A DNA stretch of 64,000 bases from Acutalibacteraceae bacterium (lineage in GTDB: Bacteria; Bacillota; Clostridia; Oscillospirales; Acutalibacteraceae). The stretch lies in assembly GCA_045601885.1 (NCBI GenBank), contig JAZSAN010000005.1, forward strand, positions 21,851 to 85,850, in the 5' to 3' direction. The notes under the pieces were generated by a model. It had not been told where the DNA came from and searched no databases. It was given only the letters and a program-made list of their open reading frames with translations. The translations under genes and the position numbers were made by a program. This document shows positions 1 through 64,000 of this stretch, piece after piece; positions within the stretch are counted from its first letter, which is position 1; each line of letters opens with the position of its first letter.

Positions 1-1
1 G

Positions 2-493
2 TTTAGACGACGATTTGGTAATTGTGAGTACATAAATGCTATCGAATATCAGAACCGCGGAGCACTACATTGTCACTTAATAGTAATTTTTGATGAAAAT
101 CCAACATTTACAATAACTAATGATGATATCAAAAAGTGTTGGAAACATGGTAGTTCTAATATCGGTCCGGTAACATCAGCGGAAGCTGATGCAAAATATC
201 TTACAAATTTTCTTTTTGAATATAAAGTAGAAAAAGAAGATTCGGACTACATATTGAAAACTAAAAAGCAACGTAAAGGTGAAAGAGTCTGTTATTATCC
301 AAGCCATAGCAGACTCTTTAATTGTTCTCAAGGTATTAAACGACCAGAAGTTATTAAAAATATTCCTTATAGTGAAGCATTATCGATGTTTAATTCAATT
401 GAATTAACAAATGCATTATCTATATATAACGACGATGGTAACATTGTTACAATCGAAAATTATAAAATAAAAAATGAAAAGGAGGTCTGCTGA
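2..493 (+). CDS. Rolling-circle replication initiator / relaxase-like HUH endonuclease, C-terminal part (5' end truncated by the window)
   Basis: The frame is open from position 2. It shows an HUH-like motif (GALHCHLIVIF) followed by E-x3-KY (EADAKYLTNF), as in pC194/pUB110-type Rep proteins. Its stop overlaps the next start (TGATG). Confidence 0.55.
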   Translation, partial: FRRRFGNCEYINAIEYQNRGALHCHLIVIFDENPTFTITNDDIKKCWKHGSSNIGPVTSAEADAKYLTNFLFEYKVEKEDSDYILKTKKQRKGERVCYYPSHSRLFNCSQGIKRPEVIKNIPYSEALSMFNSIELTNALSIYNDDGNIVTIENYKIKNEKEVC

Positions 494-681
494 TGCCCCA
501 AATTCGCACTATTAAAGGCGCTGCCGACGAAATTAAGAAAGTTGACCCTAATACCGCAATAACTGAATATCGAATTAGATTACTAGTTAATGAAAAATCA
601 ATACCATCAGTTTCGGTTGGCAATCGAAAACTCGTCAATATGGACGACGTATGGGATTGCTTTAAATTTAAAGTTTCTTAA
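493..681 (+). CDS. Excisionase-like HTH DNA-binding protein (Xis-like)
   Basis: 62 aa, translationally coupled to Rep and immediately upstream of int. It has an HTH_17/excisionase-like pattern (ITEYRIRLLVNEKSIPSVSVGNRKLVN). Confidence 0.5.
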   Translation: MPQIRTIKGAADEIKKVDPNTAITEYRIRLLVNEKSIPSVSVGNRKLVNMDDVWDCFKFKVS

Positions 682-695
682 TTAAAATTGATTTG

Positions 696-732
696 GGGTG
701 GGAAATAAAATTCCCACCCACTAGTGTATAAT
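696..732 (+). promoter_or_regulatory. Operator palindrome copy 1 plus an extended -10 (candidate int promoter)
   Basis: GGGTGGGAA-ATAAAA-TTCCCACCC is a perfect 9-bp inverted repeat (696-719). It is followed 7 nt later by TGTATAAT (725-732). There is no U-tract, so it does not look like a terminator. Confidence 0.5.
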
Positions 733-766
733 GAAGTCATAATCATAAGAAAGAGGTATTAATTAA

Positions 767-2134
767 ATGGCTTCTGTTGAAAAGCGAAGTAACGGTTATC
801 GTATTACAGTTTATGACGGTTATAATGATAGTGGCCGTCAAGTAAAACACCATAAAACCTGGAAACCTTCTGCCGATATGACCGAATATCAAATTAAAAA
901 AGAACTTGAAAGACAGTGCGTTGCTTTTGAGCAAGAATGTAAGAGCGGTCAAACATTATCCGGCGCAATAAAATTAAAAGAGTATATAGAACTTTGGTTT
1001 GATAAATATGCAGTATCTCATCTCAGACAAACAACACTTGATAATTATCACGATTTAAGTAAAAGAGTTTACAAAGAAATAGGACATATCAGAATAGATA
1101 GATTAAATCCTAATGACCTTAATAAATTTTATGCCTCATTGATGGGCTACACTCCGCAAAATCATAACAACTATGCTCTCAAATTTGACTTCAAATCAAT
1201 TTTATCCGAAAGAAACATTTCATATAGGAAGTTTGCCGAAATGTCAAATGTGGGTATCAGAACAGTAAATTCAATCGCTTCTGGCGATAATGTTTCTTTA
1301 CAAACAGCACATAAAATCGCTGATTGCTTAAAGCTCGATTTTGAAAAACATTTTAAACCTGCAAATAATCAAAAAGGCATATTATCTTCTAAAACCGTTA
1401 AACATTATCATAGTTTCTTATCATCAGCATTATCCAAAGCGGTAAAATGGGGTTATATTAAAGACAATCCTTGTGATAGAGTTGACCCGCCGCGAATCCA
1501 GCATAAACAAATAAAATGTTTCACGACAGATGAAGCAAAAATATTTTTAAAAGGATTATCACAAGAATGTTTAAAGTATCGCGTAATGTTTTCAATCCTA
1601 ATTTATACTGGACTTAGGCGCGGCGAACTATTAGGTCTTGAATGGTCTGATATTAACTTTGAAAAGAAAACAATTTCAATAAGTAGAACATCAGTACATA
1701 TACGTTCAAAAGGTATTGTTACAGATACTACAAAAAATGAATATTCAATCCGCGAAATTTCTATTTCAGATGAATTAATTGAACTTTTGAAATTATATTA
1801 TCAAGAGCAGCAAGAATTAAAAGCAAAGCTTGGAGATATGTGGGTTGAAACAAATAGAATTTGCATAAGAGATGATGGCAGCCCAATGGGTGTAGGCACG
1901 CCTTATAACACGTTACAAAAGTTACTAAAAAAATACAAATTGCCTGATGTTTCATTACATAGTTTAAGACATACTAACGCTACTATAATGATTGAATCAG
2001 GAACGGATTTAAAGACTACATCTACACGCTTAGGGCATTCTCAGGCAAGTACAACAATGAATATTTATGTTCATCAAATTAAATCATCAAATGAGCATGC
2101 AGCAGAAAATATATCTAAAGCATTAGCTATATAA
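767..2134 (+). CDS. int: Tyrosine site-specific integrase with an internal XRE-like HTH insertion
   Basis: It has an N-terminal arm-binding type start (MASVEKRSNGYRITVYDGY), a catalytic region with LRRGELLGLEW, HSLRHTNATIM and LGHSQASTTMNIYVH, and a good SD. Confidence 0.9.
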   Translation: MASVEKRSNGYRITVYDGYNDSGRQVKHHKTWKPSADMTEYQIKKELERQCVAFEQECKSGQTLSGAIKLKEYIELWFDKYAVSHLRQTTLDNYHDLSKRVYKEIGHIRIDRLNPNDLNKFYASLMGYTPQNHNNYALKFDFKSILSERNISYRKFAEMSNVGIRTVNSIASGDNVSLQTAHKIADCLKLDFEKHFKPANNQKGILSSKTVKHYHSFLSSALSKAVKWGYIKDNPCDRVDPPRIQHKQIKCFTTDEAKIFLKGLSQECLKYRVMFSILIYTGLRRGELLGLEWSDINFEKKTISISRTSVHIRSKGIVTDTTKNEYSIREISISDELIELLKLYYQEQQELKAKLGDMWVETNRICIRDDGSPMGVGTPYNTLQKLLKKYKLPDVSLHSLRHTNATIMIESGTDLKTTSTRLGHSQASTTMNIYVHQIKSSNEHAAENISKALAI

Positions 2135-2143
2135 ACAACGAAT

Positions 2144-2170
2144 ATCCCTACAGAGCAAAACTGTAGGGAT
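2144..2170. terminator. Bidirectional hairpin between int and the convergent 167-aa gene
   Basis: ATCCCTACAG-agcaaaa-CTGTAGGGAT is a perfect 10-bp stem. Confidence 0.6.
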
Positions 2171-2176
2171 ATAATT

Positions 2177-2680
2177 TTAATCATCGAAGGTATAACGGTA
2201 ATGCAAGTTATTATCATATATAAATTTGACAGACTTAATACCATTATAACCTTTTTTGAATTTTAATTTTGCAAGAATCATTTTGCGGTATTTTTCCTCT
2301 GCGAAAAAAGTGCTGCAATAAATAATAATCTTTTTATCCTTGCGTATCTCATATCTACCTCTTGGAAAGTAATAAAAAGACTTATTTTGAGTAATTGATT
2401 TATCGAAATCTTTCCATACATTTTCGTGGGAATATTTGTGTTTATCAAAAATTGCCTCTAACGAATTAAAGGAATACTTATATGTAATAAGCCGCTCATT
2501 ATTATATTTATCTTTTATTAACCAAAATACCCCTTTATTTAGGAAGTTCAAATCTTCATCCAAATATTCGCCGTCGGTGGTAATATCGGATTTTTCTTGT
2601 TTTTCTTCAATAATACTTTCAATGTATTCTGCAAGTTCTTCTCTCGTTCTTAAATTTTCGGTTAAAAAATTATAATCCAT
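2177..2680 (-). CDS. Hypothetical protein (167 aa), last gene of the minus-strand run
   Basis: Long ORF with an SD. It has an acidic N-terminus and an FYYFPRGRYEI motif. I do not recognise the family. Confidence 0.5.
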   Translation of the reverse strand: MDYNFLTENLRTREELAEYIESIIEEKQEKSDITTDGEYLDEDLNFLNKGVFWLIKDKYNNERLITYKYSFNSLEAIFDKHKYSHENVWKDFDKSITQNKSFYYFPRGRYEIRKDKKIIIYCSTFFAEEKYRKMILAKLKFKKGYNGIKSVKFIYDNNLHYRYTFDD

Positions 2681-2759
2681 CTATAACAATCCTTATTTAA
2701 TATAATAATTGAATAACTCTGCCAAATTTATAATTAAATAACAATAAATTAAGCTTAAA

Positions 2760-3986
2760 TTATCTATTAATTATTGTACAATTAGGATAATTTATTTCAT
2801 ACCAAGCCATAACACATTTTAATTGTAATCTACTAATACAAGGTGCCACCGACCATAAGCTATTTACCTCACTAAAATAATTTTTAATCCACAATGGAAT
2901 ATTATATTCATCTAAAAGATATTCATATTTATTATGCTTGTTATTATGACTCCAAAAAGCATGTTTTATAAAATCAAAGGCGATATCATCGGACATACCA
3001 TATGAAGTTAAAACTTCAAAAAATTCATCTTTAGAAACAAAAAAATCGGGTTTATATATGTTTTCTAATGATTTTTTATGAGTAAATGAACCATTTAGAT
3101 AAGCATATATTCGGGTTAATGTTTTAAAATCACATTCGGTAATCGTTTCAATTTCTTCAGTAAAAGCTCTTCCTCTAGCATATTCTTTTTCACTTATAGA
3201 TTTATTTTCTATAAATTCAGCCAACATTTCATTCGAATCTTTTGCAATGTATTTTAAAACCTCAATATACACATCTTTTTTATATTGTTCTGAGGTAGGA
3301 AAAACTCCTGTTTTTTTAGCAATTATTCCAATGTTTTCACATATCTTAGAATCTGCGATTATGATTTCCTTGTATATTTTTTTATTACTATTAACCGTAC
3401 CAAATTTCGCATTTAATCGTTTTTTAATTAAATGTTTAATTGATGCCGCAACACTTAATGAAAAATCTGGAATTTGCGGATTATAAAACGAACCCCATAC
3501 AATTTCAAATGGTATATAAAAGCCATCTTTTTTTATTTCCCCTTCGTTTTTCTGACAAATTTTATCTGGCATATCTATTCCAAAACCACTTGTAGATATT
3601 TTAGTATCAAAACAAAATGTACAAATCGAATCAGAACAACGATAATGTGCTTTCATTGGATTGATATATGAAACTCCAAGCAAATAAGCGATTACAGAAC
3701 CAGAAAGCGCGCCTTGAATCATAACAGGATAACCTTCCTCTCTTGATAAGTCTGTAATTTCTTTTATCAGAGCGAAATGAAAGGCGGTACCCGTCTTTTT
3801 CATTAATTGAAGTTCGGTTTCTAATCGTCCGACAATAAAATTCATACCATAAAGTTCACCGGCTTTTCCACGGCATAGTTTAATAATTTGTTGCTCAATA
3901 TTCTTTATTTCTTCTTCAGTCGGACAGGTAAAACTCAACTTGCAGTAATTTGTATTTTTACCCGCTGATATAATTTTAATGTTCAT
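2760..3986 (-). CDS. PolC-like (DNA polymerase III alpha, Gram-positive type) palm/fingers fragment, apparently catalytically degenerate
   Basis: It matches PolC landmarks: HY-C...C, GFGIDMPDKIC...KDGFYIPFE, and a C-terminal PLWIKNYFSEVNSLWSVAPC...AWYEINYP resembling PolC's VP.WYI.SC.KIKYMFPKAHAAAY...AYFK. PolC's PDIDLNFS is PDFSLSVA here, and the central catalytic segment is missing. Confidence 0.6.
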   Translation of the reverse strand: MNIKIISAGKNTNYCKLSFTCPTEEEIKNIEQQIIKLCRGKAGELYGMNFIVGRLETELQLMKKTGTAFHFALIKEITDLSREEGYPVMIQGALSGSVIAYLLGVSYINPMKAHYRCSDSICTFCFDTKISTSGFGIDMPDKICQKNEGEIKKDGFYIPFEIVWGSFYNPQIPDFSLSVAASIKHLIKKRLNAKFGTVNSNKKIYKEIIIADSKICENIGIIAKKTGVFPTSEQYKKDVYIEVLKYIAKDSNEMLAEFIENKSISEKEYARGRAFTEEIETITECDFKTLTRIYAYLNGSFTHKKSLENIYKPDFFVSKDEFFEVLTSYGMSDDIAFDFIKHAFWSHNNKHNKYEYLLDEYNIPLWIKNYFSEVNSLWSVAPCISRLQLKCVMAWYEINYPNCTIINR

Positions 3987-3998
3987 TTTGTTGCTCCT

Positions 3999-4673
3999 TT
4001 ATTTTACATAATATTCCTTGAAATCATTTAAACAAATACAACCCAAAATTCTACCAAAAACCGCCCCACAATCAATAGCAATATGATTATTTTTTATATA
4101 AATTTTTCCATCATATTTAGGGCCAATAAATATTGTTGGGGTGTGCCCGGTTACTATATATTTATTATCATAATATTTTTTATCATATTCAGGGGCGCCG
4201 GCAATAAAATCTTCACGCTCTAAATTGCAATCGAGCAACATTCTATCCTTTTGAGGTATAGTATGAGAAAGCCAAAATTTATTACCATCAACACTTATAT
4301 CTTTAAATATAGTAAACCGACTAATGTAGTTTATTATTTCAAATTGTTCACGCTCAGATAACTCTAGAAACGCATTATTTGTCGGTTCCCCGCCAATCAT
4401 CATCCACATTTTATATCCTAAATCAAGATAATCAAATTCTTCTCTGTTATATATCTTTTTAAACATTCTAAGCGCGGTATAATCGTGGTTACCTAATATA
4501 GGAATAACATTTTTTCTTTTCATCATATCTTGATATATTTTTATGCCGTCAGGTCCTCTGTCAACTATATCACCTAAAATATATAAAGTATCTTCATCAC
4601 TAAATTTTATCTTTTCAAGCATTTTTATATACAAATCATAACATCCGTGTAAATCACTCATTGCGTAAATCAT
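3999..4673 (-). CDS. PPP-family metallophosphoesterase (lambda phosphatase / PrpE / ApaH-like)
   Basis: Motifs present: SDLHG, GDIVDRGPDG, GNHD, GHTP. Confidence 0.85.
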   Translation of the reverse strand: MIYAMSDLHGCYDLYIKMLEKIKFSDEDTLYILGDIVDRGPDGIKIYQDMMKRKNVIPILGNHDYTALRMFKKIYNREEFDYLDLGYKMWMMIGGEPTNNAFLELSEREQFEIINYISRFTIFKDISVDGNKFWLSHTIPQKDRMLLDCNLEREDFIAGAPEYDKKYYDNKYIVTGHTPTIFIGPKYDGKIYIKNNHIAIDCGAVFGRILGCICLNDFKEYYVK

Positions 4674-4780
4674 AATTTAAACCTCTCAATAGTTATTTTT
4701 TATTATTGTATTTCTTGTAATTTAACGGCATTTTCCTACCTTTACTTACATAAAAAACACATACTGTTTTATTCTTAGCC

Positions 4781-5296
4781 TTAAACACATATTTCGTGAA
4801 TTAAGTTTCTATAAAAATCAATTTGATTTATTTTGGAAAAGTCTGTTTTTCTCTCGAGTTTTTCTCGAATGGGTTTAATCTCTTCTTCACACATATCATA
4901 ATAGGTCATATGATATAGTATTCCACCTAATATAGCATCAACGCCATATTTTTCAATACTACACTCATGAACAGGAATACCTAATGCCTGACCCCAATTC
5001 CAACCAAATTCAGTTATACCTTTTAAACTATAATTATTGGCAACAACTTTATCCATATCCGCAAGTGCAACATAAGGAAAGTTTTCATATTTTTCATGCG
5101 GTACAGCAATATAACCAAAATCTTCACCGCACAAATAACACCTTGTGGGAAGATACTCCTTGATATCATCTATTATTAAGCGATATCTTTCTATCAAAGT
5201 GTTTAAATCATCTTCCGGATATTTAGCCAACTTACAAATTGCTTTCGCAACACCTTCGACAGTGCATTCATAAATCAAATTCTCTGCATAGTACAT
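4781..5296 (-). CDS. Hypothetical protein (about 171 aa)
   Basis: The ORF-track start is 5311, but GAGGAG-7nt-ATG favours 5296. I recognise no family with confidence. Confidence 0.5.
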   Translation of the reverse strand: MYYAENLIYECTVEGVAKAICKLAKYPEDDLNTLIERYRLIIDDIKEYLPTRCYLCGEDFGYIAVPHEKYENFPYVALADMDKVVANNYSLKGITEFGWNWGQALGIPVHECSIEKYGVDAILGGILYHMTYYDMCEEEIKPIREKLERKTDFSKINQIDFYRNLIHEICV

Positions 5297-5364
5297 AAAA
5301 ATTCTCCTCACACAGTATTTTTATTTAAACTTTTTTAAGTTTTAATTTGTACCAATCACAGCAA

Positions 5365-5640
5365 TTAGAAATTTCGTCTATATCCTCGCGAATCTGTGAT
5401 GATATTCTTTTCTTTCCAATCGCACAAATTAATCCGAGCTTTATCTCTAGCGGTATATATTGTAACATTCTCATATGCTATTTCTTCAAGCAGGAATTGA
5501 ACCGCTGCAGCAACACCGTAGCAGTCGCCAATTATTATTTCATTACCTTCTTTACAAAGGTTCATAATGTAATTTATCGCTTCAATAGGCAGGCCGCTTA
5601 ATTCTTTACTGCCAAATATGTATACCTTCAAAAGTACCAC
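5365..5640 (-). CDS. Small Rossmann-like protein, possibly SLOG/DprA/DUF2493-like
   Basis: The pattern KVYIFGSKEL...NEIIIGDCYGVAAAVQ..L....NVTIY resembles SLOG/DprA-type folds. It has a GTG start and a weak SD. Confidence 0.35.
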   Translation of the reverse strand: MVLLKVYIFGSKELSGLPIEAINYIMNLCKEGNEIIIGDCYGVAAAVQFLLEEIAYENVTIYTARDKARINLCDWKEKNIITDSRGYRRNF

Positions 5641-5650
5641 TTTCTATAAT

Positions 5651-6439
5651 CTAAATGATTGTTTTTTTAATAAAATCACTAACAGGATACAACGCTATAT
5701 CTTTACCGGTTAGTTCTTCTGTGTAGTATTTTAAATTGGTGAAAAATAAAACATAATCTTTTTCGAGAGTTTTACCATCATCAGAGACATAATAGCAAAT
5801 AGCGCCCATATCATTTGGTGAAACGCTTTCTAATATGACTATTTTTTCTTCAATTAAATCATATAAAATATCGCCAGATTTAAAAGGAGTAGGCAGTTTA
5901 ACATAGTCTTCGGCCATCCCAAAAAAGGCGCTTAATGGGTTCCATTCGCTACATTTGTGAATAGAAATTAGTTCGCCATCAATATATTCCGCTTTAATTG
6001 TATCATCATACGTATTAAACGGTATTTTATGTATTTTATATCCCTTAACAACACGTTTTGTATTAATAATGTTTTCTTTAATATGATTTAAGCAGGATTC
6101 ATAATCTTTAAAGTAAATTGCCAAATGTGAAGTGTGTTCTTCATAATCAATAAATCCTGTATAAAATGAATTATCATCTTTTTCGGTGAGTTCCTGCTTT
6201 ATTAATTCAAGATAATCAAAGTATTCTTTTATAAATGTATGAACACTTTTGCCATCTGAACGTGCGAATTCAAAATCCGACATTGTTAAAATACATTCTA
6301 ATGCCTCTGTTTTTTCTTTTAATTTTAGATTTTCATTTTGTAATAATATCCATAAACAGTCTTGCGAACTCAATTCATAATTGATTTTTCTTAAATGCTC
6401 CGCTACATCTTTCGAGTGAATATATTTGTAAAAATCCAT
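5651..6439 (-). CDS. Hypothetical protein (262 aa)
   Basis: Long ORF with an SD (AGAAAGGA). No motif recognised. Confidence 0.5.
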   Translation of the reverse strand: MDFYKYIHSKDVAEHLRKINYELSSQDCLWILLQNENLKLKEKTEALECILTMSDFEFARSDGKSVHTFIKEYFDYLELIKQELTEKDDNSFYTGFIDYEEHTSHLAIYFKDYESCLNHIKENIINTKRVVKGYKIHKIPFNTYDDTIKAEYIDGELISIHKCSEWNPLSAFFGMAEDYVKLPTPFKSGDILYDLIEEKIVILESVSPNDMGAICYYVSDDGKTLEKDYVLFFTNLKYYTEELTGKDIALYPVSDFIKKTII

Positions 6440-6559
6440 TTTTAAAATTCCTTTCTTGAACCATTCTTTAAAATACTATTCTATTTCTTTCTATATCTAG
6501 TTTTATGGACTCAAACAGAAAATTGTACTATTTATTCCGTAAACTCGATATGGTTGGTT

Positions 6560-7021
6560 TTATGCGACATTGAAATCGTCGGCAAATTGAAATTTAAAAT
6601 CCAAACTTACGGCATAACGAGTAATAATCATGGCGTCAATTAGTCTACAACCTTCGCAATCAATTACACATTGTGGTGCTCCGAGCTCAAAAAGTCTGAA
6701 TAATCTTCTCACTCTGCATTCAACCATTTCATCTTCTAATTGCAGCTCTAAACATTGAACAACACAATCAGTCTCATATATTCCCACATTATCTTCTAAT
6801 TGAGAATATAATATTTCAAAATCATCAATTACGTTCTGCAAATCGTTTTTATCCCAATTCATAGTATAGGATTCAAAATGTTGCTTCTCATATTCATCTG
6901 AGAAAGGGTCTTCATTTCTACGTGACAAAGTCAGCATATTTTCATTTGTGTTTTCAAACAAAAGTTTTGCATACTCAGTCGGGGTAAACTCATAACCATC
7001 ATTAAAAAATTTAATCTCCAT
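6560..7021 (-). CDS. Hypothetical acidic protein (153 aa)
   Basis: Long ORF with an SD (AAGAGG). It is rich in D/E and has several Cys. Confidence 0.5.
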   Translation of the reverse strand: MEIKFFNDGYEFTPTEYAKLLFENTNENMLTLSRRNEDPFSDEYEKQHFESYTMNWDKNDLQNVIDDFEILYSQLEDNVGIYETDCVVQCLELQLEDEMVECRVRRLFRLFELGAPQCVIDCEGCRLIDAMIITRYAVSLDFKFQFADDFNVA

Positions 7022-7128
7022 TTTATTACCTCTTAATTCTTTATTCTAAAATTAAAAATAAACTTTTATATTTCACGGATGGTATTGCTCGTTTTATGGG
7101 TTTTCGTACATTAGTAACCACATCTTAC

Positions 7129-7890
7129 TCACAAAGAATCATAAAATTTAATAACCTTATCTATAAACTCTTTTACCATAGATTTATCAATCAACGCTTT
7201 GTGTCTTTGATAATATTCTTCAATTTTCCTTAAAGTGCGTATAAACTGCGGAATCGTAAGTTCCGTTTCTGTTAGAAGCATTAATGCTTCATTTTCAATT
7301 TTCACGCAAGAATTTTCTAAAAAGTTTGTTACCATTTCAATACGCTTTTCTTTGGCGGTAAAACCTGTATCAGCAAAAAGTGCCTCTCCAAAAATAAGTT
7401 TATATAAAACTTCTAATTCATGAGGATAACAATTTGATGCCAACAACACCTTCAGTCCATTTGAAACTTTTTTTAAAATCAATTTTGCAATTTCTTCTTG
7501 TGTTGTGGTTTTATTTAGCAAATAATCAACATCATCAATTATTAGAAGTTGCACTTCTTCAATTTCGTTTAGTCGTGTTTTTCGCTTGAATATAAAACTT
7601 AGATATTCTTCGCCCAATTCTTTGGCGTTAAGCGAACAAACACTGTGTTTTGTTTTGAATTGATTTTCCGTAGCTCTAAGAAGATGAGTTTTGCCTCGTC
7701 CAATTGGACCATATAACCATAATATCTTTATATCGTAAGGCAATGCTGAAAAAAATTCTTTACAAGCTACAACTGCAAAACGGTTAGTAGAATCTTCTAT
7801 GAATGTATCAAATGTAAATTCCTTTATGTCCAATTTCGCACAATCTACAGGTGACATACTAATATCGCCACTACAATTTTTAATCTCCAT
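7129..7890 (-). CDS. DnaA/Hda-like AAA+ ATPase lacking the DnaA DNA-binding domain
   Basis: Walker A is LYGPIGRGKTHLL and Walker B is LLIIDDVDYL. A DnaA domain-III-like TTQEEIAKLILKKVSNGLKVLLASN follows. At 253 aa it has no domain IV. Confidence 0.75.
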   Translation of the reverse strand: MEIKNCSGDISMSPVDCAKLDIKEFTFDTFIEDSTNRFAVVACKEFFSALPYDIKILWLYGPIGRGKTHLLRATENQFKTKHSVCSLNAKELGEEYLSFIFKRKTRLNEIEEVQLLIIDDVDYLLNKTTTQEEIAKLILKKVSNGLKVLLASNCYPHELEVLYKLIFGEALFADTGFTAKEKRIEMVTNFLENSCVKIENEALMLLTETELTIPQFIRTLRKIEEYYQRHKALIDKSMVKEFIDKVIKFYDSL

Positions 7891-7956
7891 TTTTATTGCC
7901 TCTCAATTATCAATATTTTTAAAAATTAATCTTCCTTTCTTATGGGCTCTATTTCT

Positions 7957-8004
7957 ATTATACTATTTACGTGGGCGAAATTTTTCCCACGCAAAGAGTA
8001 TAAT
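7957..8004. promoter_or_regulatory. Back-to-back promoters centred on operator palindrome copy 2
   Basis: The plus strand reads ATTATA-8nt-GTGGGCGAAATTTTTCCCAC-8nt-TATAAT. This places a TATAAT 8 nt from each side of the palindrome, one facing each way. Confidence 0.55.
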
Positions 8005-8060
8005 TAAATTAACGCAAAAAATAAATTTCACTAACCACTATAACAATTCTAACAGAAAAG

Positions 8061-8095
8061 GTGGGAAAATTATTTCCTACATTATGCGATATAAT
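8061..8095 (+). promoter_or_regulatory. Operator palindrome copy 3 plus a -10 immediately upstream of the WYL gene
   Basis: GTGGGAAAATTATTTCCTAC (8061-8080) is followed 9 nt later by TATAAT (8090-8095). Confidence 0.5.
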
Positions 8096-8145
8096 GGTTG
8101 TGTAAATCAAAGATTTACGTTATAATATTTAAGAGGTGTTAAATT

Positions 8146-9696
8146 ATGGTTCCGGAGTTAAAAAGGCTAAAAGTACTATATGTTTATGAAATTCTTTCAA
8201 ATTCGGGTGAAGAAATGTCCCGAGCAGAAATTAACAGAATTTTATGGGACAAATATAAGATAAAAGAAACACCAAAAACCTTAAAAAAATTATTAGATGA
8301 TATGGTTTACGCAGAACTTATCGAAACCGGAGAACAGAAAGATAGAAAAACCAAAAAAATAGATGAAAACGGTAAATTGATAGAAGAAGATACAACAATG
8401 ACCATGGGATATTTTGTTGAGAAAGATTTTTCTGATGATGAGCTGTTATGGATTATACATAACACTATTTTTTCTAAGCAACTTACCGAAAACAAATCTA
8501 ATAATTTAGTTAAAAAACTTCTTAAATTAGGAACTAACGGCTTAAAGCAAAAAGTTGGTAGCGTTGAAGGTATGAAACAGTTTTACCATACCCCTAATCC
8601 CGCAGTATCTAATAATATTGAAACTTTAAGTGATGCAATTCACGAAGATAAAACCGTTCAATTCATTTATACTGAATACAAAAAAGATAAACAGTTACAT
8701 CCGCTATCTGAAGAGCCGATTACTGTTAAACCTGCGCGTATGGTTCCGCTTAATGGATTTTATTATCTAATAGCCTATGAAACAGAGAGCGAGACTATCC
8801 AGCACTACCGAATAGACAAAATTAAAAATCTTAAAAAGACTGATATAAAAACCGATTTCAGTTCCAAAAACAGTCGCATAAACATTGATGAATATTTATC
8901 TTCACATTCTTTTATGTTTGCAGGTAAACCTATACCGGTAAAAATCAAAGTCCCCGAAGATAAAATCGGTCTGGTTATTGATAGGTTTGGTGATAAAATT
9001 CATATTTATCAGGATGATAGCGACTATGTATCAATAGGTTTTAATTCTAACGAATCAGACCTTTATGTATGGGCGCTTGAAAATGGTGATTATGTCGAAG
9101 TAATCGAACCGCAGCATTTAAGAAATAAAATCAGAAATACCGTACAATCAATGACAAGATGTTATTTACAATCAAATGAAGACATTTATTTTAATGCTAT
9201 AAAAACCGCAAGAGAAACCCAAATATTTTATTGTGAAAATTTCAATTTTGCTAACAGAGAAGAATGGCTTCAACTTACAGATATTGAAAGCCTTGACCTT
9301 GACAATAATGGTTTTACCGATATTTCTATATTAAAACGCTTTAAAAAACTTGAATTTTTAAAAATTCAAAATGAACATATATCAGATATTTCTGTAATAA
9401 AAGAGTTACCCTCTTTGGGAGATTTATGTTTGCGAAATACAGATGTTGATAGCATTGAAGGTTTGCGCAATAGCAATATCGGATTTGTGGAATTATTAAA
9501 TAATAAAAACATTACAGATTATAGTCCGCTTTATGATATTAAGAAATTAAGATTGCTCACCATCGATAATAAATCTGCAGAGAAAATTGATACAGAAAGA
9601 TTACTTAAAAAATATGACCCACTTGAAATTGTAATAGAATATCCGGATAGAGAAGATAAACATTTATTTTCCAAATCACTTTTAGAAGAAAATTAA
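8146..9696 (+). CDS. WYL-domain transcriptional regulator (wHTH-WYL-WCX) with a C-terminal leucine-rich-repeat domain
   Basis: It has an N-terminal wHTH. The WYL-type core is VQFIYTEY...NGFYYLIAYETESETIQHYRIDKIKNL. The C-terminus has about five 22-aa internalin-type LRRs (LDLDNNGFTDISILKRFKKLEFLKIQNEHISDISVIKELPSL...). Confidence 0.75.
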   Translation: MVPELKRLKVLYVYEILSNSGEEMSRAEINRILWDKYKIKETPKTLKKLLDDMVYAELIETGEQKDRKTKKIDENGKLIEEDTTMTMGYFVEKDFSDDELLWIIHNTIFSKQLTENKSNNLVKKLLKLGTNGLKQKVGSVEGMKQFYHTPNPAVSNNIETLSDAIHEDKTVQFIYTEYKKDKQLHPLSEEPITVKPARMVPLNGFYYLIAYETESETIQHYRIDKIKNLKKTDIKTDFSSKNSRINIDEYLSSHSFMFAGKPIPVKIKVPEDKIGLVIDRFGDKIHIYQDDSDYVSIGFNSNESDLYVWALENGDYVEVIEPQHLRNKIRNTVQSMTRCYLQSNEDIYFNAIKTARETQIFYCENFNFANREEWLQLTDIESLDLDNNGFTDISILKRFKKLEFLKIQNEHISDISVIKELPSLGDLCLRNTDVDSIEGLRNSNIGFVELLNNKNITDYSPLYDIKKLRLLTIDNKSAEKIDTERLLKKYDPLEIVIEYPDREDKHLFSKSLLEEN

Positions 9697-9723
9697 TGTA
9701 AACAAATATTTACAAACAAAAAA

Positions 9724-9768
9724 ACCGATAGATAATGCAAAATCGCAAAATCTATCGGTTAATTTTTT
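9724..9768 (+). terminator. Rho-independent terminator of the WYL gene
   Basis: ACCGATAGAT...ATCTATCGGT stem followed by TAATTTTTT. Confidence 0.65.
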
Positions 9769-9770
9769 GT

Positions 9771-9790
9771 GTGGGAAAATTTTTTCTTAC
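9771..9790 (+). promoter_or_regulatory. Operator palindrome copy 4
   Basis: GTGGGAAAATTTTTTCTTAC is followed by TATGGT (9795-9800). It points into the 3' end of the convergent XRE gene. Confidence 0.4.
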
Positions 9791-9818
9791 CTACTATGGT
9801 AAACTATTTATAAAGAAA

Positions 9819-10118
9819 TTAATTCTTGTTTTCAAGGGCTTTTATAACATTTATAACTACGTCAATTTCATCTTCTGAAAGGTTAGAAACGTCAAGCATA
9901 CGAACCTTTTCTATATCAAGAAGATAATCGGTTGTAACGTGGAACAGGTGCGCCATTTTTACCAAAACATCATAAGATGGGTATCTGTCCCCAGATTCAT
10001 AATATGAAATAACAGACTTAGCAACTCCAAGTCTTTCGGCTAATTCTCGCTGTGATAATTTTTGTCCTGTTCTAAGCATCTTTAATTTTTCACCAAAGTT
10101 CACTTTATTTGTACCCAC
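9819..10118 (-). CDS. XRE-family HTH transcriptional regulator
   Basis: LSQRELAERLGVAKSVISYYESGDRYPSYDVLVKMAHLFHVTTDYLL. Confidence 0.9.
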   Translation of the reverse strand: MGTNKVNFGEKLKMLRTGQKLSQRELAERLGVAKSVISYYESGDRYPSYDVLVKMAHLFHVTTDYLLDIEKVRMLDVSNLSEDEIDVVINVIKALENKN

Positions 10119-10156
10119 CTTTCAATATCAGTCAACATTATTTTACTATTGTATCG

Positions 10157-10186
10157 TTGACAATTGGATATTTATTATGATAAAAT
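10157..10186 (+). promoter_or_regulatory. Sigma-A-type promoter for the 10250-13107 operon, embedded in GTCAAC/GTTGAC repeats
   Basis: TTGACA (10157-10162), then an 18-nt spacer ending in TG, then TAAAAT (10181-10186). GTCAAC/GTTGAC inverted copies and further GTCAA/TGAC elements flank it and are likely XRE operators. Confidence 0.55.
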
Positions 10187-10249
10187 AGTGGACAAGACAG
10201 TCAAAAACTATTATACTGACATTATAAATAACCGATTGGAGTGTTTGTA

Positions 10250-11260
10250 ATGTCAAAAAAAGTTTTTTTGGAAATGTATCAAGAGTTTATAGTAGAAATG
10301 GGTAAAGGTGAAGGTACAGCTAAAAGCTATGTATCATATTTAAACGGTGCTTGTAAAAATCTTCCTGAAATTGAAGATAATGCAATAGATAATATTGCTG
10401 ATATGACACAAGATGTTCAAGAAATATTTTGCGAAAATTTAATGAGAGCAATAGCTTCGGCACAAAAAAATAATAATACGTCTGTGTCAAATAAAACACT
10501 AGACAATTATCACAGTGCTGTTAATATGTTAATAGCATTTATAAATAGTAACAATGCACCTGCAAGTACAAAACCGGTTGTTAATATATTGTCTCTATCG
10601 GGTGAAGAAAGTTATTATTCTAAAGAAGATATTAAGAAGAACTTTTTAGCTCGTTTAAAAACACAAGACCGTTTTTATAATGAGTTTGGTTGTTTTCCAA
10701 TCAGGCTAATTAACAAAATAGCAACAGCAAATGGTAAGATTAAATTATTTGATAAATTAATTAATAATACAAGTTTTATATATAGTCTAACTGATGATAA
10801 GAAATCTCAATTAAGAATCATACAGCTTAAGGATATTGACGGTGTCTACATAAAAGATAATAAAGCATATGTTTCCATAAATAACAACAATTATCCAATT
10901 TTCACCGAAGAATATACCGATGGAAAGAAATCAGGATACGTAGTTGCTACCGTTAATACTTTTGGTGATTTGTCGTTAGACCACGATACTCCTATGTTTA
11001 CAGCTTTGTCCGGATTTTTCTATAGAGGAGCAACTACATTTGAGCAACTTTCGGTTAGTGCTTTAAAATACGTCAATAAAAAGCAATGGAGTAACAAAAA
11101 ACGAGCTAATAATCTTTCAAAAGAATATCTACATAGTCAGGAATATAAAGATTTAAAATTATCAGAAGAATCACTTTTGAACGAGGTTTTAGCCTTCATC
11201 AATACATTATCTTTAACTGTCATGCAAAGAAGTTTTAACAGTTCTAAAAATAAAAATTAA
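10250..11260 (+). CDS. Hypothetical protein (about 336 aa), with weak HNH-like hints
   Basis: GGAG-8nt-ATG at 10250 is preferred over the track's GTG at 10241. SLDHDTPM and a C-terminal QRSFNSSKNKN are only loosely HNH-like. Confidence 0.5.
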   Translation: MSKKVFLEMYQEFIVEMGKGEGTAKSYVSYLNGACKNLPEIEDNAIDNIADMTQDVQEIFCENLMRAIASAQKNNNTSVSNKTLDNYHSAVNMLIAFINSNNAPASTKPVVNILSLSGEESYYSKEDIKKNFLARLKTQDRFYNEFGCFPIRLINKIATANGKIKLFDKLINNTSFIYSLTDDKKSQLRIIQLKDIDGVYIKDNKAYVSINNNNYPIFTEEYTDGKKSGYVVATVNTFGDLSLDHDTPMFTALSGFFYRGATTFEQLSVSALKYVNKKQWSNKKRANNLSKEYLHSQEYKDLKLSEESLLNEVLAFINTLSLTVMQRSFNSSKNKN

Positions 11261-11278
11261 AATATAGGAGGAATGGAA

Positions 11279-12202
11279 ATGGGTGTAAATTTTATAGATG
11301 ATTTTATTGAAGATAACACATTGAATGATACCGCTTTTTATGAATTAAAATCTACTTTAATGGAAGCAATTAAAACATCAAAAAAATCAAGCATAACTGT
11401 GCATTATCCTAGAAATAACTATGGAGAGGCAGATTACCGATTACATATCAAAGCAAATTTAAATGCAATTAGACAGAATATTAACAATGAAAAAGCAATT
11501 AAAATTTATCTAGATTTCATTTTAAACGATGGAACATATTCCTCCGATATCAACCCTAATATTGCAAAAACGGAAATGTCATATGCAAAATTTTCTAATC
11601 TAATCTGTTATGAATTTGTTTATTATGTTATTAAACCATTATTAAATAAGTTAAAATCTTTGGATGACAAATATGGAATTTTAAGCGGCCAAACTGACGC
11701 AGTTGTCGGTATTTCTAAGAAAGCAACAACTAAAAAAGCCCCTGTAACACTTAAATGCGAAGTAAAACTTGAAAGCGTTGATGAATCCGGTGATGGCGAA
11801 ACTGTTGTCGAACCAACCAGACAGAAAATGAGGTCAATGTTTTTGAAGGCAACTACAAATAAAAATAAGTATAAATTTCTTATTAAGTCGACCTTAGAAA
11901 ATAAAAAGTATGATTATGTTGAAGTTAATTATAATAAAGACGGTTTAATCGTTTCGCTTATAAAGGACGAAAATGTTGAACAATCAAAATCGGTTAATAG
12001 CACCGTTGCTTATCGTGTTGTTAATGAATACATAAAGTGTGAAGACATAAATATTGATTCTATAGAGCAGGATGTTCTTTCACAACCGCCTAAACCAAAA
12101 CCAGTGCAACAAAGCAACAATTCATCTGGAGCAGGATGTTTAACGGCAGCTATTCCTATTGTCTGTTTTCTTATATACATAATACTTAAATTTTTTGATT
12201 AG
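11279..12202 (+). CDS. Hypothetical tail-anchored membrane protein
   Basis: AGGAGG-7nt-ATG at 11279; the track start at 11273 is too close to the SD. There is a single C-terminal TM helix (CLTAAIPIVCFLIYIILKFF). Confidence 0.5.
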   Translation: MGVNFIDDFIEDNTLNDTAFYELKSTLMEAIKTSKKSSITVHYPRNNYGEADYRLHIKANLNAIRQNINNEKAIKIYLDFILNDGTYSSDINPNIAKTEMSYAKFSNLICYEFVYYVIKPLLNKLKSLDDKYGILSGQTDAVVGISKKATTKKAPVTLKCEVKLESVDESGDGETVVEPTRQKMRSMFLKATTNKNKYKFLIKSTLENKKYDYVEVNYNKDGLIVSLIKDENVEQSKSVNSTVAYRVVNEYIKCEDINIDSIEQDVLSQPPKPKPVQQSNNSSGAGCLTAAIPIVCFLIYIILKFFD

Positions 12203-12218
12203 TGAGGTGAATCAATAA

Positions 12219-12425
12219 ATGGCAGATAAATATATTGTTGAAAGCGTAGTACATAATCGCGCTGTAAAGACAGAGGTATGGGCTCACACACCCAAAGAGG
12301 CCCAGGCATATGCAAAAAAGACATATGGTGACGCATATTCACATTCTTTTAGAACTACCAGGGTTTCTGGGACAAACGGTACTGAAGAATTTAAATGGCG
12401 TCGCGATAGAGGTATGCTTAAATAA
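12219..12425 (+). CDS. Small hypothetical protein (68 aa)
   Basis: It has a GAGGTGA SD and shares a PKEAQAYAKKTYG-like motif with the next small ORF. Confidence 0.45.
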   Translation: MADKYIVESVVHNRAVKTEVWAHTPKEAQAYAKKTYGDAYSHSFRTTRVSGTNGTEEFKWRRDRGMLK

Positions 12426-12473
12426 TCTCTTAATGAGCTTGTTTTAGAAAATAAAAGAAAGGAGTTTACAAAA

Positions 12474-12638
12474 ATGCATGAATTTCTTGTAAGATTTACC
12501 CTTAACAGAAAGACTGTTGAAGAAGTTGTAAAAGCAGTAAGCGGTTTTGAAGCTAAAGAGCAAATCAAAAACAAATATGGTAGCAGTAATGTTACTATTA
12601 TTAACTGTAAAGATTTAAAATTCGGTTGGATGGTTTAA
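12474..12638 (+). CDS. Small hypothetical protein (54 aa), not in the ORF track
   Basis: AAAGGAG-8nt-ATG start. Translation is MHEFLVRFTLNRKTVEEVVKAVSGFEAKEQIKNKYGSSNVTIINCKDLKFGWMV. It resembles the preceding 68-aa protein. Confidence 0.4.
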   Translation: MHEFLVRFTLNRKTVEEVVKAVSGFEAKEQIKNKYGSSNVTIINCKDLKFGWMV

Positions 12639-12651
12639 GGAGATGGTTTAA

Positions 12652-13107
12652 ATGTTGAAAAAGTTAACTGCTTTAGTTTTAGTACTATTATTATGTATGG
12701 CTTTTGTAGGTTGTGGAGAATCAAATAATCAAGATGAAGAAAAAACAAAAAATAATGTTTCTTCAGTTGAAAGTGATTCTTTAGACGCAGAATCAAATTT
12801 ACTAGAATCAAATATTGAATCTAATGTCGAGTCGGAAGTAGATAATTTGACAATATGTGTTTCTTGCGGAAACCGATTCGAATCATTGCGTGGATTCAAA
12901 TATTGTAATTCATGTAGATGTTGGACAACCACTTGTGAAAATAAAAGAGTAGATGGTTCGTCTTTTTGTGCTGAACATAAATGTTTGATATGCGATAGTA
13001 TTGCGTACGATTATTCCCCTTACTGTAATCAACATCGTTGTCGTGAATATGGTTGCGATTCTCCCGCGATATCGGGAGAAGAGCGTTGTATAGCTCATTT
13101 AAAATAA
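12652..13107 (+). CDS. Lipoprotein with Cys/His-rich repeats
   Basis: The signal peptide carries a lipobox (LCMAFVGCG). The C-terminal half has repeated C-x9-11-C-x2-H-x-C units. Confidence 0.65.
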   Translation: MLKKLTALVLVLLLCMAFVGCGESNNQDEEKTKNNVSSVESDSLDAESNLLESNIESNVESEVDNLTICVSCGNRFESLRGFKYCNSCRCWTTTCENKRVDGSSFCAEHKCLICDSIAYDYSPYCNQHRCREYGCDSPAISGEERCIAHLK

Positions 13108-13119
13108 TATTAAAAAATC

Positions 13120-13162
13120 AAACCGAAATTACTATTAAAAGTAGTGATTTCGGTTGTTTTTT
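13120..13162 (+). terminator. Rho-independent terminator of the 10250-13107 operon
   Basis: AACCGAAATTACT...AGTGATTTCGGTT stem followed by a T-run. Confidence 0.6.
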
Positions 13163-13259
13163 AGCATAATAAGCCCCAAATAAGCCCCCAAATGCACCAG
13201 AGAGCAAAAAAGAAAATCCCTAAAACCTTATAAACAAAGGCTTTAGGGACTCTTTAAGT

Positions 13260-13342
13260 TGGTGCGGGTGACAGGACTTGAACCTGCACGAATGCTCACC
13301 AGATCCTAAGTCTGGCGCGTCTGCCAATTCCGCCACACCCGC
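13260..13342 (-). tRNA. tRNA-Leu (anticodon UAG), long variable arm, encoded CCA
   Basis: The reverse complement GCGGGTG..CCAGA-CTTAGGA-TCTGG..GGTTCAAGTCC..CACCCGC-A-CCA folds as a class II cloverleaf. Confidence 0.9.
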
Positions 13343-13353
13343 AAGTATTAATA

Positions 13354-13382
13354 ATTTTAATATATTAATCTGATAAAGTCAA
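13354..13382 (-). promoter_or_regulatory. Promoter of tRNA-Leu
   Basis: On the minus strand: TTGACT, 17 nt, TAAAAT, ending about 11 nt before the tRNA 5' end. Confidence 0.6.
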
Positions 13383-13484
13383 GGAAATAATTGTTTATTT
13401 TAAACTTTTGTGATATAATATTATTAAAATATATCACTGATTACATCGCGCTTTCGTATTATGATATTGAAGGTGCGTGAATAT

Positions 13485-14141
13485 ATGAAAAAAAGAAGAA
13501 AAAAGTGTTTTTATTTTATTTTATTTGTGCTTTTGTTTTTAATTTTAGTCGTTTTTATTTTTTTGAAAACGGATAAAAATCTACGAATTTTGATTCTTGA
13601 AAGCGCAGAAAGCAAGGTCGGCCTTATTATGTCTGACTGTGCTAACACATCCGTTAATAAAGCGATTAACGAAAATGATATTACATATTCGGATATTATC
13701 CGTGTTAACCGTGATGAAAATAATAACATAACATCCTTGCAAACTGATATAATAAATCTTAACAAGATAAGAACGGAAATCGACCGCTTTTTCTCTAAGG
13801 AGATGGAAAAAAACTCCATAATTAATTTAAATCTGCCAATTGGCTCTGTAATCGGCAATGAATATACAATAGGCAGAGGTCCTTGCATTAATTATGAACT
13901 TGAGGTCTCTGTCAACACTTCAACCGACTATAACAGTAAATTTTATTCCGCGGGTATTAACCAAACGCTTCATCAAATAACCGTGCTTGTTTCAGGCGAT
14001 GCTTATATAATGTCGCCTTGGTATAGAAACACAATAAAATTTTCAACCGAATATATCGTTGCCGAAACAGTTATAACCGGTGTAGTTCCCGAGACAATCG
14101 CAGATTTTGATGTTAAAAAAACAGGTGATTTTAATGAATGA
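13485..14141 (+). CDS. yunB: Sporulation protein YunB
   Basis: N-terminal TM segment, YunB-like AGINQTLHQITV...GVVPE, and AGGTG-9nt-ATG at 13485. Confidence 0.7.
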   Translation: MKKRRKKCFYFILFVLLFLILVVFIFLKTDKNLRILILESAESKVGLIMSDCANTSVNKAINENDITYSDIIRVNRDENNNITSLQTDIINLNKIRTEIDRFFSKEMEKNSIINLNLPIGSVIGNEYTIGRGPCINYELEVSVNTSTDYNSKFYSAGINQTLHQITVLVSGDAYIMSPWYRNTIKFSTEYIVAETVITGVVPETIADFDVKKTGDFNE

Positions 14142-16113
14142 AACAACTGCAAAAAATAGAATAGAACAGATTAGCGCAGAGCTTAGATATCATAGCATAC
14201 GTTATTATGTTGACGACAATCCCGAAATCGAGGATTTTGAATATGATATGATGATGCGCGAATTGCGTCAGTTAGAAGCTGAGTTTCCGCAGTTTGCAAG
14301 TGAAGATTCTCCAACAAAGAACGTTGGCGGAATTGCGTCTGAACAATTTTCGCAAGTTCGTCACTCGGTACGAATGGAAAGCCTTCTTGACGCCTTTAGT
14401 TTTGAAGAATTATTGGATTTTGATAAAAAAATCACCGATGAGTTTGGAAATATAGTATATTCAGTTGAACCTAAAATTGATGGCCTTTCAGTATCACTTG
14501 AATATAAAAACGGCGTCTTTGTAAAAGGCTCAACACGTGGTGACGGCGATGTTGGCGAAAACGTTACCGCAAACCTTATGACCATTAAAAACATACCTAA
14601 AAAGATACCATTTTCAGGCGATTTAGAGGTCAGAGGTGAGGTTTATATGCCTCATGACAGCTTCTTGAAACTTGTTGAAAAACAAGAAAATTTAGGCGAA
14701 AAGGTTGCCAAAAATCCGCGTAATGCTGCTGCGGGCTCACTGCGTCAGAAAAATCCTAAAATCACTGCCGAGCGTGAGCTTGATATTTTCGTATTTAACA
14801 TCCAAAAAATTAGCGAAAATGCGCCAAAATCTCACATAGAATCTCTTGATTTTCTAAAATCACTCGGTTTTAATGTATTGCCGAGCTATAAACTATGCAA
14901 CGGCATTAGCGAAGCAATTAACGAAATCAAAAAAATTGGCGAAAATAGGGGAGAGCTCTTATTTGATATTGACGGTGCGGTAATAAAGGTTGATAACATT
15001 TCAATCAGAAACAGCATCGGCAGTACATCAAAATATCCAAAATGGGCTATTGCATATAAATATCCGCCCGAAGAGAAAGAAACTGTTCTTAATAATATTT
15101 CTATTAATGTTGGCAGAACGGGTGTTTTGACACCTACGGCAGAATTTAAACCGATACAGCTTGCCGGAACTACGGTCAGCCGTGCCGTTTTGCATAACGA
15201 GGATTTTATTGCTGAAAAAGGCATTTGCATTGGCGATACCATTATTGTCAGAAAAGCCGGAGACATAATTCCTGAGGTTGTTGCCGTGTCATCACACAGC
15301 GAAAATTCCGTGCCGTTTTCGATGCCGAAATTTTGTCCTTCGTGCGGTGCTGCAGTCAGCCGCGACGCCGATGAAGCCGCAGTTCGTTGCACTAACACTA
15401 ACTGTCCTGCACAGCTTCTGCGACATCTCATTCACTTTTCTTCAAGGGATGCAATGGATATTGAAGGATTGGGACCTGCAGTTCTTAAGTTGTTACTTGA
15501 TAACAAGCTAATTGCCTCAACACTTGATTTATACAGTCTCAAAAAATCAGATATAAACACCCTTGAAGGCTTTGGCGATAAATCTGCCGATAATTTGATA
15601 TCTAATATTGAAAAGTCGAAAACAAACGATTTTTATCGTTTTATATATGCTTTAGGTATCAGGCATATTGGAAACAAAGCGGCAAAATTACTTGTTTCAA
15701 GATTTAATAACATAGATTCTATAATGAATGCAACCGCTGCTGATATTGAGGAAATTGACGGATTTGGCAGCGTTATGGCCGAGAGTGTCGTTGAATATAT
15801 GTCACTGCCGCAAACGCGTGAAATGCTTGAAAAATTCCGCACTTTAGGGCTTAATTTGTCTTCAGAAAACTCCGAAAATCAAGATAGTCGCTTTATGGGA
15901 AAAACTTTTGTTTTAACGGGTTCGCTCGAAAAATTCACACGTAACGAAGCATCAGAAATAATAGAAAAGCTTGGGGGAAAGACCTCTTCCAGCGTTTCAA
16001 AAAATACTGATTTTGTTCTTGCGGGCGAAAATGCAGGCAGTAAGCTTAACAAGGCAAATGCCTTGAATATTAAGGTAATCAGCGAAGATGAGTTTTTGGA
16101 TTTAATTAAATAA
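14134..16113 (+). CDS. ligA: NAD-dependent DNA ligase LigA (host)
   Basis: It has an Ia domain (KNRIEQISAELRYHSIRYYVDDNPEIEDFEYD), KIDG adenylation motif, Cys4 Zn finger, HhH and BRCT. The start at 14134 overlaps the end of yunB. Confidence 0.95.
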   Translation: MNETTAKNRIEQISAELRYHSIRYYVDDNPEIEDFEYDMMMRELRQLEAEFPQFASEDSPTKNVGGIASEQFSQVRHSVRMESLLDAFSFEELLDFDKKITDEFGNIVYSVEPKIDGLSVSLEYKNGVFVKGSTRGDGDVGENVTANLMTIKNIPKKIPFSGDLEVRGEVYMPHDSFLKLVEKQENLGEKVAKNPRNAAAGSLRQKNPKITAERELDIFVFNIQKISENAPKSHIESLDFLKSLGFNVLPSYKLCNGISEAINEIKKIGENRGELLFDIDGAVIKVDNISIRNSIGSTSKYPKWAIAYKYPPEEKETVLNNISINVGRTGVLTPTAEFKPIQLAGTTVSRAVLHNEDFIAEKGICIGDTIIVRKAGDIIPEVVAVSSHSENSVPFSMPKFCPSCGAAVSRDADEAAVRCTNTNCPAQLLRHLIHFSSRDAMDIEGLGPAVLKLLLDNKLIASTLDLYSLKKSDINTLEGFGDKSADNLISNIEKSKTNDFYRFIYALGIRHIGNKAAKLLVSRFNNIDSIMNATAADIEEIDGFGSVMAESVVEYMSLPQTREMLEKFRTLGLNLSSENSENQDSRFMGKTFVLTGSLEKFTRNEASEIIEKLGGKTSSSVSKNTDFVLAGENAGSKLNKANALNIKVISEDEFLDLIK

Positions 16114-16367
16114 ACGGTTTATAAGGGAAAAGCTATACTTTGTTAAAATAATAACAAAGCATAGCTTTATTTTTGTTTTATATTCATATATAAATGCATA
16201 CAGGGATTATAGCGCAATATATGATTCATAAATTATGAGCTTTTCTCGGGAAAACATCCATAAAAACAATAAAACAAATTCCTTTAAAAAAATTTGATTA
16301 TTTTAAGGCTTAAACTATATATAGTAACAAAAATTATTTAAATTCAGAAATTTAGCGGCAAAATATA

Positions 16368-16460
16368 TTTAAATGAAAAAATTTTGTCTTTTAATTTTTT
16401 TCGCTGAATACCTAGGGTATGGAAAATAAATTTCTATTCGATAAAATTTTTTCATTTAAA
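16368..16460. repeat. Perfect 18-bp inverted repeat flanking 57 bp, inside a roughly 570-bp non-coding AT-rich gap
   Basis: TTTAAATGAAAAAATTTT (16368-16385) pairs with AAAATTTTTTCATTTAAA (16443-16460). Confidence 0.6.
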
Positions 16461-16682
16461 TTAATTTATAAGAGAACAAATAATAATTTGGATTTTAAAA
16501 TTAGAGCATTTTATTAAATTTAAAATAAAGCATATAAAAAAGGCAAAAAGCCGACCTAAACACCATAATATTAGTTTAAATCCCGATTTTGCCTATTTTT
16601 GCTTCCCCGAATTATACAAAATATTCATTTTGTATAATTAAATCAAATTTTCACAGGGTGTTTTCCCTGAAAAAGCTTTATA

Positions 16683-17324
16683 TCATTTTTTATCAATTAT
16701 GCTTTGGACATCTGATTTAAATAATTCCCATTCGTCTTCGTTCTCTACAAAATATAGCGGACACAGCTTTTCCGTTATATCATAATGTCTTATAACATCC
16801 TTTGCATCAAGCTTGCAAGTTTTACAAAGCCATGCGGTTAATTCTTTTAGCGATTTTAAAGTAACGTCATAAAATTTTCCCGACTTATCAGGATGACACA
16901 CTTCAATAGAAATTGTATCTTTATTTCTCCAGTTGCTTGCCGAAGAGCGCTCGTAAAGCGGAATGCACTGTATCACTTCCCCATCGAGTCCCACAACAAA
17001 GTGCGAATTAACCTCGGTGCCGCTTGAAGCAAAGTAATCATGATTTTGCTGCGCGGTTGTATTTGGATTCCCAACATAATGAATAACGATATTTTTAACA
17101 TCACTCAATTCGATAGCACTGCGCGAGTGTAATAAACCCTTTGGTATGTACTGAACATCCACATACTCCGGCACCGCGGTATTATAAAGCTTCTCGACAA
17201 CAGACACTCTATTGGCATTTATATGCATAAATATTCCGAAAACAACAAGTAAAAATGCAAAAATCAATATAAAATAGCGTCTTTTGGCTTTGTTTCTCCT
17301 TGTTTTTTTCAAGCAAATCACCAC
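16683..17324 (-). CDS. N-acetylmuramoyl-L-alanine amidase (Amidase_2/PGRP fold), membrane anchored
   Basis: N-terminal TM segment, then IVIHYVGNPNTTAQQNHDYF...SIEVCHPD...RHYDITEKLCP. Confidence 0.85.
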   Translation of the reverse strand: MVICLKKTRRNKAKRRYFILIFAFLLVVFGIFMHINANRVSVVEKLYNTAVPEYVDVQYIPKGLLHSRSAIELSDVKNIVIHYVGNPNTTAQQNHDYFASSGTEVNSHFVVGLDGEVIQCIPLYERSSASNWRNKDTISIEVCHPDKSGKFYDVTLKSLKELTAWLCKTCKLDAKDVIRHYDITEKLCPLYFVENEDEWELFKSDVQSIIDKK

Positions 17325-17379
17325 CTATAATAAATATATCATAGTAAATATAAAAAGTCGAGCATTGCTCGACTTTTTA

Positions 17380-18405
17380 TTATAAATCACTTATGAGTTT
17401 ATCAACACTTTCTTCGCTTGTTGCCCAGCTTGTGCAAAAACGAACGGCTGTATGTTCATCATCAACCTTTCCCCAAACGGAAAAAGCATAATCTTTTGAA
17501 AGCCGCTCAAGCGTAACATTTGACATTATCGGAAACTGCTGATTTGTATAAGAATCATAGCGCAATTTGTAGCCCTTTGCAATGAATGCATCTCTTAGCT
17601 TCATCGCCAAGCGGTCAGCTTCCTTTGCGAGTTCAAAATACATTCCATTTTCAAGCATAACACAGTATTGCAGACCTAAAAGTCTTCCCTTTGCCAACAT
17701 TCCGCCATGCTGTTTTATCATATATCTAAAATCTTTATTAATAAAATCATTGGTAATAACAAGCGCTTCACCAAAAAGTAAGCCCTGCTTGGTACCGCCG
17801 AGATAAAAGACATCACAAAGCTCTGCTAAATCAGAAATTGTGACATCATTTTTCTCACTCATAAGACCGTAGCCGAGACGCGCACCATCCAAAAACAAAG
17901 GCAAACTATATTCCCTGCACACATTATGTATATCTGTAAGCTCCTGCTTTGAATAAAGTGTGCCGTTTTCGGTAGGAAATGATATATAAACCATTCCGGG
18001 CTGTACCTCATGTTCGTGGGTCGAATTATTATAGTGCTCTTCTACGAGTTCTTTTATCTCCTTTGCAGAGATTTTTCCGTCGTCTGAAGGTATTGTGAGC
18101 ACCTTGTGGCCGCTAGCTTCAATTGTTCCGGATTCGTGAACTGCAATATGGCCGGTTGAGGCACTGATAACCCCTTGATAAGGGCGAAGTGTTGCTGCAA
18201 TAACGGTAGAATTTGTCTGTGTTCCGCCCACCAAAAAATGAACGTTTACGTCTTCCCTGCCACACAGTTTCTTTATGTAATTTCTAGCTGTTTCGCAATA
18301 ATCATCAACACCGTAGCCAACGGTTTGTTCATAATTTGTTTCTATTAATTTTTGTAGTATTGAAGGATGTGCTCCTTCAGCATAATCACATTCAAATCTA
18401 ATCAT
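17380..18405 (-). CDS. ltaE: Low-specificity L-threonine aldolase (PLP enzyme)
   Basis: Beta-eliminating-lyase pattern: DYAEGAHP, VGGTQTN, GGTKQG. Confidence 0.8.
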   Translation of the reverse strand: MIRFECDYAEGAHPSILQKLIETNYEQTVGYGVDDYCETARNYIKKLCGREDVNVHFLVGGTQTNSTVIAATLRPYQGVISASTGHIAVHESGTIEASGHKVLTIPSDDGKISAKEIKELVEEHYNNSTHEHEVQPGMVYISFPTENGTLYSKQELTDIHNVCREYSLPLFLDGARLGYGLMSEKNDVTISDLAELCDVFYLGGTKQGLLFGEALVITNDFINKDFRYMIKQHGGMLAKGRLLGLQYCVMLENGMYFELAKEADRLAMKLRDAFIAKGYKLRYDSYTNQQFPIMSNVTLERLSKDYAFSVWGKVDDEHTAVRFCTSWATSEESVDKLISDL

Positions 18406-18413
18406 ATGTACCT

Positions 18414-19304
18414 CTATTTAGCCATCGGATGAAAACGACTGTATGAACGCGCATACTTGTTCTTCATCAATTGTGCATACACCTGTGTTGTTGAAATGTC
18501 GGAATGACCTAGCATTTCCTTTATATCTTGCAACTGTGCGCCATTTTCAAGCAAATGCGCCGCAAAGGAATGACGAAGCGTATGCGGTGTTATATCCTTA
18601 TTTATCTTTGCGGATTCTGCATACTGTTTAATAATCTTCCAGAAGCCTTGTCTTGTCAATGGTTGTCCATTCATATTCGTAAACAACATCTCTTCATTAC
18701 GGTCATTAACAAGAACTTCACGAACACCAATTAAGTAGTTATTAATTGCCTTTACAGCATCGGGATAAATTGGAATAATTCTCTGACTTGTATCAGTATG
18801 GAGATGCAAAATTCCAATCTGAAGATTAACATCACTTACCTTAAGGTCGATAATTTCCGAAACCTTAATTCCCGTAGCATATAAAAGTTCAAGCATCGCC
18901 TTATCTCTGCATCCCTTATAGTTTGAACAATCGGGCTGAGATAAAAGCAGCATAACCTCTTTATTTGAGAGAATTTCAGGCAGCTTTTTTTGTTTTACTG
19001 TGGTGTTTTTAACCGAACTGACAGGGTTATCTGTTATAACATCAATATTACACAAATATGTAAAGAATGAGCGCAAAGAAGCCATTATACGAGCTATTGT
19101 AGAATCAGATTTTCCGAGTGAGCGCACAAATTTTAAATAACGGTATATTGTATCGGTATCAATGTCATTTGCAGAATGTATATTATTTGCAGAACAATAT
19201 GCGAAAAACTGCCCGATGTCGCGCATATACGACTCAAGCGTGTTTTTAGAGGATTTTTTTTCATTTTTAAGATATTTTTCAAATCTTAAAATCAAGTCCT
19301 GCAT
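18414..19304 (-). CDS. xerD: Tyrosine recombinase XerD
   Basis: TLESYMRDI..., HTLRHSFAAHLLENGAQLQDIKEMLGHSDISTTQVYAQL. Confidence 0.85.
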   Translation of the reverse strand: MQDLILRFEKYLKNEKKSSKNTLESYMRDIGQFFAYCSANNIHSANDIDTDTIYRYLKFVRSLGKSDSTIARIMASLRSFFTYLCNIDVITDNPVSSVKNTTVKQKKLPEILSNKEVMLLLSQPDCSNYKGCRDKAMLELLYATGIKVSEIIDLKVSDVNLQIGILHLHTDTSQRIIPIYPDAVKAINNYLIGVREVLVNDRNEEMLFTNMNGQPLTRQGFWKIIKQYAESAKINKDITPHTLRHSFAAHLLENGAQLQDIKEMLGHSDISTTQVYAQLMKNKYARSYSRFHPMAK

Positions 19305-19318
19305 TTAAAACGTTCCTT

Positions 19319-19954
19319 TTATGTTAATTTAACCATTGTTCCAAACGATGTGTAAAACAATGCATTAATAAGAGCTGATAATATCGTTATTAATAGCAAT
19401 AAAACAAATTTTTTGCAATATCTTGCGAGATGTGGATACATATTACCTGCCATCTTAGGCATAGGCATAAGTTGTTTTGCAAGGCATAGTGAAAAACCAA
19501 ATGAGTTTTTACCGGTAAAAAACAATCCAAAAGCGGCAATCAATGTAGACGGAATTATGAAAATTAATGAATAAATTATTCCATTAAAGAAATAATTAGT
19601 GTACAAAAATCCCGCAACAATTCCATAGCAATACCCTTTATACGCAATAATCAAGGGTGAAACAGCCATTCCTACCGCAGACGTTCCGCTAATAAAAATC
19701 CCTAACATAAACGGCAACCATTCAAAAAACGAAGAAAAAAACTTGTTCATAAATTTATCGTCCGCATTAAAAACATAGTTTTTTTCAAACAGTTGTGCCG
19801 CAAAATCTGCCGTATTTCCGTTTTGTTCAAAAAGAAGCACTCCCAATACAATACCAATAATATATACCGTGTACATAATAAAGAATGCATACCCTTCACG
19901 TAACACATCAAACAGGTTTTTTGAGCTAAAAATTAGTACTTTTGATTTTTGCAT
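19319..19954 (-). CDS. spoIIM: Stage II sporulation protein M-like polytopic membrane protein
   Basis: It is multi-TM, about 210 aa, and adjacent to xerD as in Bacillus. Confidence 0.55.
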   Translation of the reverse strand: MQKSKVLIFSSKNLFDVLREGYAFFIMYTVYIIGIVLGVLLFEQNGNTADFAAQLFEKNYVFNADDKFMNKFFSSFFEWLPFMLGIFISGTSAVGMAVSPLIIAYKGYCYGIVAGFLYTNYFFNGIIYSLIFIIPSTLIAAFGLFFTGKNSFGFSLCLAKQLMPMPKMAGNMYPHLARYCKKFVLLLLITILSALINALFYTSFGTMVKLT

Positions 19955-20063
19955 ATCTTGTCCCTCCGTTCATAAAAATATATGAACAAAAGAAAAAAAT
20001 AATGCAAAACAATATGTAGTTACTATGTATTTTTTACTCACTATATGTTGTGATTTAAAAGAT

Positions 20064-20250
20064 ATTATGTAACCTTATATACTGCGCAGAAAAAATAGAG
20101 GCAATATTTAACAAATAAAAAAAGCCCCGTAATAATAGTTATACAACATTTAAGGTATTATGTCAACATAATATTTTGAGTTTTTAAAATATTATGTAAA
20201 CTTATTATGTAAACCACATTATATTGAGACAACACGACTTTATGTAAACC
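20064..20250. repeat. Five copies of ATTATGTAAAC-like motif in the spoIIM/SDR intergenic region
   Basis: Copies lie at 20064-20074, 20158-20168 (inside the palindrome TATTATGTCAACATAATA), 20191-20201, 20205-20216 and 20239-20250. Confidence 0.6.
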
Positions 20251-20333
20251 ATACATTGTGTTATAAATTTTTATTTCAAAAAAATATTTAAATTAATTTA
20301 AATTGATGTTATAATGGTTTGGGTGATTAATAT

Positions 20334-21068
20334 ATGAACAAAACCGTTTTAATAACGGGCGCTTCAAAAGGGATAGGCGCCGCAACCGCAATTTTATTTG
20401 CTCAGAATGGTTATAACGTTGTAATAAACTATAACTCCTCAGTTGAATCTGCTATACTTCTTGAAAAATCACTTAACGAAAACGGCTTCTCTGCCCTATC
20501 GTATATGGCTGATGTTTCAAAATCAAACGATGTTAATCGTATGGTAAATGATGTTATAGCAAAGTTTGGCAAAATCGATGTTTTAATCAATAACGCAGGT
20601 ATTGCACAGCAAAAGCTCTTTACCGATATAACCGACGAGGATTGGAACAGAATGATTTCCACTAATCTGACAGGCACTTTTAACTGTTGCCGCGCTGTTA
20701 TACCCGGAATGGTTTCTAGAAAGTGCGGTTGTATAATCAACACATCTTCCATATGGGGAATGGTTGGTGCTTCTTGCGAGGCACATTACTCTGCGGTAAA
20801 AGCAGGTATAATCGGTTTAACCAAAGCCCTTGCAAAAGAGCTTGGTCCTTCGGGAATCAGGGTTAACTGCGTTGCACCCGGCGTTATTAACACGAGAATG
20901 AATTCTAACTTATCTGTTAAGGATTTAGAAGGTCTTGCAGACGACACACCTCTTGGAAGGCTTGGCAGCACAAATGAAGTAGCTTCCACTTCCCTCTTCT
21001 TAGCATCAAACTCTGCAGAATTCATCACAGGTCAAGTAATCAGCCCAAACGGCGGATTTGTAATATGA
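20334..21068 (+). CDS. SDR-family oxidoreductase (FabG-like 3-oxoacyl-ACP reductase)
   Basis: TGASKGIG, NNAGI, S...YSAVKAG catalytic pattern. Confidence 0.85.
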   Translation: MNKTVLITGASKGIGAATAILFAQNGYNVVINYNSSVESAILLEKSLNENGFSALSYMADVSKSNDVNRMVNDVIAKFGKIDVLINNAGIAQQKLFTDITDEDWNRMISTNLTGTFNCCRAVIPGMVSRKCGCIINTSSIWGMVGASCEAHYSAVKAGIIGLTKALAKELGPSGIRVNCVAPGVINTRMNSNLSVKDLEGLADDTPLGRLGSTNEVASTSLFLASNSAEFITGQVISPNGGFVI

Positions 21069-21069
21069 A

Positions 21070-21102
21070 AAAACACCTTGCCGAAAAGCAAGGTGTTTTT
21101 AT
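21070..21102. terminator. Bidirectional terminator
   Basis: AAAAACACCTTGC-cgaaaa-GCAAGGTGTTTTT. Confidence 0.7.
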
Positions 21103-21109
21103 TTTAATT

Positions 21110-21298
21110 TTAATGAGCGTTTGAGCTAACATTTCCGTTATTGCCGTCTAACATACTTTCGGTATTATCGACTATACTGGAAACATCTGATGTAACTTTT
21201 GAAGTCATATCATCAGTTTTATTTCCGCCGCAACCCGTGAGTGTTAATATAATGGTAATTGCGGATAAAAACAAAAACAATATTTTTTTCATATGCAT
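21110..21298 (-). CDS. Small lipoprotein (62 aa)
   Basis: Signal peptide with lipobox LTLTGCGG. Confidence 0.5.
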   Translation of the reverse strand: MHMKKILFLFLSAITIILTLTGCGGNKTDDMTSKVTSDVSSIVDNTESMLDGNNGNVSSNAH

Positions 21299-21345
21299 AC
21301 CTCCCTGAAAATAGTATTACAAAAAAGCATACACATATACAAATT

Positions 21346-21789
21346 TTAAATTATTTGTTTTTTCTTTGTATTAACGCCACAAATTCCGCCAATCCCGCCC
21401 GATAAGAGCATAATTGCAGCGTGTAAAAGCGATAATATTCCAAAGGCTTTTCCACCTAAAATAAGTGAAATTATAAAAATTAACGCAAAAAAGCAGCCTG
21501 AGATTGTAAGTCCGTTTATAAGCCCGTTGCATTTTTTGATTTTTGAAGCAATAAACGAACCAAAAAAGCTCCCTATACCTAAGGCAAGCGACGCCAATGT
21601 ACTCACAAAATTTGACTGTGCGTTTGTTATATACATAAAAATAGAAATCAAAATAAGTGAAATTGCCGTGGCAATAAATTCCACAACAAAACCGACAATC
21701 AGATATTTATATTTTGACGATGTTTTGTTTTTTAACAAAATTATCCCCTCCCGATAAATTAATATTCGGGAGGGGACGAGAATATACAA
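21346..21789 (-). CDS. Small polytopic membrane protein (TIGR04086/YrzE-like); start uncertain
   Basis: It has four predicted TM segments and lies upstream of yajC, as is common in Clostridia. Confidence 0.5.
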   Translation of the reverse strand: MYILVPSRILIYREGIILLKNKTSSKYKYLIVGFVVEFIATAISLILISIFMYITNAQSNFVSTLASLALGIGSFFGSFIASKIKKCNGLINGLTISGCFFALIFIISLILGGKAFGILSLLHAAIMLLSGGIGGICGVNTKKKQII

Positions 21790-21799
21790 AATTTATATT

Positions 21800-22135
21800 T
21801 TACTTTGCAACATCATCATGAATGGTAAGATTCTGCTGAATTGCCCACTTTGCAATACGCTGCTTTGAGTGGTCACCCAAAGACTCAATAATCATACTGT
21901 CTTCCTTGACAGACATAACGCGACCATAGATTCCGCCGATGGTGAGTATTTCATCGCCAACCTGGATGTTATTGCGCATTGCTTCTTCCTTCTTCTGCTT
22001 TTTCTTCTGGGGTCTGATAAGAAGAAAATACATTACAGCAAGAATAACGACGATATAAATAATCATAAATAATGAGTTGCCCTTCTGAGCTTCTTGCCCT
22101 GCCGGTGTATCAAGCAATAAGTTAAAATAATTCAT
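21800..22135 (-). CDS. yajC: Preprotein translocase subunit YajC
   Basis: LIRPQKKKQK...VGDEILTIGGIYGRV. Confidence 0.85.
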   Translation of the reverse strand: MNYFNLLLDTPAGQEAQKGNSLFMIIYIVVILAVMYFLLIRPQKKKQKKEEAMRNNIQVGDEILTIGGIYGRVMSVKEDSMIIESLGDHSKQRIAKWAIQQNLTIHDDVAK

Positions 22136-22197
22136 TTTTTTACCTCCAAAATTTTATAATGTTATTATACATTCTTTACCATATTTTTTCAAGTGAA

Positions 22198-23328
22198 TTA
22201 TACTCTTTTTCCATAAAACTGCTCTTTTTCTTTTTTATACTGCTCAAAGCAACCGTTTTGCAGCGCTTCGCGAATTTCCTCCATAAGAGTATTATAAAAA
22301 TGCAAGTTGTGCAATACGAGAAGTCTCTGTGCCAACATTTCCCCACTTTTGAGAAGATGACGAAGATATGCTCTTGAATAACGCTGACAAACCGGACAAT
22401 CACAAACAGGGTCAATCGGCAACATATCATCTTTATATTTTTCGTTATTAAGATTGATTATGCCAAATGTTGTAAAAAGCTGTCCGTGGCGGGCATTTCT
22501 GCTCGGCATTACACAATCAAAAAGGTCAACACCGCGTTCCACACCATTTAATATATTCAACGGTGTTCCGACGCCCATAAGATAACGTGGCTTTTCTTTA
22601 GGCATATACGGCTCAACCGCCTCAATAACGCGGTACATATCCTCAGTAGGCTCGCCGACCGCCAAGCCACCAATTGCATATCCGTCTAAATCAAGTTCAC
22701 GTATTTCCTTCATATGTTCAATGCGCAAATCGTCGAAAGTACAGCCCTGATTTATACCAAAAAGCATTTGTTTTTTGTTAATAGTATCTTCAAGGGAATT
22801 AAGCCTATCCATCTCAGCCTTGCAGCGTATGAGCCATCTCGTTGTTCTTTTGCAGGATTCCTTTGAATAGGAATGCTGTGCAGGGTTTTCAACACACTCA
22901 TCAAAGGCCATAGCGATGGTTGAGCCGAGATTCGACTGAATCTGCATACTCTGTTCGGGTCCCATAAAAATACGCTTGCCGTCAACGTGCGAATTGAATG
23001 TTACGCCCTCTTCTTCAATTTTTCGAAGCGAAGCCAAAGAAAAAACCTGAAATCCGCCACTATCGGTCAGTATTGGTCCATCCCAGGTGGAAAACTTGTG
23101 AAGTCCGCCAACCGATTTTATTAAATCATCTCCAGGTCTCACGTGAAGATGATATGTGTTGCTTAGCATTACCTGACAATGCACTGTGCGTAAATCCTCA
23201 GCCGAAACGGCACCCTTTATGGCAGCACTGGTAGCAACATTCATAAAAGCAGGGGTTGAAACTGTGCCGTGAACCGTCTGAAGCGTACCAAGTCTTGCGT
23301 TTTTTTCTGTTTTTAAAACCTTAAACAT
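22198..23328 (-). CDS. tgt: Queuine tRNA-ribosyltransferase
   Basis: ARLGTLQTVHGTVSTPAFM, DSGGFQV, and the CxCxxC...H Zn site. Confidence 0.95.
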   Translation of the reverse strand: MFKVLKTEKNARLGTLQTVHGTVSTPAFMNVATSAAIKGAVSAEDLRTVHCQVMLSNTYHLHVRPGDDLIKSVGGLHKFSTWDGPILTDSGGFQVFSLASLRKIEEEGVTFNSHVDGKRIFMGPEQSMQIQSNLGSTIAMAFDECVENPAQHSYSKESCKRTTRWLIRCKAEMDRLNSLEDTINKKQMLFGINQGCTFDDLRIEHMKEIRELDLDGYAIGGLAVGEPTEDMYRVIEAVEPYMPKEKPRYLMGVGTPLNILNGVERGVDLFDCVMPSRNARHGQLFTTFGIINLNNEKYKDDMLPIDPVCDCPVCQRYSRAYLRHLLKSGEMLAQRLLVLHNLHFYNTLMEEIREALQNGCFEQYKKEKEQFYGKRV

Positions 23329-23348
23329 AATAACCTCTAAAATATAAT

Positions 23349-24368
23349 TTATGAAATAAACATTGCATCGCCAAACGAGAAAAATCTATACTTTTCTTCG
23401 ACGGCAGTTTTATAAGCGTTCATAGTATTCTCATATCCGGCAAAAGCGGAAACAAGCATTATAAGTGTGCTTTCGGGGAGGTGGAAGTTTGTTATTAAAG
23501 CATCCATACATTTAAACTTATAACCCGGATATATAAAAATGGATGTATCGTCGCTACACTCACAAATTTCACCCTTTTGAGCCGCACTTTCGAGAGTTCT
23601 GCAGGAGGTTGTGCCAACGCAGATTACTCTGCATCCGTTTTTCTTTGTTTGATTAATCAAATCTGCAGTTTCTGCAGGAATATGATAATGCTCTGAATGC
23701 ATTTTGTGGTCGGTTATATTTTCAACCTTCACGGGTCTGAAGGTTCCAAGTCCGACGTGCAATGTGACGAATCCAATATTAATACCTCTGTTTTTTAAGT
23801 CTTCAAGCATTTCGTCGGTAAAATGAAGTCCTGCAGTTGGTGCCGCGGCAGAGCCAAGTTCCTTAGAATAAACAGTTTGATAGCGTTCCTTATCTTCGAG
23901 CCGCTCTGTTATGTAATGCGGCAAGGGCATATTACCTATTTTATCTAAAATTGAATAAAATTCGCCGTCATAAGAAAATTCGATTATTCTGTTTCCGTCA
24001 TCCAAAACATCGGTTACAACTGCTTTAAGCTCATTTGAAAAAACAAATTCGCAGCCGACCTTTGCTTTTTTGCCCGGTCCTGCAATAGTTTCCCAAACGT
24101 CACCGTTTTTGTGTTTTAACAAAACAAACTCAACAACCGCACCTGTATCAACCCTTGTGCCAAAAATACGAGCGGGTAATACACGGGTGTTATTAAGAAT
24201 CAAGCAGTCCCCTGCCTTCAAATAATCGGCAAGATTTGAAAAAACCGAATGTTCAATTTTCCCTGAATTTTTATCAAGAAGCATCAGTCTTGAAGCGTTG
24301 CGCGGCTCGATTGGATGCTGCGCTATAAGTTCTTTTGGTAAATCGTAATAAAAATCGCTCTTTTTCAT
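23349..24368 (-). CDS. queA: S-adenosylmethionine:tRNA ribosyltransferase-isomerase
   Basis: [19 protein letters not shown] is a typical QueA N-terminus. The track's upstream start at 24404 is less likely. Confidence 0.9.
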
Positions 24369-24413
24369 AGAAAATTTTGTTCTCTCCACTAGTTGTTTTA
24401 GCATAAAATATAT

Positions 24414-24442
24414 TTGACAAATATACTCTGCAATGATAAAAT
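24414..24442 (+). promoter_or_regulatory. Consensus sigma-A promoter of asd-dapA-dapB
   Basis: TTGACA, 17 nt, TAAAAT. Confidence 0.65.
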
Positions 24443-24522
24443 TAAATGAAATATTGATAAATTATATTATATTGCAATTTTCGGTTATATTCAACTGTTT
24501 TTTGCACGAAAGGAAGTTCTTT

Positions 24523-25617
24523 ATGAAAAAGTATAACGTTGGTATTGTTGGTGCAACCGGTATGGTTGGTCAGCGCTTTGCGCTTTTGCTTGCCAATCAT
24601 CCGTGGTTTAATGTAACCGCACTTGCTGCTAGTCCGCGCTCTGCAGGTTTGACATACGAAAAAGCTGTAGAAAACCGTTGGGCTATGACCGACCCCATTC
24701 CTGAATCACTTAAGGATATGGTTGTAATGGACGCAGTTGGCGATATTGAAAAAGTAACTTCATTGGTGGACTTTGTTTTCTGCGCCGTCGATATGAAAAA
24801 GGATGAAATTCGCGCTCTTGAAGAGAATTATGCAAAGCACGAATGCCCCGTTATTTCAAACAACAGCGCTCACAGAGGCACGCCAGATGTTCCGATGGTA
24901 ATACCGGAAATCAACTCTGAACATATAAATATTATAGACGCACAACGCAAGAGACTCGGCACAAAGCATGGCTTTATTGCTGTTAAATCCAACTGCTCTT
25001 TGCAGAGCTATGTTCCCGCAATATATCCGCTTGATAAGGAATTTGGTATTGAAAATGTACTCGTATGTACATATCAAGCAATTTCCGGCGCAGGTAAAAC
25101 TTTTGAAAGATGGCCCGAAATGATTGATAACGTTATCCCCTTCATCTCGGGTGAGGAAGAGAAATCTGAGCAAGAACCGCTTAAGATTTGGGGTAAAATC
25201 GAAGGCGATGTTATTGTAAATTCTGACAGCCCCAAGTTCACAGCTCAATGCTTGCGTGTTCCCGTTTCTGACGGTCATATGGCTGCTGTATTTATGTCAT
25301 TTAAAAAGGCTCCCACAAAGGCAGAAATTCTTAAGGCTTGGAGCAATTTCAGCGGCAGACCGCAAGAACTCGAGCTTCCCAGCGCTCCCAAGCAGTTCCT
25401 CAACTATTTCGAAGAAGACAATATGCCGCAGACAAAGCTTAACCGCAATCTTGAGAATGGTATGGCTGTATCAATCGGTCGTCTTCGCGAAGACAGCCAA
25501 TACGACTACAAGTTTGTTTGTCTCTCACACAACACACTTCGCGGTGCTGCCGGCGGTGCTGTATTGCTTGCTGAGCTTCTTTGTGCTGAAGGTTATATTG
25601 AATCCTCTGTGCGTTAA
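24523..25617 (+). CDS. asd: Aspartate-semialdehyde dehydrogenase
   Basis: The start MKKYNVGIVGATGMVGQRF follows an AAAGGAAG SD. The track's start at 24433 is upstream read-in. Confidence 0.95.
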   Translation: MKKYNVGIVGATGMVGQRFALLLANHPWFNVTALAASPRSAGLTYEKAVENRWAMTDPIPESLKDMVVMDAVGDIEKVTSLVDFVFCAVDMKKDEIRALEENYAKHECPVISNNSAHRGTPDVPMVIPEINSEHINIIDAQRKRLGTKHGFIAVKSNCSLQSYVPAIYPLDKEFGIENVLVCTYQAISGAGKTFERWPEMIDNVIPFISGEEEKSEQEPLKIWGKIEGDVIVNSDSPKFTAQCLRVPVSDGHMAAVFMSFKKAPTKAEILKAWSNFSGRPQELELPSAPKQFLNYFEEDNMPQTKLNRNLENGMAVSIGRLREDSQYDYKFVCLSHNTLRGAAGGAVLLAELLCAEGYIESSVR

Positions 25618-25639
25618 TAACGACAATTGGAGTGATTAA

Positions 25640-26521
25640 ATGAAAAAACTGATTTTCAAGGGCGCTGCCACTGCCATTGTTACACCTATGCACGATGACA
25701 GGACTATAAATTTCGAGAAATTAAAGGAATTAACTGAAAATCAGATTTTAAAAGGCATTGATGCTCTTGTCGTTTGCGGTACCACGGGTGAATCCGCTAC
25801 CGTGAGCGATGAAGAACACAGGGAAATTATAAAAACCGTTGTTGATACTGCGGCAGGTCGTGTGCCCGTTATTGCAGGTACCGGTAGTAACGACACCTCT
25901 CACGCGCTATATTTATCTCAAAGCGCTACAGAGGTTGGTGCTGATGCTTTGCTGCTTGTTACACCTTATTATAATAAAGCTTCCCAAAGTGGTTTGATTG
26001 AGCATTACAATTACATTGCAGACCGCACTTCTTTGCCAATAATTCTTTATAACGTTCCGTCCAGAACTGGAGTTAATATCAAACCAAAAACATATAAAGA
26101 ATTATCAAAACATCCTAATATCGTTGCGGTTAAGGAAGCGAACGGAGACGTATCAGCACTTTGCGAGAGCATTTCGCTGTGTCAGGATGACCTTGCTTTT
26201 TACAGCGGAAATGATGACTGTATTGTTCCATTTCTTTCTTTAGGTTGCAAAGGTGTTATTTCGGTTGCATCAAACATACTACCTTATGAAATTCATAAAA
26301 TTTGTGACGACTATTTTAATGGAAAGACAGATGAAGCTGTTTTGTCACAAATGAAATATATAGCTCTTTTCAAAGCGCTATTTTGTGATGTTAATCCAAT
26401 TCCAATAAAGGAAGCTATGAATATTTTAGGAATGAATGTTGGCCCAACTCGACTCCCCTTATCGCCCATTGATTATGACTTAAAAGATTATCTCATAAAA
26501 GAATTAAACAAGATATTATAA
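25640..26521 (+). CDS. dapA: 4-hydroxy-tetrahydrodipicolinate synthase
   Basis: GTTGES, the YNVP-type motif, and the expected length. Confidence 0.95.
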   Translation: MKKLIFKGAATAIVTPMHDDRTINFEKLKELTENQILKGIDALVVCGTTGESATVSDEEHREIIKTVVDTAAGRVPVIAGTGSNDTSHALYLSQSATEVGADALLLVTPYYNKASQSGLIEHYNYIADRTSLPIILYNVPSRTGVNIKPKTYKELSKHPNIVAVKEANGDVSALCESISLCQDDLAFYSGNDDCIVPFLSLGCKGVISVASNILPYEIHKICDDYFNGKTDEAVLSQMKYIALFKALFCDVNPIPIKEAMNILGMNVGPTRLPLSPIDYDLKDYLIKELNKIL

Positions 26522-26541
26522 AAAATTGGAAGTGAAAAAAG

Positions 26542-27297
26542 ATGTTGAAAATATTATTAAGCGGTTGCTTTGGCAAGGTTAGTTTAGCAGTTGCTAATGT
26601 TATCAAAAACAAACCCGATTTAGAGGTTGTAGCGGGTGTTGACATTTGCCGTGATATGACTGCCGACTTCCCCACATTCACAAATTTTGACGATGTTAAC
26701 ATCATTCCCGATGTTATTATTGATTTTTCAAACCCGTCAAATCTTGATGATTTGTTAAGTTTTTGTCTTAAAAACAAAGTCCCCGCAGTTATCGCAACAA
26801 CAGGATATACCGATGCTCAGATTATCAAAATCAAAGATGCCGCAAAGGAAATTCCCGTCTTTTTCACATTTAATATGTCAATCGGTGTTAATGTTCTCGT
26901 TTCCCTTGCAAAGAGCGCAACAAAAATTCTTGGCGATGACTTCGATGTTGAAATTATTGAAAAGCATCACAACCAGAAAATTGACGCTCCGAGCGGAACC
27001 GCAATTATGATTGCTGAAGCCTTAAATGAAACCTTTGATGAACAAAAAAATTACACCTTTGACCGCCATTCTTACCGCGAAAAAAGAAACAAAAATGAAA
27101 TTGGTATTCACTCGGTTCGTGGTGGTACAATTGTGGGCGAGCATGAGGTTATTTTCGCAGGAAACGACGAGATTCTTACAATTTCTCACACAGCATTATC
27201 AAAAGGCTTATTCGCAACAGGTGCTGTTAAAGCAGCAGAGTTTTTAGCGAAATGTGAAAAAGGCATCTATGATATGAACGCATTGATTAATAACTAA
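26542..27297 (+). CDS. dapB: 4-hydroxy-tetrahydrodipicolinate reductase
   Basis: EKHHNQKIDAPSGTA motif, and it follows dapA. Confidence 0.9.
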   Translation: MLKILLSGCFGKVSLAVANVIKNKPDLEVVAGVDICRDMTADFPTFTNFDDVNIIPDVIIDFSNPSNLDDLLSFCLKNKVPAVIATTGYTDAQIIKIKDAAKEIPVFFTFNMSIGVNVLVSLAKSATKILGDDFDVEIIEKHHNQKIDAPSGTAIMIAEALNETFDEQKNYTFDRHSYREKRNKNEIGIHSVRGGTIVGEHEVIFAGNDEILTISHTALSKGLFATGAVKAAEFLAKCEKGIYDMNALINN

Positions 27298-27309
27298 AAT
27301 TTTATAAAT

Positions 27310-27344
27310 AAAAAAGGATTAGCCGTCGGCTAATCCTTTTTTTA
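27310..27344. terminator. Bidirectional terminator between dapB and tyrS
   Basis: AAAAAAGGATTAGCC-gtc-GGCTAATCCTTTTTTT. Confidence 0.75.
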
Positions 27345-28565
27345 TTACATAGTTGCTTTATGATAAACCTTTTTACCCTTTTTAATTATGAGCGAAGCTT
27401 TAAGCTCGTCTGCGCTGTAACGCTTGCTCGGGTCGGTAACCTTTTCGTCGTTAACCGAAACACCGCCCTGAACAACAAGTCGGCGTCCTTCACCCTTTGA
27501 AGCGGCAAGACCGCATATTACCATCAAATCAAGCAAGCCAATTGTTCCATCAGCAAGTGCTGAATCTTCAACGACTGTTGTTGGCATATTTTCAGTATCT
27601 CCACCACCGCCGAAGAGCGCACGTGAAGCGTTTTGTGCTTTTACTGCCTCTTCTTCGCCGTGAACAAGCTTAGTAAGTTCAAATGCAAGAATATCCTTTG
27701 CTTCGTTAAGCTGACTTCCCTCCCACTTGTCCATCTCATCGATTTTTTCAAGCGGAATAAATGTTAACATACGAATACATTTTAATACGTCATTATCGCT
27801 GACATTACGCCAATACTGATAAAACTCATACGGCGATGTTTTTTCTGCATCAAGCCAAACTGCGTTGCCTGCAGTTTTACCCATTTTCTTGCCTTCAGAG
27901 TCTGTAAGAAGCGTGATTGTCATTGCGTGTGCATCCTTGCCAAGCTTGCGACGAATAAGCTCGGTACCGCCAAGCATATTGGACCACTGGTCGTCTCCGC
28001 CAAACTGCATATTACAGCCATATTCCTTGAAGAGATGATAAAAATCATAGCTCTGCATTATCATATAGTTAAACTCAAGGAAGCTAAGTCCCTTTTCCAT
28101 ACGCTGCTTGTAGCATTCGGCACGGAGCATATTGTTAACCGAGAAACAAGCGCCGACCTCACGGAGCAAATCAACATAGTTAAGATTAAGGAGCCAATCG
28201 GCATTATTAATCATCTTTGCCTTGCCCTCACCAAACTCAATAAATCTTTCCATCTGACGTTTAAAGCATTCTGCATTATGGTCGATATCCTCTTTGGTGA
28301 GCATTTTTCTCATATCGGTTCTGCCTGAGGGGTCACCAATCATAGTGGTACCGCCGCCGATAAGTGCAATCGGCTTATTTCCCGCCATCTGAAGACGCTT
28401 CATCAAGGTGAGAGCCATAAAATGTCCTGCCGTAAGGCTATCTGCGGTGCAGTCAAATCCGATATAAAATGTGGCTTTACCTGCATTTATCATCTCACGG
28501 ATATGTTCTTCGTCGGTTACCTGAGCAATAAGACCTCTGGCAACAAGTTCTTCATAGATTTGCAT
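27345..28565 (-). CDS. tyrS: Tyrosine--tRNA ligase
   Basis: Class I motifs (HIGH-like TAGH and KMGKT) with a C-terminal S4 domain. Confidence 0.95.
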   Translation of the reverse strand: MQIYEELVARGLIAQVTDEEHIREMINAGKATFYIGFDCTADSLTAGHFMALTLMKRLQMAGNKPIALIGGGTTMIGDPSGRTDMRKMLTKEDIDHNAECFKRQMERFIEFGEGKAKMINNADWLLNLNYVDLLREVGACFSVNNMLRAECYKQRMEKGLSFLEFNYMIMQSYDFYHLFKEYGCNMQFGGDDQWSNMLGGTELIRRKLGKDAHAMTITLLTDSEGKKMGKTAGNAVWLDAEKTSPYEFYQYWRNVSDNDVLKCIRMLTFIPLEKIDEMDKWEGSQLNEAKDILAFELTKLVHGEEEAVKAQNASRALFGGGGDTENMPTTVVEDSALADGTIGLLDLMVICGLAASKGEGRRLVVQGGVSVNDEKVTDPSKRYSADELKASLIIKKGKKVYHKATM

Positions 28566-28588
28566 TTAATTTCCTCCGTTTATATAAA

Positions 28589-30235
28589 TCAATTATTAAG
28601 CATTTCTTCGGCGCTTATAAGATTTTGCTCGGTTAGTTCACCGCCGATAATTCGAGCAATTTCGCGCTTTCTTCCCTCAAAATCAAGCAGTGTTATATCG
28701 GTATATGTTCTGCCGTCTTTAACATTCTTTTCAATATAAAAATGAGAGTCCGCCCTTGCAGCAATCTGCGCGAGATGTGTCACACACAAAACCTGTTTTC
28801 CGCGTGAAACATTTTTAAGCTGAATACCAACCTTTTGTGCCGCGCGTCCGCTGATACCGGTATCAATTTCGTCAAAAATCAAGGTGCCGATTTTATCGCG
28901 GTCCGAAAGCACGCTCTTGATAGCAAGCATTATTCTTGAAAGTTCACCGCCCGAGGCGATTTTCGAAAGCGGTTTTGGGTCCTCACCGACATTGGCAGAA
29001 ATCAAAAATTCCACAACATCGCAGCCCGTTTTTGTATACTTCCCCATAGTAAAATTAACTTTGAATTTTACATAGGGCATATCAAGTTCAGCAAGTACTT
29101 CGCAGACATTTTTCTCGAAAATTTGTGCTGCTGTTTTTCGTGATTTTGAAAGTTTGTCACCATATTCTACAAGATTCTCGGTGCATATGTCAAGTTCACG
29201 CTCAAGTTTTTCAATTCTTTCTTCCGAAAACTCAATATCTTCAAGCTCTTTTTTGGCATTTTCAAGATATTCTAGCGCCGATTTTTCACTGTTTCCGTAT
29301 TTATAAAAAAGCTCGTGCAAAAACGCAAGTCGTTTTTCATCTCTTTCAATTTGCGCCGCATCAAAGTCAACGTCATCAATAAAAGCTTTTAATTCCGCTC
29401 TCGTTTCATCAAGTTCAAGACCTAAATTCAAGAGTTTTGATGAAATTTCACCAAGTTTTCCAACCTCGGTTTTTTCAATAATTCTCGCAGACCTGTTCAC
29501 TAAATTCGCAATGCTGACCTCGTCAACGCTCAAAATTTCATACGCTTCGGTTATATTGCGCATAAGCTTGTCATAATTGCGGTAAATTGCCGATTTTTTC
29601 TCAAGCTCGTCAGTTTCCCCTTCTTTTAAAAGAGCGCTCTCAAGCTCATTAATCTGATATTTCAGCAAATCAATTCTGCGTCTTTTTTCTTCTTCGTTTA
29701 TTGTTAACTCTTTTATGTTTTTGTTTATTTCTTTGTATTTCTTGAATTCGTTTAAATAATTCTCTATCTCTTCATTGTTATTTGCAACAATATCAATAAA
29801 CGAGTAATGTGTTTCAGGATTCAGAAGCGACTGACTGTCGTGCTGACCGTGAATGTTAACAATAAGCGGTGCCAATGTTTTTAGAACAGCCGATGTAACG
29901 GGTTGTCCGTTGATTTTAATACTTCCGTTTCCTGTGTTGCTAATGGTACGCTGAATTATGATATTACCATACTCATCGGGATAGTATGAATTTTCAGCAA
30001 GCGCATTCAGAGCCTCGTCATCAAGCTCACAGAACATTGCATTGACAATGGCACGCTCTGCGCCGTTTCTAATCAAATTCTTAGAAGTTCTTTCGCCTAA
30101 AACTGCATTCAGAGCATCAATAACGATAGACTTACCGGCACCGGTTTCACCCGTCAGCACGTTAAATCCATCATTAAACTCAATATCTGATTTTTCAATA
30201 ACAGCAATATTTTCAATATGCAGATATTTAAGCAT
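28589..30235 (-). CDS. recN: DNA repair protein RecN
   Basis: GETGAGKS Walker A, long coiled coil, and a C-terminal SGGE signature. Confidence 0.95.
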   Translation of the reverse strand: MLKYLHIENIAVIEKSDIEFNDGFNVLTGETGAGKSIVIDALNAVLGERTSKNLIRNGAERAIVNAMFCELDDEALNALAENSYYPDEYGNIIIQRTISNTGNGSIKINGQPVTSAVLKTLAPLIVNIHGQHDSQSLLNPETHYSFIDIVANNNEEIENYLNEFKKYKEINKNIKELTINEEEKRRRIDLLKYQINELESALLKEGETDELEKKSAIYRNYDKLMRNITEAYEILSVDEVSIANLVNRSARIIEKTEVGKLGEISSKLLNLGLELDETRAELKAFIDDVDFDAAQIERDEKRLAFLHELFYKYGNSEKSALEYLENAKKELEDIEFSEERIEKLERELDICTENLVEYGDKLSKSRKTAAQIFEKNVCEVLAELDMPYVKFKVNFTMGKYTKTGCDVVEFLISANVGEDPKPLSKIASGGELSRIMLAIKSVLSDRDKIGTLIFDEIDTGISGRAAQKVGIQLKNVSRGKQVLCVTHLAQIAARADSHFYIEKNVKDGRTYTDITLLDFEGRKREIARIIGGELTEQNLISAEEMLNN

Positions 30236-30247
30236 TAATGCACCTTC

Positions 30248-30703
30248 CTAAAGCAGTTTCTTTAAACTTTCAGTTAATTTATGAGCGTCTGATTGACTCT
30301 CGGTAATGATAAAAATTGTATCATCTCCCGCAAGTGAGCCAACAATTATATCCTTATACAGATGGTCGACCGCAACACACGCACTCGAAGCCATTCCCGA
30401 ATGACAACGAATAACAACATCATTCATAGAATATCTAACAGAAATTGCGGAATTAGAAAAAATATCAACATATTTATCGATATTTCCGTTAGAATTTGAA
30501 AAATTATCAGTCGGCGCGATATAGCGGTAATTTCCCGATTTATCGAGAAGTTTTGTTATTCTCAGTTCTTTAATATCGCGGGATATTGTAGATTGAGTAA
30601 CCTTAAAACCTAAGTCAAGCAGCGCGTTTGTAAGGTCTTCTTGTGTTGAAACGCTGTTTTCACTGATAACTTTAAGCAACGCCTCATGTCTTTTGTTTTT
30701 CAT
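30248..30703 (-). CDS. argR: Arginine repressor
   Basis: wHTH (QEDLTNALLDLGFKVTQSTISRDIKEL) plus an ArgR C-terminal domain (GTLAGDDTIF-like). Confidence 0.9.
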   Translation of the reverse strand: MKNKRHEALLKVISENSVSTQEDLTNALLDLGFKVTQSTISRDIKELRITKLLDKSGNYRYIAPTDNFSNSNGNIDKYVDIFSNSAISVRYSMNDVVIRCHSGMASSACVAVDHLYKDIIVGSLAGDDTIFIITESQSDAHKLTESLKKLL

Positions 30704-30706
30704 ATA

Positions 30707-31501
30707 TTATCCTCGCATCTTTTCAGACAATGTTTTATAGAAAGAACGATTGTGAACTCTCATTAGTTTAGCAGATAAATCTGCGCGCTTAATTTCTATT
30801 GTATCGCTCGGCTTTAGTTTGATGGATTTTTCACCGTCAAGAGTCATATACGCTTCGGTGTTTTGCGGGCATGAAACCGAGATGTTTATTATTGAATTAT
30901 CGTTAAACAAAATCGGTCGGTCAAAGAGAGAGTTTGAGCATATAGGGGTTATAACAAACAACTCAAGCTTCGGGTCAACAACGGGACCGCCTGCAGACAT
31001 TGAATATGCCGTGGAGCCCGTTGGTGTTGCGGCAATCAAGCCGTCGGCACGATAGGTTATTATGCTGTCATCAACAGTAACATTTATATCAATCATACGT
31101 GATAGCGAACCTTTTGATATAACCGCATCGTTAAGACAATAATATTTTTTACCGTTAACTGCAACCTCTAAAAGCATTCGTTCTTCGATAATATAGTCAC
31201 CCGTTATTATGTTTGAAATATTTTCAATTTCATCGGGCGTTATATCAGCAAGATACCCGAGCCTTCCGTTATGTATGCCAAGTATGGGAAGACCTGTTTT
31301 TGCGCCTTTTTTTGCAGCATGAATGATTGTTCCGTCGCCGCCGATTGTGATTATAAAATCACACTTTGAAAGCTCCGAATCTCTTTTTGGAATTATGTAT
31401 TCTATTTTAAGCTCATCAAGTTTGCTTTTTAAACGGTTTAATATTTCCAAAGCTCCATCTTTATCATAGTTAGGAATAATAGCCGTTTTCAAAATAATCA
31501 C
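30707..31501 (-). CDS. nadK: NAD kinase
   Basis: GGDGT and TPTGSTAY motifs. Confidence 0.9.
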   Translation of the reverse strand: MIILKTAIIPNYDKDGALEILNRLKSKLDELKIEYIIPKRDSELSKCDFIITIGGDGTIIHAAKKGAKTGLPILGIHNGRLGYLADITPDEIENISNIITGDYIIEERMLLEVAVNGKKYYCLNDAVISKGSLSRMIDINVTVDDSIITYRADGLIAATPTGSTAYSMSAGGPVVDPKLELFVITPICSNSLFDRPILFNDNSIINISVSCPQNTEAYMTLDGEKSIKLKPSDTIEIKRADLSAKLMRVHNRSFYKTLSEKMRG

Positions 31502-31504
31502 ATC

Positions 31505-32317
31505 CTACAGCACGGTATGAGAAGCATGAACAACATTCTCAACCGAAATATTTTCATTAAGCTCAGGGGTGTCGGAAGGTTTAATATACGCTAAATATTC
31601 AATATTTCCCTCCGGTCCCTTTATGGGCGAATAATCAAGTCCCAAAACCGAATAACCCAATTCAAGTGTAAAAGCAATAACCTCATTTACTACATCAATA
31701 TGAATTGATTCCTCACGCACAACACCCTTTTTGCCAACTCTTTCTTTTCCTGCCTCAAACTGAGGTTTTATTAAGCACACGGCAGTTCCGTCTTCTTTTA
31801 AAATGGTCTTAAGCACGGGCAAAATCAATTTTAATGATATGAAAGAAACGTCGACCGATGCAAAATCAAGTTCGTCAGGCACCTGCTCCTTTGTAACATA
31901 TCTGAAATTTGTGCGCTCTAAATTAATAACTCTTTGGTCGCTTCGAAGCTTCCAAGCAAGCTGACCGTATCCGACGTCAATCGAAAAAACCTTTTCTGCA
32001 CCATTTTGAAGCATACAATCAGTAAATCCACCTGTTGAAGCGCCAATATCAGCACACACACATCCATCAAGCTTAATTGGAAACTGCTGCATTGCCCTTT
32101 CAAGCTTAAGACCACCGCGACTTACATATTTGAGCGGATTGCTGCGCACCTCGATATTATCGGTCACTTTTACAGTTGTACCCGCTTTATCAACCTTTTC
32201 GTTATTAACATATACAACGCCCGCCATTATATATGCCTTTGCTTTTTCGCGGCTTTCAGCAAGTCCGCGTTCAAAGACAGCTATATCAAGTCTTAATTTT
32301 TCCGACAAGTTATTCAC
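31505..32317 (-). CDS. tlyA: TlyA-family rRNA 2'-O-methyltransferase
   Basis: S4 domain plus an FtsJ-like DIGASTGGFTD motif. Confidence 0.85.
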   Translation of the reverse strand: MNNLSEKLRLDIAVFERGLAESREKAKAYIMAGVVYVNNEKVDKAGTTVKVTDNIEVRSNPLKYVSRGGLKLERAMQQFPIKLDGCVCADIGASTGGFTDCMLQNGAEKVFSIDVGYGQLAWKLRSDQRVINLERTNFRYVTKEQVPDELDFASVDVSFISLKLILPVLKTILKEDGTAVCLIKPQFEAGKERVGKKGVVREESIHIDVVNEVIAFTLELGYSVLGLDYSPIKGPEGNIEYLAYIKPSDTPELNENISVENVVHASHTVL

Positions 32318-34142
32318 CCTTGATTACCTTAATTATGGATTCAACATCTAAATTATGTTTTTTTAGTTGTGAGTCAACCGTTGCGGCCCCGACAAACTTG
32401 TTATCAACCGCAATATTTTTATAAGAGCAGTTAATACCATTATCATGAATCAGTTGACTTATATGCTCTCCTATTCCGCCTGATTTAATGCCTTCCTCTA
32501 CAAAATAAATCCTTTTATAATTTTTAAGTTGATTCGCAATACTTGTATCAATCGGATTTATTTGATTCAACTTAATAACTGCAATATTTTTCGAAATGTT
32601 TGCCACCTCTAACGCAACACTTATAAGGCGACCATAAGAAATGATTGCTGTCTCTCCGTTGCCGAAAATATCATATGAAGAACCTGAATATTTCAAATTC
32701 GAAATCTCTGTTTTTTCAAGTCCTCGCGGATAACGCACAACCGAAACGCCATCTTCATAAATTGCTTTTTTGAGCATTATTTCAAGCTCATTATAATTTG
32801 AGGGCGCATAGATATTCACGTTTGGAATTTGTGATAAAAACGCCGCATCAAAAATGCCCTGGTGTGTTTCGCCATCTTCACCGACAAAACCTGCCCTATC
32901 AACACAAAGAGTAATCGGTAAATTGGCAATCGCTGCATCGTGTATTATCTGGTCAAATCCACGCTGCAAAAATGAGGAATATACTGCAAAAACAGGACGC
33001 ATACCACCCTTTGCAAGTCCTGCGGCAAAGGTTACTGCGTGTTGTTCCGCAATGCCAACATCGAAAAATCTATCAGCATATTTTTTGCTAAATTCGAGGA
33101 GTCCCGTGCCGGTCTCCATTCCCGCAGTAATTGCACAAATTTTTTCATCCTTTTCTGCAATCGAACAGAGCGTTTTTCCAAAAATCTCAGAAAAGTCTTG
33201 TTTTTTGGATATACAAACCCCCTCTTGCAAATCAAAGGGAGCAACACCATGATAAGCATCGGGGTTTTCTTCAGCAAATTTATAACCCTTCCCCTTTACG
33301 GTCATAACATGAACAACAACCGGCTTATCTTGATTTTTTGCAATTTTTAATATTTCTTCAAGTCGTTTTTCGTCATGACCGTCGACAGGTCCTAAATAAT
33401 GAAACCCTAAATCTTCAAAGAAATTGCTGTTATATATAAAGTTTTTCAGAATTTTTTTGGATTTGAAAATTCCGCCGAATAAATATTTACCAATAAGTGG
33501 TATCTTTTTAAGAAAACTAGAAAAATTATCTTTGAATTTATAGTATTTTGGTCTGGAACGCACATTGGTCAAATATCTTGCGAGGGCACCAACATTGCGG
33601 CTTATTGACATTTCGTTATCGTTAATAACTACAATGAAATTTCCGTTTTCCTCACCCGCATTATTAAGCGCTTCATATGCCATGCCACCTGTTAAAGCTC
33701 CGTCGCCCACAATGGCAACAGCGCAACCGGGCTCATTTAAAATGCGTTTTGCTTTATAAATACCATATGCTGCAGAAATGGAATTACTGCTATGACCTGT
33801 TGTTATTGGGTCATAAATACTTTCATCGGGACGCATAAATCCCGAAACTCCACCCTCCTTGCGAAGAGTGTCAAAACGGTCAAATCTGCCTGTTAAGAGT
33901 TTATGAGCATAACACTGATGACCAACATCGAATATAATAGAATCGGTCGGTGCGTCAAAAACTCTATGAAGCGCAACCGTTAATTCAACCGCGCCCAAGC
34001 TTGACGCCAAATGTCCTCCGTTTTTTGAAACGGTGTTTAATATGGTATCTCTTATCTCACTGCAGAGCAAATCTATTTGATTTTCGTTAATTTTTTTTAC
34101 ATCCTCGGGTGTTTTTATGCCCGTTAGAAGCTTATAATTCAA
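32310..34142 (-). CDS. dxs: 1-deoxy-D-xylulose-5-phosphate synthase
   Basis: GGHLASSLG, GDG...GMAYEALN TPP motif, and the expected length. Confidence 0.95.
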   Translation of the reverse strand: MNYKLLTGIKTPEDVKKINENQIDLLCSEIRDTILNTVSKNGGHLASSLGAVELTVALHRVFDAPTDSIIFDVGHQCYAHKLLTGRFDRFDTLRKEGGVSGFMRPDESIYDPITTGHSSNSISAAYGIYKAKRILNEPGCAVAIVGDGALTGGMAYEALNNAGEENGNFIVVINDNEMSISRNVGALARYLTNVRSRPKYYKFKDNFSSFLKKIPLIGKYLFGGIFKSKKILKNFIYNSNFFEDLGFHYLGPVDGHDEKRLEEILKIAKNQDKPVVVHVMTVKGKGYKFAEENPDAYHGVAPFDLQEGVCISKKQDFSEIFGKTLCSIAEKDEKICAITAGMETGTGLLEFSKKYADRFFDVGIAEQHAVTFAAGLAKGGMRPVFAVYSSFLQRGFDQIIHDAAIANLPITLCVDRAGFVGEDGETHQGIFDAAFLSQIPNVNIYAPSNYNELEIMLKKAIYEDGVSVVRYPRGLEKTEISNLKYSGSSYDIFGNGETAIISYGRLISVALEVANISKNIAVIKLNQINPIDTSIANQLKNYKRIYFVEEGIKSGGIGEHISQLIHDNGINCSYKNIAVDNKFVGAATVDSQLKKHNLDVESIIKVIKGE

Positions 34143-34153
34143 AATAGCACATC

Positions 34154-35038
34154 CTAATTTTTTCTGCTTATAAGTTGCTTTGCCAACTCCTTGAGTGCAC
34201 AGGCCTCATCGCCAAAAATTTCGAGAGCATCAATAGCGGCATTTGTAAGTGTTACTACTTCCTCTTCCGCTTTTTCAATACCGATTTTTGAAACATATGT
34301 GGATTTATCATTTTTGTCATCGCTTCCGACAGGCTTACCAAGTTCCTTAGCATCGCCCGTTAAATCCAGCAAATCGTCAACTATTTGAAATGCAAGTCCG
34401 ATATTTTCTGCGAATGTACGAGCCGAAGCTGTCTTATCGTCAGAAGCACCTGCCAAAATACAACCAATTTCACATGAAGCCTTAATTAAAGCACCCGTTT
34501 TCATTGAATACATTTTTTTAATTAAATCGGCATCGACATCCTTGCCTTCAATAGCAAGGTCAATGACCTGACCGCCAACCATACCACCTATACCCGCATA
34601 TTCAGATAACTTGTTAATTGCCGCCAATACAAGTGTCGGGTTTGTGTCAACACACTGTGATGCTGAGAAAAAAGCAAGCGTTAACAGTGAATCTCCCGCA
34701 AGCAGTGCAGTATCCTCGCCAAATGCGATGTGACAAGAGGGTTTTCCCCTTCGCATATCGTCATTATCCATACAAGGAAGGTCATCATGAATTAAAGAAT
34801 ACGAATGAATAAATTCAATAGATGCGGCAAAGTTTGCAACATCACATGGGTATTTACCGCCGCACAAGCGATAAAACTCGAGCATAAGCGAAGGGCGAAG
34901 TCTTTTTCCGCCTGCGGCAACACTATAATCCATTGCCTTAAGCAAAGTATCATAGCCCTCGTTTTTTTCAAAGAGCAGTTCTTTGCATTTTTCGTCAATA
35001 ACGCGTTTTCCGTTATTTAAAATTTCAAGTGCAGTCAT
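34154..35038 (-). CDS. ispA: Farnesyl/geranyl diphosphate synthase
   Basis: DDLPCMDNDDMRRG and FQIVDDLLD motifs. Confidence 0.9.
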   Translation of the reverse strand: MTALEILNNGKRVIDEKCKELLFEKNEGYDTLLKAMDYSVAAGGKRLRPSLMLEFYRLCGGKYPCDVANFAASIEFIHSYSLIHDDLPCMDNDDMRRGKPSCHIAFGEDTALLAGDSLLTLAFFSASQCVDTNPTLVLAAINKLSEYAGIGGMVGGQVIDLAIEGKDVDADLIKKMYSMKTGALIKASCEIGCILAGASDDKTASARTFAENIGLAFQIVDDLLDLTGDAKELGKPVGSDDKNDKSTYVSKIGIEKAEEEVVTLTNAAIDALEIFGDEACALKELAKQLISRKN

Positions 35039-35238
35039 TATTCTTCACCATTTTCTTTATCGGAAAAAATTGTAAGTTTCTGTTTTGCATTTTCGAGTGT
35101 TTCATTGCAGGATTTTGATAATTTAACACCCTCTTCGAAAAGTGACATAGACTCTTCAAGAGTGCATTTTCCCGACTCAAGCAAGGAAACGATTTCTTCA
35201 AGTCTTAACATATCTTTTTCAAAAGTTTTAACTGACAT
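35038..35238 (-). CDS. xseB: Exodeoxyribonuclease VII small subunit
   Basis: 66 aa, FEKDMLRLEEIVSLLESG, downstream of xseA. Confidence 0.85.
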   Translation of the reverse strand: MSVKTFEKDMLRLEEIVSLLESGKCTLEESMSLFEEGVKLSKSCNETLENAKQKLTIFSDKENGEE

Positions 35239-35241
35239 ATA

Positions 35242-36447
35242 TTACCTCTCATTTAATCCTATAACATTACAAGTAGCATCGCCGTCAGAGAATTTTACAT
35301 TTATTGTATCTCCAACTTCCAAAGCATCTGTAGAATTAATTACATTTTGCCCTTTTGTTGCAACGCTGTATCCACGTGATAAAATATTTAGCGGACTTAA
35401 TGCGTTCAGCTTTGCGACGCGTTCTTTGAATTTAAATTTATTTGACTCAATAGCTGTATTATAAACATTTACTAACGCTGTCTCTGCACGTTCAAGACGA
35501 TGAACTGTATTTAGAACAAGTCGCTCGCCATTGGATAAAACCGACCCTTGAATCAAAGAACTCAGACTTGAATATTTATGCATAAGTAAGTTTTTATATA
35601 AAAACAGTGTTCTCTCAAATAAAGAATCAATATTAAGTTTAAGCTCGTTTATATCGGGAACCGCCAACTCTGCCGCTGCAGACGGGGTTGGTGCGCGCAG
35701 GTCTGCAACAAAATCGCAAATTGTAAAATCGGTCTCATGACCTACTGCCGAAATAACCGGTATTTTACAATCAAAAATTGCCTTTGCGAGTTTTTCATTG
35801 TTAAATGCCCACAAATCCTCAATTGAGCCGCCACCACGTCCAATAATTACCGTATCAATGTCATCTAAGCTTTGTACAGTGTTTAACGCTCTGACAAGGT
35901 CATCGGGCGCGCTCTCACCCTGCACCAAAGCAGGAATGAGCACAACCTCGCAAACAGGATATCGGCGCTCCAAAATATTTAAAATATCTCTGACCGCAGC
36001 ACCTGTTTCGGATGTTATAACACAAATTTTTTTAGGATATTTCGGTATCGGTTTTTTATGAGAAATATCAAAATATCCAAGCGCATCAAGCTTTTCTTTA
36101 ATCTGTTCAAAAGCAACAGCCAAATCACCGATTCCTTCAGGTATCATCTCGTCGGCGTAAAACTGATATGAACCGTCGCGTTCATAAAGAGAAACACGGC
36201 CACGGCAGATAACGCTCATACCGTCTTTTGGCTCAAACTTTAAATACTGTGCACTGGAGCGGAACATAACCGCTTTTATCACCGCATCTTTATCCTTCAA
36301 GGAAAAATAAAGGTGGCCACTTTGATAATGGTTTTTAAAGTTTGAAATTTCTCCCTTTAAATAAAGCGAAGAAAGACGGTAATCGCCTTCAATTATTGAT
36401 TTAACGTAACTGTTTAGCTGCTTAACGGTTAAAACAGTCGGCTGCAT
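35242..36447 (-). CDS. xseA: Exodeoxyribonuclease VII large subunit
   Basis: OB-fold N-terminus (GEISNFKNHYQSGHLYFSLKD) and RGGGS. Confidence 0.95.
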   Translation of the reverse strand: MQPTVLTVKQLNSYVKSIIEGDYRLSSLYLKGEISNFKNHYQSGHLYFSLKDKDAVIKAVMFRSSAQYLKFEPKDGMSVICRGRVSLYERDGSYQFYADEMIPEGIGDLAVAFEQIKEKLDALGYFDISHKKPIPKYPKKICVITSETGAAVRDILNILERRYPVCEVVLIPALVQGESAPDDLVRALNTVQSLDDIDTVIIGRGGGSIEDLWAFNNEKLAKAIFDCKIPVISAVGHETDFTICDFVADLRAPTPSAAAELAVPDINELKLNIDSLFERTLFLYKNLLMHKYSSLSSLIQGSVLSNGERLVLNTVHRLERAETALVNVYNTAIESNKFKFKERVAKLNALSPLNILSRGYSVATKGQNVINSTDALEVGDTINVKFSDGDATCNVIGLNER

Positions 36448-36450
36448 AAA

Positions 36451-36852
36451 TTACCTGCTTTCGATTGATTTTGCGATTGAACCTAAAACTCCATTAATAT
36501 ACGAAGCATCATCCTTGGTTGAATATTTTTTCGCCAATTCAACCGCCTCGTTTATTGAAACGCTTATGGGAACCTCGTCAATAAAATGCATTTCATATAT
36601 AGCTACACGCATAAGCGCGAGGCTTACTTTTGACAATCGGTTGATTTTCCAACCACGCAAATTTTCGGTTATTGTATTATCAATACTTTCTATATTTTCA
36701 AAGACACCGCAGAAAACCTGCTCAACATAATCGTTATATTCAAAATCACGCGCTTCAATCGCATCCTTAATTATACAATCAACCGTTTCATCTCTGAAAT
36801 ATTTTTCAAAAACAAGTATAAATGCATTTTCTCTTGCAGCTTTTCTGTTCAT
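36451..36852 (-). CDS. nusB: Transcription antitermination factor NusB
   Basis: MNRKAARENAFILVFE..., with the start at the internal ATG 36852. Confidence 0.9.
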   Translation of the reverse strand: MNRKAARENAFILVFEKYFRDETVDCIIKDAIEARDFEYNDYVEQVFCGVFENIESIDNTITENLRGWKINRLSKVSLALMRVAIYEMHFIDEVPISVSINEAVELAKKYSTKDDASYINGVLGSIAKSIESR

Positions 36853-37013
36853 AAGGCACCAACTCTCATAAATATGCAATTATATAATATACTATATATG
36901 CAAATTTTTCAATAAAAAACTATGATTATTTTATATTAATATTAAAATACTTGTAAAATCGACAAAAGGGTGTTATAATATTTTCCACAAATCTAATTTG
37001 AATTTGGAGGATT

Positions 37014-37571
37014 ATGATGTCTGCAGGATTCAGAAAAAGTTTTTTAGGATTTAATTGTGACGATGTCATTAACTACATAGAGGCTTCTCAAGCCAAATTT
37101 ACAAGACGCGAAGCCGAGCTTAATTCAAAGATTTCCGAGCTTGAAGCTCAGCATCTTGAAGCTTTATCACAAATAGAAGCTATCAACGCTCAAAAGGCTC
37201 TTGTTGAATCCGAGCTCGCCACATACAAGGCAAAATGCGACGAAATTGAGCACCTGAGCGATAGCATTGGAAAACTGTATTTGGTTTCACAAACAAGCGC
37301 AAAAAATATTATTAACAACTCGGTTGAGTCTTCAAAGCTTGCTAACGAAGAAATCTTTAAAAACATTGATTCAATTGATACCGCGCACGGTGCTTTGCTC
37401 GAAATAAGGGCACAGATTGAAGAGACAACAAGAAACTTTATCAACAAGGTTGATTACCTTTCTTCCTCTCTTGAAGCAACAAAGGGCGCTCTTGTAGAGC
37501 GTGGCATTGATTCTGACAAACAACTCGAAGAATTTAACGCTGTATTCAACAAAATTAATAACACCATATAA
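37014..37571 (+). CDS. DivIVA-domain coiled-coil protein
   Basis: FRKSFLGFNCDDVINYI N-terminus followed by a long coiled coil. Confidence 0.55.
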   Translation: MMSAGFRKSFLGFNCDDVINYIEASQAKFTRREAELNSKISELEAQHLEALSQIEAINAQKALVESELATYKAKCDEIEHLSDSIGKLYLVSQTSAKNIINNSVESSKLANEEIFKNIDSIDTAHGALLEIRAQIEETTRNFINKVDYLSSSLEATKGALVERGIDSDKQLEEFNAVFNKINNTI

Positions 37572-37572
37572 C

Positions 37573-37601
37573 AAAAACCACCGCAATCGCGGTGGTTTTT
37601 T
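37573..37601. terminator. Bidirectional terminator
   Basis: AAAAACCACCGC-aat-GCGGTGGTTTTTT. Confidence 0.75.
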
Positions 37602-38466
37602 AAAGTTCTAATAAATATTTTTTTAGGATAATTTCGGGATAATAGGATAATTTTGCTTTGCGAAGGCCCTCAATACCTAAGTCGTCTTCCCTATTGACAA
37701 GGCTATAATTTTCCAATTCGTTTTTAACAAATTCATTGTTAATAACCGAATATGCACCCTGATATTCATTCAGCGCTTTTTCGATATTCACATCGAAAAC
37801 TTCGTCATTAAGCGCCGTGCCAAAAGAGTATGCAACCGGCTCGTCCTCTACATAAATAATTCCGCCAACTATTTGAAGCTCTTTAAAATACGAAAGTGCT
37901 CTTTTTATTGCGCTGTTTTCGTGTAACAGAGATTCATCAAGAATGTCTGCGCGTTCTTTAAGCCACAAATCCGAAACTTTTATAACATCACATATATTCT
38001 CTTCGCTCATTGTCTCATAATGCCAACTATATTTTCTCGAAAAGGCGGATAAGTGATTTCTTTTTTGATGATATTTTTTCCCCGAAAGATTAAACAATGC
38101 CTCTTTGCTATAAATATATTCAAAATTCTCAGGTATTGGTTTAAGCCCGTATTTACCTTTGTAAAAATGCAAAAATTTATCCAATCGTTCACCCTTAGAC
38201 ACGCAAAAAACAGGGTGGCCATTTTCTGCCTTTAAAATTTCATCAAAGGCTAACTGAAAATCATTTCCCAACGGCAGAAAATATATATTATTTTTTCCTT
38301 CGCTCAGTCTTATAACAAGCGAATCGCCACACAAAGAATATCTATAATTATAGCGGTCCTTCCAAATAATAGCATTCAAATATGAATTTTCGCACGTCAT
38401 TTCGTTGTTGGATAAATATTTTTTATATTTTAAATATTCGGTCTCTTTTGGCTCAAAAAATTGCAT
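37600..38466 (-). CDS. DUF2156-like (lysyl-PG synthase C-terminal-like, GNAT fold) protein
   Basis: Length, plus YHQKRNHLSAF and N-terminal patterns typical of this family. Confidence 0.55.
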   Translation of the reverse strand: MQFFEPKETEYLKYKKYLSNNEMTCENSYLNAIIWKDRYNYRYSLCGDSLVIRLSEGKNNIYFLPLGNDFQLAFDEILKAENGHPVFCVSKGERLDKFLHFYKGKYGLKPIPENFEYIYSKEALFNLSGKKYHQKRNHLSAFSRKYSWHYETMSEENICDVIKVSDLWLKERADILDESLLHENSAIKRALSYFKELQIVGGIIYVEDEPVAYSFGTALNDEVFDVNIEKALNEYQGAYSVINNEFVKNELENYSLVNREDDLGIEGLRKAKLSYYPEIILKKYLLEL

Positions 38467-38560
38467 TTTTTCACTTCTAAACTATTATTTTTTTAGATTA
38501 TTATACCACTTTTGCACCCAAATGCAACAAAAAAACCCTTCTTTTTGAAGGGTTTTTTGT

Positions 38561-40090
38561 TTAACAAGACACTAACAGCATTTTATTGCAATCAATAATT
38601 TCGCCAACAGAATTTACGCTCATTATATCACTCGGTGAGGCATTAAAGCGTTTTGCAATATCCCAAACTGATTCGCCTTCGGTTGCAAAATAGACCATTA
38701 ACGAACACTCATTTGTGCATTTTTCAACATTTTCCTGCGGTATTTGAATATCCGTTAATATATTAATTTGTTTTATTTCATAAAGCGAAGCACTTACATC
38801 CAAAATAACCTGAACATCGATTGAATTATTCCCTACCAATGTATAGCTTGAACCCTTACAAAAAATCTGTGGTTGGCATTTTATGTTTTGAGGCATATCA
38901 TTTACCGCACACCTGCACTCAAAATCAATCGGCCTCTCAAAATAATTAATATCATTTTCTTGGTTTTTAGCAAACATACATACGGTTACGGTACCTGTAA
39001 ATATGATATTGTTATCTTCACATCGATAACCTTGTAATGCGCAATTACACCACATGTCTATGATATTTGAGATATCTCCATCTGAAAACTCAAGTTTTTT
39101 CTTGCAGGTAAAATTTTCCGAAATTTTATCAATCATTTTTTCAAAAACTGTATTTTCATTTTTTAGATTAAGATTAACTTTTGGCGAATATGCATCATAT
39201 ATAACCGCAACGTTATTATTGCAAACAGCACATGCTGTGATGCAGATTTTTGCATCTAAAGAAAAAGCACGAACGTCGCCGTCATATGCGCTACACGGCT
39301 TTAACTCGAAGGATGCAACATCCATCGAAATATCGCATTCACAATCCTCAGTTACACCATCAACATCTAAAATCTGACTGAAAGGAACTGTTGCGCTGAA
39401 TTTTTCAATACCTGCATCATTTACACAGGTATACAAAATATCAAGTGCCAACTCACCTTTTACAATTACTTTATCATTTATTATTTTATGATTTATCAAT
39501 GTTAAAACAGCATTATGCCTTAAAATATTTTCCACCGAGTGCTGTGACGGACCAAGTTCCAATTTTTCATCGATTATTGTGTTTTTTTCAACACAGTTAA
39601 CAAGCGATGTTGATGGCGCCTCTCCTCTGTTTACAAAAACTTCCGGGTTATCAATATCGCATATAATTTCAGAAGCTTTTTTACAACAGCCGCGAAGCTG
39701 TATATCGACAACACCGTGAACATTAATTCTTCGCTGATTTGATGCTTTTGCGTTAAGATAACTGCATTTTGCTTGTGCAGATATATTACAGTTTTCAAAC
39801 GATGCGCCTAAATCTATATTTTTTGCAAAAGGTATCATCTGTTCATACGAGCAAATTTTTCCGTTTTCATCCAAATAAACAATGTTAAAGCAGGCGTTTC
39901 CGTCTATTGTCAGCGTTTGTCCGCTAACGCTTTTTGAAGAAATTCTTGGCACGAGATAAGAACGAAGAATTTTTTGAATTTCGCCATAATAATCGGGGAG
40001 ATTTACATCAAAATCCAAACTCTGCTCAACACTTTGATTAAAGCAAAGCTCATTGGTGCAAACCTGCTGACGAGTTATATTAAGCTCCAT
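38561..40090 (-). CDS. DUF3794/SPOCS-domain protein with a C-terminal LysM
   Basis: The C-terminal GESVWDIAKRFNASPSDIMSVN is a LysM. The repeated beta-rich N-terminal region is typical of sporulation-associated DUF3794 proteins. Confidence 0.6.
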   Translation of the reverse strand: MELNITRQQVCTNELCFNQSVEQSLDFDVNLPDYYGEIQKILRSYLVPRISSKSVSGQTLTIDGNACFNIVYLDENGKICSYEQMIPFAKNIDLGASFENCNISAQAKCSYLNAKASNQRRINVHGVVDIQLRGCCKKASEIICDIDNPEVFVNRGEAPSTSLVNCVEKNTIIDEKLELGPSQHSVENILRHNAVLTLINHKIINDKVIVKGELALDILYTCVNDAGIEKFSATVPFSQILDVDGVTEDCECDISMDVASFELKPCSAYDGDVRAFSLDAKICITACAVCNNNVAVIYDAYSPKVNLNLKNENTVFEKMIDKISENFTCKKKLEFSDGDISNIIDMWCNCALQGYRCEDNNIIFTGTVTVCMFAKNQENDINYFERPIDFECRCAVNDMPQNIKCQPQIFCKGSSYTLVGNNSIDVQVILDVSASLYEIKQINILTDIQIPQENVEKCTNECSLMVYFATEGESVWDIAKRFNASPSDIMSVNSVGEIIDCNKMLLVSC

Positions 40091-40150
40091 AGTATCTTAC
40101 TCCTTAAAATAAATGTGGTAATAAATACTATGAAGCTTTAAAAATAAATA

Positions 40151-41044
40151 TTACGATTTACTTGTTTTTTTGAAGATTGATAGTGGCACCTGAGCCATAA
40201 TCACAGCCACGAACATTAAAAAACAGCCTATATATTCTTTATATGTCAATTTGTCGCCAAGAACAATTGCACCCGCAATCACGCTGAAAACCGATTCCAA
40301 ACTTAATAAAAGGGTTATTACAGTTGGGTTTGAATTCTTTTGTGCCATTATTTGAAGAGTATACGCAATTCCGCTTGAAAAAATACCGACATATAAAATC
40401 GGCATCGCACAACTAATTATTGCAGAAAAATCGAATTTTTCAAAAATTAACATACCGAGTGCAGATAAAACACTAGCCGTTGCAAACTGAACACACGAAA
40501 GCTTTATGCAGTCAACCCTTGATGAATAATGGTCGACAAATAAAATCTGCACTGAAAATACGAAAGCGCACAATATTAAAAATATATCACTTCTATTTAC
40601 CGAAAAATCGCCCTTGACACACAAAAAATATAAACCAAAGACTGCAATAACTACACTTAGCCAAACTGTAATAGGTGCTTTTTTATGTAAAAAAATACTT
40701 AAAATCGGCACAATTACTATATAGAGTGCAGTAATAAATCCTGCTTTTCCCGCTGCAGTATCAGAAAGACTGGCTTGCTGCAATGCGGTTGCAACAGTTA
40801 ATACAGTTCCACACAAAATGCCGCCTGTGAGCAACTGCTTATTGTTCTTTGGTGCGGTCTTTTCTTTTGTTTTTTTAGATAATGAAAGCACTAAAACTAT
40901 GATTAACAAAAAGACCGTTGCAACAATAGAACGCGACATATTAAAAGCAAATGGAGATACGGTTTCTGCACTTACGCTTTGTGCAACAAAAGCAGTTCCC
41001 CAAATAAAAGCGGCCAACACCGCATATATATTTTGTTTTTTCAC
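40151..41044 (-). CDS. DMT-superfamily (EamA) transporter
   Basis: Ten TM segments arranged as two EamA halves. Confidence 0.85.
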   Translation of the reverse strand: MKKQNIYAVLAAFIWGTAFVAQSVSAETVSPFAFNMSRSIVATVFLLIIVLVLSLSKKTKEKTAPKNNKQLLTGGILCGTVLTVATALQQASLSDTAAGKAGFITALYIVIVPILSIFLHKKAPITVWLSVVIAVFGLYFLCVKGDFSVNRSDIFLILCAFVFSVQILFVDHYSSRVDCIKLSCVQFATASVLSALGMLIFEKFDFSAIISCAMPILYVGIFSSGIAYTLQIMAQKNSNPTVITLLLSLESVFSVIAGAIVLGDKLTYKEYIGCFLMFVAVIMAQVPLSIFKKTSKS

Positions 41045-41920
41045 CTATACACCCTCACAGTCGAAAATTGGAATGTATTCCTCGCTCGAGCTTGACCTTT
41101 CCTGAATATATGAATTATAAAAATTTTTATTTAACAGATGGTTTACAACTTTTTCGTATTCCCTATCGGTCACGCGTCGTGATAATTCTTTGAATTTACA
41201 GGCATCGCCATAGGGCAAATATTGAGACATAAGAGAAAACACTGCATTCTTACAGTTTTCACTTGCCCAATCAATTATTTTTATCGCATCATTGGTTGCA
41301 GACGGCAAGAGCAGATGCCTTATAATTACGCCTTTTTGCATTATTCCGTCTTTAGAAAATTCCGGTTTTCCTATTCTGTCATGTGCCTTCTTAATAACCT
41401 TGGCAGCGATTTCAAAATAGTTTTTTGCTGCCGCATATTTTAAGGATTTTTCGTCATCGTAAAATTTCAAATCAAAGAGATATACATCGACAAAATCGAG
41501 ATTTGCAACCGACTCGTCATCATACCCGCCACAGTTATAAACAATCGGGATTTTGGGGGTATAAATTTCTAAAGCTTTTTTAATTGCATCAACATAATGC
41601 GTCGGATTGACAAGGTTTATATTATTAGCACCTTTTTCTTCAAGCTCTCTGAATATTTCCGCAAGTCTTTGATAGGAAATGGTTTTACCGTATCCGTCGT
41701 GACTAAGCTTATAATTCTGACAAAACACACATCTTAAGCTGCAACCCGAAAAAAAGACGGTTCCTGAACCGTCTTTTCCGCTTATACAAGGCTCCTCCCA
41801 AAAATGAAGACACGCCTTTGCAATCCTTGGTAAAGACGGCATTTTACAAAAACCGCCGATATTTGTGTTTTCGGTTCGCTCTGCATTACACCTTCTTGGA
41901 CAAAGATTGCACTTGTTCAT
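41045..41920 (-). CDS. Radical SAM protein (PflA-like activase family)
   Basis: CSLRCVFCQN CxxxCxxC cluster plus an N-terminal Cys motif. Confidence 0.8.
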   Translation of the reverse strand: MNKCNLCPRRCNAERTENTNIGGFCKMPSLPRIAKACLHFWEEPCISGKDGSGTVFFSGCSLRCVFCQNYKLSHDGYGKTISYQRLAEIFRELEEKGANNINLVNPTHYVDAIKKALEIYTPKIPIVYNCGGYDDESVANLDFVDVYLFDLKFYDDEKSLKYAAAKNYFEIAAKVIKKAHDRIGKPEFSKDGIMQKGVIIRHLLLPSATNDAIKIIDWASENCKNAVFSLMSQYLPYGDACKFKELSRRVTDREYEKVVNHLLNKNFYNSYIQERSSSSEEYIPIFDCEGV

Positions 41921-42779
41921 TTATTTCACCCTTCTTCTTTATAGGCAAAACGAGTCTTTTCGTAACAACATAGTCATAATGCTTTTTAAAGGCAAGTCTG
42001 CCTACGAAAGAATTATTACATTTTCTGCATTTAAAATTTGCACTAAACCAATGGTTTTTATAAACCCATTTTGTTTTGCGCTTTGCGTATGTACCGCATT
42101 TATCACATTTAAATCGCAAAAAATCTTTATCTACCGCATTATCATTTATGCTTGTGATTGCATATGGCTTGAAAATCAAGCGATTAAAGAAATCGGCTGT
42201 TGTAGCATCTTTCGAAACACTCATAAGTCTTTCTTTATCGTATGTTTTCTTTAAAATTTCTGCCGATAACATACTATCATCGCGAGCTGTGTGAAGTTCA
42301 AAGCCTTCGGTATTCAAATGAATCATTTCCGCTGCTGTTTTAAGCGATATTTGCCCTTTAAAATCGTGTCCGCTTCGATGCAAAAAATCCTGAACATATC
42401 CCTGCAAATCAACATAACGGCCGATTTTAAATATTTTATTCTCTCCAAACATACGGCAGTTTTCCACGATGGCATAAAGGTCTGACGTGCTCCAAGTTAA
42501 AGTGATTACATCATTGCCCGCCCAAGCATTATAAATATCAACAGCATCGGGCAAGTACACTCCTGACAACATTTCATCATTTGAAATATTTGTGAGTTGT
42601 TTAAAACGGTTGCTTAAGCGTTTTGTCAACTGCGAATGGACCATAATGGTTATGTCATCAACAAACTCAAGCTTTTCATTTAATTTCACAGCACCGATTT
42701 GCACTATTTCGTTAATGAATTTTTGACATTTTTTGCAGTATGCACTATTCCATTCAAGGTCAAGTATAATGTAATTCAT
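41886..42779 (-). CDS. DEDDh 3'-5' exonuclease with a C-terminal Zn-ribbon
   Basis: ILDLEWN (Exo I), HTARDDS (Exo III), and C-terminal CDKCG...CRKC. Confidence 0.75.
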   Translation of the reverse strand: MNYIILDLEWNSAYCKKCQKFINEIVQIGAVKLNEKLEFVDDITIMVHSQLTKRLSNRFKQLTNISNDEMLSGVYLPDAVDIYNAWAGNDVITLTWSTSDLYAIVENCRMFGENKIFKIGRYVDLQGYVQDFLHRSGHDFKGQISLKTAAEMIHLNTEGFELHTARDDSMLSAEILKKTYDKERLMSVSKDATTADFFNRLIFKPYAITSINDNAVDKDFLRFKCDKCGTYAKRKTKWVYKNHWFSANFKCRKCNNSFVGRLAFKKHYDYVVTKRLVLPIKKKGEINEQVQSLSKKV

Positions 42780-44602
42780 CGGTTTTTTGCCTCGTGTTTC
42801 ATACGAAGTTCCTTGTTGAGAATGCGTTTGCGCAGACGAGTTGCGTTAGGTGTGATTTCAACCAATTCATCGTCCTTTATAAACTCAAGACACTGCTCTA
42901 GGCTTAACTGTGTATGCGGCACTAAACGAAGTGCATCATCAGAGCCTGAGGCGCGTGTATTTGTCATCTGTTTTTTCTTGCAGACATTACAAACTATATC
43001 TTCATTTTTCGGATTTTCCCCGATTATCATTCCCTCATATACAGGAGTTCCCGGTCCAATAAACAGTTTACCTCTGCTTTGGGTATTGAAAAGTCCATAG
43101 CCTGTGGCTTCGCCCGTTTCGTGAGCAACTATTGAGCCTGTGGAACGTTGGTCAAGGTCACCTTTATAAATGTCATAGCGTTCAAACACATGGCTCATAA
43201 TACCGTTTCCGTTGGTGTCGGTCAGAAATTGCGAACGGAATCCAAGCAAGCCTCTTGCAGGAATTAAAAACTCTAAATGAGATGTTCCGTCATCACGGGT
43301 ACCCATATTTTTAATTTCGGCCTTGCGAGAGCCGAGTCGCTCCATTACGACACCGACATATTCTTCCGGAACTTCTATCATCAAAAGTTCAATCGGTTCA
43401 AGCAGATGGCCTTCACTGTCTTTTTTATAAATTACGGTTGGCGGAGATACCTGAAACTCATAGTTTTGACGACGCATTGTTTCTATAAGAATTGAAAGAT
43501 GGAGCTCACCACGGCCCGACACCTTAAACGTATCTGCAGAATCAGTATCTTCAACACGCAGACTAACGTTTGTTTCAACCTCTTTATAAAGACGCTCGCG
43601 CAGGTTTCTTGATGTAACATACTTACCGTCTTTTCCCGCAAATGGTGAATTGTTTACCATAAAATTCATAGAAAGCGTAGGCTCGTCGATTTTTACAAAA
43701 GGCATAGGGTCGATATGCTCGGGGTCGCATGCGGTCTCGCCGATGTTGAGTTCCTGCAAGCCCGAAACCTGAATAATATCGCCAACAGAAGCCATTTCAA
43801 CCTCTTTACGTTTAAGACCATTATACATATACAGATTACCGATTTTTGCCCTTGAAGATGTTCCGTCGGCATGGCAAAGGACAACCTGTTGACCATTCTT
43901 TATTACTCCGCGCTCAACCCTTCCAACGCCAATTCTTCCAACATATTCGTCATATTCAATATTCGAAAAAAGCACCTGAAGAGGACCTTCCATATCGCCG
44001 TTTGGTGCATCGATTTCATTTACAATCATCTCAAAGAGAGGCTTCATATCCTTTTTCTCGTCGCTCATTGGGTCAAAAACAGCATAACCGTCACGACCCG
44101 AAGCGTAAACAACGGGAAATTCTATCTGCTCGTCATCTGCGCCGAGTTCTATAAACAAATCTAAAACCTCGTCAACAACCTCAGCAGGACGCGCCATCGG
44201 TCTATCAACCTTATTAACAACCACAATGGCTTTTTTGCCAAGGCTCAAAGCCTTTTTAAGAACAAATCTTGTCTGCGGCATACAGCCTTCAAACGCGTCT
44301 ACAAGGAGTAAAACACCATCAACCATCATTAAAATGCGTTCAACCTCTCCACCAAAATCCGCATGTCCCGGTGTGTCGACAATATTGATTTTTACGTCGC
44401 CATACATAACGCTGGTGATTTTAGAAAGTATTGTTATACCACGCTCACGTTCAAGGTCGTTCGAATCCATTACTCGCTCATCGACCTGCTCGTTTGCACG
44501 AAAAGTTCCACTTTGTTTCAAAAGTTGGTCAACAAGGGTTGTTTTTCCGTGGTCAACGTGGGCAATTATTGCAATATTTCTAAGATTATCGATTTTTGGC
44601 AT
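42776..44602 (-). CDS. typA: Translational GTPase TypA/BipA
   Basis: NIAIIAHVDHGKTTLVD, DTPGHADF, and the expected length. Confidence 0.95.
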   Translation of the reverse strand: MPKIDNLRNIAIIAHVDHGKTTLVDQLLKQSGTFRANEQVDERVMDSNDLERERGITILSKITSVMYGDVKINIVDTPGHADFGGEVERILMMVDGVLLLVDAFEGCMPQTRFVLKKALSLGKKAIVVVNKVDRPMARPAEVVDEVLDLFIELGADDEQIEFPVVYASGRDGYAVFDPMSDEKKDMKPLFEMIVNEIDAPNGDMEGPLQVLFSNIEYDEYVGRIGVGRVERGVIKNGQQVVLCHADGTSSRAKIGNLYMYNGLKRKEVEMASVGDIIQVSGLQELNIGETACDPEHIDPMPFVKIDEPTLSMNFMVNNSPFAGKDGKYVTSRNLRERLYKEVETNVSLRVEDTDSADTFKVSGRGELHLSILIETMRRQNYEFQVSPPTVIYKKDSEGHLLEPIELLMIEVPEEYVGVVMERLGSRKAEIKNMGTRDDGTSHLEFLIPARGLLGFRSQFLTDTNGNGIMSHVFERYDIYKGDLDQRSTGSIVAHETGEATGYGLFNTQSRGKLFIGPGTPVYEGMIIGENPKNEDIVCNVCKKKQMTNTRASGSDDALRLVPHTQLSLEQCLEFIKDDELVEITPNATRLRKRILNKELRMKHEAKNR

Positions 44603-44726
44603 TTAAACATCTCCAAGCAAAAGTTTTCCAAATAATTATTATACTTTAGTGATATATTTTTGTCAAGAAAGCACCGCCATTATACGCAGTTTATTGACAT
44701 TATTTTTATTTGGTTTTATAATAATT

Positions 44727-45722
44727 ATGGTGATTGATGTGAAACACGAATTTTTAATTTCTGCGCCGCCCATAATTCGCGATTTTTTGACCTATAGCGA
44801 GAGCATTCGCGGTAAGTCATCTAATTCCATTGATGAATATTATCACGATTTACAGACCTTTTTTCGCTATATTAAAATGCAAAACGGCTTGGCGCGTGAT
44901 GCAAAATCATTTGAAGAAATTGACATTTCTGATGTAGATATTGCGCTTATTAAAACCGTTACCCTTTCGGATATTTATGCGTTTTTGGTTTATTGTAAAA
45001 ATGAGCGCGATAACAATGCAGCCACAAGAGCCCGAAAAGGCTCGACACTACGCATTTTCTTCAGGTATCTTACATCACATATGCATCTTCTTGAAACTAA
45101 CCCTGCAGAGCTTTTAGAATCACCAAAACTCAAAAAATCTTTGCCAAAACATCTCACGCTTGACGAAAGCAAAAAACTGCTTTCCTGCATTGACGGAAAC
45201 AACAAAGAGCGTGATTTTTGTATTGTCACCTTATTTTTAAACTGTGGAATGCGTCTTTCCGAACTTTGCGGATTAAACCTTACAGACATCGGCTCTGACG
45301 GTTCTTTACGCATACTTGGTAAGGGTAATAAAGAAAGAATTATTTACCTAAACTCTGCATGTGTAGAAGCGCTTGCAGCCTATCTTCCCCACCGACCCGT
45401 TGATAACGTTCCCTTTACCGAAAAGAACGCACTGTTTTTAAGTCGCAATAGAAAAAGAATCAGCAATAAAACAGTTCAGCATCTCGTATATACATATCTT
45501 GAAAAAGCAGGATTTGCCGACCGCGGATTATCTGTTCATAAGCTCCGTCACACCGCAGCAACTCTTATGTATCAACACGGAAATGTTGATATTAGAATTT
45601 TAAAAGACATTTTGGGGCATGCAAATCTTGGAACGACGCAAATTTATACCCACGTTTCTGACGAACAAGTGAAAACCGCATTAGAAGCAAATCCGCTTTC
45701 AAATATTTCACCAAAAAAATAA
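44727..45722 (+). CDS. xerC: Tyrosine recombinase XerC-like
   Basis: RDFLTYSESIRGKSSNSIDEYYHDL, HKLRHTAATLM, LGHANLGTTQIYTHV. The start is at the internal ATG 44727. Confidence 0.8.
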   Translation: MVIDVKHEFLISAPPIIRDFLTYSESIRGKSSNSIDEYYHDLQTFFRYIKMQNGLARDAKSFEEIDISDVDIALIKTVTLSDIYAFLVYCKNERDNNAATRARKGSTLRIFFRYLTSHMHLLETNPAELLESPKLKKSLPKHLTLDESKKLLSCIDGNNKERDFCIVTLFLNCGMRLSELCGLNLTDIGSDGSLRILGKGNKERIIYLNSACVEALAAYLPHRPVDNVPFTEKNALFLSRNRKRISNKTVQHLVYTYLEKAGFADRGLSVHKLRHTAATLMYQHGNVDIRILKDILGHANLGTTQIYTHVSDEQVKTALEANPLSNISPKK

Positions 45723-45725
45723 AAC

Positions 45726-45752
45726 AAGGCACTCTCATTTGAGAGTGCCTTT
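45726..45752. terminator. Bidirectional terminator
   Basis: AAGGCACTCTC-attt-GAGAGTGCCTT. Confidence 0.7.
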
Positions 45753-45761
45753 GAACATATA

Positions 45762-47042
45762 TTAGAGTGTTTTTGCCCATTCATCAATGTCAACCATTTT
45801 ACCGCCGTTGAGACGAGAATATTCTGCGCCATACGCGTGCAAATGATTAAGATAGGATGTGCGAACATCGCAAATTGACTTTGTAACTTCTTCGCCGTTG
45901 CAAGCAGCAAGCAACTCATCCATAATTGCATAGTCGCCGCCGCCATGTCCGCCTGCGATACTGTCATCAAGCAATTCAACCTGTACAGTTGTCCATTCCT
46001 GTGTTGCAAAGGAATAAACCTTAATTGTGGCTTGATGCATACTTGCTTCAATAAATCCATCTGTACCATAAATTCTTGTATATCTGTCACCGGGAGTGAA
46101 AGGAACCATGGTGAGTGTTACAGTGATGCCATCTTCATATTCCATATTAACAATCTGACGGTCAACAATGTTCTGGCCGCAATTGTAAATACACAAACCA
46201 AATTCAGTATCTCTCATTGCTTGCATTACTTGCTCGTCAGTTGGCGGGAAAATTGTGTTTGCAGCAGCACGTCTCCACATATCATTAACCGGGTCATTGG
46301 GGTTAAAGTAAAACTTCATAGCATTATAATAGCAGGTATCACCATGAGGACAACCATCAATACAACGCTCAGGTGCGCCCTCAGGTTTGTTTTCAGGAGT
46401 CAACACATTATATGTACCAAAAGACTGTACCTTTTTACACTGCTTACCAACAATCCACTGAAGAATATCAAAGTCATGACAAGTCTTAGCAACAATCATA
46501 GGACATGCAAAATCAGTATGGCGCCATTTACCTCTTACAAAGCTGTGCATATAGTTTGGAAGTCCAACATCTTCATAGTGAGAAACAGACACGATATTTC
46601 CAACTGCTCCGTCATCAACAAGATCTTTTAGTGCTTTATAGAACTTTGTGAAGCGAAGAACATGACAAACGATTACCTTAACGCCCTTTCTTTCCGCTGC
46701 TTCAGCAATTCCCTTACACTCACTTGCGGTGAAAGCCATGGGTTTTTCGAGCAAGAGATGATAACCTTTTTCAATCATTGCCAAAGAAGGCTCATAGTGC
46801 TGATCATCCTGTGTTGCAATAATTGCAATATCAGCCAACTTCTCTTCCTTTGCCAAATCACGCCAATCTAAATAAAATTGGTCATCGGTAAGATTATGCA
46901 ATTTTTTTGCGCTCTCACGTTTGATTTCTTGAGGGTCAGCAACTGCAACAATTTCCAATTTTTCAGGAAAATTAACTGCATACTCAGCATAGGTTGCACC
47001 TCTGCCGCCATAACCTATAACTACTGCTGTCATTTTTTTCAT
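45762..47042 (-). CDS. Gfo/Idh/MocA-family oxidoreductase
   Basis: N-terminal Rossmann motif (VVIGYGGRG) and EKP motif (LLEKPMA). AGGGAG-8nt-ATG at 47042. Confidence 0.8.
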   Translation of the reverse strand: MKKMTAVVIGYGGRGATYAEYAVNFPEKLEIVAVADPQEIKRESAKKLHNLTDDQFYLDWRDLAKEEKLADIAIIATQDDQHYEPSLAMIEKGYHLLLEKPMAFTASECKGIAEAAERKGVKVIVCHVLRFTKFYKALKDLVDDGAVGNIVSVSHYEDVGLPNYMHSFVRGKWRHTDFACPMIVAKTCHDFDILQWIVGKQCKKVQSFGTYNVLTPENKPEGAPERCIDGCPHGDTCYYNAMKFYFNPNDPVNDMWRRAAANTIFPPTDEQVMQAMRDTEFGLCIYNCGQNIVDRQIVNMEYEDGITVTLTMVPFTPGDRYTRIYGTDGFIEASMHQATIKVYSFATQEWTTVQVELLDDSIAGGHGGGDYAIMDELLAACNGEEVTKSICDVRTSYLNHLHAYGAEYSRLNGGKMVDIDEWAKTL

Positions 47043-47111
47043 AATTAACACTCCCTAAGGAATAATATATAATGGCTAAAGCCAAAATTTAACATAAATT
47101 TTTGCAGGAAA

Positions 47112-47243
47112 TTAAAGTCCCTGCCACGGGTTATAATCGCCTTCGTCCTCATCACGTTTAATTTCCGAAAGGTCCATAATTTTGTAATTCAGTTCAAATA
47201 AAAGTTTTTCTAATTCAGGTGAATTATATTCTTTTTTCTGCAT
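47112..47243 (-). CDS. Small hypothetical protein (43 aa), not in the ORF track
   Basis: AAGGAGG-5nt-ATG start. Translation is MQKKEYNSPELEKLLFELNYKIMDLSEIKRDEDEGDYNPWQGL. Confidence 0.35.
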   Translation of the reverse strand: MQKKEYNSPELEKLLFELNYKIMDLSEIKRDEDEGDYNPWQGL

Positions 47244-47463
47244 AATGCAACCTCCTTATTATACAAGAAAAATGTAACATATATTATATATAAAGTCAAG
47301 TGATAATTAATTAATAATTAAAATATAAAACAAATTTTTCAACCAAGTTCATTATATTTTGAAAATTTAAAAATGTAAATGCAAAAAAAGTATATAAAAT
47401 ACAAAAAACTTTTTGAAATTTTATTTGCAATAATATACTTATTTTAAGCATTATTCAAAAAAA

Positions 47464-48819
47464 CTAAAATGTTCTCAAACCTTTGGGATAATGGTTTTTG
47501 GCGACCGAATTTACAACCTTTGCGCCGCCCAAAGCACAGCCTTCGACCATCACAACCGCCCAGCCGTTTTGACAATTGCAACTTATTTCTTCGCCGTGAA
47601 GATATTTTTGCAATTGCTCACTATCACTCGAAAGTTCAATTTTCCTCTTGAAATTTTTACCCAAAGACATAAAAAACTGATGGTGAGGCTGAATATAGTT
47701 TTTTCGCACTTCTCCTATTGTAACTCCGCAAGAAAAAGCCATTCCGTCTTTAATTTTAAAATTGGGTGTGAAATATACAGGGTTACCGTTATATATTCTT
47801 ACCTTTTCTTTATCGTAATCCAGCAAAACATCATCCAAAAACTCAAATACTGTATTGTCAATTTTTGTGTCTGCTTCGGCTTTTGCTGACGTAAATGAAA
47901 CGGCAGGATTTGTGTTATGCAAAACCGCCATAAACTGTCCTTCACCTTTTGCCTTGTGCGGATAAAAACGCCTTGCGTAATGGATATTGTTGCATTTGCA
48001 TCCATCAAAAAATACTCCGTCTGAAGTATATTTTCTGACAGATTCCTTCACAGGTACAATTTCAAATTCGGGGTGATTTTGCAAAAATAAGTCAATTACT
48101 TTTTCGTTTTCTTCTAAGGAAAAAGTACAGGTGGCATAAATAATATAACCGTCATTTTTAAGACATTGTACTGCATTTTCTAAAATTTCAGTTTGTCGCT
48201 CTGCACATTTTTTTACATTTTCAAGGTCCCACTCGGTAATTGCGATTTCCTCTTTTCTAAACATACCTTCGCCTGAGCACGGTGCATCAACCATTATCAA
48301 ATCAAAGGTTTCGGAGAAATTTTTTGCTAACTTTTGTGTGTCCATACAGGTTGTAACGGTATTCAAAAGTCCTAGTCTTTCAATATTACCCGTGAGAATT
48401 TTGCAGCGTGAAGGAATAATTTCGTTGGAAACAAGCAAACCGTTTTCGTTTAGTTTATTTTTTATCTGAGTGCTTTTCCCACCGGGCGCGGCGCACATAT
48501 CAAGCACCTTCCACTCAGGGTTTATATCAATACATTCTGCGGGCGCCATAGCGGCAGGTTCTTGAACATAAATCATTCCGGCATGATGGAACGGGTGATT
48601 GCCCACCTTTTCGAAATTTAAATAGTAACCATTTTCAACATAAGGAATTTTTTCGTCAGAAAATATATTAATTTTTTCAAAATCTTCTATCGAAATTTTA
48701 TCCGTATTAACCCTGAACGCTTTCACAGGCGGCATATTTAGCGCTTTTTCATATTCGACATATTCGTCTTTTAAAAGTGTCTTCATTCTTTCGGTAAATT
48801 GTGTTGGCAGCTGTTTCAT
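47464..48819 (-). CDS. rsmF: RsmB/RsmF-family 16S rRNA m5C methyltransferase
   Basis: DMCAAPGGKST and DAPCSGEGMFRK motifs. Confidence 0.85.
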   Translation of the reverse strand: MKQLPTQFTERMKTLLKDEYVEYEKALNMPPVKAFRVNTDKISIEDFEKINIFSDEKIPYVENGYYLNFEKVGNHPFHHAGMIYVQEPAAMAPAECIDINPEWKVLDMCAAPGGKSTQIKNKLNENGLLVSNEIIPSRCKILTGNIERLGLLNTVTTCMDTQKLAKNFSETFDLIMVDAPCSGEGMFRKEEIAITEWDLENVKKCAERQTEILENAVQCLKNDGYIIYATCTFSLEENEKVIDLFLQNHPEFEIVPVKESVRKYTSDGVFFDGCKCNNIHYARRFYPHKAKGEGQFMAVLHNTNPAVSFTSAKAEADTKIDNTVFEFLDDVLLDYDKEKVRIYNGNPVYFTPNFKIKDGMAFSCGVTIGEVRKNYIQPHHQFFMSLGKNFKRKIELSSDSEQLQKYLHGEEISCNCQNGWAVVMVEGCALGGAKVVNSVAKNHYPKGLRTF

Positions 48820-48823
48820 AAAT

Positions 48824-49570
48824 TTAATCCTTCTGATTCATTTCGGTGTTTAACATACACATTGCAACGGCAGTAACAGCGGCAGTTTCGGTACGCAAAA
48901 TTCGTTTTCCGAGCGAGATAACCTTGCCGCCAATTTCCCTCGCAAATTTTATTTCATCTTCATCAAAACCGCCTTCAGAACCTATTAAAATACCAACGGA
49001 TTTGTAGTCTTTCAAACTATCAAGCACCTGCTTTGTTGCCTTCATTCCCTCTTCATTCTCATAAGGAACAATCAACAAATCAAGTTCCCCTGCCATTTTT
49101 AGTGCTTGGTTATAGGCTAAAACATCAAAAACCTTAGGTATGTAATTTCTTTTACTCTGTTTTGCGGCACTTTCGGAAATTGCCTGCCAACGCGCAACCT
49201 TTGATTTCTTTTTCTTGTCATCAAGCTTTACAACGCATCGGCTCATTTCGGTGGGCACAATAGCATATACACCAAGTTCAACCGATTTTTGAATTATTAA
49301 CTCCATTTTGTCGCCCTTCGGAAGACCTTGAAATAAATAAATGTTCAAAGGAAGCTCGGTATTTTGATAATTTTCTTCTATAATCAACGCCGTAACAGTT
49401 TCACTGTCAAAGCCCTCAATTTTGCACAAATCGCTCTTGCCCTCGGTACTGACGAGAAAGGTGTCACCAACATCCATTCGCAATACGTTAATTATATGAT
49501 TATAATCAGCCCCTGTAATGAAATAACGACTGTCAAATTTTTGCGATTTATCAACAAAAAAATTATGCAT
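48824..49570 (-). CDS. rsmE: 16S rRNA (uracil1498-N3)-methyltransferase
   Basis: MHNFFV start, PUA-like N-terminus, and a SPOUT knot (IGSEGGF...LGKRILRTETA). Confidence 0.85.
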   Translation of the reverse strand: MHNFFVDKSQKFDSRYFITGADYNHIINVLRMDVGDTFLVSTEGKSDLCKIEGFDSETVTALIIEENYQNTELPLNIYLFQGLPKGDKMELIIQKSVELGVYAIVPTEMSRCVVKLDDKKKKSKVARWQAISESAAKQSKRNYIPKVFDVLAYNQALKMAGELDLLIVPYENEEGMKATKQVLDSLKDYKSVGILIGSEGGFDEDEIKFAREIGGKVISLGKRILRTETAAVTAVAMCMLNTEMNQKD

Positions 49571-49679
49571 ACAATCACTTCCCTTTTGGCTAATTATAGC
49601 AAAAAACATCTATAAAATCAACACGAATAAAGTTCATATTTATAAACAAAAAAGCAGATATCCCATTGATATCTGCTTT

Positions 49680-49698
49680 TTCTTTGGCGCGCTGAAAG
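49680..49698. repeat. 19-bp direct repeat (copy 1) of the tRNA-Arg 3' end and its flank
   Basis: TTCTTTGGCGCGCTGAAAG is identical to 49846-49864. Confidence 0.8.
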
Positions 49699-49850
49699 AC
49701 GAGCGTTCTTGAAAACAGTCCAGTGGACTGTTTTCATAGCGAGAGTCCCTTCCAAGAAGTCGAGTCAAAGACGATGACTGATTGGCATATATTGAAATTT
49801 TTATCAAACAAAAAAAGAACAGAACATATCTTGCGACACATCCTGTTCTT

Positions 49851-49900
49851 TGGCGCGCTGAAAGGGACTCGAACCCCCGACCCTCTGCTTAGAAGGCAGA
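49851..49900 (-). pseudogene. Displaced 3' fragment of tRNA-Arg(UCU) (anticodon arm to CCA): prophage attachment-site junction
   Basis: The reverse complement reads TCTGC-CTTCTAA-GCAGA-GGGTC-GGGGG-TTCGAGT-CCCTT-TCAGCGC-G-CCA. No acceptor 5' strand or D-arm follows on the 5' side. Confidence 0.75.
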
Positions 49901-49979
49901 TAAGGTTTTTTCTAAGAATGGCTTAACTAAGCCAAAAACAAAGGGTCTAAATTTTATAATACACACATTATACACACAT

Positions 49980-50207
49980 TTACATTAAAACTTGTTTTCC
50001 TTGATTCATTTTTAACCAATGTAAAAGTGCAGTTTTTTCAACTATAAGTTTTGAATTTAACCTTATGCTTGGGAAACCTTTGGTGTTCATAATTTGATAC
50101 GCTTGTTGTTTTCCGCACCTAAAAATTCGTTGTATGTCATTTGTATTATAAATTATAGGTTCATTGTTGTCAATATCTTTCAGCGTTTCATTGAACGCAT
50201 TTTTCAT
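49980..50207 (-). CDS. Excisionase-family (HTH_17-like) DNA-binding protein
   Basis: DIQRIFRCGKQQAYQIMNTKGFPSIRLNSKLIVEKTALLHWL. It is the first gene inside the att junction. Confidence 0.5.
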   Translation of the reverse strand: MKNAFNETLKDIDNNEPIIYNTNDIQRIFRCGKQQAYQIMNTKGFPSIRLNSKLIVEKTALLHWLKMNQGKQVLM

Positions 50208-50758
50208 TAAATTTTATTTAGCTCCTCTATTAATTTTACTATTTCGTTCCAATCATGAACTCTATGAATCATATTAGTCAACTTAGACTTATCTACATTT
50301 CTATTCCAAGGCTTATCGAATAACACTTTTATATAGCTTCCATGATACAAATTGTGAAGCCCGTCATCTACGAGGACATCACCTTTAACAAGTGATTTGT
50401 TGTTTGCAACAATAACATGAGACCAAGGGATTTCAGGCAATTCTCTTTGTAACCATTCTGCTTTCCACTTAATCGTATCTGGGTGAGCAGAAGTAACTAT
50501 GTATATTTCGTGACCTTGAGATAAAAACTTTTGTATTCCCTCTTTGGCATTCGGCATAATTTTAACACCGTTCCAAAACGTCTGAAGGTGCAAAGGATTA
50601 TAAATCTCATCTTCTGTCAGAGTAGGAAATGCTTTTCGCATATCCCACTCATTAACATCTTCAAAGTTTACAGAAGTTCCGTATACACAATTTAGAGTAT
50701 TAACCCAATGATGTGTCATTGTATTTATTACTTCATCAAAATCAAGTAAAATCTTCAT
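50207..50758 (-). CDS. 5'(3')-deoxyribonucleotidase (NT5C/HAD family)
   Basis: N-terminal LLDFDEV (DxD), size and pattern match SPbeta YorS-type enzymes. Confidence 0.7.
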   Translation of the reverse strand: MKILLDFDEVINTMTHHWVNTLNCVYGTSVNFEDVNEWDMRKAFPTLTEDEIYNPLHLQTFWNGVKIMPNAKEGIQKFLSQGHEIYIVTSAHPDTIKWKAEWLQRELPEIPWSHVIVANNKSLVKGDVLVDDGLHNLYHGSYIKVLFDKPWNRNVDKSKLTNMIHRVHDWNEIVKLIEELNKI

Positions 50759-50763
50759 TTTAT

Positions 50764-51300
50764 TTAACCTCTATATAAATTTTCTTTAATCCATTCGTCA
50801 ATTTTAATTTGAAGCTCATCTATAGAACCCTCGTTATAAATATAAAAGTCTGGACTTACATTGTCTAATGCAGTTTCAGATGGATGATTTTTTTGTTCTT
50901 CTGTTAAAGAACTTTCAAAATTTGGACGAATAACTCTGATGTGTGTGACATCAAAACCGTTAGAAAGTAATTTATCAATCTCGTTAGGAAAACGTGTATC
51001 AGGAATGAGAACATAATCCCAATTTTCATTAAAATATGTTAATACCGACGATACAAAATCAACCCAAAAATCAGGTGCTTGTTTGCGAATAATATCTGTT
51101 CCAACATACTGTAAAATATGTCTTCCGTTTTCATCCTTATTACCGTCCCAATCAAAGAATGTACGGCACATATATTTAAGCAAGTCAGCATAGTGCGTTA
51201 CAAGAACGCTATTGCCGTCTGCTTTAAGGCTATCTCTTAATAATCCGGCAACGGTATCTTTACCGTTTTGTGCGTAGCCTGAAATAGCAAGTATTCTCAT
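50764..51300 (-). CDS. Deoxynucleoside monophosphate kinase (phage type)
   Basis: P-loop SGYAQNGKDT, as in T4 gp1-like dNMP kinases. Confidence 0.65.
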   Translation of the reverse strand: MRILAISGYAQNGKDTVAGLLRDSLKADGNSVLVTHYADLLKYMCRTFFDWDGNKDENGRHILQYVGTDIIRKQAPDFWVDFVSSVLTYFNENWDYVLIPDTRFPNEIDKLLSNGFDVTHIRVIRPNFESSLTEEQKNHPSETALDNVSPDFYIYNEGSIDELQIKIDEWIKENLYRG

Positions 51301-51313
51301 TTAATTCCTCCTT

Positions 51314-52015
51314 TTATGATTCACACATATCCTTGTAGTTATGATAATCTTCAAATATTTCTTCTAATCGAGGATGCTTACCACAACTACGAGACTTCGA
51401 CTCATTGCAAAATCCGAACTGTTTACCATATTTTTCACACTTGGGTACGAGGTAGTCTGCCAGCAAAGGAATTTCCTTAATGACTGCATCTCTCATTTTT
51501 GTCGCCATTTCACGTATTTCAGTTTGTGCACAGGAACATAAGCGCTCGTTCATAAAATTCATAAGTGAGCGAAGATTCATTTTTACTTCAATTGCAGTAG
51601 TGCAAGCATTGGGCAATATCATGCGAGCATCTTCGTTAGAAATACCGATTTCTTGCAATGATTTATATGCATTTTTAATTTTACGAATCGTCGCACCGTA
51701 AACCTCCCAAGCCTCTTTATTGGTGTATATCTTATCTGGAGTTATATATTCAAATCCGTCTTCACTACAATATCTCTGTGAACGCTGTGCATAACTAGCT
51801 ATTCTATGCCTTACCAACTGATGCGATAACGCTCTACTAACTCCTTCAATATGAAAAGTAAAATCACAAAATTCAGTTACACTTGTGTGTCCTGATTTGA
51901 TGCAACGATTCATAATCTTCCCATCACCAGTTGCTTCGCTATTATAACAATTACTTGCTGCTTCTTCGATAGCAAGTATCGGGTCTTTTGTAATTCTTGT
52001 TAATTCAACTTTCAA
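51314..52015 (-). CDS. thyX: FAD-dependent thymidylate synthase ThyX
   Basis: ThyX signature QLVRHRIASYAQRSQRY. TTG start 7 nt after AAGGAGA. Confidence 0.95.
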   Translation of the reverse strand: MKVELTRITKDPILAIEEAASNCYNSEATGDGKIMNRCIKSGHTSVTEFCDFTFHIEGVSRALSHQLVRHRIASYAQRSQRYCSEDGFEYITPDKIYTNKEAWEVYGATIRKIKNAYKSLQEIGISNEDARMILPNACTTAIEVKMNLRSLMNFMNERLCSCAQTEIREMATKMRDAVIKEIPLLADYLVPKCEKYGKQFGFCNESKSRSCGKHPRLEEIFEDYHNYKDMCES

Positions 52016-52206
52016 TAATCTATCTCCTTAATTCCATAATAATCTTTTGCACAATCTTCGGAACAAAACTTATTTCCGTCATCGTCAGTCCAAATTTCAT
52101 ATTCTTCGTATAAATCTTCTCCACATTTATCACACGTTCCTATTTTATGGTATTCACAATTAGGACACTGTGGATGACAAGGGTATTGTCGGCAAATATC
52201 ACACAT
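52012..52206 (-). CDS. Small Zn-ribbon protein (64 aa)
   Basis: CDICRQYPCHPQCPNC...CDKCG...C..C. It overlaps both neighbouring genes. Confidence 0.5.
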   Translation of the reverse strand: MCDICRQYPCHPQCPNCEYHKIGTCDKCGEDLYEEYEIWTDDDGNKFCSEDCAKDYYGIKEIDY

Positions 52207-52705
52207 CTTCTAATACCACCCATACATTTAATTTTTGCTTATTATATGGCATAGGAGAGTTGTGACAATCAGAAATATAAATATCAAGTTTATTGCCCTT
52301 GATTGCTCCGCCTCTATCTTGAACTGTTCTCCAGCCTATTCCCTCTATGTATATTTTACTTCCCATTGGAAATACAGATGTATCTGCTGCTACAGTAACG
52401 CCTTCTTGAACTTTTGCGCCACTTGCAGTTATGCCATTTGTTTTACCACAGCACTTATAACAACTATCATAATAGGTGATTTCAAATTCTCCGCAGTAAC
52501 CAAATAAATATGCTTTTAACACTTCCATATCGCCATTAAGACGAGCAACTTCTTTAGTTAGTTGATTTATCTCTATTGCTTGGTCTATAATATTATCTTG
52601 TGCAACGCTTAATTCTTTAGAATTATCTATACATAAATTACCGAATATAATTGATAAAAGCAAAGTTGTTGCTATAATTATTGTTTTTATTTTTGAAATA
52701 CTGAT
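52199..52705 (-). CDS. 3D-domain (MltA/YorM/YocH-like) protein with an N-terminal membrane anchor; start probably non-canonical
   Basis: 3D motif VAADTSVFPMGSKIYIEGIGWRTVQDRGGAIKGNKLDIY. The track's TTG start (52663) has no SD and falls inside the hydrophobic helix. AAAGGA-7nt-ATC lies at 52705. Confidence 0.7.
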   Translation of the reverse strand: MSISKIKTIIIATTLLLSIIFGNLCIDNSKELSVAQDNIIDQAIEINQLTKEVARLNGDMEVLKAYLFGYCGEFEITYYDSCYKCCGKTNGITASGAKVQEGVTVAADTSVFPMGSKIYIEGIGWRTVQDRGGAIKGNKLDIYISDCHNSPMPYNKQKLNVWVVLEDV

Positions 52706-52709
52706 ATAA

Positions 52710-54626
52710 TCATCCTTTCATCTTTTCAAATTCTTCTTCGCTAATTATCTTAATGCCGAGTTCTACGGCTTTCTTATATTTACTCGAACCAGACTGTTCA
52801 TTCGTAAGTAAGAAATCTGTCTTTTTAGAAACAGAACTTCCCATTTTTGCACCAAGTCGTTCCAATTCTTCTTGAATAGTTGTGCGAGTATAATAGTTTA
52901 ATGCACCGGTAACAACAACTGTTTTACCTGTAAATGGAGAGTTTACAATCTCTTTCTGTTCATTAGCAATATTTAATTCGTATATAAGTGCTGATATTTC
53001 CATTTGATTTTCTCGTTTCCAACCGAACGTTTGAAAACTTGTAATAACGCTTGGAGTAAAAACAGATGTGTCGCTCATATCTATGTCTAATTCTCCAAAC
53101 TCATTAATTTGACAATACTTAGCAACCTCTTTAGCAGTATTCTTTCCTACCATTGGAATACCAAGAGCACAAATAAATTTAGCCATCGTTGTATTGCGAC
53201 TATCTTGAATGCTCTGCCACAATCTATCCCAAGATTTTTGACCAAAGCCGTCTAACGCAATAATTTCATTCTTATATTGTATCAAACGATAAATATCAGA
53301 AAACTTATTTATCCAACCCTTTAAAATAAACTTTTCAAGCGTTGCTTCAGAGAGGCCTTGGATGTCCATTCCATCTTTTGAAACAAAATGAACAAACTTA
53401 TCAAGTATTTTTGCAGGGCAGTGCTCGTTAAGACAGTGCAAAGTCTCACAACCGTTGCTATTACATATCTTTAATTCTGTTGCGCAAGATGTGCATAAAA
53501 GTGGTCTTTTATACGAATTTGTACGAGTTAAGTTATTAGCAACTTTAGGTATAATGTCATTGGCCTTATACATCTCTATCTCGTCACCAATGCCTAATTC
53601 TAATGATTTAATATAGGAAAGATTGTGTAAAGTAGCCTTTGAGATTGTACTACCGCTTATATCAACTTCGTCAAAGATTGCAATAGGATTTACTAAGCCG
53701 GAACGACTTGTGTTCCATTCAATATCTCTTAGAATAGTTGTTGCAGTCTCGTCGTAGAACTTAAAGGCGAGTTGCCCTCTTAAATGATGACTTGTTGCGC
53801 CAAGAGATTCAAGATAATCTACGTCATCAAAAGATACTACAAGTCCGTCAATAGGGTAACTATACTTATCTGCAATTATCTTAAGGAAGTTAATACTTCT
53901 TTCGTCAAATCTATCAAGACGAGGAACAACCGTGAAACCAAGTGTTTCTAACCAATTAAGTCTTTCGCTGAAGGAATTATTCTCATAACCGCTAACAAGT
54001 TTCCAAGCAACGAATTGAATGTGTCGCTGTGCAGCAATTCCACTATCGAGCTGACGTACAGAGCCACTTACAAGGTTGCGAGGATTTTTATATTTCTCAC
54101 CTTCAGGAAGATTTGCATTTATCTTTTCAAAATCTTCGTATGTAATAATCGCTTCACCGTCAACTACCAAATCACCTCTATACGAAATGGTCTGCGGCAA
54201 GTTTGTGAAAACTAAAGCGTTATGTGTTACATCTTCGCCTTCAGTTCCATTACCACGTGTTTCGGCAGATATTAACTTACCCTCAGAATACTTAACACTA
54301 ATTGTCAATCCGTCCATTTTGAGCATTGTGAGGATAGGTTTGTTTCCAATGAATTTTTGCACTTCATCAATACTCTTGGTCTTATCAAGTGAAAGCATTG
54401 GGTGATTATGTTTTACTTTATTTAATTTATCTACAACATCAAATCCAACTGTCATTGTCGGAGAGTTAGCCAACTTAAAGTTGGTTTCACTCTCCAATTT
54501 TTTTAGCTCATCAAAAAGCTCGTCGTATTCGTAGTCGCTCATAGGTGAATTTGAGTTATTGTAATATTCATTACGAGCATTGTTTAAAAGCTCGGTTAAT
54601 TCTTTTATTCTGTTTATCTTTTCCGT
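52710..54626 (-). CDS. NAD-dependent DNA ligase (LigA-type), element-encoded; start probably non-canonical
   Basis: KMDG adenylation motif, OB fold, Zn finger (CTSCATEL...C..C), HhH and BRCT. Ia-domain homology continues 29 codons upstream of the first ATG (54542). Confidence 0.85.
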   Translation of the reverse strand, partial: TEKINRIKELTELLNNARNEYYNNSNSPMSDYEYDELFDELKKLESETNFKLANSPTMTVGFDVVDKLNKVKHNHPMLSLDKTKSIDEVQKFIGNKPILTMLKMDGLTISVKYSEGKLISAETRGNGTEGEDVTHNALVFTNLPQTISYRGDLVVDGEAIITYEDFEKINANLPEGEKYKNPRNLVSGSVRQLDSGIAAQRHIQFVAWKLVSGYENNSFSERLNWLETLGFTVVPRLDRFDERSINFLKIIADKYSYPIDGLVVSFDDVDYLESLGATSHHLRGQLAFKFYDETATTILRDIEWNTSRSGLVNPIAIFDEVDISGSTISKATLHNLSYIKSLELGIGDEIEMYKANDIIPKVANNLTRTNSYKRPLLCTSCATELKICNSNGCETLHCLNEHCPAKILDKFVHFVSKDGMDIQGLSEATLEKFILKGWINKFSDIYRLIQYKNEIIALDGFGQKSWDRLWQSIQDSRNTTMAKFICALGIPMVGKNTAKEVAKYCQINEFGELDIDMSDTSVFTPSVITSFQTFGWKRENQMEISALIYELNIANEQKEIVNSPFTGKTVVVTGALNYYTRTTIQEELERLGAKMGSSVSKKTDFLLTNEQSGSSKYKKAVELGIKIISEEEFEKMKG

Positions 54627-54629
54627 ATT

Positions 54630-56867
54630 TTAATCTCCTAACTGTGTCCATGTATTTCGTCTATTATGGCTTGTTCTAATACAAGTTGAAAATGCTTGAG
54701 GTTCTGCTAATAACAGACATCTCTTTTTTGCTCTGGTTAACAATGTGTAAAGCATACAGTTGTCAAGCAATTTGTAATGAGTATTATCTATAATACCGAT
54801 AACTGTTTGTTTTCCGGCACCTTGTAACTTATGTACTGTCATAGCATAAGCAAGGTCAAGTTGTTCTAATTCTTTTAATTGATATGTAATCTTTTTATTT
54901 TCTGCGAACTTAACATCACAACATTTTGTCTTGCCATTTTCATATATATCAGTTACATATCCTATTTCGCCATTAAAAACATTTTTGTCGTAATCATTAA
55001 CCGTTTGCATTACCTTGGCACCAACTCTAAACTCGGTATCGTTGAGTTTAATAAATCGTGTTTCATCAGGTAATAACTTGTTTTGAATCACTTTGTTTAA
55101 TTCTGATGTACTATTTAAACAATCCTTTTTTCGAGGAACGGCTATTACTACATTGTCTATACCGTCTGTTTCGATTGATTTTAAATATGTATTAACGGCT
55201 ATTTTAAATAACTGTTCTCTGTTATTTCTAAACATATAATACATATCTTGTAATTCCCCGTGAATGATTTTAGGTTGTGCATTTTCGGTGACTGGATTTA
55301 CATTTTCTCTAATGCGATTTGCGTCCGATAATATACCCGATTTAGCCGCCTGTCGCATTGGTTTTGTCAAGTTGTTTACACATTCTTTGTTTAATATATC
55401 TATTAAATCAGAGAATGTATTGCCATATCCTATTGGTGGTAACTGTTTGTGGTCGCCAGATACAATAAATCTTGTGTTTTTACTAAGAGCTTTAACTAAT
55501 GCCAAGAATAAACTTGAACTTACCATAGAACCCTCATCAAGAAAAACAACGTTTGAATATATAGGATTATCTTCGTTAAAAGTAAATTTACCCTCGCCTT
55601 GACAACCCAACATTCTATGTATTGTACTTGCCGAGAAACCAGTTGCTTCTGTAATTCTTTGTGAAGCCATGGCGCTCAAAGCACAAGCAGATATTGAATA
55701 ATTGTTCATTTGATATGCTTTAAGCACAGCTCTCATAATACTACTTTTACCCGTACCGGCCTTGCCAGTGATAAAGCTTACAGTGTTTTGTAAGGTTTTA
55801 TAGATTACCTTTCGTTGTTCTGGCACATATTCAAAACCTTGCTCTTCTTCGGCTACTTTAATAGCATTCTCAATTTGTTCGTCCGTGAATGAAATGTTGC
55901 TGATTTGCTTACTTTTATCAATTAAAAGTCTGTGTATTTTATTTTCAACATTGTAATAATGTTTTAGACCAACTTTTCCGTCCTCGCAATGTAAAAAAGA
56001 ATCGGAAGCAAAAAGTCTGTCCATATGTTCCATGCACTGCGGAACATTGTTGCTGATTGCACTTTTTAATATACTCTCAGACACCCAAGTGTGTCCTTCA
56101 CCGTCGCCAAGTTCACTCAAATAATATCTTGTAAAAGCAACTAAACGCTCCAAAGAATTGTATAATTCAGGTTTAAGCTTCATTGCTAAATCATCAATCT
56201 TTTTAAAACCCAATCCGCTAATTTTTGTCATTATATAAGGATTGTCTAAAAGTTGTTGCTTAAGCAATGCTGCATTCGGTTCTTCGTTTTGCAGTTTTTT
56301 AATCATTGCAAATGTAACACCAAGAGGTTTGAGCATTACAATAATATCTGACATTATATAGTTGTCAAAAATCTTTTCTTTAATTCTATTCCAAGTAAAA
56401 GCCTGAACGCCTTTTACTTTACTGTAGTCAATTTCGTCAACCTTACCACTTACTACGTCTTCAACGATATTTGGGTATGCGGCAAGTAAATTGTTAGCAA
56501 CGTCTTCAGATATTAACGACTTTAAATAAATCATTTGCGATTCTTTGCTTTGAGGAATTAGTGCAGTGATTGAAATCGGTTCGTATTGCCAACCAAAACG
56601 ATTATCTTTTTTAAGTCTACATTTTAGTCCATATTGACCACCGATTTGTAATCTTTGCATCTTTCCAGAAAGAGTGCTTATTTTATCAGTTCTTGTTTTA
56701 TCAGCTTCGTCAAAAGGATTTAAAGATGGTTGAACACCTACCGGCATTTCATCTGCATTACCTGAGAATTGATAAACACCCCAACAAGTATCGTCGCTAT
56801 AATATCTTTCATCAACGATTGTTATTTTTAATTCATAAACTATATCTGTATCAAAATTCTCGATTAT
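54630..56867 (-). CDS. RecD2/Dda-like SF1B helicase; start probably non-canonical
   Basis: GKAGTGKS, VVFLDEGSMV, SGDHKQLPPIG, AMTVHKLQGAG, LYTLLTRAKK. The frame is open for 46 codons upstream of the ATG at 56747. Confidence 0.8.
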   Translation of the reverse strand: MIENFDTDIVYELKITIVDERYYSDDTCWGVYQFSGNADEMPVGVQPSLNPFDEADKTRTDKISTLSGKMQRLQIGGQYGLKCRLKKDNRFGWQYEPISITALIPQSKESQMIYLKSLISEDVANNLLAAYPNIVEDVVSGKVDEIDYSKVKGVQAFTWNRIKEKIFDNYIMSDIIVMLKPLGVTFAMIKKLQNEEPNAALLKQQLLDNPYIMTKISGLGFKKIDDLAMKLKPELYNSLERLVAFTRYYLSELGDGEGHTWVSESILKSAISNNVPQCMEHMDRLFASDSFLHCEDGKVGLKHYYNVENKIHRLLIDKSKQISNISFTDEQIENAIKVAEEEQGFEYVPEQRKVIYKTLQNTVSFITGKAGTGKSSIMRAVLKAYQMNNYSISACALSAMASQRITEATGFSASTIHRMLGCQGEGKFTFNEDNPIYSNVVFLDEGSMVSSSLFLALVKALSKNTRFIVSGDHKQLPPIGYGNTFSDLIDILNKECVNNLTKPMRQAAKSGILSDANRIRENVNPVTENAQPKIIHGELQDMYYMFRNNREQLFKIAVNTYLKSIETDGIDNVVIAVPRKKDCLNSTSELNKVIQNKLLPDETRFIKLNDTEFRVGAKVMQTVNDYDKNVFNGEIGYVTDIYENGKTKCCDVKFAENKKITYQLKELEQLDLAYAMTVHKLQGAGKQTVIGIIDNTHYKLLDNCMLYTLLTRAKKRCLLLAEPQAFSTCIRTSHNRRNTWTQLGD

Positions 56868-59800
56868 ATAAGCACTCCTTTCTGCTTAGTTTGTTGTAAC
56901 CATACCTCGTAAGGCTTTAATTTTTCTAACACTACCCTATCTTCGTTATCTTTTTTAACCAATAGAGCAAGTTGCTGACCAGTCTTAACCATATCTTCAT
57001 ATTCTTTTAATTTTGAATGCCATACAATACATTCAATTAATCCAAAGGAAGAATAGATATTCATAAACGCAAATTGTTTTTTATTTTTATCTTTCTTCTT
57101 TTGTACCTTTGCTACAATGCCAACAATAGTACACTTATTGCCAATTTCAACTTCGCTAAAAGGTTCTAAGTATTCATAAGCTTTGTCAAATGGGTTATTG
57201 TTAAGGAATATTTGCAAACTTTCAAATTCCCAGAACTCTTCGTTTCTTAAATATTTGTCAAAGCACTCCGATTGAAACGCCTTAAGTTTTTCTTGTTCGT
57301 TAATTTCAAAGTTTTGTAATCGCACTTTGTTGTAATCTGTAAGTAAGCGTTCCTTATCGACCTTTTTGCCATCTCTATAATCGTCAACATTTAATCCAAA
57401 TGCTTCAAGTTTACTATACGGTGACGGAACGGAAGAGACAGGTTTAAAATTTCCCTTAGTATAGGTTGACATTAAATATTTCATTAACGCCTTCTTTTTA
57501 TCCTTACAGGGTATTGCTCCAGATTTAATTAACGAAATGATTTGCGTCTTCTTTGGATTTACTCTGTCTATAAAGTCTTGCATTGAAGCGAAATTGCAAT
57601 TTCTGTTATTTAAAATTTCTGTAGCAAAGTTTTCTCCAATACCTTTTATTGCCGATAATCCAAATAAAATTGCTTCATTATTAATTGAAAAATTCATTTG
57701 CGATTTGTTAATATTAGGTGGTAGAACTTTAACTTCAAATTGTTTTGCATCTAAGATATATTTATTAAGCATTCCTGCTTTATCTTTATTAAGGTTAAAT
57801 AATGCCTTAAAGAAGTACATAGGATAATATGTTTTTAAGAATGCAGTTTGGAAGCATATTACGGCGTAACTGAAGGAATGCGATTTGTTAAATAGATATC
57901 CACCTTTTTGAGATAGGTCATCACTAATCATTTTTGCAATTTCTTCACTATATCCGTTATCAATAATCTCTTGATATAACTTTGCCGATTCTTCCTTAAC
58001 CAACTCAATATTCTTTTTACCGATTGCTTTACGGAAAAGGTCGGCACCACCATAACTTCGTCCACCAAATGTACGAACAACATCAAGCAACTGTTCTTGA
58101 TAAATCATACAACCATATGTAGACTTTAAAATAGGTTCCATATCAGGATGAATGTACTTGACTTTACTTGGGTCGTGTTTACATTCTATATATTCTTCAA
58201 GTGCACCCATAGAATCGGGACGATATAGAGCAAGGACTGCCGATAAATCTTCAAGAGAATTTGCTTGAAGTCTGATTAACAAATCTTTCATACCGGCACT
58301 TTCCACTTGGAATACACCATTGGTTAGCGCTTTGTTGAGTAACTCGTATGATTTAGTATCATTCTCAAAAACAGGATTGTTAATATTAATATCGTACTCG
58401 TCGATATTAAGGTCTGTCTGAATTTCCTTAATCATATTTAGGGTTTGTACACCCAAAATATCGAATTTAATAATGCCTATTTCTTCAATAATTCTCTTAT
58501 CAACTTGAATAACGTGTTCGCCATCTCCGCCGAGTTTCATAGCCATATAGTCATTAATATCGGTATCAACAATGCCTACACCACCAGAGTGACAAGAAAC
58601 AGTTTTAATTCTTCCGCTTAATTTACTTGCTATATCAAACAATTCTGCGTACTGAGGATGTTCTGCAACAAATTTTTCATTATTTTCAAGACACTCAGCA
58701 AATGTATCGTAAGAAAATCTCTTGCTCAATTTGTCCATTTCGTTGTAATTAAAGCCAAGAACCTTTCCAACGTCTTTAATTGCAACGACAGGTGTGATAT
58801 ATGAAAAGTTAATTATCTGACAAACACGATTTTCGCCATACTTATTAATTAAATAGTTAATAACCGTTTCTCTATCAGATACATCTGTGTCAGTGTCCGG
58901 CATTGAAATTCTTTCTGGATTTAAGAAACGCTCAAAAATCAGACCGTACTTAATTGGGTCAAGGTCGGTAATATGCAAACTGTAGCAAACTAAACTTCCT
59001 GCACAACTGCCTCTGCCCGGCGCAACCATAATATTTTTTGACCTTGCAAAGTTAATAAAATCCCAAACAATCAAAAAGTATCCGTCAAAGCCCATAGTAT
59101 GAATGGTTTCTAATTCGTAGTTAATTCTTTCTCTATAAATCTCTTGCTTTTCTTTAGGAAATTTATCAAAACCGCGCTCTACCCAACCCTCGTTAACGAG
59201 ATGTTTTAAATATGTATAGTTATCATTAAAACCTTCAGGTAGCGGAAAAGTAGGCAACTTAGGGCTTTGAAACGGCATATTTACCTCTTCAATCATATCG
59301 GCAATAATATTTGTATTTGCCAAACCGACATCAACATTTTCTTTGCCGATTTGATTGTCCATAATGTCGTGAATTTCTTCTTCGCTTTGCAAATAACAAC
59401 CTTCATATGTTTCGCTCATTGTTTCTGAATCGTGAGCGATTTGTACGTGCCTTGCCTGATAATATAAATCTTCTTTTGTAGCAGCATGGCTATCAGTTGT
59501 AATGATATAAGGAGTATCAGTAGCTTTTGAAAGATGAAGAATCTTTTGATTATATATTTCTTGGTCAATGTGATTATGGCTCTGCATTTCTAAATAGAAA
59601 TAAGGAAATATTGATTTGTATTCATTGATATATTCAATACACTTATTCAAATCGCTTTCTCTTGCTATTTTAGAAGCTAAACAAGCTGAAGAAACAATAA
59701 GATTGTTTGCATAAGGTGCAAAGTCACTTAGCTGAACACGAGGCTTGTAATAAAAGCCTTCCAAATTAGATTTAGTAACTAATTTATTGATTGCTTTTCT

Positions 59801-60082
59801 TCCCTCTTCGTTCTTTGCGAGAACAACTAAGTGAAAATACTTACTCTCCTTATCCTTAATTTCAGTATCAAAGCATTCATAAAACTCAACACCATAAATC
59901 ATTTTGATATCTGGGTAATCTTTTTTAATCTTATCAAAATAGCACCATGAATACTCATTTCCGTGCTCTGTGATAGCAAAGGCCTTAAGGCCTATTTTTT
60001 TTGCTTGTTCTAAATACTCTTTTGGAGTTGCATAACCATCTAATAAACTGTAATGTGAGTGGTTGTGTAACGCACTATACAA
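56864..60082 (-). CDS. dnaE: DNA polymerase III alpha subunit, DnaE-type (element-encoded)
   Basis: PHP domain (HNHSHYSLLDG), catalytic GRGSCAGSLVCY...PDTDTDV, and a C-terminal OB region. TTG start. Confidence 0.95.
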   Translation of the reverse strand: MYSALHNHSHYSLLDGYATPKEYLEQAKKIGLKAFAITEHGNEYSWCYFDKIKKDYPDIKMIYGVEFYECFDTEIKDKESKYFHLVVLAKNEEGRKAINKLVTKSNLEGFYYKPRVQLSDFAPYANNLIVSSACLASKIARESDLNKCIEYINEYKSIFPYFYLEMQSHNHIDQEIYNQKILHLSKATDTPYIITTDSHAATKEDLYYQARHVQIAHDSETMSETYEGCYLQSEEEIHDIMDNQIGKENVDVGLANTNIIADMIEEVNMPFQSPKLPTFPLPEGFNDNYTYLKHLVNEGWVERGFDKFPKEKQEIYRERINYELETIHTMGFDGYFLIVWDFINFARSKNIMVAPGRGSCAGSLVCYSLHITDLDPIKYGLIFERFLNPERISMPDTDTDVSDRETVINYLINKYGENRVCQIINFSYITPVVAIKDVGKVLGFNYNEMDKLSKRFSYDTFAECLENNEKFVAEHPQYAELFDIASKLSGRIKTVSCHSGGVGIVDTDINDYMAMKLGGDGEHVIQVDKRIIEEIGIIKFDILGVQTLNMIKEIQTDLNIDEYDININNPVFENDTKSYELLNKALTNGVFQVESAGMKDLLIRLQANSLEDLSAVLALYRPDSMGALEEYIECKHDPSKVKYIHPDMEPILKSTYGCMIYQEQLLDVVRTFGGRSYGGADLFRKAIGKKNIELVKEESAKLYQEIIDNGYSEEIAKMISDDLSQKGGYLFNKSHSFSYAVICFQTAFLKTYYPMYFFKALFNLNKDKAGMLNKYILDAKQFEVKVLPPNINKSQMNFSINNEAILFGLSAIKGIGENFATEILNNRNCNFASMQDFIDRVNPKKTQIISLIKSGAIPCKDKKKALMKYLMSTYTKGNFKPVSSVPSPYSKLEAFGLNVDDYRDGKKVDKERLLTDYNKVRLQNFEINEQEKLKAFQSECFDKYLRNEEFWEFESLQIFLNNNPFDKAYEYLEPFSEVEIGNKCTIVGIVAKVQKKKDKNKKQFAFMNIYSSFGLIECIVWHSKLKEYEDMVKTGQQLALLVKKDNEDRVVLEKLKPYEVWLQQTKQKGVLI

Positions 60083-60086
60083 TTAA

Positions 60087-61847
60087 TCACCATCCTGCTT
60101 CTTCATCATCTTCAGTATCTTCGTCAGTACCCTCTTTAGTACCATTAAAATTAATATCTTTAATATTTACTTGAATCGTTCTTACACCATTAAAATCGTT
60201 GATTTTAGGTTCACCCACCAAGTCAAACATAACAATTTCATTATCGTCCCAACAGTTGTCAAACCATTTTAATAGCTCATTTGCGCCAAATATAATAAAC
60301 TCAATATCATTAAAAGAGAATTGCAATGTATCAGCATTTTTTCCTTTGACTGCAAAATCTTGTTTTCTTAACTCTATGTTTTCAATCGCTATTAAAGGTG
60401 TATCAATGCCTTTAGCCACAATATTTTCTAACTGTGCCATTTCATTAATTAAAACAAAATCAACATCATTCATATCTTTAATGAAATCAACACGGTATGT
60501 AGTGTCATAAATAACGTCTTTTAATCTTTCATTAAGTTCTTGAATGCCATTTTCTACATTATCAGCGTTAATACTTATTCCGGCAGCATTAGGATGTCCC
60601 ATACAGTAATTAAAACTTGGACACGAGTTGATAATGTCTTTAAAACTATCTATAGGACTATTATCAAAGTTTCTCATACTACCACCAAAAACCTTTGTAT
60701 CATCATCGGTTTTCATTTCCTTTAATAAAATACAAGGTTTATTAAAGTGTTCAGCAACTTTAATGGCTACTACGCCAGTTAATCCTTCATCTAAAATTGT
60801 TGTAACATCTGCGACAACAACCTTGTTTTCTGGGTTTTGTTGACCAAGAACTTCGATAATTTTTGCAATACCACTTTTACGACTGTTATCTTGACGTGAT
60901 TTTGCGTTTTTACTTATCCTTGCCGCACGGTCAAAAATATTCTCTTTTATCGTTTCGGTTTGACCACGTTTTTTGTAATCGAACTCTTCATAGTCCCCTA
61001 TCATTGCTCTAAAAACAAGTTCTTTATCTTCGTCCGAACCGATACGAATCATACCATTAAGGACTGGGGTTAAATACCATTGGACATTATGTATGTTAAT
61101 TTTGCCTTTTATACTAAATTCTTGTGCTTTAATTAAAGCCTTTAAGAAATCATTTTGAATATTACTCAAGCCTTTATCAACAATATGTTTTGTCTCATAC
61201 GAACGCATATCCATATCGTCCGAAATGTTTGCCCAAGCACATAAGTCCAAAAACTCGTCAGCATATTCAACCCAAAATTCACTATCTAAAGCAAGTAAAA
61301 ATTTATATACAATTCCTGCGCCGGAGAAATCTTTATTTTCATATTTTTCGCTTGTTTGATTGTTTACAATAATTGCATTAGGGTTATTAAATTCTTTTTC
61401 GTGATGGTCAAGAATTATAATGTCTATTCCCTGTTCTTTTATTTTCTTACATTGTTCGTAATCATTAGTAGATGCATCGGGAATGATGAGCAATTTGGTA
61501 TCTTCAGGGATAATAACGTCTTCGCTTAAACCGTGCGCCTTTGCTTTTTTATGCAGTATATAAGAGACTGGATAATCGCTATCAAGCTTTTTAATATACA
61601 GATACATCATTGCTGCCGAACAATATCCGTCCACGTCAGAATCTACTAAAATTGCAATAGGAGATTTGTTGTTAAAATGCTTTGCAAAACATTCTACTGC
61701 AACATTCATATTTGAAAGCAAACTGTAATTAATAATTTCACTATCTGAAAGGTTTAAATATCTATTTACATCCTTGATACCACGATTTTCTAAAACTCGT
61801 ATCTTAACATTTGCATTATTTGAATTTTTATATAATTTATATTTCAA
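60087..61847 (-). CDS. DHH/DHHA1 phosphoesterase (RecJ-like exonuclease, SPbeta YorK-like) with an acidic C-terminal tail
   Basis: DSDVDGYCS, IILDHHE, DHHA1 GHPNAAG, and the tail ...TDEDTEDDEEAGW. TTG start. Confidence 0.8.
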   Translation of the reverse strand: MKYKLYKNSNNANVKIRVLENRGIKDVNRYLNLSDSEIINYSLLSNMNVAVECFAKHFNNKSPIAILVDSDVDGYCSAAMMYLYIKKLDSDYPVSYILHKKAKAHGLSEDVIIPEDTKLLIIPDASTNDYEQCKKIKEQGIDIIILDHHEKEFNNPNAIIVNNQTSEKYENKDFSGAGIVYKFLLALDSEFWVEYADEFLDLCAWANISDDMDMRSYETKHIVDKGLSNIQNDFLKALIKAQEFSIKGKINIHNVQWYLTPVLNGMIRIGSDEDKELVFRAMIGDYEEFDYKKRGQTETIKENIFDRAARISKNAKSRQDNSRKSGIAKIIEVLGQQNPENKVVVADVTTILDEGLTGVVAIKVAEHFNKPCILLKEMKTDDDTKVFGGSMRNFDNSPIDSFKDIINSCPSFNYCMGHPNAAGISINADNVENGIQELNERLKDVIYDTTYRVDFIKDMNDVDFVLINEMAQLENIVAKGIDTPLIAIENIELRKQDFAVKGKNADTLQFSFNDIEFIIFGANELLKWFDNCWDDNEIVMFDLVGEPKINDFNGVRTIQVNIKDINFNGTKEGTDEDTEDDEEAGW

Positions 61848-61855
61848 TTAATCAC

Positions 61856-62875
61856 CTATCTTAATTTGTAAATATTCTTATTAACTAAATGCTCCCATTT
61901 TTCATAATTATCTGACGGAGATTCTTTTTCATTCAAGATGTTATCTTCGTCAAATATATAATAAAGAGGAATTGTATCAGGAAATCTGTCTGCCAAAGCT
62001 TCCATTTTTTCTTTGTCAATATCTTTATCCATACAAAGAACAATATCTACGCCCAATCTGACAAGCATTGCGATTTGAATGTCAGAAAGTTTTGCACCAC
62101 CTGTGGCTACACAGTTTCTTGTATTGCGTGACCAACTTTGCATAACGCTTTTTTCTGCTTCGAAGACATAAACACGATTTGCATTTTTTATGTATGGAAG
62201 TGTTTTATTTAGTCCGTATAATACTTTGCCCTTAGCGACTGGCTCAAGATATATGTATTTCATTTCATTATCATCAAGTTGCTCTTTAAACAATCTACCT
62301 TTAACTCCCACTAAATCGCCTATTTCAGAATATATGGGAATTGTTATCCGATTACTAAATTCGTCATATGCTATGTCAAAATCTTTCTGAGTTTCGTATG
62401 ATATGCCATCGTCATTAAACATATCATTAACGAATGGCTTGTAATAATTTAATATTGACTTATCTATTGGCTTTAATGGTTCGTCATCCTCATTATCTGC
62501 CGAGCTTGACATTTTATTAAGCATTTCAAGTATTTTAAAACTTTTAGGGACATTCTCGTAAAAATCATGGTAATAAGAAATTCCTATTTGTTCACATATA
62601 TACTTGATACCTTCAGGAAAATCGGTGTTATTTATAAAACAAACCAAGTCTATTAAATCAGAATTTCTGTTTTTGGCAGGTAAGTTTCTTGTATAGTTAA
62701 TCGTGTAAAGATATTCATTTTCATATACGCAAATGGCCGTAACATTGTCACCGTCCGGATTAGCACATTGATAAAAACCATTTTTGTGCTTAATGTGATG
62801 ACAATTCAGCGATTCAAGTATTAACTGGATATAATTGTTGTCCAGAATGTATTTTTTCAAGCTGATTATATCCAT
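61856..62875 (-). CDS. DnaG-type (TOPRIM) DNA primase
   Basis: RITIPIYSEIGDLVGVKGR...KYIYL...LYGL...VYVFEAEKSVM...LCMDKD. Confidence 0.8.
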   Translation of the reverse strand: MDIISLKKYILDNNYIQLILESLNCHHIKHKNGFYQCANPDGDNVTAICVYENEYLYTINYTRNLPAKNRNSDLIDLVCFINNTDFPEGIKYICEQIGISYYHDFYENVPKSFKILEMLNKMSSSADNEDDEPLKPIDKSILNYYKPFVNDMFNDDGISYETQKDFDIAYDEFSNRITIPIYSEIGDLVGVKGRLFKEQLDDNEMKYIYLEPVAKGKVLYGLNKTLPYIKNANRVYVFEAEKSVMQSWSRNTRNCVATGGAKLSDIQIAMLVRLGVDIVLCMDKDIDKEKMEALADRFPDTIPLYYIFDEDNILNEKESPSDNYEKWEHLVNKNIYKLR

Positions 62876-62888
62876 TCAATACTCTCCT

Positions 62889-64000
62889 TTACTTTTCTTT
62901 TTCTCGTTTAATTAAATATCCAATGTTTACCCAAGTATTATAATCAAGATTGATTTCAAACAGCATTACTTTATCCTTATTTCCTGCTCTGTTCTTGTCA
63001 ATTTTGATTGCAAAATAATTCTTATCATATTCCAAATTAGAAACGACGGGTTCACCCCAAGAATCACATTCTGCAACATACTGATATTTATGGTAATCCG
63101 ATTTACTGATACGCTTACCGATTGTCAAGATATCTGTTACATGTTTAATTTGTTTTGCATTGGCAATATTATTACTACTCAAACTAAACACGTCTGTAAA
63201 AACAGTATCGTCAGATAATTGGAACACTGCAAATCCACTCATTTTCAGTTCGTTTGTAAGTTCTTTTAAATCTGTTGCAAACTGTTTAATTACCGACCAA
63301 TCATCAGTTTTGTATCCTTTTAATGTGTCGTAAACATAATAAGTAATATTATCTACTGCTTTAGCTTTTCGTAGTTCAAATTCAATTCGTTCATTGCTAT
63401 AATCAGTAGAAACATCTTTGAAAAGAACTTCGCCCTCTTTATGATTGTCTATCCATTGGGAAACCTTTATAATATCCCAATACTCCGTAGATGTATCTTG
63501 AATGCGCTGAATATATTCTTCGTCAGTTTCAATATAAATGCCGTCATTATTAATTTTTCGGCGAATTATATTACCTTTATCATCGTGATAAACACCAAGA
63601 ACAATTTCTTTTTCAGGTTTATTGCGTCGCACACCATGTAATTCTTGAAATTCTTTATTGTTAACTACTGTAGTTAACAAACAACTTCTTAAATCTTCTT
63701 CAGACATTTCGTTGCTCATAAAAAGAATTTTTTGATGCTTAACTAATGCCTCGTATGCAGATAGTAACATAAGCTTTCTTGTCTTACCTTCGTTAGACAA
63801 AAAGCCTTCAAACATAACCTTGCCCAATCTCATACCTAAAAAGAATTCATTATACATAGCCCAAGGGAACGGCAATCCAAAAGCGGGTTTGGTTAAGTGC
63901 TTGTTTACTAACTGTTCGTTATTCTGTGTTAAATCAACTGCCTCGTCTCCGGAGTTGATTACTGTATGTATTTTATCGGCTCTAATTCTTATAATTCTAT
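62889..64000 (-). CDS. DnaB-like replicative helicase (RecA-fold domain); N-terminus runs off the window
   Basis: P-loop region FLSNEGKTR and a DnaB-like C-terminus (IKIDKNRAGNKD). By my translation, the frame stays open upstream of the track's TTG (63875) to position 64000. Confidence 0.75.
   Translation of the reverse strand, partial: RIIRIRADKIHTVINSGDEAVDLTQNNEQLVNKHLTKPAFGLPFPWAMYNEFFLGMRLGKVMFEGFLSNEGKTRKLMLLSAYEALVKHQKILFMSNEMSEEDLRSCLLTTVVNNKEFQELHGVRRNKPEKEIVLGVYHDDKGNIIRRKINNDGIYIETDEEYIQRIQDTSTEYWDIIKVSQWIDNHKEGEVLFKDVSTDYSNERIEFELRKAKAVDNITYYVYDTLKGYKTDDWSVIKQFATDLKELTNELKMSGFAVFQLSDDTVFTDVFSLSSNNIANAKQIKHVTDILTIGKRISKSDYHKYQYVAECDSWGEPVVSNLEYDKNYFAIKIDKNRAGNKDKVMLFEINLDYNTWVNIGYLIKREKEK

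Follow-up and report, generated by a model that had tools for sequence, protein, structure and literature searches.

A palindromic box at a fixed distance from the -10 hexamer marks the backbone promoters of a tRNA-Leu-integrated mobile island and may be read by the island's WYL-WCX-LRR regulator

Does one regulator govern the integrase gene, the minus-strand operon and the WYL-family regulator gene located at the left of the window (the whole 64-kb stretch of DNA that was analysed)? A preliminary description had reported four copies of the palindrome GTGGG-N10-CCCAC in this region, and all four 20-mers are indeed found exactly at the positions given there. Box 1 (698-717, GTGGGAAATAAAATTCCCAC, 28.4 bits) is situated between the xis-like gene and int, and its true extent is a 24-bp palindrome (696-719). 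Box 2 (7971-7990, GTGGGCGAAATTTTTCCCAC, 24.4 bits) is common to divergent promoters, and it is followed to the right by box 3 (8061-8080, GTGGGAAAATTATTTCCTAC, 29.5 bits) and box 4 (9771-9790, GTGGGAAAATTTTTTCTTAC, 26.0 bits); none of the boxes is assigned to a strand. Boxes 1 and 2 match the pattern perfectly while box 3 has one mismatch and box 4 two, and the consensus can be written as GTGGGAAA-N4-TTTCCCAC, with arms of 8 bp and a spacer of 4 bp in a total of 20 bp.

When up to two mismatches were allowed, as the preliminary description had proposed, nine matches were found in the 64-kb window against 4.1 expected. Taken alone this excess is weak, and the five matches other than the boxes have G or C in their spacers and lie inside coding DNA. 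The matrix was symmetrised and built on 27 non-redundant sites from the window and its relatives, and the scores of the window's own four sites (24.4-29.5 bits) must be read with the caveat that these sites belong to the training set. Exactly four matches of at least 12 bits occur in the 64 kb, namely boxes 1-4; outside 1-9800 no score exceeds 10.0 bits. When the 13.2-kb AT-rich part was simulated 500 times with a first-order Markov model, the mean was 0.1 matches of at least 12 bits, and a score of at least 24 bits was reached in none of the 500. In the window's 50 kb of host DNA the matrix detects no box, and hence a host regulon is not indicated.

The boxes share a promoter-like setting. 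At box 1, an extended -10 element on the plus strand (725-732, TGTATAAT; hexamer 727-732 with TG at 725-726) lies 9 nt past the box and is the predicted int promoter, without a -35 element. Both boxes 2 and 3 are flanked by TAnnnT hexamers on the two strands: box 2 by TATAAT at 7957-7962 (minus strand, 8 nt from the box, with symmetric 45-nt arms), the predicted promoter of the minus-strand operon, and by TATAAT at 7999-8004 (plus strand, 8 nt past the box), a predicted promoter towards the WYL gene; box 3 by TATAAT at 8090-8095 (plus strand, 9 nt), the predicted box-dependent promoter of the WYL gene, and by TAGAAT at 8046-8051 (minus strand, 9 nt), a possible second leftward promoter whose TAGAAT-type hexamer is kept in L001, L004, L006, L009, L010, L013 and L034. 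The plus-strand hexamers previously proposed at the first three boxes are thus retained. For the fourth, however, TATGGT with a 4-nt gap had been chosen, whereas the family-wide gap of 9 nt points to TAAACT at 9800-9805 (plus strand), a predicted promoter antisense to the XRE gene and directed towards the plus-strand cargo; TAAACT or TAAATT is present at the same gap from box 4 in L001, L004, L006, L007, L009-11, L014-16 and L034.

Among 47 non-redundant sites, the gap between box and TAnnnT is 9 nt in 34 and 8 nt in 4, and on the other strand it is 9 nt in 18 sites and 8 nt in 4. This fixed gap is seen in seven position classes with unrelated flanks; common descent, and not selection, could account for it. 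None of the box promoters has a -35 element, and the TG extension is mostly missing from them; a scan for consensus sigma-70 -35/-10 pairs lists none of them, although the same scan does detect the XRE/cargo promoter (TTGACA-18-TAAAAT). Relative to the predicted start, the box spans -41 to -22 and its proximal half-site TTTCCCAC about -29 to -22. The box is therefore, with high probability, a promoter element bound by a regulator.

In about 14 related islands, which come from gut Clostridia MAGs and from metagenomes, the box occupies orthologous places between genes, and the same four to five positions are boxed (L001, L004-L016 and L034-36). For instance, the orthologue of box 1 was found in L006, L005/L007, L013-15 and L034. 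Boxes also occur upstream of the replication genes, left of the window, and PolA/primase-type relatives have additional ones on that side. The motif is associated with promoters and not scattered as a REP-like element, in accordance with the preliminary description, and the recurrence of the same positions and of the 8-9 nt gap in these islands strengthens this considerably. Two loci (L002 and L003) have boxes that drifted to less than 7 bits but keep the 9-nt gap to the -10, and their XRE HTH is that of the window. Another locus (L032) has no WYL gene and possesses a relic of box 4 (15 bits, 9-nt gap to TACACT) adjoining the XRE gene.

The boxes belong to a mobile island that is integrated at a tRNA-Leu gene (13260-13342, minus strand), which forms its right end and coincides with a GC step from about 30% to about 38%. 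The earlier view of 1-9.8 kb as a single functional unit is too narrow, since the island extends leftwards beyond the window edge, where its replication genes lie, and rightwards to about 13.2 kb. Boxed islands are of two replicon types, one with a rolling-circle Rep and the other with PolA and primase. The tyrosine integrase (455 aa, 767-2134, plus strand) has an HTH_3-like insert and is conserved in all related loci, and the xis-like gene encodes a 62-aa Xis-like HTH protein. The eight-gene operon (2177-7890, minus strand) has a DnaA/DnaC-like AAA+ ATPase at its promoter end, followed in order by proteins of 153, 262 and 91 aa, then DUF6557, a NinI-like phosphatase, a 408-aa PolC-palm-like protein and one of 167 aa. 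Of these genes, just those for the phosphatase and the protein of about 265 aa recur in nearly all relatives (no phosphatase gene is called in L012), and the content of the operon varies around the NinI-like phosphatase core. No known defence system was detected among the controlled genes. The WYL gene itself belongs to the island backbone, and the former picture, in which a BrxR-type regulator guards a cargo operon, does not hold.

The WYL-WCX-LRR regulator (516 aa, 8146-9696, plus strand) begins with a winged HTH (residues 1-95), continues with WYL and WCX domains that reach about residue 340, and has an LRR tail of the internalin type (about 360-516). Its gene has a proximal promoter (8098-8126, plus strand, TTGTGT-17-TATAAT) with a different conserved palindrome in the spacer (8102-8118, GTAAATCAAAGATTTAC), and ends with an intrinsic terminator (9725-9769, plus strand; hairpin 9725-9758, then a T-run) that is kept in relatives and in L032. 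The AlphaFold2 model (pLDDT 80, winged HTH at the N-terminus) has its best PDB matches, both at E = 4e-13, in two activators bound to DNA, DriD (8tp8) and PafBC in complex with RNA polymerase (9fnd), while the repressors BrxR and CapW match more weakly (E about 1e-7). In the recognition helix K/R44-T45 is invariant, and position 47 or 51 is basic in all N-domain types except that of L003, which has the most divergent boxes. The WYL proteins of box-bearing relatives share only 40-90% identity, and the N-terminal HTH domain, whose types are 33-44% identical to one another, is their most variable part; it has been shuffled without regard to the core and LRR, while the box stays the same. For instance, the N-domain of L009 is 44% identical and its boxes are identical, whereas L002 has a type-C-like recognition helix, yet a different inverted repeat in its own WYL promoter.

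We propose that the box and a sigma-A -10 at 8-9 nt, without a -35, would constitute a hybrid promoter type of the island backbone, and that one island-encoded transcription factor would recognise all boxes. Such promoters would serve the replication genes, the integrase, the divergent phosphatase operon and regulator, and an antisense promoter after box 4 that would fire through the XRE repressor gene into the variable cargo. The reader would be a dimer of the WYL-WCX-LRR protein (8146-9696), and the promoter-proximal half-site would take the place of the '-26 element' of PafBC promoters, with the protein activating in response to a signal and making up for the absent -35 contact. Basal supply of the regulator would come from its box-independent proximal promoter and positive feedback from boxes 2 and 3, so that a signal at the WYL and/or LRR domain would switch on replication, integrase, operon and cargo together. 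The box links int, the operon and the WYL gene as formerly suggested, whereas the WYL protein is a candidate for the binder; both the identity of the binder and the sign of its effect are what we infer here. The WYL protein is probably the reader, because its own promoter region contains two strong boxes, DriD and PafBC, both activators, are the nearest to it in fold, and its recognition helix has the constant residues described above. If it is, activation is somewhat favoured over BrxR-like repression, because the architecture mimics PafBC promoters (-26 element, -10, no -35). The statement as a whole, with one regulator, hybrid promoters, the WYL-LRR reader and signal-dependent activation, is put forward tentatively.

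The main competing candidate is the XRE-family regulator (94 aa, GTG start, 9819-10103, minus strand), for which the box would be the operator of a CI-like master repressor of the backbone promoters, leaving the WYL-LRR protein as merely its target or as a sensor working in another way. This is rather unlikely in our estimation, but it stays a live alternative because the WYL N-domain varies, in contrast to a constant box and a near-invariant XRE protein (85-98% identity in the family, the HTH being identical); the XRE protein is indeed a better match for this invariance than the WYL HTH. Moreover, the 20-bp dyad fits an XRE dimer, box 4 lies between the convergent WYL and XRE genes directly 3' of the latter, and the relic beside the XRE gene of L032 is a point against a WYL reader, though it may be explained by linkage as the neighbouring terminator is retained too. 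The strongly conserved control region of the XRE gene and cargo (10104-10240, no strand; TTGACA-18-TAAAAT at 10157-10186) has no GTGGG box, which disfavours the XRE protein as reader. Conserved GTCCACTA, GTCAAC and GTTGACT motifs in this region are probably the XRE operators, and TTGTCCAC and TTCCACTA there resemble the box half-site (the probable XRE half-site TTGTCCAC matches TTTCCCAC at 6/8 positions). Two further observations disfavour it: five Tn7-like loci have XRE homologues with essentially the same recognition helix (68-73% identity) and keep the XRE control region, but contain no box of at least 10 bits, and the boxes of L002 and L003 drifted despite an unchanged XRE HTH.

The WYL-LRR protein could also read the same box as a BrxR/CapW-like repressor that sits over the -35 region until a ligand releases it, keeping silent an island with intrinsically active, -10-driven promoters. 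We regard this as a minority possibility. In AT-rich Firmicutes, promoters whose -10 is perfect (one here with TG) may fire without an activator, and a site covering -41 to -22, which is an occluding position, would then repress; the -10 hexamers here are near-perfect, one with a TG extension, and a constitutive proximal promoter could supply the protein. Most characterised WYL regulators of mobile or defence islands repress from palindromes in their own promoters (PMC9122601; PMC13622015). Occlusion, however, needs no strict 8-9 nt gap, yet seven position classes have one; the box promoters are without -35 and mostly without TG extension, the WYL fold resembles DriD and PafBC more than it does BrxR and CapW, and the BrxR operator is located downstream of the -10 (PMC9122601). 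It is improbable that the box is recognised by the 62-aa Xis-like protein, by the integrase through its HTH_3 insert, or by a host factor. Xis and Int are found in every family locus long enough to cover that region, and Int has the HTH_3-like segment, but the 50 kb of host DNA without a box argue against a host factor. Excisionase-type proteins can also serve as transcription regulators, but direct repeats close to the ends of the element, and not symmetric dyads in the -35 region, are the usual targets of recombination directionality factors and Int arm domains. It is very improbable that the palindromes, instead of being promoter elements, act as hairpins or terminators in RNA, as REP-like repeats, or as sites of recombination or replication, although every one of them can form a hairpin of -9 to -18 kcal/mol in RNA, boxes 1 and 4 follow the xis and WYL genes, respectively, and module boundaries of the mosaic island family fall near boxes. 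None of the boxes is followed by a U-run and box 4 is preceded by a genuine terminator, arm changes are not consistently compensatory (e.g. GTAGG...CCCAT), the copies are confined to promoter regions and keep a constant distance to the -10, and their presence with both replicon types indicates no tie to one origin.

The small island-encoded XRE protein, divergent from the genes it probably controls, is similar to the CI/ImmR-type XRE master repressors known from prophages and integrative elements, and dyad operators that overlap promoters would silence integrase and replication genes. The box, however, is absent from its control region and from other elements with close XRE homologues, and the window island lacks the ImmA-like protease that is present in L032. 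With BrxR and CapW (PDB 7qfz, 7t8k, 7tb5), the island shares a WYL-WCX regulator adjoining the controlled genes on mobile or defence islands and inverted repeats in its own promoter region, with more than one box per island. BrxR boxes, however, have arms of 10-11 bp and a 5-bp spacer downstream of the -10 (PMC9122601), whereas those of the island have 8-bp arms and a 4-bp spacer at a fixed gap upstream of it; the island also differs in having no detected known defence system, weaker structural similarity and an extra LRR.

Mycobacterial PafBC promoters combine a -10 with an element at -23 to -28 and no -35, known as 'sigma adaptation' (PMC8635444). The island has the same arrangement of a canonical -10, no -35 and a regulator element a short fixed distance upstream (proximal half-site at about -29 to -22 versus -28 to -23), as well as a WYL-family HTH regulator, with PafBC as a top structural match, set over many promoters. 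PafBC, on the other hand, is an asymmetric PafB-PafC fusion or heterodimer on one non-palindromic element, which it touches via one HTH; the symmetric 20-bp dyad therefore counts against a PafBC-like reading and implies a homodimer that contacts DNA through its two HTHs. The island further differs in its low-GC Firmicute host, mobile-island regulon and LRR tail, and activation is here only proposed. DriD of Caulobacter crescentus is a WYL activator with a 20-bp palindrome as operator (PMC9186387, PDB 8tp8), and is a homodimer of HTH, WYL and dimerisation domains whose own promoter contains a site; among structures, it matches the island protein best. Its sites end at -36 or further upstream in promoters with a -35, while the island box replaces the -35, and DriD is chromosomal, without LRR, responsive to DNA damage and in control of no mobile island. 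BrxR/CapW-like repression is thus the less suitable analogy, as fold and promoter architecture both point to activation similar to that by DriD and PafBC (PMC8635444).

The four 20-bp palindromes reported at 698-717, 7971-7990, 8061-8080 and 9771-9790 (boxes 1 to 4) lie exactly there, with 0, 0, 1 and 2 mismatches, respectively, to GTGGG-N10-CCCAC. As a loose pattern with up to two mismatches, this sequence matches the window nine times where 4.1 matches are expected; such an enrichment is weak and barely above chance, and a weight matrix was therefore used in place of the count. The spacers of the four copies are almost purely A/T, unlike those of the remaining matches, with C and G at two positions in box 2, and the real consensus is GTGGGAAA-N4-TTTCCCAC, composed of 8-bp arms and a 4-bp spacer. 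Our symmetrised matrix, to which the window and its relatives contributed 27 non-redundant sites, gives exactly four matches of at least 12 bits in the 64 kb, namely the reported sites (28.4, 24.4, 29.5 and 26.0 bits), and a best score of 10.0 bits elsewhere; because it contains the window's own sites this test is partly circular, and the comparative evidence is independent of it. When the AT-rich 13.2 kb was simulated 500 times with a first-order Markov model, matches of at least 12 bits averaged 0.1 per run, and 0 of 500 runs reached 24 bits. The preliminary description had seen no copy in 36 kb of core genes or in the right-hand prophage, and the matrix scan finds none scoring 12 bits or higher across the other 54 kb. 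A scan of IMG/VR for the exact box returned just 10 single, unrelated matches, which we take as chance.

The boxes belong to a larger element with a recurrent gene order. The WYL-LRR protein has about 33 full-length relatives (40-90% identity), all of MAG or metagenome origin, and its three genome matches are Acutalibacteraceae or Eubacteriales MAGs. Sixteen loci were retrieved through these relatives and three more via an XRE homologue (related loci are cited here by L numbers). Their common architecture comprises, in order, a SUFU-like gene (minus strand), a replication module (either Rep or PolA with a D5-type primase-helicase), xis, int, a minus-strand operon, the WYL-LRR gene, the XRE gene (minus strand), highly variable plus-strand cargo and a tRNA-Leu, the last seen in 7 loci. 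Given this shared order, the unit is a tRNA-Leu-integrating island with WYL and XRE as backbone genes; it extends on both sides beyond the 1-9.8 kb that had been proposed as a single functional unit. The right end in the window is marked by the tRNA-Leu at 13260-13342, and the same arrangement (window region 13260-13342 and 13121-13253) is found in L003, L004, L005, L009, L013 and L034. To the left of 13 kb the GC content is about 30%, to the right about 38%. In L003, L005 and L013, comparison of the tRNA-Leu end with the leftmost 3.5 kb revealed no att direct repeats of at least 12 nt. Neither WYL-LRR nor XRE relatives were found in JGI metagenome contigs and IMG/VR, and a plasmid megablast of 1-10200 gave no match.

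The left edge of the window falls within a gene for a rolling-circle Rep protein (REP_ORF2-G2P), which is followed by genes for a 62-aa Xis-like protein (493-681) and a 455-aa tyrosine integrase (767-2134). Residues 143-193 of the latter form an HTH_3/HTH_26-like segment between the SAM-like and catalytic domains, which is unusual among tyrosine recombinases. The eight-gene operon on the minus strand (2177-7890) encodes a DnaA/DnaC-like AAA+ ATPase, three uncharacterised proteins, a DUF6557 protein, a phosphatase, a PolC-palm-like protein and a 167-aa protein. Its conserved core consists of the NinI-like Ser/Thr phosphatase (phrog_246, E = 4e-39) and an uncharacterised protein of 262-273 aa, and almost every locus combines the phosphatase and this protein of about 265 aa with variable extras, represented in the window by the AAA+ ATPase, the 408-aa PolC-palm-like protein, DUF6557 and small ORFs. 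PADLOC identified no system component among the eight operon proteins, and by PADLOC and PHROGs, which recognised only the NinI-like phosphatase and the DnaC-like ATPase, the operon is not a known defence or phage module; since no PADLOC system matches, it could represent an as yet uncharacterised module for defence or replication interference. To its right lie the gene for the 516-aa WYL-WCX protein with its internalin-type LRR tail (8146-9696), the convergent gene for the 94-aa XRE protein (9819-10103) and uncharacterised plus-strand genes up to 13107.

Matrix matches in the relatives are confined to orthologous intergenic positions. Position (a), outside the window, lies between the SUFU-like gene and the replication genes of PolA/primase-type relatives and carries one to three copies (L005 2561-2660, L007 2573-2671, L013 2590-2641, L014 2587-2637, L015 1901-1951); in L006 and L012, both of the Rep type found in the window, only half-site-like sequence was seen there. 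Position (b) is between xis and int, position (c), in the region separating the operon from the WYL gene, has two boxes spaced about 90 bp apart, and position (d) directly follows the WYL terminator (9725-9769) and adjoins the XRE 3' end. In the PolA/primase-type loci, the main replication-gene box is preceded upstream by one or two weaker auxiliary boxes at distances of 30-32 bp (and about 49 bp), an arrangement that suggests cooperative binding. A leader of about 300 nt with conserved blocks, for instance gtaccttgaaaattgaata, separates the replication-module box from the first replication gene (L003 ~900-1070, L012 ~5080-5260, L006 ~1700-1850, L005 ~2660-2960), and in some loci it includes a GC-rich segment (gagcg..gc.acgcc.cgg). 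Rfam recognised no family either in these long leaders or in the island of the window, and the leader could therefore be an origin, a leader peptide region or a novel RNA.

The spacing between box and -10 hexamer varies little. Across 47 non-redundant combinations of site and flank, a TAnnnT hexamer follows the box at a 9-nt gap in 34 and at an 8-nt gap in 4, and the opposite strand shows such a hexamer at 9 nt in 18 and at 8 nt in 4; because the flanks of the position classes are unrelated, we take this spacing as constraint and not as simple descent. On the plus strand, box 1 is followed by the predicted int promoter -10 TGTATAAT (725-732), box 2 by TATAAT (7999-8004) and box 3 by TATAAT (8090-8095). 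These three hexamers agree with the preliminary description, while the TATGGT it assigned to box 4 gives way to TAAACT at 9800-9805 (plus strand), which has the family-wide gap. Box 2 also faces the predicted minus-strand operon promoter (TATAAT, 7957-7962), each of its two hexamers being 8 nt away, and the 45-nt arms around it are likewise symmetric; box 3 has a minus-strand counterpart, TAGAAT, at 8046-8051. With starts predicted from the hexamers, a 9-nt gap makes the box span about -41 to -22, so that its A/T centre occupies the -35 place, and the proximal half-site falls at about -29 to -22 (gap of 8-9 nt in 38 of the 47). A scan for -35/-10 consensus promoters listed none of the box promoters and ranked the XRE/cargo promoter TTGACA-18-TAAAAT (10157-10186) second. 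The box 4 promoter would start about 7 nt before the XRE stop codon and run antisense through XRE toward the cargo, and no plus-strand terminator is predicted between it and the cargo genes.

Other explanations of the palindromes fit poorly. Scatter in the manner of REP or BIME repeats, a possibility raised in the preliminary description, is not seen: in the window and in the relatives, copies occur only at promoter positions, orthologous among the loci, and the other 54 kb contain none that reaches 12 bits. As RNA hairpins the palindromes fold as any palindrome would; no T-run follows any box, the terminator scan lists none of them, box 4 lies downstream of the true terminator of the WYL gene, and changes in one arm are not consistently matched in the other. 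A role as replication origin is rejected, the same boxes being found with two unrelated replication modules.

The product of 8146-9696 is a member of the HTH-WYL-WCX family. Pfam identifies a WYL domain (4e-11) followed by a WCX domain (1.3e-8), and PADLOC matches WYL at 1e-27. Pfam gave no HTH match; the AlphaFold2 model (overall pLDDT 80) contains winged HTH, WYL, WCX and LRR domains, the first with helices at 8-20, 26-37 and 43-55 and a beta-hairpin wing at 60-90 (pLDDT ~86). Sequence searches of the PDB were uninformative, the whole-protein profile being swamped by LRR proteins and residues 1-345 yielding nothing significant, and hence a fold search was used. Whole-chain Foldseek placed DriD (8tp8, bound to ssDNA and DNA) and PafBC (9fnd, on RNA polymerase) at the top with E = 4e-13, followed by the repressors BrxR and CapW at about 1e-7. 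Among relatives (L004-L015) the protein appears as a three-part mosaic with discordant identities of N-domain, core and LRR to the window protein (42/91/82% in L005, 100/93/36% in L006 and 44/82/35% in L009), which indicates domain shuffling. Variation is greatest in the winged HTH (residues 1-95), which has been shuffled independently of the core and the LRR; diversifying selection possibly acts on both HTH and LRR. The gene has a proximal, box-independent promoter, TTGTGT-17-TATAAT (8098-8126), whose spacer contains a second, different conserved palindrome, GTAAATCAAAGATTTAC (8102-8118), with one copy in the window. Such a promoter fits a basal supply of regulator with positive feedback, and is also compatible with a repressor.

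The cis-element part of these results is solid, whereas the identity of the binder, the direction in which it regulates and the signal are inferred. Judged from sequence and model, the box is probably read by the WYL-LRR protein. Boxes 2 and 3 are situated in the promoter region of its own gene as candidate autoregulatory sites. Against this reader, the boxes stay the same despite a variable and shuffled N-domain, and the 100 nt upstream of the gene are 80-98% identical except in the two most divergent loci compared, L012 and L003 (69%). However, K/R44-T45 is invariant in the recognition helix (residues 43-55 of the model), and N-domain types other than that of L003 have a basic residue at 47 or 51 on the same helix face, so that specificity could persist despite low overall identity. 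L003 has both the most deviant WYL recognition helix and drifted boxes; no clear covariation of box variants with WYL N-domain types emerged, L003 alone being suggestive.

It is unlikely that the XRE protein reads the box, even though it is 85-98% identical across the family with an identical HTH, and thus as constant as the boxes, while the WYL N-domain varies. Its probable half-site TTGTCCAC resembles the box half-site TTTCCCAC, and in L032, where Peptidase_M78 and HTH_17 replace the WYL gene, XRE is still adjoined by a remnant of box 4 that scores 15 bits and has a -10 at 9 nt. Yet XRE has a strongly conserved control region of its own, and no box occurs in it (10104-10240) or in its orthologues, whereas an XRE/CI-type operator would be expected there and would travel with the repressor gene. 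Moreover, five Tn7-like loci with XRE homologues of 68-73% identity and practically the same recognition helix, AKSV(I/V)SYYESG, keep the control-region motifs and show no box of at least 10 bits, and in the related loci L002 and L003 the XRE HTH is unchanged but the boxes have drifted to below 7 bits with the 9-nt gap to the -10 kept. That something other than these two proteins binds the box is less probable still.

The XRE family, with 769 matches, is much larger than the WYL-LRR family. XRE and its control region (9819-10240) form a portable module: homologues of 68-86% identity with the same upstream motifs (L027-L033) are present in Tn7-like transposons (TnsB/TniB/TniQ) and next to a Peptidase_M78/HTH_17 pair, and in each case they diverge from variable cargo genes such as one for an Mrr-type nuclease. 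A possible XRE promoter, TTGACT-17-ACAAAT (10104-10125), ends only a few nt before the GTG start, and the mRNA may therefore lack a leader, in which case the nearby upstream GGTGGG would not serve as a ribosome-binding site. In L032, about 400 bp of GC-rich non-coding sequence (12240-12620) with repeated units (…gcggtgcccgaaa…cgac[ct]gc[gt]gcactc…) adjoins the HTH_17/Peptidase_M78 genes.

If our reading is correct, gut Clostridia harbour an as yet undescribed family of tRNA-Leu islands whose entire regulon is specified by one 20-bp box, and WYL-controlled -35-replacing promoters, so far known from actinobacterial PafBC, also occur in Firmicute mobile elements. The internalin-type LRR, shuffled among relatives, suggests that protein sensing is coupled directly to transcription, and the putative antisense promoter through XRE suggests a simple switch between a silent and an induced state with variable, possibly defensive, cargo. 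A bolder and rather improbable extension is that the protein is a new kind of sensor-activator whose hypervariable, domain-shuffled LRR, possibly with the WYL ligand pocket, detects a protein of an invading phage or mobile element, and which switches on the whole island via the -35-replacing boxes. The island would then be a satellite or defence island that can be induced, with NLR-like recognition logic fused directly to a transcription factor. Its induced genes would be those for replication, integrase, the NinI-like phosphatase operon and the variable cargo, the last reached through the promoter antisense to the XRE repressor gene; this would represent a sigma-adaptation-like mechanism so far undescribed in Firmicutes. 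The system comprises four boxes and two regulators and is small enough to be tractable by experiment. Within our incomplete coverage of the literature, we found no papers on WYL-LRR fusions or such tRNA-Leu islands.

With WYL-LRR as the reader, sequence, model and analogy together tilt the balance toward activation, and repression keeps a smaller, considerable probability. Among the nearest structural relatives, DriD binds a 20-bp palindrome (PMC9186387), and PafBC acts by 'sigma adaptation' at promoters without a -35, where a canonical -10 is accompanied by a PafBC element located at -23 to -28 (PMC8635444). The island promoters likewise have good -10 hexamers (TATAAT, TAAACT and similar) without a functional -35, an invariant gap and a regulator-specific element at a fixed position near -26, the half-site at about -29 to -22, and they may work like PafBC hybrid promoters. 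However, PafBC is an asymmetric regulator that places one HTH on DNA and its second on sigma region 4. The 20-bp box is instead a symmetric dyad, and with a single regulator gene of the WYL kind in the island a homodimer with both HTHs on DNA is expected; for this reason the box promoters are placed outside the PafBC system.

The repressors offer a different comparison. BrxR represses from a site downstream of the -10 with 11-bp arms and a 5-bp spacer (PMC9122601), and the island shares with BrxR and CapW the inverted repeats (boxes 2 and 3) in the regulator's own promoter region. Nevertheless, BrxR/CapW operators have 10-11 bp arms and a 5-bp spacer over or downstream of the -10, in contrast to 8-bp arms and a 4-bp spacer located 8-9 nt upstream of it, and the island regulator adjoins no recognised defence system (BREX, CBASS etc.) according to PADLOC on the eight operon proteins. 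By geometry and context, the box is not a BrxR/CapW-type operator. WYL-regulated regulons are already known, and what is new here is the symmetric -35-replacing box, its island-wide scope, the predicted antisense promoter into XRE and the mosaic LRR tail as a putative sensor.

Follow-up and report, generated by a model that had tools for sequence, protein, structure and literature searches.

What does a WYL-linked operon made up of degenerate replication-protein homologues and a phosphatase do for the element that carries it, and do its genes form a single system? These questions are raised by a 64,000-nucleotide stretch of DNA from an Acutalibacteraceae bacterium (hereafter, the window), in which eight co-oriented genes, g1 to g8, face a divergent WYL-WCX-LRR regulator within a tRNA-Leu integrative element equipped with an HUH Rep, an Xis and an Int.

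Genetic organization of the locus

All the ORFs reported in a first-pass annotation of this DNA were confirmed, and its proposal of a mobile element at a tRNA gene was borne out by the tRNA-Leu, Int, Xis and HUH Rep sequences found. The main features of the window are as follows:

2-496, plus strand: HUH rolling-circle Rep, C-terminal 164 aa
493-681, plus strand: Xis, element backbone beside the operon
767-2134, plus strand: tyrosine integrase Int (Phage_integrase, 3e-28)
2142-2172: bidirectional intrinsic terminator, 12-bp stem, T runs on both strands
2177-7890, minus strand: eight co-oriented genes, g1 to g8
2177-2680, minus strand: g8, 167 aa, acidic N-terminal helix and a domain of ca. 110 aa
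2760-3986, minus strand: g7, mini-PolC, 408 aa (match to PolC palm and fingers, PDB 9qpc)
3999-4673, minus strand: g6, lambda/NinI-type PPP metallophosphatase, 224 aa (Metallophos, 3.5e-17)
4781-5311, minus strand: g5, 176 aa from a GTG or 171 aa from an internal ATG (Pfam DUF6557, 9e-11)
5365-5640, minus strand: g4, 91 aa, compared below with a 140-aa homologue
5651-6439, minus strand: g3, 262 aa (AF2 mean pLDDT 93, pTM 0.86)
6560-7021, minus strand: g2, acidic protein, 153 aa (pI 4.1, net charge -20)
7129-7890, minus strand: g1, DnaA domain-III-like AAA+ ATPase, 253 aa (Bac_DnaA, 6e-21)
8146-9696, plus strand: WYL-WCX-LRR regulator, 516 aa (Pfam WYL 4e-11, WCX 1e-8, LRR_4 1e-7)
13260-13342, minus strand: tRNA-Leu(tag), integration target at the far end of the element (ARAGORN)

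The Rep was recognized by a by-eye alignment to the Rep proteins of L005 and L016, which belong to REP_ORF2-G2P (phrog_3419, 3e-19). The terminator separates the operon from the convergent Rep-Xis-Int unit, and no terminator-like site was found on the coding strand inside the operon, where the intergenic gaps are, in order, 107, 120, 10, 53, 107, 12 and 79 nt. Sister elements likewise adjoin tRNA-Leu genes, and the tRNA-Leu junction is kept across loci. The locus may be viewed as an inducible accessory operon of a ca. 13-kb integrative element at tRNA-Leu.

The regulator and its operator region

The regulator is composed of a WYL domain (residues 157-230), a WCX domain (262-336) and an LRR of the internalin/SDS22 class (about 341-483), the latter matching internalins at 1e-17 to 1e-24. 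The PADLOC WYL model matches this protein at 1e-27. An N-terminal DNA-binding domain is presumed, none having been detected by domain search. In every element lineage, orthologues of the regulator are transcribed away from the operon and, as the first-pass annotation had proposed, the WYL gene and the operon have a common operator region, which is conserved across lineages and contains two 20-bp palindromes of the form GTGGGAAA-N4-TTTCCCAC:

8061-8080: palindrome 1, GTGGGAAAATTATTTCCTAC, followed 9 nt downstream by a TATAAT at 8090-8095 (plus strand) that presumably belongs to the WYL gene promoter
7971-7990: palindrome 2, GTGGGCGAAATTTTTCCCAC on the plus strand, 8 nt upstream of a TATAAT at 7962-7957 (minus strand), the presumed promoter of the operon, with no recognizable -35 hexamer

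Seven intergenic regions, drawn from three element lineages, share an invariant GGGAAA...TTTCC core and diverge in the flanks. Since each palindrome has the same spacing (8-9 nt) to a TATAAT and the two face opposite ways, the palindromes cover the -35 position of back-to-back promoters. Both CapW and BrxR repress the operons next to them, and ssDNA is a ligand of CapW (PMC9122588, PMC9122601, PMC11662680). By analogy with these proteins, the regulator, through its presumed HTH, would silence the two promoters until a nucleic-acid cue, for instance ssDNA, is bound by the WYL domain, and the LRR may contribute a protein cue. Repression is one possibility, since a palindrome at the -35 position without a -35 hexamer is also compatible with WYL factors of the activator type, for example PafBC or DriD.

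Products of the operon

Profile and structure searches upheld the initial designation of g1 as DnaA-like, g6 as a PPP phosphatase and g7 as a PolC palm/fingers protein, together with the view that the replication homologues are degenerate. The product of g1 matches TIGR00362 at 1.5e-26, far under the model cutoff, as well as the DnaC-like helicase-loader phrog_50 (4e-12) and DnaI. Its Walker A (GPIGRGKTH) and Walker B (LLIIDDVD) motifs are intact, and it is devoid of the box VII arginine-finger segment, of domain I and of domain IV; in the alignment with B. subtilis DnaA (8bv3), SDRPPKE...RLRSRF is replaced by SNCYPHE...LYKLIF, with a 3-residue gap. The exact g1 protein occurs in 110 indexed blocks of the assembly collection and was counted on 69 contigs.

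The g7 product matches the palm (residues 848-1002) and fingers (1233-1321) of 9qpc. It comprises the palm with a Zn-ribbon insert and part of the fingers, with no PHP, exonuclease, OB or clamp-binding region, and the PolC motif PDIDLNF reads PDFSLS. This mini-PolC family, apparently undescribed so far, has ca. 50 clusters at 50% identity (49 matches at E<=1e-30), with proteins of 300-420 aa. The catalytic DxD pair was found in 0 of 25 aligned members, and the Ser of the GS loop, taken to be a nucleotide-binding loop, in 23 of them. The PPP phosphatase is the sole component with a recognizable intact catalytic site: its DLHG, GDIVDRG, GNHD and GHTP motifs are all present, its best match is the NinI-like phrog_246 (4e-39), and its matches to the ApaH- and PrpA-type NCBIfam models fall under their cutoffs. 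Members of this family adjoin g3 or mini-PolC in L001, L004, L024, L027-L029 and L053.

The AF2 model of g3 has an N-terminal helical domain, a central domain of five strands and two helices, and a C-terminal SH3/Tudor-like barrel, the start of which is marked by a conserved PTPFKxGDIL motif. Foldseek searches against PDB and BFVD gave no match at E<1e-3 and nothing informative; the barrel resembles HspQ (5ycq, TMt 0.74). Homologues of g3 form 20 clusters and occur in every element lineage examined, as well as in L001, L024 and L053. Domain and profile searches found no known domain in g2, which is restricted to element lineages with a rolling-circle Rep.

For g8, the single-sequence AF2 model was poor (pLDDT 52), and domain alignments revealed invariant G-FW, NH..W, YYPRGR and D..HY motifs. 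This domain is present in 32 IMG/VR contigs and is common in phage contigs of 100-270 kb. Its neighbourhoods in large phages vary (methylases, recombinases, Tad3), and g8 could work independently and in another way than the rest of the operon. In the Butyrivibrio megaplasmid pCY186, g8 is fused to a DnaA-domain-III-like ATPase, next to dnaX, a full-length PolC, DnaB, a DnaC-like gene, and DnaE-like and PolC-like mini-polymerases, both without DxD. WYL-linked operons of pRUMAL01 and MT838628 also contain g8; that of pRUMAL01 comprises WYL, LRR, g8 and a tandem DSP phosphatase where PPP would stand, an analogous replacement.

The initial view of g4 and g5 was partly retained. The product of g4, described as SLOG/DprA-like, has a weak SLOG/NDT likeness, and its full-length 140-aa homologue in L009 matches PF05014 below threshold (E=0.004). 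Devoid of the C-terminal third and of a good RBS, g4 is a truncated remnant of such a protein. The g5 product, recorded as a 171-aa unknown, does have this length from its internal ATG, and its DUF6557 match means that it is no complete unknown.

Modularity and distribution of the gene set

The eight genes had been treated as one unit, and this proposal was not sustained. Five of them (the DnaA-like g1, g2, g3, PPP and g8) are present in about 20 near-identical elements, and comparison of the window with elements of 88-95% identity revealed two clean cassette indels:

4686-5643, minus strand: cassette 1 (g4 remnant and the DUF6557 gene g5), 958 bp, indel relative to L016, L005 and L018
2794-4001, minus strand: cassette 2 (mini-PolC g7), 1.2 kb, indel relative to sister elements, nearly all of which lack it

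WYL-LRR and g3 occur together in three of three element lineages examined, representing two different replicons, and PPP follows g3 in all but one. Elements with a D5-primase/PolA replicon have an operon limited to WYL-LRR, g3 and PPP, and L009 carries g2, g3, a SLOG-like protein and g8, without g1 and PPP. The operon is thus modular, with WYL-LRR and g3 (usually PPP) as the part common to lineages.

Co-occurrence outside this genome, on which the first-pass annotation had made its proposal depend, was found for g3, PPP, mini-PolC, g8 and YpsA-type SLOG. Joint occurrence of these five families was seen in a viral contig of IMG/VR, in a MAG island and in a contig from a metagenome; at least four unrelated contexts were found, with 25-55% identity, tight or overlapping junctions and a varying gene order, and this sample, though small, already points to significant co-occurrence. 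The viral contig (L053) carries mini-PolC, YpsA, g8, PPP and two g3-like genes beside a DUF2800 nuclease and an Enc34 SSB. L001 has g8-like, PPP, mini-PolC and g3-like genes, L024 has PPP, mini-PolC, two g3-like genes and a PHP-palm-fingers PolC-like gene, and L013 has YpsA and mini-PolC with a WYL gene close by. Together with g3 and PPP, g8, mini-PolC and SLOG form a looser guild. The g1, g2 and g5 families are lineage-specific additions; beyond this element family, the g8-DnaA fusion of pCY186 was their one occurrence found.

Possible functions of the operon

The reading tentatively preferred here is an inducible module of phage and mobile-element origin that may act on replication or nucleotides by binding, not catalysis. 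A binding mode is suggested by g1, which has no arginine finger or DNA-binding domain, and by mini-PolC, which has no metal-binding carboxylates; g1 keeps its ATP-binding motifs, and mini-PolC its palm/fingers scaffold and GS loop. Targets could be a PolC-type replisome, the initiation machinery or nucleotides. The decoy or poison role initially proposed for the DnaA- and PolC-like proteins is compatible with the data, and the link to replication, offered then as an alternative, is strengthened by the g8-DnaA fusion and by the cluster of replisome paralogues in pCY186. The IMG/VR distribution of the g8 domain and the NinI-like PHROG nearest to PPP support a phage origin. For the g3 and PPP pair, a replication target is pure extrapolation, since the operon of the D5/PolA lineage has no replication-protein mimic. 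Against the preferred reading, the g1, g2 and g5 families were not found with the guild outside the element family, the pCY186 fusion excepted; the uninformative structure comparison of g3, the poor model of g8 and the varied neighbours of g8 in large phages also count against it.

A somewhat improbable alternative is anti-phage or anti-plasmid defence cargo, a costly system that infection would derepress through a BrxR/CapW-type WYL repressor, with pseudo-DnaA and pseudo-PolC as decoys, sensors or poisons of invader replication, and PPP, g3 and g8 as effectors or modulators. Regulators of the WHTH-WYL-WCX type are found alongside defence systems and islands (PMC9122601, PMC9122588), and host defence systems are the best-known neighbours of WYL regulators. 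The location on an integrative element at a tRNA gene and the fusion of the regulator to a C-terminal LRR, a classical ligand-recognition module, point in the same direction, as do nucleases and STAND-like ATPases in related contexts (GIY-YIG in pRUMAL01; AAA-nSTAND3-M41 and DUF2779 in L013). Conflict systems are typified by modular accretion and by the displacement of phosphatases, an argument made for WYL/Nudix-regulated ARG systems (PMC9503650). However, in agreement with the first impression that no named defence module was present, no PADLOC model scored above noise for any of the eight proteins; a killing effector is not obvious in the window, the content is nearly fixed in the ca. 20 close elements, unlike the usual cargo swapping in defence hot-spots, the guild also lies in a viral contig beside phage replication and recombination genes, and the g8 domain is common in large phage contigs. 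An unlikely explanation is counter-defence or host-takeover genes of phage type, expressed on element induction, in which the acidic g2 would be a DNA mimic, g8 a small inhibitor, SLOG and mini-PolC sponges or degraders of nucleotide signals, and PPP would undo signalling by host kinases or nucleotides. The charge of g2, the NinI-like PPP and the g8 homologues in large-phage accessory regions beside DNA methylases and the Thoeris inhibitor Tad3 are consistent with it, and destruction of immune nucleotide signals has been suggested as the role of viral YpsA-clade SLOG domains (PMC9503650). Neighbours such as RtcB (L001), Thg1 and a kinase (L010), a pentapeptide-repeat protein (L013) and a UDG-like protein (L023) also fit, but each was seen once; no protein matches a known anti-defence family, and the pCY186 fusion and cluster favour replication over signal quenching.

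It is highly doubtful that the operon supplies the element's own replication accessories, namely a helicase-loader-like ATPase, g8 as origin-binding partner and a polymerase accessory subunit aiding the HUH Rep on the excised circle. The helicase-loader matches of g1, the pCY186 fusion and mini-polymerases among dnaX, polC, dnaB and a dnaC-like gene, and the SSB and recombination nuclease adjoining the guild in L053 argue for it. Yet g1 and g7 lack the finger or catalytic residues, g7 is missing from nearly all sister elements and g1 from L009, g3 and PPP persist with a wholly different replicon (D5 primase-helicase and PolA), and the operon has its own regulator and is parted from Rep-Xis-Int by a terminator. 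Cassette-type indels, the decaying g4 fragment and the different gene orders could also be expected from a mosaic of unrelated moron genes between regulator and integrase with no joint function; this is very hard to credit given the recurrence of five families in unrelated contexts and the domain fusion joining two families, g8 and DnaA-like. Under the preferred reading of a module acting by binding, replication would be redirected or blocked on activation of the element or of a phage. Since most of the gene families of the operon also keep company in a phage contig, in plasmids and in other islands, they constitute a real, undescribed gene set.

The operon and its genes

Eight ORFs run on the minus strand from position 7890 to 2177 of the window, with the lengths given in the first-pass annotation, whose account of the surroundings (a mobile element at a tRNA, with an adjacent WYL regulator) also held. 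The features discussed here are as follows:

Left edge of the window: Int, Xis and the C-terminal 164 aa of an HUH rolling-circle Rep
2142-2172: bidirectional terminator
2177-7890, minus strand: operon of eight genes
7971-7990 and 8061-8080: palindromes
8146-9696, plus strand: WYL-WCX-LRR regulator gene, divergent from the operon
13260-13342: tRNA-Leu

Profile searches bore out most of the individual gene calls. The first gene encodes a DnaA-like ATPase (g1; Bac_DnaA, 6e-21), which matches TIGR00362 at 1.5e-26, far under the cutoff of that model, and the second an acidic protein of 153 aa with a pI of 4.1 and a net charge of -20. The 262-aa (g3) and 167-aa (g8) products, presented as unknowns, had no Pfam, PHROGs, NCBIfam or PADLOC match; the fifth product, likewise called unknown, belongs to Pfam DUF6557 (42.9 bits against a cutoff of 27.8, E=9e-11). 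The sixth is the expected PPP metallophosphatase (g6) of the lambda/NinI type (Metallophos, 3.5e-17), with no NCBIfam equivalog cutoff reached. Its motifs SDLHG, GDIVDRG, GNHD, SHT and GHTP are legible in the translation, and it is the sole operon component with a recognisable intact catalytic site. It shares all PPP metal and phosphate motifs with lambda NinI/PrpA and ApaH and matches the NinI-like phrog_246 over its full length (4e-39); in contrast to these phosphatases, the gene is conserved beside g3 or the PolC-like gene, and a DSP-type enzyme substitutes for it in one related operon.

The fourth gene (5365-5640) had been described as SLOG/DprA-like. The ORF is present, but it is a truncated remnant, and the SLOG/NDT assignment corresponds to a sub-threshold match only: the 91-aa window product has no Pfam match, and its 140-aa homologue in a related element (L009) matches PF05014 under the cutoff (E=0.004). 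Since the window copy is missing about 50 C-terminal aa and has a GTG start and a weak RBS, it is probably a decaying copy of the SLOG/NDT-like gene that appears intact in L009. As anticipated, no named defence system was recognised: no PADLOC model fits any operon protein, and with the PADLOC-DB v2 models the WYL protein alone matched, the best E-values of operon proteins being about 0.006-0.009. Literature searches on DUF6557, on PF07733 with defence and on PolC-like proteins, with subscription journals outside their coverage, returned nothing relevant, a result that speaks only weakly for novelty.

A degenerate DnaA-like ATPase and a family of PolC remnants

The proposal that the DnaA and PolC homologues are degenerate was supported for both. 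Aligned to Bacillus subtilis DnaA (8bv3), g1 has intact Walker A (GPIGRGKTH) and Walker B (LLIIDDVD) motifs, while the box VII RLRSRF of DnaA aligns with LYKLIF and a 3-residue gap, and SDR with SNC. The arginine finger of box VII is required for DnaA oligomer function and for Hda-mediated RIDA. The protein stops after the lid, at 253 aa, and the TIGR00362 alignment ends at position 340 of 437; domain IV is thus missing, in agreement with the reported lack of a DNA-binding domain, as is domain I. The N-terminus, MEIKNCSGDISMSPVD, is devoid of a QL[SD]LF-type Hda clamp-binding motif. Overall, g1 has the DnaA-type AAA+ fold and both Walker motifs in common with DnaA domain III, Hda and the DnaC-DnaI loaders, but differs from them by the absence of domains I and IV, of the arginine finger and of the Hda clamp motif, and falls far short of every equivalog cutoff.

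The seventh product, of 408 aa (g7, hereafter mini-PolC), has a polymerase palm (PF07733, 8e-9; NF001688, 1.6e-25; PDB 9qpc, 1.8e-27) and aligns solely to residues 848-1002 (palm) and 1233-1321 (part of the fingers) of PolC 9qpc. As in PolC (PDB 9qpc, 3f2b), the palm has a Zn-ribbon insert and a GS loop, and the similarity including part of the fingers reaches 1e-27. PolC is about 1450 aa long, and mini-PolC is without the PHP, exonuclease, OB, thumb/middle and clamp/tau-binding parts. At the catalytic site it reads PDFSLS in place of the PDIDLNF of PolC, the carboxylate pair of C-family polymerases being carried by PDIDLNF or PDFDVDF. An exhaustive HMM search against 1.84 billion representatives returned 49 matches at E<=1e-30, the majority being stand-alone relatives of 300-420 aa and a few being longer and PolC-like; full-length PolC and DnaE ranked below. 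The family comprises roughly 50 clusters at 50% identity. This search revealed a family of which word-indexed protein searches had retrieved only 2, then 5 relatives. The D-x-D pair is absent from all 25 aligned relatives; at the second Asp position, 16 have Ser or Thr and a single one has Asp, and 23 retain the GS-loop serine. On these alignments, mini-PolC is therefore best described as a polymerase module predicted to be inactivated across the family, not as a one-off pseudogene. Limited literature searches found no description of this family. A scan of genome contigs yielded an Acutalibacteraceae MAG (L001) alone and a metagenome scan three loci. The broad mini-PolC alignment was too divergent for scanning loci.

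The proteins g3 and g8

In the confident g3 model (pLDDT 93), a helical N-domain precedes a middle domain of five strands and two helices, and the C-terminal part forms an SH3/Tudor-like barrel. Foldseek found no neighbour with E<1e-3 in PDB and BFVD; the barrel alone resembles HspQ (TMt 0.74). A PDB profile search, tblastn against phages and plasmids and an IMG/VR scan with g3 all returned nothing. The single-sequence model of g8 was unusable, too poor for structure search, and PDB profile searches gave noise only. The g8 domain is common in phages: it was detected in 32 IMG/VR contigs (L034-L065), the majority 90-270 kb long, where it usually forms a protein by itself (about 125-140 aa) and lies in heterogeneous accessory regions; it is tandem-duplicated in two of them (L040, L062). 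Its motifs, G-FW, NH..W, YYPRGRV and DGSxHY, correspond to no Pfam or PHROG family; with its invariant His, Arg, Asp and His residues, the domain may have an active site. An ARPP identity was considered for g3 and g8 and dropped, the conserved Cys/Gln signature being missing.

The element family and its conserved core

With g3 homologues and the exact g1 protein, the same element was traced in many metagenome contigs. Its layout runs from tRNA-Leu through surface-type genes, a cI-like HTH gene and WYL-LRR (the WYL-WCX-LRR gene, on the strand opposite to the operon) to g1-g2-g3-PPP-g8, followed by convergent Int-Xis-Rep. Sister elements are likewise bordered by tRNA-Leu genes. Three elements (L005, L016 and L018) are 88-95% identical to the window by blastn across g1-g3 and g8, and two clean indels are unique to the window: 4686-5643, holding the g4 remnant and the DUF6557 gene, and 2794-4001, exactly the mini-PolC gene. 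More distant elements carry fewer of the genes. L009 contains g2, g3, a full-length SLOG-like gene, a 121-aa gene and g8, without g1 or PPP; a second lineage has a D5 primase-helicase and PolA replicon instead of HUH Rep, and only WYL-LRR divergent from g3-PPP. From the gene content of L009 and of the D5/PolA lineage, the common core of the elements is WYL-LRR and g3, usually with PPP, independently of replicon type. Given the two window-only cassettes and the reduced distant elements, the eight genes do not form a fixed system. The gene calls of the first-pass annotation were accurate, and its eight-gene framing gives way to a core plus a guild of recurring families.

An exact look-up of the window mini-PolC found no record, so that the part of the element to the left of the window was not recovered. 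Searched at the DNA level against phage and plasmid collections, the whole island matched only at the tRNA. An inovirus-type prophage was considered and dropped, with no Zot-like ATPase and no coat-protein match.

In the window, a second regulatory node of the element occurs at 9819-10240, where the cI-like HTH gene (99 aa, minus strand) is divergent from an operon encoding 339-aa, 309-aa and small proteins, with strong face-to-face promoter-like sites at 10157-10217. The truly variable spots are the tRNA-proximal end (12652-13107 in the window, with equivalent positions in L007, L016, L021 and L022) and the gap between the HTH and WYL genes. Among their contents are a 151-aa Cys-rich protein whose N-terminus has a hydrophobic segment, DUF6273, BspA-type LRR_5 proteins (182 and 347 aa) and a DUF2779/Cas4-like protein of 497 aa. 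Flanks of related elements (L004, 18707-20591; L009, 13976-15871; L027-L029) contain an AAA_15/AAA_21 ATPase with DUF4276, SUFU-like immunity-type proteins and an ADP-ribosylglycohydrolase, suggesting further conflict genes at element ends.

Recurrence in MAG, viral and plasmid contexts

Co-occurrence elsewhere, whose absence would by the first-pass annotation have refuted the proposed system, proved real in the form of sub-modules (L001, L024 and L053) of a guild comprising the mini-PolC, g3, PPP, g8 and SLOG/YpsA families. In the Acutalibacteraceae MAG, a degraded island adjoining tRNA-Leu(caa) carries, in order, a g8-like gene, PPP (55% identity), mini-PolC (44%), a g3-like gene (28%) and RtcB. 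A metagenome locus (L024) has PPP, mini-PolC, two g3-like paralogues and, directly after them, a gene for a 735-aa PolC-like protein with PHP, palm and fingers. This last product (JAEIGA010044246.1; 4104-6311 of the locus) has an intact PDIDLNF and is without the exonuclease insert, OB and C-terminal region; it may represent a minimal, still active C-family polymerase that pairs with a dead paralogue. An IMG/VR viral contig (L053) combines a mini-PolC cut by the contig end with a YpsA-type SLOG gene (1.6e-22), g8, PPP and two g3-like genes, followed downstream by a DUF2800 PD-(D/E)XK nuclease and an Enc34-type SSB. True YpsA genes accompany mini-PolC both there and in L013, where YpsA adjoins mini-PolC and the vicinity also contains a WYL gene, a DnaB_C fragment and a pentapeptide-repeat protein. 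An RNA-repair module was also considered and dropped: RtcB and Thg1 are each a neighbour in a single context, and a 3'-phosphatase does not complement RtcB.

Homology to g3 was not established for the 569-aa protein that follows mini-PolC in L013 (hmmsearch E=0.35; hhalign probability 56%, over a motif of 19 residues). L013 also encodes a soluble FtsH-like AAA-nSTAND3-M41 protein, as does the plasmid pCY186. A large AAA+ protein with AAA_lid_6 (549 aa in L013, 1-7952, cut at the locus edge; 720 aa in L026, 634-3904) adjoins WYL genes in both loci, contexts that also contain mini-PolC or g8.

Two plasmids extend this picture. In pRUMAL01 of Ruminococcus albus 7 (L033, NC_014824.1, 407326-412114), one operon comprises WYL, an LRR_5 protein, a GIY-YIG nuclease, a UPF0227 hydrolase, g8 and a 310-aa protein with two DSP-phosphatase repeats; WYL and LRR are two separate genes there, and the unrelated DSP fold replaces PPP. 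The Butyrivibrio proteoclasticus megaplasmid pCY186 (L032, NC_014390.1, 117016-133618) encodes a 281-aa fusion of g8 to DnaA domain III (Bac_DnaA, 5e-41), annotated merely as 'DnaA/Hda family protein', which joins the families of the first and last genes of the window operon. It lies in a cluster of replisome paralogues, with dnaX (401 aa), the soluble FtsH-like AAA-M41 protease, an SGNH hydrolase, a second PolC of full length, DnaB and a DnaC-like protein, together with two mini-polymerases without DxD, one DnaE-like (480 aa, palm and fingers) and one PolC-like (332 aa).

The WYL-LRR regulator and its putative operators

The regulator contains WYL (PF13280, 4e-11) and WCX (PF25583, 1.3e-8) domains; no Pfam HTH model matched its residues 1-150 at E<=0.1. 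Alignment of the intergenic regions between the WYL gene and the operon from three element lineages revealed that two 20-bp palindromes are kept while their flanks diverge, with the consensus GTGGGAAA-N4-TTTCCCAC. A TATAAT lies 8-9 nt past each palindrome, toward the WYL gene for 8061-8080 and toward the operon for 7971-7990, and neither promoter has a recognisable -35 hexamer. This layout fits a dimeric regulator acting on both promoters.

The C-terminal LRR (residues about 341-483) is of the internalin/SDS22 class; no LRR on a characterised WYL regulator was found in the literature covered. SDS22, or PP1 regulatory subunit 7, binds a PPP phosphatase. The LRR of the regulator belongs to the same 22-residue class as SDS22, and the WYL-LRR and PPP genes occur together in nearly all element lineages; the likeness may reflect a shared LRR class only.

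CapW and BrxR are repressors, and ssDNA releases CapW (PMC9122588, PMC9122601, PMC11662680); DriD and PafBC are activators (PMC10853764). The architecture alone fits either mode. WYL-LRR resembles CapW/BrxR in its WYL and WCX domains, in adjoining a presumed target operon, in the palindromic sites of the shared promoter region and in its mobile-element setting. It differs by the extra C-terminal internalin-class LRR, and no known defence system corresponds to the genes under its putative control; for WYL-LRR itself, both repression and the sensing of ssDNA are putative. No sequence-level match to the solved BrxR, CapW and DriD structures was obtained.

Possible roles and relation to known systems

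The gene guild and the regulator variant are real and seem undescribed so far, and their function is approached here by inference. The guild is borne by phages and mobile elements, and its members of recognisable ancestry are, as judged from motifs, replication- or nucleotide-linked and mostly non-catalytic. We tentatively favour, at somewhat less than even confidence, an inducible module that would act by binding on the PolC-type replisome, on initiation or on nucleotides. Anti-phage defence is rather unlikely: in contrast to classical swappable defence cargo, close relatives have nearly the same operon content, and viral contigs carry the guild as well. Counter-defence or host takeover is improbable, and a contribution to the element's own replication more so, as g3 and PPP occur with either of two different replicons, and sister elements can do without g1 and mini-PolC. 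That families recurring together should be unrelated morons is very improbable.

The closest published concept is that of the WYL/Nudix-regulated ARG-phosphatase conflict systems predicted by Iyer et al. 2022 (PMC9503650, section 3.8). By analogy, the present genes would share with them negative control by a WYL regulator, variable additions around a conserved core, and beta-rich partners that are uncharacterised; in both, the phosphatase is swappable between calcineurin-like and DSP/rhodanese-phosphatase folds. In contrast to those systems, the operon is without ADP-ribosylglycohydrolase, g3 and g8 are without the ARPP Cys/Gln signature, and replication-protein mimics are unique to this gene set. 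Stl-controlled phage-inducible chromosomal islands are likewise small elements with int, xis and their own replication initiator, and their master regulator is transcribed divergently from an operon that induction turns on, such switching being putative here; unlike in these islands, the regulator is WYL-LRR, and no packaging or interference genes were recognised.

The boldest reading is that the guild and the finger-less DnaA-like ATPase, switched by WYL-LRR, represent a new type of conflict system built on a pseudo-replisome, which we consider distinctly unlikely. Dead copies of the initiator and of the polymerase module would dock on the PolC-type replisome, on primer ends or on dNTPs, and replication would thereby be captured or halted. 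The state would be set or reset by the phosphatase, possibly via the conserved mini-PolC Ser/Thr that replaces the second catalytic Asp. Through the LRR, expression would be tied to a foreign protein or to the phosphatase itself, in the manner of SDS22 and PP1.

Implications

Three objects are now available for testing: the mini-PolC family, the recurring guild and a WYL regulator with an LRR and clearly conserved putative operators. Gut and rumen Clostridia harbour the guild on integrative elements and plasmids, and it also occurs in a viral contig. Should the guild act on replication, mobile elements or hosts would have a new means of controlling the PolC replisome; antibiotics target PolC in Gram-positive bacteria. 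If it serves counter-defence, several new protein families would join that repertoire. In either case, the known contents of WYL-controlled operons would widen.

Follow-up and report, generated by a model that had tools for sequence, protein, structure and literature searches.

Polymerase homologues that no longer polymerise are known from two families, namely the Y family, where they act as adaptors (ImuB), and the B family, where they serve as structural modules such as the C-terminal half of eukaryotic Pol epsilon and the inactivated archaeal PolB groups. For the bacterial C family we found none described, and in a 2026 survey of bacterial polymerases, from which truncated sequences had been discarded, this family comprises only DnaE1-3 and PolC (PMC12926913). 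The closest described relatives of the protein reported here are PolC itself, represented by the enzymes of Geobacillus kaustophilus (3F2B) and Enterococcus faecium (9QPC), and the exonuclease-less, C-terminally truncated 'short PolCs' of clostridial mobile elements. In the window, by which we mean the whole stretch of 64,000 nucleotides that was analysed, a 408-aa protein is encoded that we call POLC* and that is, with respect to both its identity and its inactivity, almost certainly a folded, catalytically dead and reduced PolC-type polymerase core. Its gene and the segments discussed below are:

2760..3986, (-) strand: POLC*, a 408-aa, thumb-less, PHP-less and catalytically inert PolC palm and fingers protein (HMM matches, AlphaFold2 model, hhalign)
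3516..3650, (-) strand: Zn-finger insert, aa 113-157, with four Cys (C117, C122, C125, C144), the second CxxC reading CQKN
3453..3470, (-) strand: former DxD catalytic strand PDFSLS, aa 173-178, by alignment to PolC
2829..2861, (-) strand: remodelled pocket segment S376..R386, with the family-conserved W378, C383 and R386 at the positions of PolC F1276, A1281 and Y1284

The POLC* reading frame is intact and starts with ATG, 7 nt downstream of an AGGAG Shine-Dalgarno sequence that is itself immediately preceded by the TAA stop codon of the upstream gene. PF07733 (DNA_pol3_alpha) was the sole domain found in a Pfam search, scoring 35.9 bits against a gathering threshold of 23.9 and covering only positions 22-129 of the 260 in the profile; NF001688 (E 1.6e-25, 88.9 bits) and TIGR01405 (72.3 bits) were matched below their equivalog cut-offs of 873 and 1043, respectively. 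The N-terminal half of the protein matches PDB 9qpc (E 3.6e-18) and Geobacillus PolC 3f2b (E 1.2e-14), with residues 27-200 corresponding to the stretch of PolC that begins at the RLxxEL helix, includes the Zn-finger insert and extends to the DxD strand, and the C-terminal half is homologous to the PolC fingers as far as the AWYKVxYP helix. Relatives of 300-420 aa form at least 50 clusters at 50% identity, and 49 family matches, mostly of this length, fall below 1e-30. When the family was aligned to PolC with hhalign, both halves were covered by a single match of family columns 36-363 to PolC columns 795-1269 (323 columns, probability 99.9%, E 4e-32), and both halves of the family HMM were matched by 39 of 39 PolC-like proteins tested. 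The initial annotation, which had aligned the protein to PolC by eye in two separate segments, is thus borne out. Structure prediction leads to the same assignment, as the AlphaFold2 model of POLC* reaches a pLDDT of 94.9 (about 81 in the Zn-finger insert) and its best PDB matches in Foldseek are PolC structures (9qrl and 3f2b; E 2.5e-16, TM 0.71-0.73).

Of the palm, POLC* retains the first half and the last strand; the fingers are kept as well. Deleted from its centre are the thumb, the HPGG segment and the TH(F) strand, and also missing are the PHP, OB and HhH domains, the C-terminal QxSLF clamp motif and everything else past the fingers; PHP and HHH_6 were detected by Pfam in the host PolC, not in POLC*. 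The PolC alignment columns 242-357 (thumb, HPGG) are gapped in 49 of 49 family rows, with hhalign giving the same gap, and a QxxLF-type clamp motif, sought in the last 20 residues, occurs in none of the 49 members. Pfam, hhalign and this C-terminal motif check agree with the previously claimed absence of the PHP domain, the OB domain and the clamp-binding tail. The additional claim that the central block is absent altogether holds for the thumb, HPGG and TH(F) strand, but not for the strand of the third catalytic Asp, which is present and reads I209. The Zn-finger insert is missing from about 70% of the family members.

The three catalytic Asp positions of POLC* read D174, S176 and I209, the last of these being assigned by both hhalign and L-INS-i. 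As originally reported, the PDIDLNFS of PolC appears as PDFSLSVA, although the first Asp is kept as D174 and only the second is replaced. These losses are shared by the homologues, in which Asp occupies the first position in 14-15 of 49 members, the second in 2 and the third in 3. The Lys of KxD is retained in 6% of the family, conservation is likewise lacking for the GS-motif Arg and the basic residues of the fingers, and both the Arg and Ser holding the triphosphate and the VR(K)G of the fingers are lost. Active PolCs share 71 columns with a conservation of 90% or more; of these, the structural ones are retained in the family, and every active-site column is lost. With the Asp triad, the KxD Lys, the GS-motif Arg and the basic fingers residues not conserved, POLC* cannot be a polymerase. 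Four conserved residues, C38, W378, C383 and R386, are specific to the family and newly arisen, and the last three map, in the sequence alignment, to pocket positions described for PolC (PMC12592400). Their conservation at the former nascent-base-pair site suggests that the pocket may still hold a nucleic-acid end or a nucleotide-like ligand.

The active site has decayed family-wide, the POLC* gene is under purifying selection (dN/dS 0.15-0.22), and its first description as a stand-alone, conserved and inert PolC core remains valid. In the tree, the POLC* family is monophyletic (SH-aLRT 100) and lies inside the short-PolC clade (97), its neighbours being the DnaB-fused enzymes of a sister island in the same genome (G000:C2) and of the loci L020 and L021, not host PolC. 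A derivation from host PolC was rejected, as the family branches within the short PolCs of mobile elements; this topology shows that POLC* descends from exonuclease-less 'short PolC' replicases on integrative elements of gut Clostridia. The distribution is patchy, with one other carrier in 200 genomes of the taxonomic family, no other member below 1e-35 in 400 genomes of the order and no POLC* gene found in the same-genus genome G093. A tblastn search of phage and plasmid collections gave no family member and only true PolC genes, matching the N-terminal half, and a pattern scan of IMG/VR viral contigs likewise gave none. The broad family alignments A2, A3 and A6 contained no conserved 7-mer, and the patterns of alignment A8 mostly retrieved real PolCs. 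Five members were found by a word-index protein search, and the gene contexts discussed below cover 14 loci. The family is apparently undescribed and is carried by mobile elements of gut Clostridia, mostly beside a protein-phosphatase-like gene.

The POLC* operon consists of eight genes beside a divergent WYL regulator gene and lies inside a 17.9-kb element that is integrated at a tRNA-Leu gene. This element is bounded by direct repeats, 23 bp long, of the 3' end of the tRNA-Leu gene, which confirms the mobile-element location proposed in the initial annotation. The features of the element are:

767..2134, (+) strand: tyrosine integrase (int) of the element, with Rep (2-493) and an Xis-like gene (493-681) before it
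2142..2172: bidirectional terminator hairpin with a 12-bp stem, between int and the operon end
2177..2680, (-) strand: c3, 167 aa, last gene of the operon and recurrent cassette member
3999..4673, (-) strand: PPP-type metallophosphatase (lambda/NinI-like), 224 aa, all motifs intact, its stop 12 nt before the POLC* start
4781..5311, (-) strand: DUF6557 protein, 176 aa
5365..5640, (-) strand: c7, a 91-aa, C-terminally short SLOG/YpsA-like protein, assigned by transitive BLAST links
5651..6439, (-) strand: c1, 262 aa, with an FPTPFKKGDIL motif, recurrent cassette member
6560..7021, (-) strand: 153-aa protein, no detectable relatives in the libraries searched
7129..7890, (-) strand: DnaA/Hda/DnaC-like AAA+ ATPase, the operon's first gene
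7971..7990: GTGGG-N10-CCCAC palindrome between the operon and the divergent WYL gene, in their promoter region
8146..9696, (+) strand: WYL-WCX regulator with LRR tail, divergent from the operon
13260..13342, (-) strand: tRNA-Leu; its 3' 23 nt (13260-13282) recur at G000:C5:17263, 4.6 kb to the left of the window

The phosphatase carries the motifs SDLHG, GDIVDRG, GNHD and GHTP (the PPP test set being GDxHG, GDxVDRG and GNH[DE]) and matches phrog_246 (E 4.3e-39), PF00149 (E 3.5e-17) and the PrpA/B-type model NF008516 (E 8.9e-13). No recognisable fold was found for c1 and c3 in the libraries searched; the AlphaFold2 model of c1 is poor (pLDDT 62) and gave no significant Foldseek match. A relative of c7 on contig C2 matches PF10686, the DnaA-like ATPase has a 49% identical paralogue in the C2 island, and the DUF6557 family also adjoins POLC* in locus L018. 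Further copies of the palindrome are located at 698-717, upstream of int, and, with one mismatch, at 8061-8080. PADLOC, PHROGs and NCBIfam offered no functional family for POLC*, c1, c3 and the 153-aa protein. In PADLOC-DB 2.0, POLC*, the phosphatase, c1, c3 and the DUF6557 protein had no match, two other proteins had marginal ones (E ~0.006-0.009), and the regulator matched WYL models.

Part of this arrangement recurs elsewhere. The phosphatase, POLC* and c1 are found together in six loci (the window, L001, L016, L020, L021 and L022), four of which also contain c3, and the phosphatase directly adjoins POLC* in 6 of the 14 loci examined, all from one sub-branch. In L020 and L021 the cassette immediately precedes an element-encoded primase/helicase/polymerase module, with an active-looking short PolC encoded 1-5 genes downstream in the same operon as POLC*, and in the sister island on C2 a SLOG protein, c3, the phosphatase, PHP, DnaG and DnaB-PHP-PolC follow each other in one tight run. 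L070 has a non-homologous Cys-type phosphatase motif upstream of POLC*. SLOG proteins recur beside POLC*, and DUF262 proteins resembling type IV restriction enzymes are encoded near the C2 island. The only short PolC of the source genome is on another contig and not with POLC*. Short PolC is entirely missing from five further genomes that carry POLC*, these being MAGs in which mobile elements may be unbinned, and an obligate subunit of short PolC was rejected on their account.

As a whole, we consider it reasonably probable that POLC* is an inert short-PolC descendant acting in a replication-region accessory cassette; the more specific idea that it serves this small cassette as a non-catalytic subunit for binding or scaffolding is put forward tentatively. 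POLC* would bind or scaffold within a set formed by the SLOG protein, c3, the PPP phosphatase, POLC* and c1, and this cassette would belong to the replication region of the elements: in full-size elements it would be placed directly upstream of their own PHP, primase and DnaB-PolC genes, and in reduced ones such as the 17.9-kb element it would persist without a replicase. Translation of POLC* is probably coupled to that of the lambda-type phosphatase, which is also its most likely working partner. Since the WYL gene is divergent and the operator-like palindrome recurs upstream of int, the cassette would switch on with excision.

Other functions of a dead PolC core have to be weighed against this proposal. 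Among them, an unlikely but not negligible one is that of a decoy or dominant-negative protein in conflicts among mobile elements or with phages, in which POLC* and the DnaA-like ATPase mimic parts of the replisome and either poison the PolC-type replicases of competitors or bait phage anti-replisome proteins, the output being the phosphatase or another cassette protein. WYL regulators are frequent controllers of defence systems, and the divergent WYL gene adjoining an operon with several degenerate replication-protein homologues would fit such a function, as would the accessory, patchy occurrence of the gene (one other carrier per 200 genomes of the family, none in 400 of the order), its presence in genomes lacking short PolC, the recurrent SLOG neighbours and the DUF262 proteins near the C2 island. 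However, no operon protein has a PADLOC match above noise, the cassette contains no recognisable toxin-like effector, the family was not found in the phage, plasmid and viral-contig collections, and in L020 and L021 POLC* shares its transcript with an active-looking polymerase of exactly the kind it would poison. That the operon is, more specifically, a guard/decoy immune or exclusion module, with the dead PolC core and the DnaA/Hda-like ATPase as bait for hijackers of the replisome, we regard as improbable; if true, signal transmission would fall to the phosphatase and the SLOG protein, and the module would be a bacterial analogue, made from replication proteins, of the integrated decoys of plant immune receptors.

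The titration of PolC partners that the initial annotation had considered, by which binding of the host clamp, tau, helicase or SSB would slow or redirect host replication, appears more improbable still. A mobile element could profit from manipulating host replication, and the PolC-like palm and fingers surface is retained; yet the known partner- and duplex-DNA-binding regions (thumb, HhH, OB, N-terminal domains and the QxSLF clamp motif) are all missing, and we know of no partner that binds the regions retained. Moreover, POLC* is only 27% identical to the host PolC compared with 34% to element-type PolC and branches within the mobile-element enzymes, and it always occurs within its own cassette, which suggests that its partners are encoded alongside. 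A residual or new enzymatic activity, with D174 and D212 binding one metal ion for non-templated nucleotidyl transfer or hydrolysis, is very unlikely. The four closest members all have D174 and D212, and G92/G96/S97 of the glycine-rich loop are moderately conserved, but the family-wide Asp counts at the catalytic positions and the loss of the triphosphate-holding Arg and Ser and of VR(K)G speak against it. A decaying, functionless remnant of a polymerase gene, which the large internal deletions and lost catalytic residues might bring to mind, was rejected as extremely improbable, given the intact reading frame with a good ribosome-binding site, dozens of full-length relatives down to about 25% identity, the low dN/dS, the confident model and the newly conserved residues.

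The POLC* family shows that selection can maintain a replicative C-family core from which thumb, PHP domain and active site have been removed, and that such stripping takes place on mobile elements equipped with PolC-type replication modules of their own. The protein provides a compact (~400 aa), confidently modelled object for asking what a non-polymerising palm-fingers scaffold binds, and it draws attention to clostridial integrative elements encoding DnaB-PolC fusion replicases. Compared with the enzymes of 3F2B and 9QPC, the N-terminal half of the palm, the Zn-finger insert, the last palm strand and the fingers are homologous, and the end point just past the AWYKxxYP helix is the same as in the short PolCs; POLC* differs from both in its length of ~400 instead of 600-1450 aa, in lacking PHP, thumb and HPGG, and in its unconserved catalytic residues.

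With regard to the neighbouring phosphatase, a metallophosphoesterase encoded or assembled beside a polymerase or polymerase-like protein is not without parallel. The B-subunits of eukaryotic replicases are of calcineurin-like phosphoesterase type. The small subunit DP1 of PolD is a calcineurin-like phosphoesterase subunit of a replicase as well (excerpt of PMC4996933). The enzyme beside POLC*, known here from its sequence, is in contrast of PPP type (lambda/NinI/PrpA/ApaH) with intact motifs and not Mre11/DP1-like.

The comparison with ImuB is closer in principle, as both proteins have a polymerase fold that lost its catalytic carboxylates and is kept under selection, presumably as a binding module in the case of POLC*, which in L020 and L021 is also encoded in an operon with an active C-family polymerase. 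POLC* belongs, however, to family C instead of Y, has undergone large structural deletions, lacks a clamp-binding motif and a RecA-like partner, and is found also in genomes without an active paralogue, its association with an active polymerase being confined to L020 and L021. The inactivated B-family modules set the precedent for replicative-polymerase cores surviving as non-catalytic structural parts; those modules occur in fusions or assemblies with an active polymerase, whereas POLC* is the stand-alone cargo of a mobile element.

An intact open reading frame at 2760-3986(-) codes for a protein of 408 aa, its ATG being preceded at 7 nt by a Shine-Dalgarno sequence (AGGAG) that abuts the TAA stop codon of the upstream phosphatase gene. 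Residues 27-200 correspond to the part of PolC that begins at the RLxxEL helix, includes the Zn-finger insert and reaches the DxD strand, with the following matches.

Matches of the N-terminal half of the 408-aa protein
E. faecium PolC (9qpc): E 3.6e-18
Geobacillus PolC (3f2b): E 1.2e-14
Pfam PF07733: 35.9 bits (cut-off 23.9)
NF001688: E 1.6e-25, far under the equivalog cut-off

The C-terminal half shows weak PolC similarity in a single-sequence search, and its homology was settled by profile methods. When a 49-member alignment of the protein and its relatives, here called the dead family, was compared with a 10-member PolC alignment, family columns 36-363 matched PolC columns 795-1269 in a single block (probability 99.9%, E 4e-32), and both halves of the family HMM were matched by 39 of the 39 PolC-like proteins tested. 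The AlphaFold2 model built from the 49-member alignment (pLDDT 94.9, pTM 0.93) has significant PDB matches to C-family polymerases only, with PolC on top (E 2.5e-16, query TM 0.71-0.73). These results bear out the initial annotation, which had aligned the protein to PolC up to the Zn-finger and then to the fingers, and had correctly read the catalytic PDIDLNFS as PDFSLSVA. The protein belongs to PF07733 at the domain level and qualifies as a C-family replicase by none of the functional criteria.

An internal deletion with clean edges in the alignments has removed the thumb, the HPGG segment and the TH(F) strand from the dead family, and a shorter one the GIPEFGT loop. The 408-aa protein is also devoid of the PHP, OB and HhH domains and the C-terminal tail of PolC, as noted initially for PHP, OB and the clamp-binding tail. 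The claim that the central active-site block is missing holds for the deleted segments, but not for the strand of the third catalytic Asp, which is retained and carries I209 at that position. We scored the active site on 71 columns that are ≥90% conserved in 37 active sequences of PolC and of short PolC, the exonuclease-less, C-terminally truncated PolC of clostridial mobile elements.

Active-site positions in the dead family
First catalytic Asp: kept in 31%
Second catalytic Asp: kept in 4%
Asn of DLN: kept in 0%
Lys of KxD: kept in 6%
Third catalytic Asp: kept in 6%
Arg of GS motif: kept in 8%
VR of VRKG: deleted
His of KAH: kept in 0%

The Asp losses are thus family-wide and not confined to the window copy, whereas structural PolC positions (R54, E58, G85, G92, P173, L290, L326, P364) are conserved. 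Since active-site columns are lost and structural ones retained, templated synthesis is predicted to be impossible for this protein and for the entire dead family. Family-specific conserved residues are C38 (97%), W378 (78%), C383 (85%) and R386 (76%), the last three of which align, by sequence and not by coordinates, to PolC F1276, A1281 and Y1284. The nucleobase/inhibitor pocket of PolC has four residues in the YMFPKAHAAAY motif, and these are three of them (PMC12592400; numbering offset 22, D994 and D996 of the PDB chain being D972 and D974 there).

HMMER, run exhaustively against 1.84 billion representatives, returned 49 matches below 1e-30, most of them stand-alone proteins of 300-420 aa; full-size PolCs enter the list at about 1e-28 to 1e-30. 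The Zn-finger insert is missing from ~70% of members, and close pairs show a dN/dS of 0.15-0.22, as expected of genes under purifying selection. The gene is rare: 200 genomes from the same taxonomic family yielded a single further carrier (G052), 400 genomes of the order gave no match below 1e-35, and it was not found in the sole other genome of the genus or in collections of phages, plasmids and viral contigs. Carriers with a name are all MAGs, under the labels Acutalibacteraceae, Agathobacter, Roseburia, Neglectibacter and [Ruminococcus] torques.

In a quick maximum-likelihood tree (IQ-TREE, LG+G4, 338 columns, outgroup DnaE) the 49 dead proteins form a single clade (SH-aLRT 100) on a long stem (0.88), nested inside the short PolCs with support of 97 and near the DnaB-fused enzymes of contig C2 of the same genome and of loci L020 and L021. 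Short PolCs end ~10-45 residues past the AWYKxxYP helix, near the end point of the dead family. This similar C-terminus and the nesting in the tree argue that the dead family descends from mobile-element polymerases and not from host PolC; the 408-aa protein is 34% identical to element-type PolC versus 27% to host PolC. Two full-size short PolCs look like intermediate stages of inactivation by their mutated catalytic strands, namely P0120 (856 aa, PVFSLKVS), the sister of the dead clade, and P0117 (802 aa, PYFDLN), both of which keep PHP and thumb. The host PolC (contig C17, L072:1814-5647) comprises 1277 aa, compared with ~1476-1485 aa for the PolC frames of some relatives; Pfam detects PHP, DNA_pol3_alpha, finger and HHH_6 in it, but no DnaQ/RNase_T exonuclease domain separating the two halves of PHP.

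The dead PolC gene comes seventh in a run of eight genes that share one direction and extend from 7890 to 2177.

Genes of the operon, in order of transcription
1: (-), DnaA/Hda-like AAA+ ATPase
2: (-), 153-aa protein without assigned function
3: 5651-6439(-), c1, 262-aa protein without recognisable fold
4: 5365-5640(-), short SLOG-like protein, 91 aa
5: (-), DUF6557 protein
6: (-), lambda/NinI-type PPP phosphatase, motifs all intact (phrog_246, E 4e-39)
7: 2760-3986(-), dead PolC protein
8: 2177-2680(-), c3, 167-aa protein without recognisable fold

Just one minus-strand terminator-like hairpin is present, at 2142-2172, past the last gene. At 91 aa, versus 133 aa in L020, the SLOG-like protein lacks the last third of its domain and is perhaps degenerate. 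A GTGGG-N10-CCCAC palindrome (7971-7990) lies in the divergent promoter region between the operon and a WYL-WCX regulator gene, with copies upstream of int (698-717) and, with one mismatch, at 8061-8080, where 0.01 exact copies are expected by chance. The 23 nt of a tRNA-Leu 3'-end (13260-13282) are repeated 4.6 kb left of the window, directly behind the terminator of a host transporter gene, and the two repeats bound a 17.9-kb integrated element with Rep, Xis, Int, the operon and the WYL gene. The tyrosine integrase, 767-2134(+), has an internal HTH_3/HTH_26 match (aa 143-193) between its SAM-like and catalytic domains. Elsewhere in the window, 56864-61847(-) encodes a 1072-aa DnaE-type C-family polymerase with intact PDTDTD, directly downstream of a putative 586-aa RecJ-like protein read by eye; this region of lower GC probably belongs to another mobile element or prophage.

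Contig C2 harbours a second, larger element (~183.9-222.9 kb; loci L003, L073) that ends at a serine recombinase and is of a self-replicating type with a helicase-polymerase fusion. Its tight gene run comprises SLOG (PF10686), c3 (60-65% identity to c3 of L001 and L021), a 120-aa ORF, phosphatase (58% identity to that of the window), stand-alone PHP, DnaG primase and a DnaB_C-PHP-PolC fusion of 1010 aa with intact PDIDLN and neither exonuclease nor HhH. At other loci the dead PolC stands where this island has its stand-alone PHP protein. The island also encodes a paralogous DnaA-like ATPase (49% identical), a WYL regulator, an HD dNTPase-like protein, a DUF2779/Cas4-like protein and two DUF262 proteins.

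Across the 14 neighbourhoods compared, phosphatase, dead PolC and c1 occur together in the window, L001, L016, L020, L021 and L022, four of these six loci also having c3. Deeper-branch loci show YpsA/SLOG neighbours (L013, L018), DUF6557 and a DnaA-like gene (L018), DnaB-like fragments (L013, L017) and a UDG-like gene (L017). Upstream of a copy from the deepest branch, an ORF fragment (L070:2-184, [Ruminococcus] torques bin) contains HCxxGxxRS, the signature of Cys-based protein-tyrosine/dual-specificity phosphatases. This fragment, seen once and at the end of a contig, may stand in for the PPP phosphatase without being homologous to it. RNA-repair-type genes were seen as RtcB directly downstream of c1 (L001:12210-13331) and as a convergent Thg1-like gene and AAA_33 kinase pair beside the dead PolC (L010:11973-13176). 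Between L020 and L021 (9285-11134) the dead PolC proteins are 97.9% identical versus 77% for the adjoining phosphatases (dS 2.2), which indicates putative recombination inside the cassette. Both loci have a short PolC that looks active 1-5 genes downstream in the same orientation, one of 1055 aa with a DnaB fusion and the other of 736 aa. Five other carrier genomes have host PolC and DnaE as their only C-family polymerases, so that, within the completeness of these MAGs, the dead PolC does not depend on its genome also encoding a short PolC.

We tentatively regard the protein as a binding subunit, devoid of catalysis, within an accessory cassette linked to replication. It would probably pair with the phosphatase, as suggested by the 12-nt spacing and the Shine-Dalgarno sequence at the phosphatase stop codon, the cassette would be turned on along with int via the common operator and the WYL regulator, and its remodelled pocket may bind the end of a nucleic acid or a ligand resembling a nucleotide. 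A role as decoy or exclusion factor is doubtful: it would fit regulation by WYL, the scattered occurrence and the several mimics of replication proteins, but no defence-system model matched, and self-poisoning is hard to reconcile with an active polymerase being co-transcribed in L020 and L021. The proposal of the initial annotation that the protein titrates partners of host PolC became improbable, as none of the known partner-binding regions is retained and the clamp motif is absent in 49 of 49 members. Residual chemistry is very unlikely with the catalytic columns described, and a pseudogene is hardly credible given an intact frame and the low dN/dS.

Compared with known systems, PolC and short PolCs are the nearest relatives of the protein, and ImuB-type dead polymerase homologues its nearest functional analogues, from which it differs in having neither a clamp-binding motif nor a constant partner. 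A 2026 survey of bacterial polymerases recognised four C-family groups, reported inactive homologues for non-C families only and discarded truncated sequences (PMC12926913), and our full-text literature searches found no description of a dead C-family polymerase. On this basis the dead family represents a pseudo-polymerase that is, for family C, the first found in the literature searched.
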